Part shown: positions 1 through 35,956 of the stretch, one piece after another
Position numbering within the stretch: position 1 is the stretch's first letter
How the letters are laid out: each line of letters begins with the position of its first letter
Assembly: GCA_002293615.1 (NCBI GenBank)
Contig: DBDN01000081.1
Span: 25,744-61,699, forward strand
DNA: 35,956 nt
Reading direction: 5' to 3'
DNA from: Betaproteobacteria bacterium UBA931
GTDB taxonomy: Bacteria; Pseudomonadota; Gammaproteobacteria; Burkholderiales; Casimicrobiaceae
The notes under the pieces: model-generated
Database searches by the model: none
Told to the model about the DNA's origin: nothing
What the model saw: the letters and a program-made list of their open reading frames with translations, nothing else
Position numbers and translations under genes: made by a program

Positions 1-1311
1 ACCGCCGGCGTTGTCGGTGATCGGCCCATAAGCGTCGAGTGCGACGATAATACCGGTCATCGACAGCATTGCGGTTGCCGCCACGGCGATTCCGAACAAG
101 CCAGCCAACGCGTAAGCGCCGAGAATTGATGCACACACCGCGAGTACCGGCCATGCGGTTGCCTTCATGGAGATGCCGAGGCCGGCAATGATGTTGGTGG
201 CGTGGCCGGTCGTCGATGCTTCGGCGACGTGTTTGACCGGTTTGTAATCGGTGCCGGTGTAGTATTCGGTAATGACAACCATTGCCGCCGTTAACGCCAA
301 GCCGATCAACGATGAGGCAAAGATTCGGCACCAAGTCAGGTCAGGGTAATGCGTATTGATATCGGCAAACATGAGCCGGGTGATTACCGCAAAGCCGATC
401 GCGGCGAGAATGCCGGCCACGATGAGCCCTTTATACAGCGCTTTCATGATTTTGTTATCACCGGTTTTCACGAAGAAGCAGCCGATAATTGAGGCGACGA
501 TGGAAAGTCCGCCCAATGCCAACGGATAAGTGACTGTCGTTTCGGCAATCGCGGGCAACATCAACGCGCCGAGCAACATGGTGGCGACGATGGTTACCGC
601 ATAGGTTTCGAAAAGGTCGGCGGCCATACCGGCGCAGTCACCGACGTTATCGCCGACGTTATCGGCAATCACTGCGGGGTTGCGCGGATCGTCTTCGGGG
701 ATACCGGCTTCAACTTTACCGACAAGATCAGCGCCGACGTCCGCGCCTTTGGTAAAAATGCCGCCACCCAGACGGGCAAAGATCGAGATCAGCGAACCGC
801 CGAAAGCGAGACCGACCAACGGCTGAATGGTATGGTGCAAATCGCGCGAAGCGTCCGGCGCCATGGCCAGCAAGATGCAATAAAAACCGGCAACGCCCAG
901 TAGGCCAAGGCCGACCACCAGCAAACCGGTGATTGCACCGCCGCGGAACGCAATATCAAGCGCTGGGGCGATGCCGCCGCGCGCCGCTTCGGCGGTGCGC
1001 ACATTGGCTCGTACGGAAACGTTCATACCGATATAGCCCGCCGCGCCGGAAAGCACAGCGCCGATCAGAAAACCAAACGCGGTCAGCCAGTTCAACGCGA
1101 TGCCGATGATAATGAATAATACTGCGCCGACGATACCGATGGTCAGATATTGGCGATTCAAATATGCTTTTGCGCCGGCCTGAATCGCGCCGGCGATTTC
1201 ACGCATGCGTTCGTTACCGTCAGATTTTTTGTTGATCCAAGCAATGGATGCGGCACCGTAAACCAGCGCCAGAACGGCGCAGCCAAGCGCCAAAGCGAGT
1301 CCTAGAGACAT
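1..1311 (-). CDS. hppA: K+-insensitive H+-translocating pyrophosphatase, N-terminal 437 codons (partial, continues past the left edge)
   Basis: My hand translation of the minus strand from ATG 1311..1309 gives [61 protein letters not shown]... This is the typical N-terminus of membrane pyrophosphatases. The frame stays open to position 1, so it is missing from the ORF track because it is open-ended. Confidence 0.88.
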
Positions 1312-1578
1312 AACCGTATATTCCCAAAAACTAATTTTCAGGCATCAAGAACGCTTTATGTTCGGACCGAATGCGGTGTCGTTAAAACGTTCGCAGTGCC
1401 TATCCATAACCCCACCAGACGGCGAGGCGCTCAATATGTTGCCGTTTGGGCAAATGTAACTGCGCTCATAAGGCGGCAAACGCGCTATTCTCCGTTTCTT
1501 TGCCGTGCTTGTCGAGCGTTTGCGATAGAAAATACGATTTTTCGTAATTTATGCGGAAAGAACGGAGGAAATGAGACG

Positions 1579-2181
1579 CTATGCAATAAGGGTTTTCGGG
1601 GCCAGTACCAGATGGCGCAGTTCTTCTTCGGTGGGCGGGTGCAATGGGTCGAAAGAAAGATAATTGGCGCCGGCCGTTTTCAAAGCTGCTTGCTTGGCTT
1701 TATGCAGGCGCATGCGGTCAGTGTCTGTGACAATGGCAGGGTCTTCAAGATCAACGATGGCGATGATGACCATGTCGCCATCACAAATGACAAAGCTGAC
1801 GTCGAGGAAGGCGATGCGGCGAAACGCTTCGATACGCATTTCATCACCTTCTATGCCCGCAAGTTGTAATAAATCGATCATGCGGACACGCGCCAGCACT
1901 TCATGCTGAGGAAAGGCATGTTTTAAATATTGGTACGCGATTGTTTCCAGTTTGCTCAAAAAACGCGGGCGCATCATATAAAAACCGGGCTGTTCCGCCG
2001 AAGATAATAAACGCGTGGTTTCTCCCTCGGTCCAGCCGGGCAGTGATACGGTGTCTGCGCCGATCATGGCCCGAAATTTTTTTGCCTGCTTGTCGCGCCG
2101 GATAAAGCCGGTGATAACGATTACGGCAAAAACGATCAATAGAAAAGTAAACAGCCAAACACCATTTCCCGGATTATCCAT
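1579..2181 (-). CDS. Membrane-anchored DUF2726-like protein (restriction-endonuclease-like fold family, function unknown)
   Basis: 200-aa ORF with an N-terminal TM helix (VWLFTFLLIVFAVIVITGFI). The C-terminal block FLDVSFVICD...IIAIVDLEDP...DRMRLHKAKQAALKTAGANYLSF fits the DUF2726 pattern as I remember it. Confidence 0.6.
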   Translation of the reverse strand: MDNPGNGVWLFTFLLIVFAVIVITGFIRRDKQAKKFRAMIGADTVSLPGWTEGETTRLLSSAEQPGFYMMRPRFLSKLETIAYQYLKHAFPQHEVLARVRMIDLLQLAGIEGDEMRIEAFRRIAFLDVSFVICDGDMVIIAIVDLEDPAIVTDTDRMRLHKAKQAALKTAGANYLSFDPLHPPTEEELRHLVLAPKTLIA

Positions 2182-2299
2182 AATTTATTGACGTTGCTTT
2201 TATCTCGTTTGTTGATTCAACCTGGAATATTTTTCGATTTTTTGGAAAAAACGAAAAACCTCTTCTATATATTACATGAAATCAATACAATACACATTT

Positions 2300-2490
2300 C
2301 GTTTATCAGGTGTCTGTCGCCGATGAGGTACAGATGAAACGGGAATACGGTGTGTTTGCAACAGCAGATAATTCCGTAGCTGCCCCCGCAACGGTAATTC
2401 GGTGTGGGCGATTCAAGAAGCCACTGTTTAATCAATAAATGGGAAGGCGAATCGTCAAATCCGATAAGCCCGGAGACCGGCCTGATGAAA
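2300..2490 (+). promoter_or_regulatory. Cobalamin (B12) riboswitch aptamer in the btuB leader
   Basis: Conserved riboswitch core strings are present: gggaatacggtg, gctgcccccgcaacggtaa, and a B12 box aagcccggagaccggcctg at 2466..2484. It sits directly upstream of a TonB-dependent BtuB-like receptor. Confidence 0.85.
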
Positions 2491-2601
2491 TGATGGTCAA
2501 TACGCGGAGGGCGTTGATGGCGAATCGGAATTTCCGGCAGCGTGGGCGCTGCCGCGCTGTTTCGTACGCTCTCCTAAAAAGAACTATTGGAAAGGGAGAG
2601 T

Positions 2602-4464
2602 ATGAATCTGTATCATCAATATGCTTGGTTGCTGGCACTGATTGCTGCAGTGCCTTCACCGCTTTTTGCGCAGCAGAGCGCCGGTTTTCTGCCGGAGATT
2701 GTCGTCACCGCGACGCGCAACGAAATACCGTTTGAAGATGCGCTCGCCGATGTGACCGTGATCGATGAGGATCGTATCGAAAAAAGCGGCGCTGCCAGCC
2801 TGGGAGAGTTGCTGCGTCGTCAACCTGGCGTTGAGATTGTTCATAACGGCGGCACAGCGGCGATGACCAGCGCTTTCGTACGCGGCAGTAACAGCGGCCA
2901 TGTGGTGGTTTTGATCGATGGTGTGCGTACGGCATCGGTTTCAACAGGCGCCACGTCATTGGAGATGATTCCGCTTGAGCAAATCAGCCGCATTGAAATT
3001 GTACGTGGCGCGGCTTCATCGTTGTATGGCGCGGATGCGGTTGGCGGTATTATCCAGATTTTCACCAAACGCGGCGATGGCGTTCCGCTATCACTGTCCG
3101 GCGAAGTCGCGTGTGGTACGGATCGCACTTGCCGCAGCAATGGGCAGGCTTCCGGTGAAAGCGGGCCATTGCGCTGGTCGTTCGGCTTGGGCAACGAGCA
3201 TAGTGATGGTTTTAATGCGATTGTTAACCCCAATCATTACAGTTACCAACCGGATCGCGATGGTTACCAGAAAAATCATCAGCGTGCCGCATTTGAGTTA
3301 AAGGTACACGATGACCACCGCTTGAATGTTTCTTTTTTTCGTAGCGACATTAATGCGCAAATTGATTCCGGCTCGAATGATGATGAGCGGACAAAAACGG
3401 TGTACGCGCAGGGGCAATTGGGTGGCGAGCATCGTGTTGCCGGGCTTTGGACAGCGCGTTGGCAGTATGCTGATATGCATAACGATTCGGAAACGCGAGG
3501 TTGGGGCGACATTTATCACTACAAAACACGAGAAAAGCAATATTCGTTTCAGAATGATGTTAATGTCAATCTGGGCCCGTTAAGCGGGACTTTATTGGCG
3601 GCATTTGAACACCGCCAGGAAAGATTGGTCAGCAGTACTGAATTTGATCGCGATCGACGCGACACCAATGCGTTGATCGGCGGTTATCGCTGGCAGCGCG
3701 ATCAACACGCGTTGCAGTTATCAACGCGTTACGACCATTCATCGCAATACCAGGGCGAAACCACGTGGGGCGTAAACTATGGTTACGCGTTTGCGCCGAA
3801 CTGGAAAGTAGTGGTTGGTACGGGCAGCGCGTTTAAAGCGCCGTCGTTTAACGATCTTTATTTTCCCGGTTACGCCAACCCGGATTTGGCGCCTGAGAAA
3901 GCGCGCAATGTCGAGCTGGGTGTTCGTCAATTGTTGCGGCGCGGCTCTCTTGCCGGAGAAAGGCGGTTGACAGCGTGGGAAAACCGTGTCAGCAATCTGA
4001 TTGCGTATACCTGCAACGGCGAATATGTTTGCCGCCCGGAAAATGTCAACAATGCCCGTTTGCATGGCATTACGTTAAGCGGCGACTTTGACTGGTCTGA
4101 TTATGGCGTGGCGTTTTCTTTCGACTGGCAATCGCCGAAAGATCGCGATACGGGACGTTTGCTGGCGCGCCGCGCGAAAACGCATGGCAGCATTACGTTC
4201 AGTCGCCGGTTTGGGGCGTTTTATGGCGCGATTAATGTTCTGGGCAGCGGCTATCGTTATGATGACGCGGCGAACACTACGCGGCTCGGCGGTTATGGTG
4301 TGGTCAATCTGTCTGCCGAATGGACAACACCGCTGTCGCAGCAGGCATCGCTGACCTGGTTTGCCCATATCGATAATCTGCTCGATAAGGATTACGCGCT
4401 TGCTGCCGATTATGCAACGGGCGGACTGCAGATGATGGTTGGCGTGCGCGGTAAATTCAACTGA
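2602..4464 (+). CDS. btuB: TonB-dependent vitamin B12 outer-membrane receptor
   Basis: Signal peptide MNLYHQYAWLLALIAAVPSPLFAQQ, TonB box-like EIVVTATR, plug-domain motifs (IEIVRGAASSLYGADAVGGIIQIFTK) and a C-terminal beta-barrel ending in F. A B12 riboswitch lies upstream. I chose ATG 2602 because it follows the RBS gggagag; the ORF track starts at 2587. Confidence 0.9.
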   Translation: MNLYHQYAWLLALIAAVPSPLFAQQSAGFLPEIVVTATRNEIPFEDALADVTVIDEDRIEKSGAASLGELLRRQPGVEIVHNGGTAAMTSAFVRGSNSGHVVVLIDGVRTASVSTGATSLEMIPLEQISRIEIVRGAASSLYGADAVGGIIQIFTKRGDGVPLSLSGEVACGTDRTCRSNGQASGESGPLRWSFGLGNEHSDGFNAIVNPNHYSYQPDRDGYQKNHQRAAFELKVHDDHRLNVSFFRSDINAQIDSGSNDDERTKTVYAQGQLGGEHRVAGLWTARWQYADMHNDSETRGWGDIYHYKTREKQYSFQNDVNVNLGPLSGTLLAAFEHRQERLVSSTEFDRDRRDTNALIGGYRWQRDQHALQLSTRYDHSSQYQGETTWGVNYGYAFAPNWKVVVGTGSAFKAPSFNDLYFPGYANPDLAPEKARNVELGVRQLLRRGSLAGERRLTAWENRVSNLIAYTCNGEYVCRPENVNNARLHGITLSGDFDWSDYGVAFSFDWQSPKDRDTGRLLARRAKTHGSITFSRRFGAFYGAINVLGSGYRYDDAANTTRLGGYGVVNLSAEWTTPLSQQASLTWFAHIDNLLDKDYALAADYATGGLQMMVGVRGKFN

Positions 4465-4466
4465 TG

Positions 4467-4516
4467 GCCGGGCATGTGTACAATGGATTTCATGCCGGGA
4501 ATTTTTTGTTTTTTTG
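4467..4516 (+). terminator. Putative rho-independent terminator after btuB
   Basis: Imperfect hairpin ccgggcatg...catgccgg (one bulged G) followed by aattttttgttttttt. Confidence 0.5.
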
Positions 4517-4572
4517 TATCTTGTGCGAAGGCTGTTCCGTAAAAATAACTTTGAGAAAGGCTTGAAAGAACC

Positions 4573-5010
4573 ATGAACAGAATAAATCTTGTTTGCCTTG
4601 GTGTTCGCGACATGGAAAAATCTTTGGCGTTTTATAAAAACATAGGGTTCAAAACCTATGTTAAGGAAAATAATCCGCCGATCGTCTTTTTCGATAACCA
4701 AGGGAGCAAACTGGAACTTTATCCCATAGAAAAGCTTGCCGAAGATATCAATGCCGATCATTCGCCCGAGGTTTGCCGGGCGGGATTTTGCGGCATTACT
4801 TTGGCCTGTAATATGAAATCGGAGCGGGAGGTTGACGATTTAATGAGTACGGTTGCCAATCATGGCGGCACGGTGGTTAAAAAACCGGGACATGTTTTTT
4901 GGGGCGGTTACAGTGGCTATTTTCAGGATCCGGACGGTTATTATTGGGAAATTGCCTATGGTTCCGTTTGGGAGTTTGATGAAAAGGATATGCTGATTAT
5001 TCATGAATAA
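4573..5010 (+). CDS. VOC-family (glyoxalase/bleomycin-resistance/dioxygenase fold) protein
   Basis: 145 aa. N-terminal INLVCLGVRDMEKSLAFYKNIGF and C-terminal GYFQDPDGYYWEIAY are typical VOC/glyoxalase signatures. Confidence 0.8.
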   Translation: MNRINLVCLGVRDMEKSLAFYKNIGFKTYVKENNPPIVFFDNQGSKLELYPIEKLAEDINADHSPEVCRAGFCGITLACNMKSEREVDDLMSTVANHGGTVVKKPGHVFWGGYSGYFQDPDGYYWEIAYGSVWEFDEKDMLIIHE

Positions 5011-5124
5011 ATCATTGCTGAATGATTGCTCGTAATGGGTATGCGAAACGTGGTTGTCCGGTTGAAATTTTTATGGTGTGAGGCACGTTATTTTCTGATT
5101 GCATATTCAGGATTACGAAAAAAC

Positions 5125-6018
5125 ATGGTTTTGAAATGTGCCGGGCAAAAGGTGGCGGCCAGTATTGCATCCGTTATCTTGTTGCTGTCGTCTCATCATG
5201 TGGTTGCGCAAACAGCGGCCGTCGACAGCACGGGGGCGCGGATTACCTTAACGCAAGCGGCGAAACGCATTGTCACTTTGTCGCCACACGCAACCGAGTT
5301 GGTTGTTGCAGCGGGCGCGCTTGATGCGATCGTCGCCGTATCCGAATATTCCGATACGCCGGATCAAGTGAAATCGTTGCCGGTGGTAGGCAATGCCTCG
5401 GCGTTGGATTATGAAAGAATTGTCGCGTTGCGACCGGATTTGATCGTAGCCCCCTCTTATGTGCAATCCGCCCAACGTGCCTTATTAAAGAATTACCCGT
5501 TATTTATTGTCGATGCTAAAACGCCGGAGGCGATTGCTGACGAAATTGTTGCTTTGGGCGCGTTAACGGGTCATGAAACGATTGCCGCCCAAGAGGCGTC
5601 GCGGTTACGGTTACGGCTGAATGCTTTACGCGCGCAGCGCGGTGGAAAACACGTCCGCGTGTTTTACTTGGTCTGGAATGAACCGATTTATACGGTCGGC
5701 GGGGCATCGCTTATCAATCAGGCGATTCGGTTTTGCGGTGCGACAAATATTTTTTCGGAAATGCCGGCAGCTTTTCCGGTTGTCTCCCGGGAAGCGGTCA
5801 TTCAGGCAGCGCCGGAGTTGATGATTTTGGGCGCTTCGGAAAAAAACTTTGAGGTATGGCGTCAAGATTGGCTGCGCTGGACACAAATTCCCGCGACGGA
5901 AAAACAAAGTATCGTTCGTGTTGATCCCGATTTATTGCATCGCCCGGGGCCGCGCTTTATCGACGGGATGGAGACGCTGTGCCGGACGATTGCGCAAGCG
6001 AAGGCACAAAAGTTTTGA
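5125..6018 (+). CDS. btuF: Periplasmic cobalamin/siderophore-type ABC substrate-binding protein (BtuF-like)
   Basis: Signal peptide KVAASIASVILLLSSHHVVAQ, then RIVTLSPHATELVVAAGALDAIVAVSEYSD...LRPDLIV and PGPRFIDGMETL, which are typical of the BtuF/FecB cluster. I chose the internal ATG at 5125; the ORF track starts at 5026. Confidence 0.8.
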   Translation: MVLKCAGQKVAASIASVILLLSSHHVVAQTAAVDSTGARITLTQAAKRIVTLSPHATELVVAAGALDAIVAVSEYSDTPDQVKSLPVVGNASALDYERIVALRPDLIVAPSYVQSAQRALLKNYPLFIVDAKTPEAIADEIVALGALTGHETIAAQEASRLRLRLNALRAQRGGKHVRVFYLVWNEPIYTVGGASLINQAIRFCGATNIFSEMPAAFPVVSREAVIQAAPELMILGASEKNFEVWRQDWLRWTQIPATEKQSIVRVDPDLLHRPGPRFIDGMETLCRTIAQAKAQKF

Positions 6019-6766
6019 CGCCTTTTTTTTCCAGCGCGATCATCGGCGTATGAAAAAGTTGGGAGAGCGCGGCCTCGGAGAGTAATTGGGCAGCATCACC
6101 CCATTGGCTTTCTTTCCCATTAAGCAGTATCACATGATCGGCGTAACGCGTTGCCAGGTGCGGCTCATGCAATACCATGAGTAGCGCCGCGCACTGTTTT
6201 TTGACATGCGCGCAAACGGCGTCGAGCGCTGTAATTTGTTGCCCTGGATCGAGGTGAACCGCGGGTTCGTCCAGCAAATACAATTGCGGTTGCTGTGTCA
6301 GCATTGCCGCCAGCGCGACGCGCTGGCGTTCGCCGGCGGATAAAGTGCGGACATCGCGTTCGCGCAATGCTTCCAGACCAAACAAGGCAAGCGCTTCGCA
6401 CGTTAACGCGTAATCTTCTTCGTTTTCCCACTGCCACGTCGGGAAATGCGGATGACGCCCGGCGAGCACAGCATCGAATACCGTTAAGCTGAAGGCGTCA
6501 AACGGCAGCGCGGAAAAAAAAGCGCGCAATTTTGCTTGTGCGTGCAACGATATATGCGCGATATTTTGATCGGCCAGTAATATTTCGCCGCGGTAGTTTG
6601 GCAAAAGGCCGGCAAGGCAAGAAAGTAAAGTGGTTTTTCCGGTGCCGTTTGGGCCGAGTATTGCCCAGCATTCGCCACGGCGTACCTGAAACGACAGGTC
6701 GCAAAATAATTCGTGCCGGTGACGGGCGAAGCCCAATCGGCGAACATCAAGCAATATTTCGGGCAT
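5957..6766 (-). CDS. btuD: ABC transporter ATP-binding protein (BtuD/FecE family)
   Basis: Walker A GPNGTGKTTLL, signature LSAGERQRV and Walker B LYLLDEP. It lies immediately downstream of the permease gene. Confidence 0.85.
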   Translation of the reverse strand: MPEILLDVRRLGFARHRHELFCDLSFQVRRGECWAILGPNGTGKTTLLSCLAGLLPNYRGEILLADQNIAHISLHAQAKLRAFFSALPFDAFSLTVFDAVLAGRHPHFPTWQWENEEDYALTCEALALFGLEALRERDVRTLSAGERQRVALAAMLTQQPQLYLLDEPAVHLDPGQQITALDAVCAHVKKQCAALLMVLHEPHLATRYADHVILLNGKESQWGDAAQLLSEAALSQLFHTPMIALEKKGVKTFVPSLAQSSGTASPSRR

Positions 6767-7788
6767 TATGCTCGCCTCAATAAAAGCAGAAAGATTGGTA
6801 CGCCAATCAGTGCGGTAAGTACGCCGGTCGGCAACATGTAAGGCGCGGCGATCGTGCGTGCCAATACGTCAGCAAACATTAAAAATGCGCCGCCGCCCAA
6901 TGCGCATGCAGGCAACAAGATGCGTTGATCGTTGCCAAGCATCAGACGCAGCGCATGAGGGACGATCAGGCCAATGAAAGGCAAACAACCCGCGGTTACC
7001 ACGGAAGCGGCAGTGGCAAGCGCGGCGAGCAGATAAAGCATCATCTGTGTCCGTTTCACGGGGACGCCGAGCGTTTCGGCGTATTGGCTGCCTTGGACAA
7101 GGCGATTTAAGTGCCTTGCTTGTGGCCAGATCAATGAAAGCGTAAACGCCAGCACGGCAAGAGCCGGCCAATAAACGCGGGCATTCGATAAGTCGCCCAT
7201 CAGCCAGGTCAACGCGCCACGGAGTTGTGCATCGGGTGCCAAGGTCAGCAATAAAACAATGAGTGCGCCCCAGCCGGCGGCGATGACAACGCCTGTTAAC
7301 AACAGGCGGGGCATGATGCCGATGGCCAGCGCAGGCTCTGTTTTCCCGAAACCGAATTGGCCAAAACCGAATGCGCCAAACCAGACGAGAAATGTGGAAA
7401 GCAATGCGCCGGTTAATGCCAGCGGCGCTTGTAAAATGGGCGTTGCCAACAGTAAAGCGCATAACGCGCCTACCGCAGCGCCGCCGGAAACACCGAGTAC
7501 ATACGGGTCTGCCAATGGGTTACGCAACAACAGTTGCATCATGGCGCCGGCAAGTGCCAGTAATCCGCCGCAGGCAAACGCGGCCAAAGCTCGCGGCAGG
7601 CGCAAATCAAGGACGATGGCCGCATGCTCGCCGGACGCTCCGTTAAGCGCAGAGATAATTTGCGTGAGCGGAATCGAGACGCTGCCGGACAACAAAGACA
7701 ACCCCAGCGTCGCCAACGCACACAGCGACAGCAAAATCAGGATAAGGAAATAACGCCGTTGGCGGATACGATACAAATTTTGCGACAT
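6766..7788 (-). CDS. btuC: FecCD-family ABC permease (BtuC-like)
   Basis: Polytopic membrane protein containing LRNPLADPYVLGVSGGAAVGA and other FecCD motifs. I chose the ATG at 7788 (MSQNLYRIRQRRYF...) rather than the ORF-track start at 7893. Confidence 0.85.
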   Translation of the reverse strand: MSQNLYRIRQRRYFLILILLSLCALATLGLSLLSGSVSIPLTQIISALNGASGEHAAIVLDLRLPRALAAFACGGLLALAGAMMQLLLRNPLADPYVLGVSGGAAVGALCALLLATPILQAPLALTGALLSTFLVWFGAFGFGQFGFGKTEPALAIGIMPRLLLTGVVIAAGWGALIVLLLTLAPDAQLRGALTWLMGDLSNARVYWPALAVLAFTLSLIWPQARHLNRLVQGSQYAETLGVPVKRTQMMLYLLAALATAASVVTAGCLPFIGLIVPHALRLMLGNDQRILLPACALGGGAFLMFADVLARTIAAPYMLPTGVLTALIGVPIFLLLLRRA

Positions 7789-7885
7789 GAGGGCATTATA
7801 CGGAAAAGCCGGAAAGGGAAACGGCATCATCAAAAGATGCGCTTTATAATACCGGCTCGATTTCGTAAACCGACGACACCGCTTC

Positions 7886-8494
7886 ATGAACAAAGCTTTT
7901 ACCCGCGAAGACGACGATACCGATGCCGACGATCTTCCCGAGAAAAATGATGCCTTGGGTGAACGCCCGAATTACATAACGCCCACTGGTTTTGCGCGGC
8001 TGAAGGCGGAGCTTGATCATTTGAATCTCAAAGAGCGTCCGGCGCTGGTGGCGACAGTGGCGTGGGCGGCAGGCAATGGCGATCGTTCGGAGAACGGGGA
8101 TTATATTTATGGGAAAAAACGTTTGCGGGAGATTGATCGGCGTATCCGTTTTCTGGTGAAGCGGCTCGATAGCGCGGTGGTTGTCGATCCGGCGGAGCGC
8201 CGTGAAAGAGAAAGTTACGTTTATTTTGGCGCGACGGTGGATATCGTTAATGAGAATGGTGAGAAAAGAACGGTGACAATTGTTGGTGTCGATGAGTTCA
8301 ATCCGGCGCAAGGGTATATCAGCTGGGTTTCACCGATGGCAAAAGCGCTGCTGCGTGCGCGTGTCGGCGATACCGTGGTGTTAAGGACACCGGCTGGCGA
8401 TGAGGAAATTGAAATCACGGATATTCGTTATGAACCTGTCACGTTTATTCGGGAATCTGGTCATGCCGACGAAAAAAGCAAGAAGAAAGATTGA
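7886..8494 (+). CDS. greB: Transcription elongation factor GreB (with an acidic N-terminal extension)
   Basis: NYITPTGFARLKAELDHL...AAGNGDRSENGDYIYGKKRLREIDRRIRFL...YISWVSPMAKALLRARVGDTVVLRTPAG matches the Gre coiled-coil plus C-terminal domain. Confidence 0.9.
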   Translation: MNKAFTREDDDTDADDLPEKNDALGERPNYITPTGFARLKAELDHLNLKERPALVATVAWAAGNGDRSENGDYIYGKKRLREIDRRIRFLVKRLDSAVVVDPAERRERESYVYFGATVDIVNENGEKRTVTIVGVDEFNPAQGYISWVSPMAKALLRARVGDTVVLRTPAGDEEIEITDIRYEPVTFIRESGHADEKSKKKD

Positions 8495-8566
8495 CGTTGT
8501 CGCTTGTGCCGAGTACTCTTTCCCACACAAACATGGTTTATAGCGCGGTGTGTATCAGGTGTATCG

Positions 8567-8773
8567 ATGAACACGGAACTTCGAATCTTTGAAAAGAAAC
8601 TGATAACGTTATTGGAGCACACCAAGGCGTTGCGCATGGCCAATGAAGTGCTGAAAAAAGAAGTGGAGCGGTTGCGTGATGAAAATCAGTCGCTCGCATT
8701 GCGTACCGAATCCGCGGTCGCACATATTGAGGCGCTCATGCAACGGTTGTCGGAAGCGGGGGCGGGTGAATGA
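8567..8773 (+). CDS. Small coiled-coil protein (TIGR02449/ZapB-like) upstream of zapA
   Basis: 68-aa heptad-rich sequence MNTELRIFEKKLITLLEHTKALRMANEVLKKEVERLRDENQSLAL... Its stop overlaps the zapA start. The family name is from memory. Confidence 0.6.
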   Translation: MNTELRIFEKKLITLLEHTKALRMANEVLKKEVERLRDENQSLALRTESAVAHIEALMQRLSEAGAGE

Positions 8774-9105
8774 AGCAAGACAATCGTTCTTTGGCGCTTG
8801 ATGTTCATATTCTCGGGCGCGTGTACAAAGTGGCATGTCAGGAAAGCGAGCGCAAGGCACTGTTGGAGGCGGTGTCGTTGCTTGACGGCAACATGCGAAA
8901 GATTCATGAAAGCAATAAATCAATAGGCGTTGAGCGCGTGGCGGTGATTGCCGCGCTGAATTTGGCAAATGAGTTATTGCAGTCGCGTAAAGACACCGAA
9001 CGGGCGCAACAAATCGCCAATGCCAAGCCGGACGATATGGTGTATCTGCAGCATCGCTTGCGTGATTTTAGCCAGACCATTGATCAAGTCCTCAACGACA
9101 TGTAA
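8770..9105 (+). CDS. zapA: Cell division protein ZapA
   Basis: LDVHILGRVYKVACQESERKALLEAVSLLDGNMRKI...VERVAVIAALNLANELL is the classic ZapA pattern. Confidence 0.9.
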   Translation: MKQDNRSLALDVHILGRVYKVACQESERKALLEAVSLLDGNMRKIHESNKSIGVERVAVIAALNLANELLQSRKDTERAQQIANAKPDDMVYLQHRLRDFSQTIDQVLNDM

Positions 9106-9167
9106 TTATTTTCCGTTGCGCGCCAATTAGCGATTGCGTTTCTCAAGAAAAAAGCGCACGATAACGT

Positions 9168-9344
9168 TATTCCCTGCGGTGCTCGTGACAGCCATATATT
9201 CTTTGAACCAATGCTTTATAGCTAGGTTGCCGACTTCGGAGACTGGTGTTTGTGTTCACACAGAACGCATCTGAAGGTCTCGTCAAGCAGCCGTCTTGGA
9301 CTCAGGTTCCAAGATGAGGCTAGACGGCACAGGCGGGGATCTAA
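9168..9344 (+). ncRNA. ssrS: 6S RNA (ends approximate)
   Basis: It occupies the conserved position directly downstream of zapA. About 177 nt, with complementary termini (attccctgcggtgc...gcacaggcggggat) that form an interrupted closing stem. No ORF. A terminator follows. Confidence 0.7.
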
Positions 9345-9389
9345 TTCAGCTGCGTTGACTCAGTTACAGTGCCGCCAAAATATTTAATG

Positions 9390-9419
9390 CCGCCTTTTTA
9401 AATTAAAAGGCGGTTTTTT
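9390..9419 (+). terminator. Rho-independent terminator downstream of 6S RNA
   Basis: Perfect 9-bp stem ccgcctttt/aaaaggcgg, a 6-nt loop, then tttttt. Confidence 0.7.
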
Positions 9420-9745
9420 ATGGGTTGTTGCGAACCGCGATGAGTTATTTTTATAGAGAGTTAAAACATGTATTACGGAATGGTCAATTCGAGCGCGGCA
9501 GAGCCAAGCATATATTATCGGGACTATTGAAGAATTGCGTCGGCTTTGCATTTTGGTAAGGCGCAAAAAAACACTGATGTGTCTGGGGATTTGCGCGCTC
9601 GGCAAAAAGCGGGCATCCATGTTATTTCTGAAATGTGATAACCGGCTTTTGATGATGCTGGTTATCGAAGAAGAGCGGCGGCGGATCAACATGATGCGCA
9701 AAAAGCAAGTATGATCAACGCGGTAAATAACTTCGGAAAAATAAA

Positions 9746-10549
9746 ATGGAGATGGTTTATATTTTTGGCGGGCTATTGCTTTTGGGCTGCTTCGCCGGAT
9801 TTCTCGCCGGTCTTTTAGGCATTGGCGGCGGCTTGTTGACCGTTCCGTTTTTGACGATGATCCTCTCGTATTTTATGCCGTCAAATGAACACTTGGTGCA
9901 TATGGCGATCGGTACGGCGGCGGCAACAATCGTTTTCACGTCGTTTGCGTCGTTGCGTGCGCATTATAAGCATGGCGCGATTCTTTGGCCGGTGTGGCGT
10001 GGCATTGTTCCGGGTCTGTTGATCGGTGGGTTGCTTGGTGCGCAGATCGCCGGTTTTTTACCGATGTTGCCGCTGGCCATTGTTTTTGCGGTCTTTAGCA
10101 TTTTCTCAGCCACCCAAATGTTGCTTGGCAGAACGCCGAAAGCAAGCCGCCAATTGCCGGGCGTCCCCGGCCTTTTAGGCGCAGGTGGTTTCATCGGCAC
10201 TGTTTCCGGGCTGATTGGTGCCGGCGGCGGCTTTTTGTCCGTGCCTTATTTCATCTGGTGTAATGTCCCGGTGCGCAATGCGGTGGCGACTTCGGCGGCA
10301 ATGGGTTTTCCGATTGCTGCGGCCAGCACGCTCGGTTTTATCATCGCCGGTTTTCATGCGGAAGGGCGTCCGGAGTTTTCTTTGGGGTATGTCTATCTTC
10401 CCGCGATGGTTGCAATTGTGACGACCAGCATGATTTTTGCGCCGCTTGGCGCGCGCGCTGCGCATCGTTGGCCGGTGATGACGATTCGCCGTTGTTTTGC
10501 TTGCCTGCTTTATTGTTTGGGCGTGTATATGGTGTGGAAAGTGTTGTAA
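9746..10549 (+). CDS. TauE/SafE-family (YfcA-like) membrane transporter
   Basis: 267-aa polytopic protein with the repeated G-rich motifs LLGIGGGLLTVPFL and LIGAGGGFLSVPYF that are typical of TauE/SafE. Confidence 0.8.
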   Translation: MEMVYIFGGLLLLGCFAGFLAGLLGIGGGLLTVPFLTMILSYFMPSNEHLVHMAIGTAAATIVFTSFASLRAHYKHGAILWPVWRGIVPGLLIGGLLGAQIAGFLPMLPLAIVFAVFSIFSATQMLLGRTPKASRQLPGVPGLLGAGGFIGTVSGLIGAGGGFLSVPYFIWCNVPVRNAVATSAAMGFPIAAASTLGFIIAGFHAEGRPEFSLGYVYLPAMVAIVTTSMIFAPLGARAAHRWPVMTIRRCFACLLYCLGVYMVWKVL

Positions 10550-10808
10550 AAAAGGCCGGCCAGTATGTTGTTAAAGAGTTTTTATTATTTCCCCGACATT
10601 TCTATTTGCGTAAATTCGCAGGCAGCGGTTGGATACGCTATCCGCTATAATCAACCGGATTGCGCCCCTTCTTTCTTGGGTACAGTGCATTTTTAACATG
10701 TTTTTCTAGATCGAATTTCCAGAGGCACTCTTGAACGTACCGGATTCATTAATCGGCTTGGCGGCGTCTTTACCCAAAACGCAAACGACGGATGTGCGGG
10801 GTACGAAT

Positions 10809-11843
10809 ATGCTTATGGTGGGCGGATTTGTGTTAGGCAACCGTATTGCGTTGGCGCCGATGGCGGGTGTTACCGACTATCCGTTTCGTCGTTTGTGCCG
10901 CACGCTGGGCGCAGGGTACGCCGTGGCCGAGATGACCAGTGCGCAGTTGCATTTATATCGAAGCGCCAAATCGCGCTATCGTATGCGTCGCGGTAAGGAG
11001 GAGTCGCCTTTTGCGGTACAGATCGTCGGTAGCGATGCGCAGGCGTTGGCGGACGCGGCACGCTTTCATGCGGATCAGGGCGCGGATATCATCGACATCA
11101 ACATGGGGTGCCCGGCCAAAAAGTTGCTGAAAAAAGCGGCGGGTTCGGCGTTGCTGGGCGATGAAAAAAAAGTGGCGGATATTTTGGGTACGGTAGTGCG
11201 TGCTGTATCGATTCCGGTCACGTTAAAATTTCGCACCGGTATTCATCCGCAAAATAAAAATGCGGTGCGCGTGGCGCGTATCGCCGAAGAAGCCGGTATT
11301 GCTTTGTTGGCGCTGCACGGGAGAACGCGCGATTGCCTGTTTTGCGGCGAGGCCGAATACGATACGATTCGCGAAGTGAAGGCGGCGGTTGGCATACCGG
11401 TGCTGGCCAACGGCGACATACATTCCGTTGATAAAGCGCGGCGGGTGATGGCGGAGACCGGCGTGGATGGCGTGATGATCGGTAGAGCGGCGGTGGGGCG
11501 CCCGTGGTTTTTTTATGAGCTGGCATGGGCGTTATCGGGAAGTGAGCAGGCATCATATGCGCCGTTATCGCTTGAAGAGAAAAAACAAATAACGATGCTT
11601 CATCTTGACCATATTCATGCGTTTTATGGTGAAAAAATGGGCGTGCGTCGCGCGCGTAAACATTTGCTGGCGTATGCGCGTTATTTGGGGATGCATTTGT
11701 CTACATTGGGCGAAGATTTTTATACGCGGTTTATGGCAACCGAGGATGCGGCGATACAGAAACGCATGTGGCAGACGGTGTGGCAGGAAATCAACACACG
11801 TGCGTATGATGAAATCCGCCCGGCTTACAGGAAAGTGGCTTAA
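10809..11843 (+). CDS. dusB: tRNA-dihydrouridine synthase B
   Basis: LAPMAGVTDYPFRRLC, DINMGCPAKK, VTLKFRTG and LALHGRT motifs, directly upstream of fis. Start is uncertain: 10809, 10815, or the TTG at 10731. Confidence 0.9.
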   Translation: MLMVGGFVLGNRIALAPMAGVTDYPFRRLCRTLGAGYAVAEMTSAQLHLYRSAKSRYRMRRGKEESPFAVQIVGSDAQALADAARFHADQGADIIDINMGCPAKKLLKKAAGSALLGDEKKVADILGTVVRAVSIPVTLKFRTGIHPQNKNAVRVARIAEEAGIALLALHGRTRDCLFCGEAEYDTIREVKAAVGIPVLANGDIHSVDKARRVMAETGVDGVMIGRAAVGRPWFFYELAWALSGSEQASYAPLSLEEKKQITMLHLDHIHAFYGEKMGVRRARKHLLAYARYLGMHLSTLGEDFYTRFMATEDAAIQKRMWQTVWQEINTRAYDEIRPAYRKVA

Positions 11844-11846
11844 TTT

Positions 11847-12104
11847 ATGAAAAAAACAAATGCGATAAAAACAGCGGTACGCCAGATTGATCTTAGTTTT
11901 GAGACGGCGTTGGCGCAGTATTTTGAAACGCTCGATGGCGAGGAGCCGAGCAATTTGCATGAAATGGTAGTGGGGCGTGCCGAACGCGCGTTGTTTGCGG
12001 CGGTTATGGATCGCGCGCAGGGTAATCGGACGCGGGCGGCAAAAATGTTGGGGTTATCGCGTACAACGTTGCGCCATAAATTATTGGTTTATCGATTGAT
12101 ATAA
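11847..12104 (+). CDS. fis: DNA-binding protein Fis
   Basis: 85 aa with the C-terminal [24 protein letters not shown]. Conserved dusB-fis arrangement. Confidence 0.9.
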
Positions 12105-12109
12105 GGAAT

Positions 12110-13687
12110 ATGAAAATGACAAATCCCAAAAGTTTGGCGCTGCTTTCGGTTTCCGATAAAACGGGTATTGTTGCTTTTGCCAAAGCGCTGCACGAACGCG
12201 GTGTCGGCTTGCTGTCGACGGGCGGTACGGCAGCGGCTTTGAAAGAAGCGGGTTTACCCGTGACCGAAGTAGGTGATTACACTGGGTTTCCGGAAATGCT
12301 CGACGGGCGAGTTAAAACACTGCATCCTAAAATTCACGGCGGTATTTTGGCGCGTCGCGATTTGCCGGGGCATGTGAAGGCAATTGATGAGCACGGTATC
12401 GCGCCGATCGATTTTGTCGTCGTTAACCTTTATCCGTTTCGCGAAACCGTCGCGAAAAAAGAGTGCACTCTGGAAGACGCGATTGAAAATATTGATATCG
12501 GCGGGCCAAGCATGGTGCGTGCCGCCGCGAAAAACTGGCAGCATGTAAGCGTAATTGTCGACCCGAACGATTACGAAAAAATCATCGCCGCTTATGACGC
12601 TCATCAGGGCGCAATTCCCCGCAGCCTGCATTTTGCCCTGGCGCAAAAAGCGTTTGCGCATACGGCCGCTTACGATGGTGCAATTGCCAACTGGCTTACG
12701 GCGCGTGATGTACAAGGCGTTGCTGCCGATTTTCCGCAGTCGTTTCATTACCACGGTGAATGTGTGGAAATATTGCGTTATGGTGAAAACCCCCACCAGA
12801 AAGCCGCGTTTTATCGCGATGAAAAGGTGGCGGCAGGCGCGCTGGCATCGTTTCACTTGTTGCAAGGCAAAGCGCTGTCGTACAACAACCTTGCCGATTG
12901 CGATGCGGCATGGGAGTGCGTCAAATCATTGACGGCGCCGGCGTGCGTAATTGTCAAACACGCCAATCCGTGCGGTGCGGCGATTGCCGAAAGCAGCAAG
13001 GCGGCTTATCTCAAAGCGCGGGCGACCGATCCGGTGTCTGCGTTTGGCGGCATTATTGCCTTCAATAGCGAGGTCGATGAAGAAACGGTTGCCGCGGTAT
13101 ACGAGCAATTTCTTGAAGTAATGGTTGCGCCTTCTTATACTAAAGGTGCTGTCGAGGCGCTTAAAGCGAAAGCAAATGTGCGCGTGCTGGAAATTCCGTT
13201 GCCGCGGTCGCAAGCGGGCAGCGCGCTTGATTTCAAACGTATCGGTGGAGGCTTGCTTGTGCAGACGGCGGACAGTTTCACGTCGCCACCGGAAGATTGG
13301 AAAGTCGTCACCAAACGCGCACCGACCGAGAAAGAAATGCGGGATTTGGTTTTTGCCTGGAACATGGTGAAATACATTAAGTCCAACGCAATCGTTTATG
13401 CGCGTGACGCGCAAACAATGGGTGTGGGTGCCGGGCAGATGAGCCGTGTCGATTCGGCGCGCATCGCCGCGATTAAATCGGAGCAAGCAGGCTTATCCTT
13501 GAAGGGCTCGGTAGCGGCGTCTGATGCGTTCTTCCCATTCCGCGATGGTCTCGACGTTATCGTCGATTATGGCGCGACGGCGGTTGTTCAGCCCGGCGGC
13601 AGCGTGCGCGATGAAGAAGTGATTGCGGCTGCCGATGAGCGCGGTATTGCGATGGTGTTTACAGGCATGCGTCATTTCCGTCATTGA
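12110..13687 (+). CDS. purH: Bifunctional AICAR transformylase / IMP cyclohydrolase
   Basis: [12 protein letters not shown]..., [23 protein letters not shown] and the C-terminal GMRHFRH are diagnostic. Confidence 0.95.
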
Positions 13688-13718
13688 TTTTAAGTTCAAT
13701 AAAAAAAGAAAAAATATT

Positions 13719-15032
13719 ATGAAGATTCTTATTGTCGGCAGCGGCGGCCGGGAGCACGCGTTTTCCTGGAAAATTGCGCAATCGCCTCGGGTCACTAAAA
13801 TATTTGTTGCGCCCGGCAATGCGGGTACGGCGCAGGAACCCTGCGTGACCAATATCAATTTAAGCAAGATCGACGACTTGGTCGAATTTGCGCAAAAAGA
13901 AAATATTGCATTGACCGTAATCGGCCCGGAAGCGCCGTTGGCGGCGGGAATCGTTGACGCTTTTCAAAAAGCCGGGCTGAAAATTTTCGGGCCGACGAAG
14001 GCGGCGGCGCAACTGGAAAGCTCCAAGGATTTTGCCAAGAAATTCATGCAAAGATATGGTATTCCGACAGCGGACGCGCAAACGTTTACCCGCCTTGACG
14101 ATGCACGTGCGTATATCAAAAAGCGCGGTGCGCCGATCGTGGTTAAAGCCGACGGCTTGGCGGCGGGTAAAGGCGTGGTGGTGGCGCAAACAGTGGACGA
14201 AGCGTTTGCCGCCGTTGACGCGATGCTTGCCGATAATATTTTGGGCGAAGCCGGCTCGCGAGTCGTCATCGAGGATTTTCTCGACGGTGAAGAGGCGAGC
14301 TTTATCGTGATGGCCGATGGCGCGCATGTGCTACCGATGGCGACGAGCCAGGATCACAAACGTCTTTGCGATCATGATGAAGGGCCAAACACCGGCGGGA
14401 TGGGCGCGTATTCGCCGGCGCCTGTGGTTACGCCGGAATTGCACGCCCGTATTATGCGCGAAGTCATTACGCCGACCGTTCAAGGCATGGCGGCGGAAGG
14501 TATTCGTTTTACCGGCTTTCTTTACGCCGGTTTGATGATCGATAAAAATAACAACCTTAAAACGCTGGAATTCAATTGCCGTATGGGCGACCCGGAAACG
14601 CAGCCGATCATGATGCGCTTGAAAAGCGATTTTGTTGATCTGATCGAACACGGTATCGACGGTACGCTTGATCAGATTGAAAGTGAATGGGACAGACGCT
14701 GTGCGCTGGGCGTTGTGCTTGCCGCCAAAGGCTATCCGCAAAAGCCAGAAACGGGTGCGGTTATTAGCAGGCTGGAGGAGGCCACAGAGGTCGCTCGAGA
14801 GGGAAAAGCGGACGCCGAGGATGTATGCGTGAAAATATTTCATGCGGGCACAAAAGAAGAAAGCGGCAATGTCGTTGTTTCCGGCGGCCGCGTGTTGTGC
14901 GTGACGGCGCTGGGCGATTCCGTCAGGATGGCACAGAAAAATGCTTATGCGGCGGCGGAAAAAATATGTTTTGACGGCAAGCAGATGCGTCATGATATCG
15001 GTAATCGCGCTGTTGCACGCAGCGAAAAATGA
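13719..15032 (+). CDS. purD: Phosphoribosylamine-glycine ligase
   Basis: MKILIVGSGGREHAFSWKIAQS..., VVKADGLAAGKGV, GPNTGGMGAYSP and FNCRMGDPETQ. I chose the ATG at 13719 rather than the ORF-track start at 13623, which overlaps purH. Confidence 0.95.
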   Translation: MKILIVGSGGREHAFSWKIAQSPRVTKIFVAPGNAGTAQEPCVTNINLSKIDDLVEFAQKENIALTVIGPEAPLAAGIVDAFQKAGLKIFGPTKAAAQLESSKDFAKKFMQRYGIPTADAQTFTRLDDARAYIKKRGAPIVVKADGLAAGKGVVVAQTVDEAFAAVDAMLADNILGEAGSRVVIEDFLDGEEASFIVMADGAHVLPMATSQDHKRLCDHDEGPNTGGMGAYSPAPVVTPELHARIMREVITPTVQGMAAEGIRFTGFLYAGLMIDKNNNLKTLEFNCRMGDPETQPIMMRLKSDFVDLIEHGIDGTLDQIESEWDRRCALGVVLAAKGYPQKPETGAVISRLEEATEVAREGKADAEDVCVKIFHAGTKEESGNVVVSGGRVLCVTALGDSVRMAQKNAYAAAEKICFDGKQMRHDIGNRAVARSEK

Positions 15033-15565
15033 GCCATAATCTGGAAGAAACTTCTCTCAAAAGCGAAGAGGTTTTTTCGGGAAAACTGCTTCGCGTTTAT
15101 CGCGATCAGGTACGCCTGCCCAATCAAAATGTGACGATGCGCGAGTATATCCGCCATCCGGGCGCGGCATTGATTGTGCCTGTGCTTGCCAACGGCGAAT
15201 TACTGCTTGAGCGCCAATACCGTTATCCGCTACGTACCGATATTCTGGAGTTTCCGGCAGGCAAACTCGATCCAGGCGAAACGCCGCTGGCGACTGCACA
15301 ACGCGAATTACTTGAAGAAACCGGCTACCATGCCGAACACTGGCAGGAGTTGGGCAAATTAACGCCATTGCCCGCGTATTCCGATGAAGCGATTTACTGT
15401 TTTTGCGCTGAAGGATTGACGTTACGGCAAACTAAACGCGATGAAGACGAGTTTCTTGAGCTGCTGACCATGGCTCCCGACGTGTTGCAGCAGGCCATCG
15501 TGGACGGGCGCATCACCGACGCGAAAACGATTTGCGCGTTTTTTTGGTGGCGGAGTAAGTACTGA
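15029..15565 (+). CDS. NUDIX hydrolase (ADP-ribose pyrophosphatase-like)
   Basis: Nudix box GKLDPGETPLATAQRELLEETGY. ATGA overlap with the purD stop. Confidence 0.85.
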   Translation: MSHNLEETSLKSEEVFSGKLLRVYRDQVRLPNQNVTMREYIRHPGAALIVPVLANGELLLERQYRYPLRTDILEFPAGKLDPGETPLATAQRELLEETGYHAEHWQELGKLTPLPAYSDEAIYCFCAEGLTLRQTKRDEDEFLELLTMAPDVLQQAIVDGRITDAKTICAFFWWRSKY

Positions 15566-15586
15566 TTTTTTGTTGCCAGCCTGTTG

Positions 15587-16957
15587 TTACCCCGGTAACT
15601 CAATGCCTTTCAATCGTCGATAAAGCGTCATCGCGTACGAATCGGTCATGCCGCAGATGAAATCGACTACTTTCATCAAGCGCAGGTAAGGGTCTGCGTT
15701 GGGAAGTTTGTTTTTATCGAGAAATTGCTCGGGCAGCAACGTCATCAAAACACGGCTGCGAATAGGCGTGTTTTCTTTCTTCTCGGCGGCAGCGCGCTGC
15801 ATGACTGCGGTAAAGAACAAATCGAGCAAACCGGAGATTACCTCACAGCCGGCAGCTTCGATTTCCATCGCCGAACGAGCGACATAAATGGTGTCGTACG
15901 ATAGTTTTTCGATGATGTTCAGTGTTTCGATCGCTTTTGATTCTTCCAGTAATGCGCAGTCGTATTTGCCGCAAACGATCTCGTTTTCATGCGCAAGAAA
16001 GATTACGCCGACTTCATCAACGAGCCGCCCGATGGCTTTGGCACGCAGGTATTCGATGCGTTCTTTGGGGTCGGCAATCGCTTCGGCGCGCGCGGTGTTA
16101 ACAGAGCCGCCTGCGACTTTCATCAGCAATTCTTCGGCATCGCGGTACGGCACAATACCGATACGGGCGGCGTCTTCGAGATCGACAATGCGGTAGCAGA
16201 TGTCGTCGGCGGCTTCGACAAGAAGCGCTAACGGGTGCCGCCGCCATGCGCCGTCACCGCGATTGATCATGCCGACTTCTTCGGCGGCCTCGCGAAACAG
16301 TGTCGCCTCCGTCTGGAAAAATCCGAATTTTTTCATGGAGCGTCCGTCGAGCGGGGCTTGTATTTGTGAAGCGCACGGATATTTGGAAAACGCCATTAAG
16401 GTGGCAGCGGTCAATTGCAGTCCGCCGCAGTTCGATGGGCTTTGTAATGCTGTAAGCAGGCGAAAGCCTTGCGCGTTACCTTCGTAACGTTCGAAGTCGG
16501 CGCGTTGCGCTCCGGTTAAGCCAAGCCGATCAAGCGCGCCGTCCGGCTGGCGGCACCATTCGCGGATGGTGTCTTCTCCCGCGTGCCCAAACGGTGGGTT
16601 GCCGATATCGTGGGCAAGACAGGCCGCGGCAACCACCGCACCGAAATCGGAAGCATGCAAAACATCATGTAACCGATGGCGATCAACCAATATCCGTCCG
16701 ACACCGGCGCCGAGCGAGCGCCCGACACACGATGCCTCCAGGCTGTGTGTTAAACGGTTACGCACATAATCGCTTTGCGCAAGTGGAAAAACCTGTGTTT
16801 TATCTTTCAGGCGGCGGAATGCCGATGAAAATACGATGCGGTCGTAGTCTTGTTGGAAAACGCTGCGGTCCGGCGCGGTTTTGGCGGATCCGGCCGCGCC
16901 GATTCGACGGGGGGACAGTAAGGCGCGCCAGTTGCGGGATAAATCGGAAGGAGGCAT
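15587..16957 (-). CDS. dGTPase-like deoxynucleoside triphosphate triphosphohydrolase (HD domain)
   Basis: FQQDYDRIVFSSAFRRLKDKTQVF, RLTHSLE and CLAHDIGNPPFGH motifs. I chose the ATG at 16957 (MPPSDLSRNW...); the ORF track extends to 17167. Confidence 0.85.
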   Translation of the reverse strand: MPPSDLSRNWRALLSPRRIGAAGSAKTAPDRSVFQQDYDRIVFSSAFRRLKDKTQVFPLAQSDYVRNRLTHSLEASCVGRSLGAGVGRILVDRHRLHDVLHASDFGAVVAAACLAHDIGNPPFGHAGEDTIREWCRQPDGALDRLGLTGAQRADFERYEGNAQGFRLLTALQSPSNCGGLQLTAATLMAFSKYPCASQIQAPLDGRSMKKFGFFQTEATLFREAAEEVGMINRGDGAWRRHPLALLVEAADDICYRIVDLEDAARIGIVPYRDAEELLMKVAGGSVNTARAEAIADPKERIEYLRAKAIGRLVDEVGVIFLAHENEIVCGKYDCALLEESKAIETLNIIEKLSYDTIYVARSAMEIEAAGCEVISGLLDLFFTAVMQRAAAEKKENTPIRSRVLMTLLPEQFLDKNKLPNADPYLRLMKVVDFICGMTDSYAMTLYRRLKGIELPG

Positions 16958-17005
16958 GATATTCTCTTGGAAACAATGTGCCGAGTGTACACTTTCCGAT
17001 CCGTC

Positions 17006-17962
17006 ATGAACAAGAATGACAAAACCGCCGCGCCGGAAACCGGTGAACCTGTCAGCGCCGAAAATCGCGCTTGGCTTGACGCGTTTGCGCAATTTCTCGG
17101 CGTTCAGGCGAAAAGAACGCGCGATGCGTATGTGCGCGATACCGAAAAGCTTGCCGTTGCCACACATCCTGCGCCGCTGGCGTCATTGACGCGGGCGCAG
17201 ATTGCCCGCCGGCTTGCGCAGTGGCACGCGCAGGGTTTATCGGGAAGAAGCCTGACGCGGATGCTGTCTTCGTGGCGGGCGTTTTACCGCTTTTTGCTTG
17301 CGCAGGCCAACAGCCCGATACAGGATGATCCGTGTGCGCATTTGAAAGCGCCGCGCAGCGCGCGTCGCTTGCCTTCGGTGTTGACGATCAGTGAGACGCA
17401 GCAGTTATTCAATCATCAAGAGACAGAAGATAATGTAATGAATGTGCGCAATGCCGCACTTTTTGAATTGACGTATTCGTCAGGTTTGCGCGTTTCGGAG
17501 TTGGCCGGGCTGGATATTGCTCATGTTGAGCTGGTTAGGCAAGAGGCACGTGTCCTCGGCAAGGGCGGCAAAGAGCGCATCGTGCCGATCGGCCGTTACG
17601 CAATTGCCGCGCTTGAGCGGTGGCTGCCGGTTCGGGCGACGATTCTTCGCGAACACGCTGCTGAAAAGGAGCAGGCGTTGTTTGTCAATCAGCGTGGGCG
17701 GCGTCTTTCGGCGCGTAGCGTGCAGGATTTTTTACGACGGTTATCCGTAGAAAAAGGGTTGGTGAAAAACGTGCATCCGCACATGCTGCGCCATTCGTTT
17801 GCGTCGCATTTTTTAGAATCGTCGGGCGATTTGCGGGCGGTCCAGGAATTGCTCGGACACGCGTCGATTGCCAGCACGCAGGTGTACACTCATCTTGATT
17901 ATCAGGCGTTGGCCAAAGTATACGATGCGGCGCACCCACGTGCCCGCAAAGGAAAAGGATAA
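17006..17962 (+). CDS. xerC: Tyrosine recombinase XerC
   Basis: [33 protein letters not shown] and [15 protein letters not shown] give the catalytic R...HxxR...H...Y set. Core-genome context. The xerC versus xerD call rests on context only. Confidence 0.8.
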
Positions 17963-17966
17963 AAAT

Positions 17967-18827
17967 ATGCGTTGGAAAGATCGGCAGGGAAGTCAGAATG
18001 TTGAGGATCGCCGCGGGCAGTCTTCCGGTTTCGGCGGCGGGCTTTTGCTGCGCGGCAAAATGGGAATCGTTGTTTTGCTCGTGGTTATTGTCGCGGGTTA
18101 TTACGGCATCGATTTGACGCCATTGCTGTCGGATCAGGCGCTGGTCACCGGCGGCAGCAGTGGGCAGCCCTATACGCCGACACCTCAGGAAGAAGAGATG
18201 GCACGTTTTACTTCGGTGGCGCTGGGGTTAACCGAAGAGACTTGGAGCGGCATCTTCCAAAAAGAGGGGAAAGCATACACCGCACCGAAGCTGGTGCTTT
18301 ATAACGGTACGACACAAACCACATGCGGTTATGGGCAATCGGCAATGGGGCCTTTTTATTGCCCGGCGGACCAAACGGTTTATATCGATTTGTCTTTTTA
18401 TCAGGATATGAAGGCGAAACTCGGCGGTGGCGGCGATTTTGCGCAAGGGTACGTAATCGCGCATGAAGTCGGGCACCATATTCAGCATTTGCTGGGCGTC
18501 GATGAGAACGTACGCCGGTTGCAGGTGAGGGCTTCGCAGAAGGAGGCCAATCAACTATCGGTAAAGATGGAGTTGCAGGCGGATTGCTTTGCCGGCATAT
18601 GGGGGCATGCGATGCAAAAGGAAGGCATTCTTGATCCGGGCGATGTGGAGGCGGCGTTGCGTACGGCGGAGGCGATTGGCGACGACCGCCTGCAAAAGCA
18701 AAGTACGGGGCAAGTTGTGCCCGACAGTTTCACGCATGGCAGCTCGGAGCAACGTTATCATTGGTTCAAACGGGGTTTTGACTTGGGTGACCCTACCGTA
18801 TGTGATACTTTTTCGAGTAATACTTGA
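17967..18827 (+). CDS. ypfJ: YpfJ-family neutral zinc metallopeptidase
   Basis: [18 protein letters not shown]-terminus, one TM helix, HEVGHH zinc motif and [14 protein letters not shown]. The ATG at 17967 lies 4 nt after the xerC stop. Confidence 0.85.
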
Positions 18828-19258
18828 TTTGGGTCAACAATCAGGCTGTACTGAGTCAAGCATATTTTTGCGTGCGCATACATTGTTGTTTTTGTTTTTT
18901 TGCTATCGATTTTTCTGTTTTTCGCCAATCTGGGGACTCGTTAACCCGCTTGATTGATAGTGAATCGCATTTGTTGCACAAATTCTTCGCTTTTGCGCGT
19001 TAATATTCAAAAAAAGTGTATAAATAACTTAGTGTAAGTATGGTTTTCATATGATTTTTCTCTCTTATGTGCACTTTACTTCATATTTTGGTTTTTGTGA
19101 CGCTTGGCTAACATTTGGGCACGAAAGCGGTACACCAATCAATAATCGTTTTGTGGGATTGCCGTTTCGCTTTCAACGATAACGCTCGGAAAGAGGAGAA
19201 TCCGGGTAAGGGAGCCGTCCGAAGATTTGGGTGGCGAGTTAATCAAGGAGAGAAGAGA

Positions 19259-22200
19259 ATGCAAGTCACCAGACGACAGTTCTTCAAGATCTGTTCGGGC
19301 GGCATGGCGGGCACGACGCTGGCAACATTGGGCTTTGCGCCCGGTGCGGCATTGGCGGATGTGCGTGCATATAAGTTATTGCGTGCTCGTGAAACGCGTA
19401 ACACCTGCCCTTATTGTTCGGTTGGTTGCGGTTTGCTGATGTACAGCCGCAGCGATGGCGCCGGAAATGTCAAAGAGAGTATTTTCCATATTGAAGGAGA
19501 TCCGGATCACCCTGTGAGTCGTGGGGCTTTGTGCCCCAAAGGTGCGGGGCTGGTCGATTTTGTTCACAGTCAGGATCGCCTGCGTTATCCGGAAGTACGC
19601 GAAGCGGGCAGCAAAGAGTGGAAACGGATCAGCTGGGAAGAAGCGCTTGACCGTATCGCGCGGCATATTAAAAATGACCGCGATGCCAATTTTGTCGAGA
19701 GGAACGCCAGCGGCGTGACGGTAAACCGTTACAACACTACGGGATTGTTCGCTTGTACGGCAACCAGCAATGAAGCCGGTTATTTAACGCTTAAGCTCGC
19801 ACGCTCTTTAGGCATGGTCAGCGTTGACCATGTCGCTCGTATTTGACACGCGCCAACGGTAGCAGGTCTTGCTCCTTCATTTGGTCGCGGTGCGATGACC
19901 AACCATTGGGTTGACATCAAAAATGCGAACTTAGTACTGGTGATGGGCGGTAACGCGGCAGAAGCGCACCCGGTGGGCTTCCGCTGGGCGATTGACGCCA
20001 AAATTAATAATAAAGCGAAAATTCTGGTTGTTGACCCTCGTTTTACGCGTTCAGCAGCGGTCGCTGACGAACATGTGCGTTTGCGCCCGGGTACCGATAT
20101 CGCTTTTTTAAGCGGTGTGCTGAATTACCTGATTACCAACGATAAATATCAGAAAGAATATGTCCGCGAATATACCAATGCGTCGTTTATCGTGCGCAGC
20201 GATTTTGATTTTGCGGACGGGATGTTTAGCGGCTGGGATGACGCGAAAAAGCAATACAACCGCTCTTCGTGGAATTATGAATTTGACGAAGACGGCTATG
20301 CGCGTCGCGATCCTACGTTGACGCATCCGCGCTGTGTTTTTAATTTGCTCAAGAAACACGTCAGTCGTTATACGCCGGATGTGGTGTCGAACATTTGCGG
20401 TACGCCGGAGGTGGATTTTCTCAAGGCGTGCGAGATGATCGCCGAAACCGCCGCGCCGGACAAAACCATGACGTCGCTTTATGCGCTTGGCTGGACGGAG
20501 CATACTGTCGGCGCACAAAATATCCGCACGATGGCGATGATCCAGTTGATGCTTGGCAACATAGGTATGCCGGGCGGTGGTATCAATGCGTTGCGTGGAC
20601 ATACCAACGTTCAAGGATTAACCGATGTCGGCGTGATGGCGACGGCGCTGCCGGGCTATCTGGCATTGCCGCATGAGCGGTTTGCCACGCTGGGAGCTTA
20701 CCTTGAGGGTAATACGCCAAAAACGACCGGGCGCGGGCAGGTGAATTACTGGAGCAACTATCCGAAGTTCTTCATCAGCCTGCTGAAATCGTTCTATGGC
20801 AATAAAGCGACGCCGGAAAACGAATATGGCTATCATTGGTTGCCCAAGTGGGACAAGATGTACGACACCATGCAGTTCATGGACATGATGGAGAACAGCG
20901 AAGTAAACGGTTTCATCGTTCAGGGCTACAATGTCGTTGCTTGCATGCCGAATAAAAACAAGTCGATTCGCGCGTTGTCCAATCTGAAATTCCTGGTTGT
21001 GATCGATCCGCTGTCTTGTGAAACAGCCAATTTCTGGCAGAACCACGGCGAATTTAACGATGTCGATCCGGCATCGATTCAAACTGAAGTGTTCAATCTT
21101 CCGTCAAGCTGTTTTGCCGAAGAGGAAGGCTCGATCACCAATTCCGGGCGCTGGGTGCAATGGCACTGGCAGGGCGCGGAACCGCCGGGCGAAGGCAAAA
21201 CCGATTCGGCGGTGATTGCCGAAATCATGATGAAAGTCCGCGAGCTGTATGAGAAAGAAGGCGGCGCGGGGGCAGAATCGTTCCTCAACATGCGTTGGGA
21301 TTATTCGCAGCCCAAACACCCAGCATCCGATGAAATTGCCAAGGAAATTAACGGGCGGGCGCTTGCCGATCTGACCGATGCCAACGGAAATGTGGTCGTC
21401 AAGAAAGGACAATTGTTCAGCAGTTTTGCGCAATTGCGCGATGACGGCTCCACTGAATGCGGCATGTGGATTTACGCAGGCTGCTGGACGGAGGCCGGTA
21501 ATCAGATGGCGCGCCGTGACAATGCGGATCCGTCCGGATTGGGCAATCATCTCGGTTGGTCATGGGCGTGGCCGCTGAACCGCCGGATTTTGTATAACCG
21601 CGCTTCGCTTGATCCGAGCGGCAAGCCGTGGGATCCGAAACGCGAGATCATCAGCTGGCAGGGCAACAAGTGGGGCGGTTTTGACGTGCCCGACTTTACG
21701 GCGGCAGCGCCGGGCAGCGGTGTCAATCCGTTCATTATGCAGCCGGAAGGCGTGGGACGTTTGTTCGCTATCGACAAAATGGCGGAAGGCCCGTTTCCGG
21801 AGCATTACGAACCGATGGAATCGCCGATCGGCACCAATCCGCTGCATCCGGATGTGGTGACCTCACCGACGGTGCGCGTTTTTGCCAACGACAGCAACTT
21901 TGGCACTTCCGATCAGTATCCGTATGTGGCGACCACATATCGCCTGACTGAGCATTTCCATACGCTGACCAAATCGGCGCGATTAAACGCGATTACGCAG
22001 CCGGAAGCGTTTGCGGAAATCAGCGAAACGCTTGCCGAAAAAATCGGCGTTCAATCGGGGGATATAGTGAAAGTCACGTCGATCCGTGGTTACGTAAAAG
22101 TGAAAGCGGCTGTGACCAAGCGGGTAAAAGCGCTGCAAGTGAACGGGCAGACGGTTGAAGTCGTCGGGCTGCCGATTCATTGGGGCTTCAAAGGCGCTGC

Positions 22201-22303
22201 CCGTAAAACCTATTTGACCAACGTCTTGACACCGTCGGTGGGTGATTCCAATACGCAGACCCCGGAGTTCAAAGCGTTTCTGGTCAACATAGAGAAAGCA
22301 TAA
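19259..22303 (+). CDS. fdnG: Formate dehydrogenase (FdnG/FdoG-type) alpha subunit, a selenoprotein; TGA 19844..19846 is read as selenocysteine
   Basis: Tat signal MQVTRRQFFKICSGG after the RBS aaggagag, and an Fe-S motif CPYCSVGCG. The two track ORFs (19115..19846 and 19895..22303) are in the same frame and are joined by ...[36 protein letters not shown]. This reproduces the conserved context around the E. coli FdnG Sec196, and the UGA here is also codon 196. Confidence 0.95.
19847..19890 (+). promoter_or_regulatory. Putative bacterial SECIS hairpin immediately 3' of the fdnG UGA
   Basis: cacgcgccaacggtagcaggtcttgctccttcatttggtcgcgg. The apical stem is agca/tgct with a GGUCU loop, and a ccaa/ttgg pairing lies lower down. 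Position and loop resemble known SelB-binding elements. I did not fold it computationally. Confidence 0.6.
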
Positions 22304-22315
22304 GGAGGAAGAGCT

Positions 22316-23197
22316 ATGACTTTACAATCACAAGATTATCTTGAGCGCTCGGCCACCAATGCTTTGCGGCCGCCGCCACAAGCGCGCGACGCTCAACTTG
22401 AAGTGGCCAAGCTGATCGACGTATCCATCTGTATCGGTTGCAAAGCGTGCCAGGTGGCCTGTTCCGGGTGGAACGACACCCGCGAAGAAGTGGGCTTTAA
22501 CCACGGCAAGCTGGATAACCCTCTCAATCTCACGCCGAAAACCTGGACGGTGATGCGCTATAACGAGATCGAGGAAAACGGTAAACTGCAATGGCTGATC
22601 CGCAAAGACGGCTGTATGCATTGCAGCGAGCCGGGATGTTTGAAAGCGTGTCCATCACCGGGCGCGATTGTCAAGCACGCCAACGGCATTGTCGATTTCG
22701 TTTCGGAGAACTGCATCGGTTGCGGTTATTGTATTGCCGGCTGCCCGTTCGATGTTCCGCGTTTGAATGAGAAAGACAAGCGCGTGTACAAATGTACGTT
22801 GTGCGTTGATCGCGTCAGCGTTGGTCAGGAACCGGCTTGTGTCAAAACCTGCCCGACCGGCGCGATTCGTTTCGGTACCAAAGAGGATATGAAGAAACTG
22901 GCTGAAGATCGTGTGGAAGAACTGAAATCACGCGGCTTTCAAAATGCCGGCTTGTATGATCCGGAAGGTGTTGGCGGCACGCACGTCATGTATGTGCTGC
23001 ACCACGCGGACCGCCCGGAGCTGTACAGCGGTTTGCCGAAAGATCCGAAAATCAGCCCGCTGGTCGGTTTCTGGAAAGGCATCTTCAAGCCATTGGTGGC
23101 CGCCGGTTTTGCCGCTACGTTTGCGGCGGCTGCGCTGCATTATATGGCCGTAGGCCCTGTAAAGCCTGAGGATCATGAAGAGGAGGAAAAAGCATGA
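22316..23197 (+). CDS. fdnH: Formate dehydrogenase iron-sulfur (beta) subunit
   Basis: Four ferredoxin-type Cys clusters ([42 protein letters not shown]...CVKTCP) plus a C-terminal TM anchor. Confidence 0.95.
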
Positions 23198-23826
23198 GTA
23201 CCAAAGAACAAGTTGTCACACGTCACTCGTTCCCGGTGCGCGTCGCTCATTGGCTGGTTGTGTTGAGCTTTCTGTTGCTGGCGATTTCCGGACTGGGCCT
23301 TTTCTTCCCATCATTGAACTGGATGACTTCGGTACTGGGTTCGCCCCAGCTTGCTCAGTTTTTGCATCCGGTTTTTGGGGTCGTGATGGTTTTGGGCATG
23401 GTGATTCTGTTTTTCGGCAATGTCGCCCACGCGTTCCCTGAAAAAGGCGACGGCCAGTGGATGATGCATATGGTGGACGTGCTCAAAGGACACGAACACG
23501 AGGTTGCCGAAGTCGGGCAATATAACGCCGGGCAGAAAATGCTGTTCTGGACGATTATCGGTTTGCTGGCAATATTGCTGGTTACCGGCATCATTGTCTG
23601 GCAGCCGTACTTTGCGCCGTTTTTTGCGGTATCGATCGTACGCTTGTGCCTGTTTTTGCATTCACTTTGCGCGGTGCTGCTGATCATGGCTATTTTCATG
23701 CATGCGTATATGGGCTTCTGGTATAAAGGCACATTGCGCGGCATGGTGTATGGCACGGTCACCCGCTCTTGGGCGAAGCTGCACCACCCGCGTTGGCTGC
23801 GGCAACTGGAGGGAAAGAAGAAGTAA
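23194..23826 (+). CDS. fdnI: Formate dehydrogenase cytochrome b556 (gamma) subunit
   Basis: 210-aa four-helix membrane protein ([24 protein letters not shown]...). ATGA overlap with fdnH. Confidence 0.9.
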
Positions 23827-24764
23827 TGGGAAGAGCATTATCATCATCACAAACGATTGATATCGCTTCACTTGCAACAACGGCGGAACCAGTTCCGCCG
23901 TTGTTGCAAGTAGATCTGCGGGCAATGTATCTACACCGCAGCGAACGGCTGCGCACGTTGGCCAAAGATCATCACACGATGGCCGATTATCTTTCGTTTG
24001 TCGCGGATATTGTCGATACGCAATATCGTATTTTTCAGGAGAAACCGCTACCGGCGGCACAGGAACAGTCGTCGCTTGTGGTGGATTGGCATACCGCGCC
24101 GTTGTCGAAGCAAACCGTAAAACGTGACGGTTACTGGCTGGAGGTTTTTGATCAACTGCTCATACAGTTATCGGAAAAACACCCGAATGGCGCTATTGCC
24201 GAAACATTGACGCGTTTACGCAACACGAGTGTTGATGCCAAAGAGAAAATTGCGGATCAACTGCTGACGGGCGATGTTTCCGGAGCCGGAAGCGATGGTG
24301 CGCCGTTTGTTTGGGCGGCGCTATCGCTTTATTGGTCGCAGCTGGTGCGACAGAAACCGCTGATTCCGCACGAAACAGTTGGCGTTGCCCGCGATCTTTG
24401 CCCGATTTGCGGCAATGCTCCGGTGGCGAGCGTTGTCACCATTGGTCCGCCGGAAGGTGTGCGCTATCTGCATTGCGCGTTGTGTGAAAGCGAATGGCGT
24501 TACGTGCGCGCGCAGTGTACGAATTGCGAAAAAAGCGGTAAGCTGCATTATTGGTCGCTGGATGACAAAGACGCGGCGGTCAAAACGGAAAGCTGTGGCG
24601 ATTGCCACAGCCATTTGAAGATTTTATTTCAGAACAAAGACGGACACATTGATCCGGTAGCAGACGATCTCGCCAGTTTGGCGCTCGATGCGCGTATGGA
24701 AGAGGAAGGGTTTGCTCGGAGTGCGGTGAATCCATTTTTGTTTCCTGCGCCTGAGCATGACTGA
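23826..24764 (+). CDS. fdhE: Formate dehydrogenase accessory protein FdhE
   Basis: IPPLLQ-type N-terminus ([26 protein letters not shown]) and four CxxC pairs (CPICG, CALCE, CTNCE, CGDCH). TAATG overlap with the fdnI stop. Confidence 0.9.
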
Positions 24765-26169
24765 TACGAGCCTTTATCGAAGCCTTCCATCCGTCGATCG
24801 CCTTCTTTCCGAAGAAGGGGTAATGGATTTAGCGCAGACATATGGTCACGAACTGGTGGCTTCATGTCTGCGTTTTTTGCTGGACGAAGCGCGCGTTGAA
24901 ATCAAAGCGCGTCACGCATTGCCTTCCTGGACGAGCGATTGGACGGGCGCATTGTGCAAAAAACTCAAAGAGCGCACGCACGCTTCACTGCGCCCGGTGT
25001 TTAATCTGACCGGTGTTGTGCTGCATACCAATTTGGGTCGCGCCTGCCAGGCCGAGGCGGCCATTGAAGCGGTAACGCGGGCCATGCGCGAGGCGGTAAC
25101 GCTCGAATACGATCTTGGGCAAGGAAAACGCGGGCATCGCGATGCGGTGGTAAGCGAATTATTGCGTGAGATTACCGGCGCGGAAGCGGCATGCGTCGTC
25201 AACAACAACGCCGCGGCCGTTTTGCTGATGTTTGCAGCCATGGCCGATGGCAAAGAAGCAATTGCGTCGCGCGGCGAACTGATCGAAATCGGTGGCTCGT
25301 TTCGTATTCCCGATGTGATGCGCCAGGCGGGTTGCCGCCTGATTGAAGTCGGGACAACGAACCGGACACACCTGTGCGATTATCAGAATGCGATCAACGA
25401 AAATACTGCGCTGCTGGTCAAGGTGCATACCAGCAACTATCGCATCGAAGGGTTTACTGCCGCTGTTTCCGAAGCGGAGCTGGCGGTGCTCGGTCGGGAA
25501 ACCGGCATTCCGGTGGCCAGCGATCTGGGCAGCGGCGCGCTGGTTGATTTAAGCGTATATGATCTGGTGGCCGAATCCATGCCGCAGCAGATGCTGCGCG
25601 ATGGCGTTGGCCTGGTTAGTTTTTCCGGAGATAAACTATTGGGCGGCCCACAAGCAGGGATTGTTGTCGGGCGCGCTGACCACATACAGCGATTGCAAAC
25701 GCATCCGCTTAAGCGCGCCTTGCGTTGCGACAAAATGACGATTGCCGCTCTTGAGGCAACATTGCGCTTATATTTGCGTGCTGACCAATTGCCGCAATCG
25801 CTTCCTACCCTGCGTTATCTAACCCGTAAACCGCAAGCGATTAAAACACAAGCCGATCAACTGTTGCCTTTGTGCCAAGCGCTTTTTGGCGCACAGTTTA
25901 TTGTGCGTAGCGAAGCCTGTTTTTCGCAGATCGGGAGCGGCTCGCTACCGCTCAATACTTTACCGAGCTGGTCGTTGACGTTTATGGCGCGCGACGGACG
26001 TGGCCGTACGCTGGAATCGTTGTCTGAATATTGGCATACACTGGAAAAACCGATTATTGGCCGTATCGCCGATAATAAATTATGGCTGGATTTGCGTTGC
26101 GTTGACGATGATAAAGCGTTGGCGCAAGCGCTGCGCGATGCGGTGCCGCCGATGGTGTCATCGCCATGA
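24757..26169 (+). CDS. selA: L-seryl-tRNA(Sec) selenium transferase
   Basis: [13 protein letters not shown]-terminus, [16 protein letters not shown] and [14 protein letters not shown] (PLP lysine region). Overlaps the fdhE end by 8 nt. Confidence 0.95.
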
Positions 26170-28079
26170 TTATTGCCACCGCCGGGCATGTCGATCACGG
26201 GAAAAGCGCGTTGTTGCAGGCGTTGACCGGTATTGACCCGATGCATCTTCCTGAAGAAAAGCGGCGTGGCATGACCATCGACATCGGCTTCGCTTTTTTA
26301 CCGGTGAACGAAAAAAAAATAATCGCTTTTGTCGATGTACCCGGGCACGAAAAATTTTTATCCAATATGCTGGTTGGTGTCGGCGGTGTGCAGCACGCAT
26401 TATTGGTCATTGCTTGCGACGACGGCATTATGCCGCAAACCCGTGAGCACGCTGCGATTTTAAAACTATTACGGGTCGAGCAAATTACCATTGCGCTGAC
26501 TAAAGCCGACCGTGTTGATTTGGCGCGGCAGCAAGCACTGCGGCAGGAAGTTCAAAATTGGCAGGCGGCACTTGGTTTTGGCCAAGTGCCGATGTTCATC
26601 ACATCGGCGCACAGCGGTATGGGCATTCACGAGCTACGCCAGCATTTAATCGCACTACCGGATACGCTTGCTGAAAACGCACACACACGTCGCTTTCGTC
26701 TTGCGATTGATCGCGTATTTCATGTGCGTGGTTCCGGCGTTGTGGTGACCGGTACGGCGCTGAGCGGGCAAGTCAATATAGGCGATATGCTATGGCTTAC
26801 CGGCGCCGAACAGCAAGTGCGCGTGCGTGATTTGCACGCGCAGAATCAGCCGGTGAAAAAAGCGCAAGCCGGGCAGCGTGTCGCGCTTAACCTTGTCGGG
26901 CGTTTGGAAAAGCAGGATATCACGCGTGGCGACTGGCTGTTATCGGAGAAACCGACGGAATCGATATCGCGGATATTGGTACAAGTGGAGACAGTGCCGG
27001 ATGTCCATATAGCGTTTCGTCACTGGCATGCCGTGCACGCACATCACGGTGCGCAGCATGCCAGCGGCCATCTTGCGTTGTTGCAGGAAAAACGATTGTC
27101 CGGCGACATCATACTTGCCGAAGTTGTGCTTGATGCGCCGATGTACCTTGCCGAAGACGACCGCTTGATTTTGCGCGACAGCGGCACACAGCGCATCGTT
27201 GCTGGCGCGCGCGTTCTTTCGCTGCACCCGCCGCGTCGTGGTAAACGGCAATCGGTATTCCTCGACTGGCTCAAGGAAAAAGCGTTGCACGATGGCGATC
27301 AGGCGTCGCTTCGTTTGCTTCTGCAGCAAGGCCATGTGGCGCTGTCGGATTTTGCTTGGGCTCGCCAACTCAATGAAGCGGGCTTACGGGCATTATGCGC
27401 CATGTTTTCTGATGTGCTGATCAGCGGCGATTTCGCAATGGCGAAAGAACGGGCGCAGCAGCAGCGGGAGCGCATTTTGGAAATGCTGGCGATGGTACAT
27501 CGGCAGATGCCCGATCAAATCGGTGTTGGGCGTGCCCGCCTGCACCGCATGGCATTGCCTGCCGTACCCGAAGCGCTGGTATTTGCGCATATCGAATACC
27601 TGCTCGGCGAAAGTAAAATCGTCAACAATAATGGCTGGTTGCATTTGCCCGAACACAACATTGCTTTAACGGAGGCGGAGCAAGCGCTCTGGCAACGTGT
27701 TGAACCATTTTTTGCAAAAGCGCCTTGCTGGACGCGCGATCTGGCGGTAGCGCTGTCCGTTCCCGAAGAAGACATGCGCGCTTTTTTACGCAAAGCGGCT
27801 CGGCTCGGAGAAGTTACCGCCGTTGTACGCGATCGTTATTATTTAACAAAACAGATCGCCGAACTGGCAACCTTGGTGCGCGATCATGGTTGCGATCATG
27901 CGGGTGCGCTGCGTGACCGTCTGAATATCGGGCGTAAACTGGCGATTCAGATACTGGAGTTTTTTGATCGCAGCGGATTTACTCGTCGACAAGGCGATAA
28001 ACATCTCTTACGCGACGCCGAATTGTTTAAAATAGCAAATACGACGGCAGCGCATGGCGATGATGATGGTATTAGTTGA
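26166..28079 (+). CDS. selB: Selenocysteine-specific translation elongation factor
   Basis: [23 protein letters not shown]1 motif, DVPGHEKF and TKADRV, followed by a long winged-helix C-terminal half. ATGA overlap with selA. Confidence 0.95.
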
Positions 28080-28083
28080 CAAC

Positions 28084-28178
28084 GGAAGAGCCGCGTCCCC
28101 GGTGGGGCGGCTGGACTTCAAATCCAGGTGGGGCCGCCAGCGGTTCCGGGCAGGTTCGACTCCTGTGCTCTTCCGCCA
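28084..28178 (+). tRNA. selC: tRNA-Sec (anticodon UCA)
   Basis: ggaagagccgcgtccccggtggggcggctggacttcaaatccaggtggggccgccagcggttccgggcaggttcgactcctgtgctcttccgcca. It has an 8-bp acceptor stem, a cTTCAAa anticodon loop and a long variable arm, and is near-identical in layout to E. coli selC. It starts 4 nt after the selB stop. Confidence 0.95.
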
Positions 28179-28218
28179 TTCTTTCGATATTTTTTGCTGT
28201 GTCCGGTGAACGTGTGTT

Positions 28219-28248
28219 TTGACAAAATCAGCGTTGTTCCCGTAGAAT
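28219..28248 (+). promoter_or_regulatory. Near-consensus sigma70 promoter for tRNA-Leu
   Basis: TTGACA (28219..28224), 18-nt spacer, TAGAAT (28243..28248), then a GC-rich discriminator ggcgctccc just before the tRNA 5' end. Confidence 0.55.
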
Positions 28249-28260
28249 GGCGCTCCCATT

Positions 28261-28345
28261 GCCCAGATGGCGGAATTGGTAGACGCGCTAGTTTCAGGTA
28301 CTAGTGGAGAGATCCTTGGAGGTTCGAGTCCTCTTCTGGGCACCA
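28261..28345 (+). tRNA. tRNA-Leu (anticodon CAG)
   Basis: gcccaga acceptor, D-arm gcggaattggtagacgc, anticodon stem-loop ctagt-TTCAGGT-actag, long variable arm, T-arm gaggttcgagtcctc, and a 3' end tctgggcacca. Confidence 0.95.
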
Positions 28346-28380
28346 CCGCAACATTCGAAAAATCACGCTATACGGTCATT

Positions 28381-28393
28381 TTGACGCTATAAG
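28381..28393. repeat. Copy 1 of the 13-bp perfect direct repeat ttgacgctataag (upstream of int)
   Basis: Exact match to 29485..29497, read directly from the sequence. Confidence 0.9.
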
Positions 28394-28498
28394 GCGGTTC
28401 TAAGCCAATTCCGTGACCGTAAATAAGCATCAGTAAGCGCCAAAAACAGCCTATAATTCCACCGCAACGACAAAAAAACGGTCACGGCGGTGGTCACG

Positions 28499-29488
28499 AT
28501 GGCGATAGACAAACTCCCTTCCGGCAAGTTTCGCGCGCGTCTTCAGCGCGGAAAAAAAAGGATAAGCAAAACTTTCGATACGCGCAAGCAGGCAAACGAC
28601 TGGCTCAAATACCAGGAGTCCGTAGCCTTTGCTGCATCGATCGGGCAGGCGCCACCACGCATGGTTTTACGCGAGGTGCTGGTCCGGTACGCCGAAGAAG
28701 TCTCGCCGACGAAGCGGGGCGAGCGCTGGGAAGTGATGCGACTGCGGATGATGGCGCGCGACACTCTCGGCGATGTACTGCTTGCCGAATTGGCGTCGGC
28801 GCATCTTGCCGCTTGGCGAGACCGGCGGCTGAAGGAAGTACAACCAGCAAGCGTTACGCGGGAAATGAACCTGCTCTCCGCCGTGCTGACAAGGGCGGTC
28901 AAAGAATGGGGTTATCTGCAAAACAACCCACTATCGTCTGTCCAGCGGCCGCGCACACCGGAGCCGCGCAACCGGCGCATCACGGATGATGAAATCAAGC
29001 GCTTATTGCTGGCGTGCGGTTATAACCGGGAAACTACGCTGGAGACGGTGCAAGCCCGCGTCGGGGCATGCTTGCTCTTTGCCATTGAGACGGCCATGCG
29101 TGCCGGTGAAATCTGCGGGCTGACGTGGAATCGCGTCAACCTGGCGCAACGCATCGCGCATCTCGACAAAACGAAGAATGGCACGGCGCGCGATGTACCG
29201 CTGTCGAAAGAAGCCATCAGGCTGATCAAGCAAGTGCAGGGTGTTGATGAGCGCCTGGTTTTCGGGATATTGGCCGAGCAGCTTGACGCGCTATTCCGAA
29301 AGGCAAAGGCGCGCGCGATGATCGACGACCTGCATTTTCACGACACGCGCCGGGAAGCGTTGACACGGCTGGCCGCCAAGGTCGATGTGATGACTCTGGC
29401 GAAGATTAGCGGGCATCGGGATCTGCGGATACTGCAATCAGTTTATTACGCGCCGGATATGTCAAAAATAGCTGCGTCTCTGGATTGA
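28499..29488 (+). CDS. int: Tyrosine-type site-specific integrase (P2/HP1-size class)
   Basis: N-terminal arm-binding-like KLPSGKFRARLQRGKKRISKTFDTRKQANDWL. Catalytic set ETAMRAGE (R), HFHDTRREA (HxxR), SGHRD (H), SVYYAP (Y). Start is ATG 28499 or GTG 28490. Confidence 0.9.
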   Translation: MAIDKLPSGKFRARLQRGKKRISKTFDTRKQANDWLKYQESVAFAASIGQAPPRMVLREVLVRYAEEVSPTKRGERWEVMRLRMMARDTLGDVLLAELASAHLAAWRDRRLKEVQPASVTREMNLLSAVLTRAVKEWGYLQNNPLSSVQRPRTPEPRNRRITDDEIKRLLLACGYNRETTLETVQARVGACLLFAIETAMRAGEICGLTWNRVNLAQRIAHLDKTKNGTARDVPLSKEAIRLIKQVQGVDERLVFGILAEQLDALFRKAKARAMIDDLHFHDTRREALTRLAAKVDVMTLAKISGHRDLRILQSVYYAPDMSKIAASLD

Positions 29489-29497
29489 CGCTATAAG
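29485..29497. repeat. Copy 2 of the 13-bp perfect direct repeat ttgacgctataag (spans the int stop codon)
   Basis: Exact match to 28381..28393. Confidence 0.9.
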
Positions 29498-29611
29498 TTC
29501 GTTTTCCGGTCGTTTCTGAAAAAACTTTCAAAAATATTCAAAAAAATATTTTCCGATTTGATGCACCTTAAGTCGGGATAAACCACAATATGTAGATATA
29601 CGCATAGAAAC

Positions 29612-29640
29612 TTGAATAATTAAAGTTAATCGGGTAATGT
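29612..29640 (+). promoter_or_regulatory. Candidate sigma70 promoter for the AT-rich cassette
   Basis: TTGAAT (29612..29617), 17-nt spacer, TAATGT (29635..29640), about 40 nt upstream of ATG 29682, which has an aagga RBS. AT-rich DNA produces such matches easily. Confidence 0.35.
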
Positions 29641-29681
29641 GTTGTCATCTTCCAGATAGCACTTTATAAGGATAAAAATAT

Positions 29682-30044
29682 ATGGCTAATCAAGTGAACG
29701 TTCAATCTAGAAAGTTTGAAACCCAAAAGGAAGCAGAAGCTCATTACTATGAATTAATTAATAAATGGCATGAAGAAAATAGCGGAATCAGCGAGGGTGA
29801 TGAACATTTCCCAGATTTCCGAGAAATATATACAGAGTATTGCAAAACCGAAAAGTATCAAACCTCAGGGCTTGAAAGTGGAATCAAAAGATTCTGGGCT
29901 GATTATTCTACCAAGCCTACAAGCGCAGGGATTTACCGCTCTACAGTTTGTTGCCATGTGGAATTCAATAATGGTGGTGAGGACGAGTTTTCAATAAAGA
30001 AAGCAATAAAAGCAATAGCTAATGAACAAAGATCAAAGAAGTAA
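29682..30044 (+). CDS. Hypothetical 120-aa protein (weakly reminiscent of DUF3223; family not confidently recognised)
   Basis: Clean ORF with an RBS in very AT-rich DNA, 15 nt upstream of the DUF1643 gene. The sequence is MANQVNVQSRKFETQKEAEAHYYELINKW...CCHVEFNNGGEDEFSIKKAIKAI. Confidence 0.6.
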   Translation: MANQVNVQSRKFETQKEAEAHYYELINKWHEENSGISEGDEHFPDFREIYTEYCKTEKYQTSGLESGIKRFWADYSTKPTSAGIYRSTVCCHVEFNNGGEDEFSIKKAIKAIANEQRSKK

Positions 30045-30059
30045 TAAACGGCCATTATT

Positions 30060-30548
30060 ATGAAGATAGATTCCAACGCAAAATTTTCACATTGTAGGCG
30101 CTATCGCTACATGCTCTGGCGTATCTGGGATAAAGCTAAACCAGCCATGACCTTTCTGCTGCTCAATCCATCAAAAGCAGACGAAGAAATAAATGATCCG
30201 ACTATTACGCGTTGTTGGCGCCGTGCTGAAAGGTATGGATTGGGAGGGATGCGTGTAGTTAATCTCTTCGCGTGGAGGTCAACCTCTCCGGATGAACTCT
30301 ATATTCCCGAAGATCCCATCGGCCCTGAAAATGATTCGTATATTCTGGAAGCTTGCCGTGATACAGATGTCGTTTTGTGTGGGTGGGGTGGATATGGAAA
30401 ATTACAAAATCGCGGCAATGCTGTTTTGAAATTATTGCTTGATCATCAGGTCAAGCCGATGTGCTTGGGTGTAAATAAAGACGATACTCCTAAGCATCCA
30501 TTGTACGTCAGATACGATGTTCAGCCAATACCGTATGTGCCAGGCTAG
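30060..30548 (+). CDS. DUF1643-family protein
   Basis: Hallmark N-terminal CRRYRYMLWRIW, followed by FLLLNPSKADEEINDPTITRC and a C-terminal PKHPLYV. About 160 aa, as is typical for DUF1643. Confidence 0.8.
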   Translation: MKIDSNAKFSHCRRYRYMLWRIWDKAKPAMTFLLLNPSKADEEINDPTITRCWRRAERYGLGGMRVVNLFAWRSTSPDELYIPEDPIGPENDSYILEACRDTDVVLCGWGGYGKLQNRGNAVLKLLLDHQVKPMCLGVNKDDTPKHPLYVRYDVQPIPYVPG

Positions 30549-30552
30549 AAAA

Positions 30553-30816
30553 TCACCCGCGCACATTCCTGTACCGCATCACTTCTTTCGCACGCCAGCG
30601 CAGATTTGCTCTTTCCTTCCCATTGCCGAGGTTCGCTTGCGGCTTCGGAAAATCCGGCCAAGTGCGGATGCGATCAAATTGAGTGCGCGAAATACCGAGC
30701 GCCCGGGCGCACTGATCGGCGTCCCATAATTGATACTCAAACGGCACGCCGCTGATAATGTCCGGCATGACTTCGCGCAGTGCTTCGACAAAGGCGGTTG
30801 CTTCGGCTGTGGTCAC
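30553..30816 (-). CDS. AlpA/excisionase-like helix-turn-helix protein
   Basis: DADQCARALGISRTQFDRIRTWPDFPKPQ...LRWRAKEVMRY resembles the AlpA/Xis HTH pattern. The GTG start forms a GTGA overlap with the C5-methyltransferase stop; an internal ATG at 30768 is an alternative. Confidence 0.6.
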   Translation of the reverse strand: MTTAEATAFVEALREVMPDIISGVPFEYQLWDADQCARALGISRTQFDRIRTWPDFPKPQANLGNGKERANLRWRAKEVMRYRNVRG

Positions 30817-32477
30817 GCCGCTCTCCGTTGCTTTCCGACCGCTATTTCCGGTACGTTGGCGCGAACAATCGCGGCGGCCACCGGCGGGCAGACGCTATTG
30901 CCGCACATGCGCACCTGGGCGTATTTCGGCAACGTCAATCCCTGCGCGGGATCGTCGCCGATGATGTAGGTTTCCGGGAATCCTTGCGCGCGGTACAGTT
31001 CACGCGGCGTCAACATCCGCATGCCGATATCGGCAATCATATAATCTTCGCCGGCAACGGTAACCAGCCCGAAGCGATCACGCGCAGTGACCGTGTGCAT
31101 CGGGTCGTGCAACTCGGCGCCGTCTTTTTCGTTGCCGTAGTATTTAAGCAAGAATGCGCGGACCTCGCCGAAATGTGTTCCTTGCGCGCTGATAGTTTGA
31201 AGCGGCGCATCAGTTCGTTGTCCGATGTTTGTCCCGCGCAATTTAACAAGGTGCGACGCGACCAGCCCCATTGTGTTGGCTGTGCCTGGACGTTGTTGTT
31301 CGCCGCCAGCTGTGATTGTTTTGGCTGGCTCGGCGGGAGACGATCCGACGGAGTTCGTCCGAAACTGTGTCAGGTGTGCCGTGACCAGCGTTTTGTGATT
31401 TTCGGCAACAAGCGTCCCAATCGGCTTATCTGTGCCAGTGGGCTTTTGTGCATACTTGCCGCCACCGATCCCCATCAAATGCGCTGAAACAAGCGAATTG
31501 TGATCGATAGCCGTGACCGTCGGTGCCGGATCGGTAAGCGGCGCACTGACAACGCCGGTGAAATGTTTCGCAAGAAACGTAGATACCAGCGCAGTACCAT
31601 GGCTTGCCGTAATCGTTTTTAAAGGATCATTAATCGCCTGCCCGCGAAATGCATCGTAATAACTGGCCGTATGATTGCATTTAACGATAAACGGATCGGC
31701 GGCGTTGACGACATAACGCATGATGCCCTTCGCGATGCGCCGTAATGTCGCCTCAGCCAGCGGTCGCTTACGCTCAAAAATCGAAGGGCAGGGGATGGAC
31801 CAGTCGATGCAATCGGCAGCCGTGCGCCACGCCGGCAGCCCTGTTTTTTTCTCCGGGTCGCCATGTGTCGGATCCGGCCAGACAATCGGCAGGCCGTCAC
31901 GCCTGGCGATCATAAACAGGCGCTTTCGTATCGTCGGCGCGCCGTAATCGCAGGCGCGCAATTCGCGCCATTCGACCTGATAACCTTGTCGTTTCAGAGC
32001 GTTCACAAAAGCATTGAATTCACGCCCCTTGCGCTTTGGGCAAGGGCGAGCGGATCCAGCATCATCAACAATGAGCGGCCCCCATGTCGTGAATTCTTCG
32101 ACATTTTCGAGCATGATCACGCGCGGCTTTACCGTTGCTGCCCAACGTAGCGCTACCCATGCCAGTCCGCGAATCTTTTTCTCGACCGGTTTACCGCCTT
32201 TGGCTTTTGAAAAGTGCTTGCAATCCGGCGATAACCAGACCAGCCCGACGGGCCGGCCCTGTGTTACCTCACGCGGATCAACCTCCCAAACCGATTCACA
32301 ATAATGGTGCGTTTGCGGATGATTGGCAGTGTGCATTGCAACGGCATCTGGATCATGATTGATCGCGATGTCAACGTGCCGTCCGAGTGCGAGTTCAATA
32401 CCTGTCGATGCACCACCACCGCCGGCGAAATTGTCAACGATCAGTTCGTCGTGGATGTCGAGGATGTGTTGTTTCAT
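30813..32477 (-). CDS. DNA (cytosine-5)-methyltransferase, phage type, with an expanded repetitive variable region
   Basis: Motif I DNFAGGGGAS, motif IV SPDCKHFS, motif VI MLENV, motif VIII RKRLFMIA, and C-terminal RMLTPRELYRAQGFP...GNSVCPPVA. Confidence 0.9.
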   Translation of the reverse strand: MKQHILDIHDELIVDNFAGGGGASTGIELALGRHVDIAINHDPDAVAMHTANHPQTHHYCESVWEVDPREVTQGRPVGLVWLSPDCKHFSKAKGGKPVEKKIRGLAWVALRWAATVKPRVIMLENVEEFTTWGPLIVDDAGSARPCPKRKGREFNAFVNALKRQGYQVEWRELRACDYGAPTIRKRLFMIARRDGLPIVWPDPTHGDPEKKTGLPAWRTAADCIDWSIPCPSIFERKRPLAEATLRRIAKGIMRYVVNAADPFIVKCNHTASYYDAFRGQAINDPLKTITASHGTALVSTFLAKHFTGVVSAPLTDPAPTVTAIDHNSLVSAHLMGIGGGKYAQKPTGTDKPIGTLVAENHKTLVTAHLTQFRTNSVGSSPAEPAKTITAGGEQQRPGTANTMGLVASHLVKLRGTNIGQRTDAPLQTISAQGTHFGEVRAFLLKYYGNEKDGAELHDPMHTVTARDRFGLVTVAGEDYMIADIGMRMLTPRELYRAQGFPETYIIGDDPAQGLTLPKYAQVRMCGNSVCPPVAAAIVRANVPEIAVGKQRRAA

Positions 32478-33574
32478 GCCATCTCCAATTTCAAACCGGC
32501 TTGAGCCGTGCGCTCGGCTTGCAGTGCTTCATAATCGCGGTTCAGTTCGCATCCGATCCAATTCCTACCCAGATGCTGCGCTACCTGACCGACGGTGCCG
32601 GAGCCAAAGAAAGGATCGAAAATAATATCGCCGACACGCGATCCGGCCAGAATACAAGGCTCAACCAGTGCTTCGGGGAACGTCGCGAAATGTGCGCCGG
32701 TGTACGGTTGCGTCGGGATTGTCCAGACACTACGCTTGTTGCGCGTGCCAGCGTAGTCGATATTCTCTCTGTCGGCGCGATGTTGGGCTTGTTGTCCTGG
32801 CGGGGTGCCTTCTTTTGTTGATCGAGCGAAAGAGTTTTTCTTTGAACCGCTGTACCGACCGATCAATCCGTTATGTCCTCCTTTGCCGGTGTCCCATCCG
32901 GATGGTACATGCTGTTTTTTCCGATACGCTTCTGGGTTCAAGTTCTCTTTTGAATCGTATCCAAGAGTACGATTCCGTACTACCCCGGCGTCGCGGTTTT
33001 CGTGAGTTGTTGCGTCTTCTTTGATCGCGGCAGCGTCGAAATAATATTTTCGACTTTTTGATAGAAGAAAAATATATTCATGCGATTTCGTGCATCGATC
33101 CTTAATGCTTTCGGGCATCGGATTTGGTTTTGACCAGATAATATCTTGGCGCAATATCCATCCAGCGGCTTGCAATGCAAACGCTACGCGCCACGGGGAT
33201 CCTATAAGGTTTTTTGTTCTTAGCCCGGTGAAAGTTTTTTGGCGTCCGATAGAGGTGTTTCCGTGTAAATCCTTGCAATGTTTTCCCCCCGTGCTACCGC
33301 CCCATTTATCATCGTGTGCATAGCTGTCTCCGAGATTAAGCCAGAGTGTTCCGTCATCAGCTAATAGCTGGCGACACAATGAAAATACTTCGACCATATT
33401 TTTCACGTACTCATCGACAGTGCTTTCTAAACCAAGCTGTCCTTCTACGCCGTAGTCTCGTAGCGCAAAGTACGGCGGGCTGGTGATGATGCAATTAACG
33501 CGCACGCCAGACTTGATCATGTCTCGCATGATTGCGCGGCAATCTCCGAAGTGGCAGCGGTTAAGCCAGTTCAT
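32474..33574 (-). CDS. Beta-class N6-adenine/N4-cytosine DNA methyltransferase (N6_N4_Mtase family)
   Basis: Catalytic motif IITSPPYF near the N-terminus, with the SAM motif IIFDPFFGSGTVG and HFATFPEAL near the C-terminus. ATGA overlap with the C5 MTase start. I chose the ATG at 33574; the track start is 33667. Confidence 0.85.
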   Translation of the reverse strand: MNWLNRCHFGDCRAIMRDMIKSGVRVNCIITSPPYFALRDYGVEGQLGLESTVDEYVKNMVEVFSLCRQLLADDGTLWLNLGDSYAHDDKWGGSTGGKHCKDLHGNTSIGRQKTFTGLRTKNLIGSPWRVAFALQAAGWILRQDIIWSKPNPMPESIKDRCTKSHEYIFLLSKSRKYYFDAAAIKEDATTHENRDAGVVRNRTLGYDSKENLNPEAYRKKQHVPSGWDTGKGGHNGLIGRYSGSKKNSFARSTKEGTPPGQQAQHRADRENIDYAGTRNKRSVWTIPTQPYTGAHFATFPEALVEPCILAGSRVGDIIFDPFFGSGTVGQVAQHLGRNWIGCELNRDYEALQAERTAQAGLKLEMA

Positions 33575-33641
33575 GCTGCGATATCCTGTTCCGCAAGTTC
33601 GCAAAATACGCCACACGAAAACCAACAGACGATTCTTTTTT

Positions 33642-34706
33642 TCACAATGCAATCTCCGGGAAAGCATCGTGTATCACGCCGTCGAGCGTGCGGCCTGCGC
33701 GTTTAGTGCCGCAGCGGAACATGACCCCTCTGTTGTATGGCGGAGGCAGTCCAGAAGGAGGGCGTTCAATCGTTTTGTGATGATATTTCGTATCGCATAG
33801 ACAATTTGGTGCCCATTCTCCCCACTGCTTAAAAAAGAACGGCACACCAGTGCTTACGCATTGATCTCGCAGGGAGCGAACCCATTCAGGATGCATCGGT
33901 CGGGCGTTTTTGCCGGATTCTCCGCCGACTATTAGCCAGTCAAGTTTTGTTAAGTCCGTTTCGACAGAACTATTCTCAAAGTCGGGATCATTAACAGCCG
34001 CTATCCACCTGCCTTCAAGTACGTTGTACGTTCCAGGTTCGTTTCTCCATTTTGGTTTTAATCCATAATCGTCAAGACACAATAAATCAATCGCCCCAAG
34101 CAACGGCTCCGCACTGATAAAGCGTAGCGCTGCCGGTGTCTTGAGAAGTAGCGGTATGCGTTCGTTCGCTATCTGTTGATCCTCAACAGAGACGCCAAGC
34201 CAAATACGCGGGTGCGGTTCTGATGATTGATATAACACTTGGTCATAGATTCCGTCAGGCTCAAATCCTCCGCCATAATGAACCGCATGTCTTGCCCATG
34301 TTTCTGATCTATTTGTTGAAAGATATTTTTGCATACGCTCTGGGCGTTTCGTTAATATTTGAAACACATGCCCGTCAATGCAGTTACGCCTTAAATACAA
34401 ACACGACCACATGACCCCGAACACACTATCAATAAAATCGTCCGGTACATTCTCGTGGAACAGATCGCCGCGCGGGCAGACGAAAATCTTCTTCGGCTTC
34501 TTTGTCCGTAGCGGCTCTTCCAGTTTTTCCGGGTGGCAGCGAACGTCGGTAAATGCGCGTCCGTACCAGATCGACTTTGGGTTCTTCGACCAGCGTTGCG
34601 TAACCTCACGCTCGGCGTAGCAGTGCTTGCATCCTTGCGATACTTTCGTGCATCCGGTTACCGGCGACCACGTCGTATCAGTCCATGAGATTTGACTTTT
34701 GTTCAT
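33642..34706 (-). CDS. DUF5131 (phage Gp37/Gp68, three-Cys-motif) family protein
   Basis: ISWTDTTWSPVTGCTKVSQGCKHCYAE (C19-x6-C26-x2-C29), FQILTKRPERM, ISAEPLLG, DWLIVGGESG...RPMHPEWVRSLRDQC...PFFFKQWGEW. Confidence 0.85.
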   Translation of the reverse strand: MNKSQISWTDTTWSPVTGCTKVSQGCKHCYAEREVTQRWSKNPKSIWYGRAFTDVRCHPEKLEEPLRTKKPKKIFVCPRGDLFHENVPDDFIDSVFGVMWSCLYLRRNCIDGHVFQILTKRPERMQKYLSTNRSETWARHAVHYGGGFEPDGIYDQVLYQSSEPHPRIWLGVSVEDQQIANERIPLLLKTPAALRFISAEPLLGAIDLLCLDDYGLKPKWRNEPGTYNVLEGRWIAAVNDPDFENSSVETDLTKLDWLIVGGESGKNARPMHPEWVRSLRDQCVSTGVPFFFKQWGEWAPNCLCDTKYHHKTIERPPSGLPPPYNRGVMFRCGTKRAGRTLDGVIHDAFPEIAL

Positions 34707-34709
34707 GAT

Positions 34710-35069
34710 TTATTCGTTGCTTACTGCTACGCGCAACGCTGGCGGCGAGTGCATCCGTTGCTGTTCGCGTTCATAGGCTATTTTGCAATGCTTAGGTTCA
34801 GCAAAAAAGACCAAATCGACGACGAAACGGGCAATGCACCAGCCAATTAGTGGGTTTTCCTGCTGTGATTTGCGCCAGCAGCGCGCCGACAGGGTTTCGT
34901 CTGCCCAGCCATCACGAATCGGAAGCAGTGCATTGATAAGCTGGTCAAGCGCAATCAATACTTGCAGCAACCAAAATTGCAGATATTTCAGAAAGCGTTT
35001 GAATTTTTTCATGGTCGTTATATCTTTTTCACAAAAGGATACCGATGGGGCATAAAGCCCCGCTTTCAT
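34710..35069 (-). CDS. Small hypothetical membrane protein (phage-associated)
   Basis: TM segment FWLLQVLIALDQLINALL, then GWADETLSARCWR. Start is either ATG 35069 (TAATG overlap with the upstream stop) or ATG 35012 (MKKFKRF...). Confidence 0.5.
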   Translation of the reverse strand: MKAGLYAPSVSFCEKDITTMKKFKRFLKYLQFWLLQVLIALDQLINALLPIRDGWADETLSARCWRKSQQENPLIGWCIARFVVDLVFFAEPKHCKIAYEREQQRMHSPPALRVAVSNE

Positions 35070-35932
35070 TAAAAAGGCTTACCGAAAAAGAACGGTACGC
35101 CGGTTTTTTCTTTGATCGTCTGGATCATGGTCTTTGTCGCGTCTTCGAGCGCTTTGTCGTGGCGCAGCAATTCGTACCAAAACGTCAATCGTCCTTCACG
35201 TACTCGGTAGCGCAGGCGTACTTCGATCCGGTATGCATCACCGCTCCAGAAAACCGGAATACCGATATTGAAGCGATCAAACATTTGCATTTTCTGGATC
35301 GTCGCGTCATCGTCCTTATCGATAAACGCCATTTCAACTCCACCGGACTGCAAACGGATGAAACTCTTGAAACGCGCATCTTGGTTCGCTTCAAATTGCA
35401 GCGCCATGTCGAGCATTTGCACGCCAGACGCGCTGCCGTTGTGACTGGTGATATCGCTCATGTTGTCCTCAATGAACATCGCGAATTCAATTTGGCTCAT
35501 CAGCTTTTTGTCTGATCCTGTCCAGCGCTGGAACTCTTCGCTGTATTCCGGCAAGAATTTGGCTGTATGGTCGCGCCATGCCGGTTTATCTTCGTCTTCG
35601 CCGTGATCGTTCAAGATGGACAAAAAGTTGACTTTACAATCACGATAATCGACATCACACCAGACAGTTGCGTAAGCAAGCGAGCCGTGGCGCTTGATGT
35701 AGTCGATGAAGCTGTCCGCGTCGTTTAATTCAACGGCGGCTATTTTGCGGCGCGGCGTTGGACGTAATTGAATATCATCGTTATATTTGGTTGTCCAGCC
35801 AGGCGGCAGCAAGGCCATTTGCTGATCTTCGCTTGCTGCACTTTTGATGATAACGGGCGACTTCATTTCACGCGCCAGCGTTTCGGCGATATTTTCTGTT
35901 CTGGCAAGTTCTTCAAAAGTGGTATCGTTCAT
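35069..35932 (-). CDS. DUF2303 (YfdQ-like) prophage protein
   Basis: 287 aa. The overall pattern (...FIDYIKRHG..., ...SQIEFAMFIEDN..., ...FNIGIPVFWSGDAYRIEVRLRYR...) matches my recollection of the YfdQ/DUF2303 family from lambdoid and CPS-53-type prophages. Confidence 0.7.
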   Translation of the reverse strand: MNDTTFEELARTENIAETLAREMKSPVIIKSAASEDQQMALLPPGWTTKYNDDIQLRPTPRRKIAAVELNDADSFIDYIKRHGSLAYATVWCDVDYRDCKVNFLSILNDHGEDEDKPAWRDHTAKFLPEYSEEFQRWTGSDKKLMSQIEFAMFIEDNMSDITSHNGSASGVQMLDMALQFEANQDARFKSFIRLQSGGVEMAFIDKDDDATIQKMQMFDRFNIGIPVFWSGDAYRIEVRLRYRVREGRLTFWYELLRHDKALEDATKTMIQTIKEKTGVPFFFGKPF

Positions 35933-35956
35933 AGTGCTTCCTTTCGATTAAGCGGT

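Follow-up and report, generated by a model that had tools for sequence, protein, structure and literature searches.

A HamC-like gene and a DUF1643 gene in an AT-rich islet beside a prophage integrase

HamC is an accessory protein of the defence system Hachiman type II (PMC8565338) and has the form of a single DUF3223 (DeCL) domain of about 110-120 aa. Other carriers of this domain are PDB 2K0M, plant Domino, the C-termini of NRPD1/NRPE1, and the ciliate La protein Mlp1; in Arabidopsis Domino, the DUF3223 domain interacts both with RNA and with a partner protein (bioRxiv 10.64898/2026.01.19.700320). In SCC elements, DUF1643 is found as a small conserved ORF with primase, helicase, and the uracil-DNA glycosylase (UDG) inhibitor SaUGI as neighbours (PMC7581432; PMC10581047). 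Brig1, Brig2, and Brig3 are anti-phage DNA glycosylases of the UDG superfamily, by which single-gene defences of this kind are established. Brig3 is longer than 225 residues and has N225 as a catalytic residue, and homologues of Brig2 were reported in A/T-rich regions. Prophage morons and int-proximal cargo hotspots, known from temperate phages and satellites, have an AT-rich leader, a low G+C content, a position at the int/att end, an orientation opposite to the lytic operon, and a content that varies among related elements. The locus described here has all of these characteristics: its composition is distinct, it has its own leader, and the corresponding site is empty or differently occupied in related elements. 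It differs from morons in that it holds two families of unknown function and no recognised defence, toxin, or conversion gene.

The cassette (29489-30552) was analysed within a window of 35,956 nt, i.e., the whole stretch of DNA under study, and the features of the locus are listed in Table 1. The ORF map confirmed the layout given in the original prediction, in which two co-oriented ORFs (a 120-aa ORF, here ORF-A, and a 162-aa DUF1643 ORF, here ORF-B) are placed between int and a HTH gene; the spacer between them is exactly 15 nt (30045-30059). The int gene forms the left flank of the cassette. The layout stood, but the label "AlpA-like" for the HTH gene was loose: its match to Pfam HTH_8 was weak (E 0.039), and it matched phrog_4996 (unknown function, 5e-9) and phrog_668 (HTH DNA-binding protein, 6.4e-5). 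This gene is the last of a leftward early operon, and ORF-B converges on it with the stop codons 4 nt apart; the cassette is thus transcribed against the phage operon, as had been claimed.

Table 1. Features of the cassette and its flanks (positions in the window)
Feature	Position	Strand	Evidence
tRNA-Leu(CAG)	28261..28345	+	ARAGORN; Rfam tRNA, 53 bits
Tyrosine integrase int, 332 aa	28490..29488	+	Pfam Phage_integrase 5.4e-27 and Int_N
AT-rich non-coding leader	29489..29681	+	Composition, promoter scan, sequence reading
ORF-A, 120 aa, divergent DUF3223/DeCL (HamC-like)	29682..30044	+	PADLOC HamC, family profile
ORF-B, 162 aa, DUF1643 alpha/beta protein	30060..30548	+	Pfam PF07799, phrog_3230
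HTH protein, 87 aa, excisionase/regulator-like	30553..30816	-	Pfam HTH_8, PHROGs
Two overlapping orphan DNA methyltransferases, early operon	30813..33667	-	Pfam, PADLOC MTase_II

The tRNA-Leu(CAG) gene, directly upstream of which selB and tRNA-Sec are located, is presumably the integration target of the element on its attL side. A repeat scan within the window detected no att-like repeat, and the element extends past the window end. Relatives of int with 41-53% identity were located at the ends of viral contigs of 30-38 kb. Within 6 kb of the cassette, the genes found were int, DUF1643, the HTH gene, two methyltransferase genes, DUF5131, and DUF2303. The methyltransferases, a C5-cytosine enzyme of 554 aa (Pfam DNA_methylase, 2.5e-31) and an N6/N4 enzyme of 397 aa (N6_N4_Mtase, 1.9e-53), are context and lie outside the cassette. 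Nucleotide searches with the cassette gave no match in E. coli genomes, in phages, or in plasmids. The leader is probably the cassette's own promoter region, from which the cassette would be expressed. An AAGGA Shine-Dalgarno sequence is present in it about 9 nt upstream of the ATG of ORF-A, and no obvious Shine-Dalgarno sequence was seen in the 15-nt spacer before ORF-B. A weak sigma-70-like site (29593-29620) matched at 9 of 12 positions, which is no more than chance; nothing above chance was obtained in the promoter and terminator scan, and the Rfam search of the leader returned no family.

The G+C content of the cassette was 39.5%, compared with 52.6% for the whole window, and the cassette is essentially the lowest-G+C stretch of 1064 nt in it (z = -4.8 against non-overlapping windows, among which the minimum was 45.7%). 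The leader showed 30.6% G+C, ORF-A 37.2% (GC3 31%), and ORF-B 45.2% (GC3 42%), so that the two genes differ by 8 points in G+C and 11 points in GC3. The flanking genes showed much higher values: 58.4% for int, 57.6% for the HTH gene, and 56.3% for the C5 methyltransferase gene. The dip clearly below flanks of approximately 50% or more that the original prediction expected was therefore observed, and its six hand counts of 60-nt lines (18, 25, 22, 26, 27, and 37) were all exact on recount.

The slot between int and the early operon was compared among 14 prophages with related integrases. In nine of the 14, int directly abuts the convergent operon with nothing between them, a count that is not an isogenic empty-site comparison since the integrases are only 23-53% identical. 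A few of the 14 carry other, unrelated small genes in the slot, and none carries the ORF-A family or DUF1643 there. The nine prophages in which int abuts the operon indicate that the slot is variable. The G+C content supports the presence of compositionally foreign cargo between int and the early operon.

ORF-A had been taken as a 120-aa unknown, but it belongs to the named family DUF3223/HamC represented by PADLOC models. It matched HamC models over its full length at 7.2e-8, 7.3e-6, and 3.3e-4, the best being PDLC00202 (7.2e-8, residues 1-116). HamC models were matched by 15 of 17 members of the ORF-A family (best 2e-15) and Pfam PF11523 by six of the 17, whereas ORF-A alone remained below the threshold of PF11523. 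This shortfall marks ORF-A as a divergent member of DUF3223/DeCL, and, as judged from its sequence, it is a divergent protein of this domain with the predicted fold of Hachiman type II HamC. The family profile also matched PDB 2K0M (E 1.7e-3), with which it has a C-terminal FS..KA signature in common. The AF2 model of ORF-A had a pLDDT of 89.8; when it was searched in PDB with Foldseek, no significant match was obtained and 2K0M was missed. The weak PDB sequence-search matches for ORF-A and ORF-B (the GTP-binding protein 2DYK, NarJ, and an odorant-binding protein) were rejected as spurious. An exhaustive HMMER search found 18 relatives of ORF-A among 1.84 billion representatives, and a word-indexed protein search retrieved ORF-A itself only. 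The likeness of ORF-A to HamC is the only real link of this locus with defence, and it had been missed in the original prediction.

Neither HamA (DUF1837) nor HamB (helicase) was found within 6 kb of ORF-A, and both were absent beside every ORF-A relative examined. ORF-A is thus an orphan that lies outside Hachiman type II. The subfamily differs from Hachiman HamC in being rare (the 18 relatives), AT-rich, and borne by plasmids and prophages without HamA/HamB. Its members are solitary: in a P22-like prophage, the gene separates those for lysis from those for packaging, while others were found on plasmids or in chromosomal islets next to toxin-antitoxin genes, where one adjoins a PhD/ParE pair. 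In five of six loci, their G+C content was 7-15 points below that of the flanks. ORF-A relatives are present on 90 plasmids (52 of them conjugative) amid small hypothetical genes and near umuDC, radC, and methyltransferase genes.

ORF-B matched Pfam DUF1643 (PF07799) at 4.2e-45 with 153.5 bits (cut-off 22.5) over profile positions 1-134 of 134, and it matched phrog_3230 at 1.9e-55. Its nearest non-identical relative showed 61-62% identity, and the closest relatives (52-62% identity) are located in phage early/replication arrays, in one example fused in an operon after the DnaG primase. DUF1643 occurs in 149 phage records, including that of the lytic phage phiCbK, and on 1177 plasmids, mostly as a backbone gene of IncC (WP_001273096.1; about 1000 IncC plasmids). 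DUF1643 is therefore a widespread solitary mobile-element gene. Like the known DUF1643 genes, namely the small ORF of the SCCmec ccr complex, WP_001273096.1, phiCbK gp264, AXL3 gp55, DLP3 gp128, and the ISL3 cargo gene of P. aeruginosa, ORF-B is a full-length member of the Pfam family with approximately 160 aa on a mobile element on which such genes stand alone. It differs from them in that it lies outside an early/replication array, in reverse orientation beside int, within an AT-rich islet, and has a DUF3223-like gene just upstream.

The neighbourhoods of DUF1643 genes were examined for a partner. A DNA ligase gene was found within 4 kb in phiCbK, AXL3, and DLP3. However, the candidates for a consistent partner (DNA ligase, C5/N6 methyltransferase, DUF5131, primase, and ThyA) were sporadic, with one to four of 88 loci each, and no recurrent partner family was found among the neighbours. 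In a Pfam scan of 105 immediate neighbours, thymidine kinase, GST, TruB, CTP synthase, and similar families ranked on top and no defence families appeared. The neighbours were thus housekeeping or phage early genes, with no enrichment of known defence genes. No PADLOC model matched ORF-B, and no defence phenotype of DUF1643 was reported in the literature. In genomes, DUF1643 genes showed no G+C deficit (mean +0.8 points).

The premise of the original prediction that DUF1643 has a UDG fold was examined with the AF2 model of ORF-B (pLDDT 93.5). Foldseek gave nothing at E <= 1e-3 in PDB and no UDG in the top 50; the best matches were generic alpha/beta proteins (hydrolases, a transketolase subunit, and Toprim-domain proteins) with TM values of 0.43 or less. 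Against BFVD, only other DUF1643 proteins were found and no glycosylase. A weak-match Pfam scan of 53 DUF1643 members revealed no UDG family. In hhalign comparisons, DUF1643 scored against a profile of family-4 UDGs harvested from PDB alignments (1UI0, 1L9G, 4ZBX, and 8IIR; local and global variants) at a probability of 0.2% with no colinear alignment, and against E. coli Mug and Ung at 0.6%, the templates being shallow in both cases. Local matches to Mug/Ung, again with shallow templates, covered motif A (LNPS vs GINPG) and strand beta-3 (CGWG vs LLWG). The fold premise was thus not supported, and what remains is the resemblance of the short motifs LNPS, VVN, CGWG, and HPLY to UDG motifs (motif A, the beta-2 Asn, the beta-3 WG, and the HP motif), from which a glycosylase activity may be possible. 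In concept, DUF1643 resembles Brig1, Brig2, and Brig3 as a small alpha/beta protein with one domain that is carried by mobile DNA and for which base excision is possible. On the other hand, neither the fold searches nor the profile comparisons revealed a UDG with significant similarity to it, and its genes match the genomic G+C content, in contrast to the A/T-rich regions of the Brig2 homologues.

An ORF-A-like gene was found within approximately 4 kb of DUF1643 at none of 88 DUF1643 loci, and DUF1643 was found at none of nine distinct loci of the ORF-A family. The pair was seen solely on contigs from termite gut that are nearly identical and represent one and the same element. The two families are thus not linked elsewhere, the outcome that the original prediction itself had named as speaking against a two-gene module. 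Since ORF-A has only about 18 detectable relatives, this lack of the pair elsewhere is compatible with a recent, lineage-specific partnership.

We consider it somewhat likelier than the opposite that the cassette is a horizontally acquired cargo islet with two independent accessory genes, and not a two-component system. The 1.06-kb AT-rich stretch would be a cargo ("moron") islet in a prophage that appears to be of enterobacterial type and integrated at tRNA-Leu, where it occupies the variable slot between int and the last gene of the leftward early operon. ORF-A and ORF-B were probably acquired independently. ORF-A would be a small RNA- or protein-binding factor, and ORF-B a DNA-metabolism or establishment factor serving the mobile element's own DNA, perhaps a base-excision-like enzyme rather than a partner-dependent effector of host defence. 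These suggested roles follow from guilt by association. DUF1643 travels alone in phages, in conjugative plasmids, in SCC elements, and in insertion sequences, and the relatives of ORF-B usually lie inside early, replication, or DNA-metabolism gene arrays. The occurrence of DUF1643 in lytic phages and in the backbones of plasmids and SCC elements argues for a role that serves the mobile element. Against the cargo-islet reading, the only named relatives of ORF-A, the HamC proteins, belong to a defence system. Furthermore, ORF-B, unlike its closest relatives, runs against the early operon, an orientation consistent with a gene that, like those for defence or exclusion, is expressed in the lysogen.

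This last point bears on a reading in which the two genes, expressed from the lysogen, confer immunity or exclusion separately, each as a single-gene factor, and are simply stacked in one hotspot. DUF1643 could then act alone as a glycosylase of the Brig kind, or ORF-A could serve as an orphan sensor similar to HamC. The int-proximal position, the orientation opposite to the lytic operon, the AT-richness, the AT-rich ORF-A relatives in classical moron positions (P22-like prophage) and beside toxin-antitoxin genes, and the established single-gene glycosylase defences are all consistent with it. However, DUF1643 has neither a defence phenotype nor a defence model and is found in strictly lytic phages and replication modules, a function of HamC without HamAB was not reported in the literature, and the fold searches gave no support for a glycosylase; we regard this reading as unlikely. 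Somewhat less probable still is cargo for anti-defence or establishment, in which one or both proteins shield the incoming or replicating element from host systems: ORF-A could be a HamC-like decoy against Hachiman, and DUF1643 could counteract or replace uracil/base-excision processing by the host. The position of DUF1643 beside SaUGI in SCC elements suggests such a role in uracil/base-excision processing, and its place in the backbones of SCC elements and of conjugative IncC plasmids, its occurrence in lytic phage early regions, and the carriage of ORF-A relatives by the mostly conjugative plasmids near umuDC, radC, and methyltransferase genes point the same way. This support is purely contextual; no anti-defence activity was reported for either family, and the genes point away from the early operon here, which is atypical of early-expressed anti-defence genes.

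The original prediction had proposed an undescribed two-component anti-phage system, in which DUF1643 is a UDG-fold effector against modified phage DNA and ORF-A a sensor or regulator. The 15-nt spacing, the co-orientation, the one common AT-rich leader, and the cargo position beside int favour a functional pair, as do the HamC-likeness of ORF-A, with HamC being an accessory of Hachiman type II (PMC8565338), the existence of the Brig proteins, which tend to A/T-rich mobile contexts, and the local hhalign matches to UDG motif A and strand beta-3 on shallow templates. Nevertheless, the pair was absent from all other loci examined (0/88 and 0/9), no UDG fold was recovered from PDB or BFVD (hhalign probability 0.2-0.6%, shallow templates), ORF-B has no PADLOC match, DUF1643 neighbours are not defence genes and its genes show no G+C deficit (mean +0.8 points), and the family resides in lytic phages as well as in the backbones of plasmids and SCC elements. 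We therefore hold the two-component system to be very improbable. Little credence is likewise given to a functional juxtaposition in which ORF-A, as an orphan nucleic-acid-binding protein of the HamC/DeCL kind, would guide or regulate DUF1643 as a minimal enzyme whose active site (LNPS...N...WG...HPLY) is UDG-like, the two forming a new system of the prophage that targets modified or uracil-containing DNA in defence or counter-defence. If true, it would provide the first assigned function for DUF1643, the backbone gene of IncC plasmids and SCCmec. Least probable is the reading that the pair stabilises the prophage as a toxin-antitoxin or addiction module. The small size, adjacency, and co-orientation of the two genes, their location on a mobile element, and the one ORF-A relative next to a PhD/ParE pair recall such modules, but no toxin or antitoxin is known in either family, and DUF1643 looks native in composition in many chromosomes, with G+C matching the flanks. 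This reading was rejected since both families are overwhelmingly solitary and have no conserved partner.

The locus itself is ordinary as an AT-rich cargo islet next to a prophage integrase, and the two families are of interest independently of this particular cassette. The ORF-A subfamily comprises rare, consistently AT-rich, solitary HamC/DUF3223 proteins of plasmids and prophages. As orphan forms of a domain that is an accessory in Hachiman, they may act as decoys, as regulators, or on their own. DUF1643 is an uncharacterised family that is very widely carried (IncC backbone, SCCmec, and lytic and temperate phages), often near primase, ligase, or methyltransferase genes, and its activity, once found, would shed light on resistance elements of clinical importance. 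With respect to the extent of ORF-B, the alignment of homologues favours the start that yields 162 aa over the 145-aa start called on some contigs.

The ORF list and the sequence confirmed the predicted gene layout of the cassette (29489-30552), in which two closely spaced and co-oriented ORFs of 120 aa (ORF-A) and 162 aa (ORF-B) follow the prophage integrase gene (int). The G+C content of the cassette was 39.5%, compared with 52.6% for the whole window. This value was the minimum among the 1064-nt windows of the 36 kb and lay 4.8 SD under the non-overlapping windows. The anticipated G+C dip is thus real, and the six hand counts of 60-nt lines were all exact on recount. The leader, ORF-A, and ORF-B had G+C contents of 30.6%, 37.2% (GC3, 31%), and 45.2% (GC3, 42%), respectively, and those of int, the small HTH gene, and the C5 methyltransferase gene were 58.4%, 57.6%, and 56.3%, respectively. 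ORF-A and ORF-B are 8 G+C points apart, which argues mildly against one common history.

Features of the cassette and its surroundings (window positions)
Feature	Position	Strand	Remarks
fdhE, selA, selB, tRNA-Sec, tRNA-Leu(CAG)	23769-28345		contiguous block, upstream of int
tRNA-Sec	28084-28178
tRNA-Leu(CAG)	28261-28345
tyrosine integrase (int)	28490-29488	+
non-coding leader	29489-29681		193 nt between int and ORF-A
ORF-A	29682-30044	+	120 aa
spacer ORF-A to ORF-B			15 nt
ORF-B	30060-30548	+	162 aa
small HTH gene	30553-30816	-	87 aa; stop codon four bases past ORF-B
two DNA methyltransferases	30813-33667	-	C5-cytosine, 554 aa; N6/N4, 397 aa
DUF5131, 119-aa ORF, DUF2303 (YfdQ-like)	33642-35932	-

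The position next to int was compared among 14 viral contigs whose integrases are related, at 41-53% identity in 12 of them. A convergent early operon directly followed int in 9 of the 14, a few carried unrelated small genes in the slot, some of them AT-rich, and neither the ORF-A family nor DUF1643 occurred in the slot of any. Therefore, the int-proximal junction behaves as a variable cargo slot, filled here by a 1.06-kb AT-rich insert, although the integrases are distant and the comparison is not an isogenic empty-site one. In one prophage with a related integrase, an int-adjacent pair of 90 and 125 aa (995-1646, - strand; 34-38% G+C against ca. 45-50% for the rest) occupies the same slot on the other strand and belongs to unrelated families.

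ORF-A, described as an unknown in the original prediction, falls in the DUF3223 family, whose domain is DeCL. Three HamC (DUF3223) models of PADLOC matched it over the full length (best E value, 7.2e-8). A word-indexed protein search retrieved nothing except ORF-A itself, but when 1.84 billion representatives were scanned exhaustively with HMMER, 18 relatives with 28-40% identity were found, each of ca. 105-123 aa with the single exception of one of 944 aa. Among 17 aligned family members, 15 matched the HamC models (best, 2e-15) and 6 matched Pfam PF11523. The family profile also matched 2K0M, an NMR structure of DUF3223, with an E value of 1.7e-3, including the C-terminal FS..K motif. The AF2 model of ORF-A was confident (pLDDT, 89.8) and gave no significant match in Foldseek. 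HamC is a bacterial DUF3223 accessory found in ca. 3.8% of Hachiman systems (PMC8565338; PMC11914072). Unlike in Hachiman, where HamC is accompanied by HamA and HamB, neither was present at the ORF-A locus or near any relative inspected. The relatives were located in a P22-like Pectobacterium prophage between lysis and packaging (terminase) genes, on a small Rep3 plasmid, on IncF and Aeromonas plasmids, and in chromosomal islets, one of which adjoins PhD/ParE between the ribonucleotide reductase genes nrdA and nrdB. In 5 of 6 loci, the family genes were 7-15 G+C points under their flanks, a pattern that marks a roaming gene of xenogeneic origin. Based on these solitary occurrences on varied elements and the low G+C content, ORF-A is a member of a rare, roaming, and solitary HamC-like subfamily.

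The assignment of ORF-B to DUF1643 was verified (Pfam, 4.2e-45), and phrog_3230 was also matched. Gene callers were split, 2 versus 3 across the sibling contigs, between a 162-aa start (30060) and a 145-aa start (30111). The former is favored because residues 7-17 (A7, F9, S10, R16, and Y17) are conserved among homologues; no Shine-Dalgarno sequence was evident in the spacer before ORF-B. The nearest non-identical relatives (52-62% identity) were placed in arrays of co-directional phage genes for early functions or replication: one comes after a DnaG primase gene with overlapping stop and start codons, one is downstream of an N6/N4 methyltransferase gene, and another adjoins DUF5131. DUF1643 occurred in 149 phage records. 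These include the Caulobacter phiCbK group of lytic phages, the Stenotrophomonas phages AXL3 and DLP3/DLP5, Pseudomonas Hollowayvirus, and mycobacteriophages. In LKA5, the DUF1643 operon is headed by a C5 methyltransferase gene. A DNA ligase gene was found within 4 kb in phiCbK, AXL3, and DLP3 (DLP3 from its gene table, PMC7326821); in these three unrelated phage groups, DUF1643 is 1-4 kb upstream of the ligase gene, and both are transcribed the same way. In AXL3, DUF1643 is also flanked by primase and thymidylate synthase genes, and a thymidine kinase gene follows it in Sneathiella chromosomes. Such company may hint at a role related to nucleotides or base excision.

Among 1177 plasmid records with DUF1643 (910 conjugative), ca. 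1000 represent one conserved IncC backbone gene set in an extended array of short hypothetical genes. This gene (WP_001273096.1, e.g., positions 16794-17282 of the pNDM-EcoGN568 record) scored identically and kept a constant map position in Klebsiella, Salmonella, E. coli, and Providencia, and its array also holds thermonuclease-family, HU-family, and RelE/ParE genes. In SCCmec, DUF1643, SaUGI (a UDG inhibitor), and DUF960 are three conserved small ORFs adjoining primase, helicase, and recombinase genes (PMC7581432; PMC10581047). In P. aeruginosa, an ISL3 element also carries DUF1643 as cargo. In bacterial genomes, its G+C content equaled that of the flanks (mean, +0.8 points; 49 loci). No enrichment near defence genes was observed; the genes directly adjoining DUF1643 in these genomes had housekeeping functions (thymidine kinase, GST, TruB, and CTP synthase), with no defence families among them. 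The literature search found no function assigned to DUF1643.

The UDG fold proposed for DUF1643 was not reproduced. With the very confident AF2 model of ORF-B (pLDDT, 93.5), Foldseek against PDB gave nothing at E<=1e-3 and no glycosylase in the top 50. The best matches, with TM <= 0.43, were three-layer alpha/beta proteins of a generic type, namely alpha/beta hydrolases, a transketolase subunit, and Toprim-domain proteins, and BFVD returned other DUF1643 proteins only. Structure comparison thus did not place DUF1643 in the UDG superfamily. A weak-hit Pfam scan of 53 DUF1643 members contained no UDG family. When family-4 UDG sequences from PDB were made into a profile, hhalign gave a probability of 0.2% and no colinear alignment; with Mug and Ung of E. 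coli, each used as a single sequence, it gave 0.6%. In the latter comparisons, the local matches fell on expected UDG elements, LNPS on the catalytic GINPG of Mug and CGWG on the LLWG strand of Ung. Judged by eye from the sequences, the invariant residues (N36-P37-S38, N68, W109-G110, and H146-P147) seem to be ordered and spaced like UDG motif A, the beta-2 Asn, beta-3, and motif B. A base-excision-like activity is possible but unproven, and would fit the recurring company of ligase, thymidylate/thymidine enzymes, and SaUGI.

Genomic co-occurrence of the two families had been set beforehand as the check on their pairing. The check covered 88 DUF1643 loci, comprising 78 of a set of 80 genome loci (each from a different species), 6 close relatives from metagenomes, and 4 annotated records of phages or plasmids. 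Their six-frame ORFs were searched with the ORF-A family profile, and no ORF-A-like ORF was detected except in the element itself, even with a cut-off as lax as E <= 10. Conversely, DUF1643 was absent from 9 distinct ORF-A-family loci of 8-24 kb. The only contigs with the pair came from termite-gut metagenomes; these are nearly identical and belong to the same element. Neighbor clustering revealed no recurrent DUF1643 partner beyond genus-level synteny; ligase, methyltransferases, DUF5131, and primase each occurred in 1-4 of the 88 loci. Both the absent linkage (0/88 and 0/9) and the lack of a partner argue against the two-component defence system originally envisaged, which we regard as very improbable, although the comparative data alone may be compatible with a young, lineage-specific partnership because the ORF-A family is rare.

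The locus is prophage cargo built from two already described DUF families. On balance, the cassette is probably a cargo islet of the moron type whose two accessory genes are independent of each other. In this reading, ORF-A would be an orphan DeCL/HamC-like factor binding RNA or protein, and ORF-B would serve the DNA metabolism or establishment of the mobile element itself. The tight spacing of the two genes, the leader they share, the lysogen-type orientation of the cassette, and the HamC link of ORF-A leave some room for defence readings, among which stacked single-gene immunity factors are an unlikely alternative. It is still less likely that the cassette is anti-defence or establishment cargo, and a toxin-antitoxin pair is extremely improbable. 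The role of DUF1643 on IncC plasmids, SCCmec, and phages and the purpose of solitary HamC-like proteins are broader matters, independent of the cassette.

The leftward operon, which terminates in the HTH gene and also encodes the C5 and N6/N4 methyltransferases, DUF5131, the 119-aa protein, and DUF2303/YfdQ-like, forms the early-left region of a prophage of enterobacterial type. On the sibling contigs, YfdP precedes the DUF5131/119-aa/DUF2303 block, an early-gene block of the type known from the E. coli CPS-53/KpLE1 prophage. The genes after DUF2303 differed on one contig, which shows polymorphism of the element within the metagenome. Since int is located 145 nt past tRNA-Leu, this tRNA gene, adjoining the selenocysteine locus, appears to be the integration site; no att repeat was found within the window, and the element extends past its 3' end. 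The two methyltransferase genes overlap by 4 nt, and a long insert separates the two Pfam-matched halves of the C5 enzyme. No restriction enzyme was visible beside these orphan methyltransferases, which are probably phage self-protection methylases. The AlpA-like label of the neighbor has loose support: its only matches were HTH_8 (E value, 0.039; Pfam), phrog_4996, and the HTH DNA-binding family phrog_668 (PHROGs), and Phage_AlpA (Pfam) was not matched. A small protein of HTH or excisionase-like type is the better description. A 14-nt inverted repeat with 93% complementarity between ORF-A (29923-29936) and the C5 methyltransferase gene (30934-30947), 1 kb apart, is probably due to chance.
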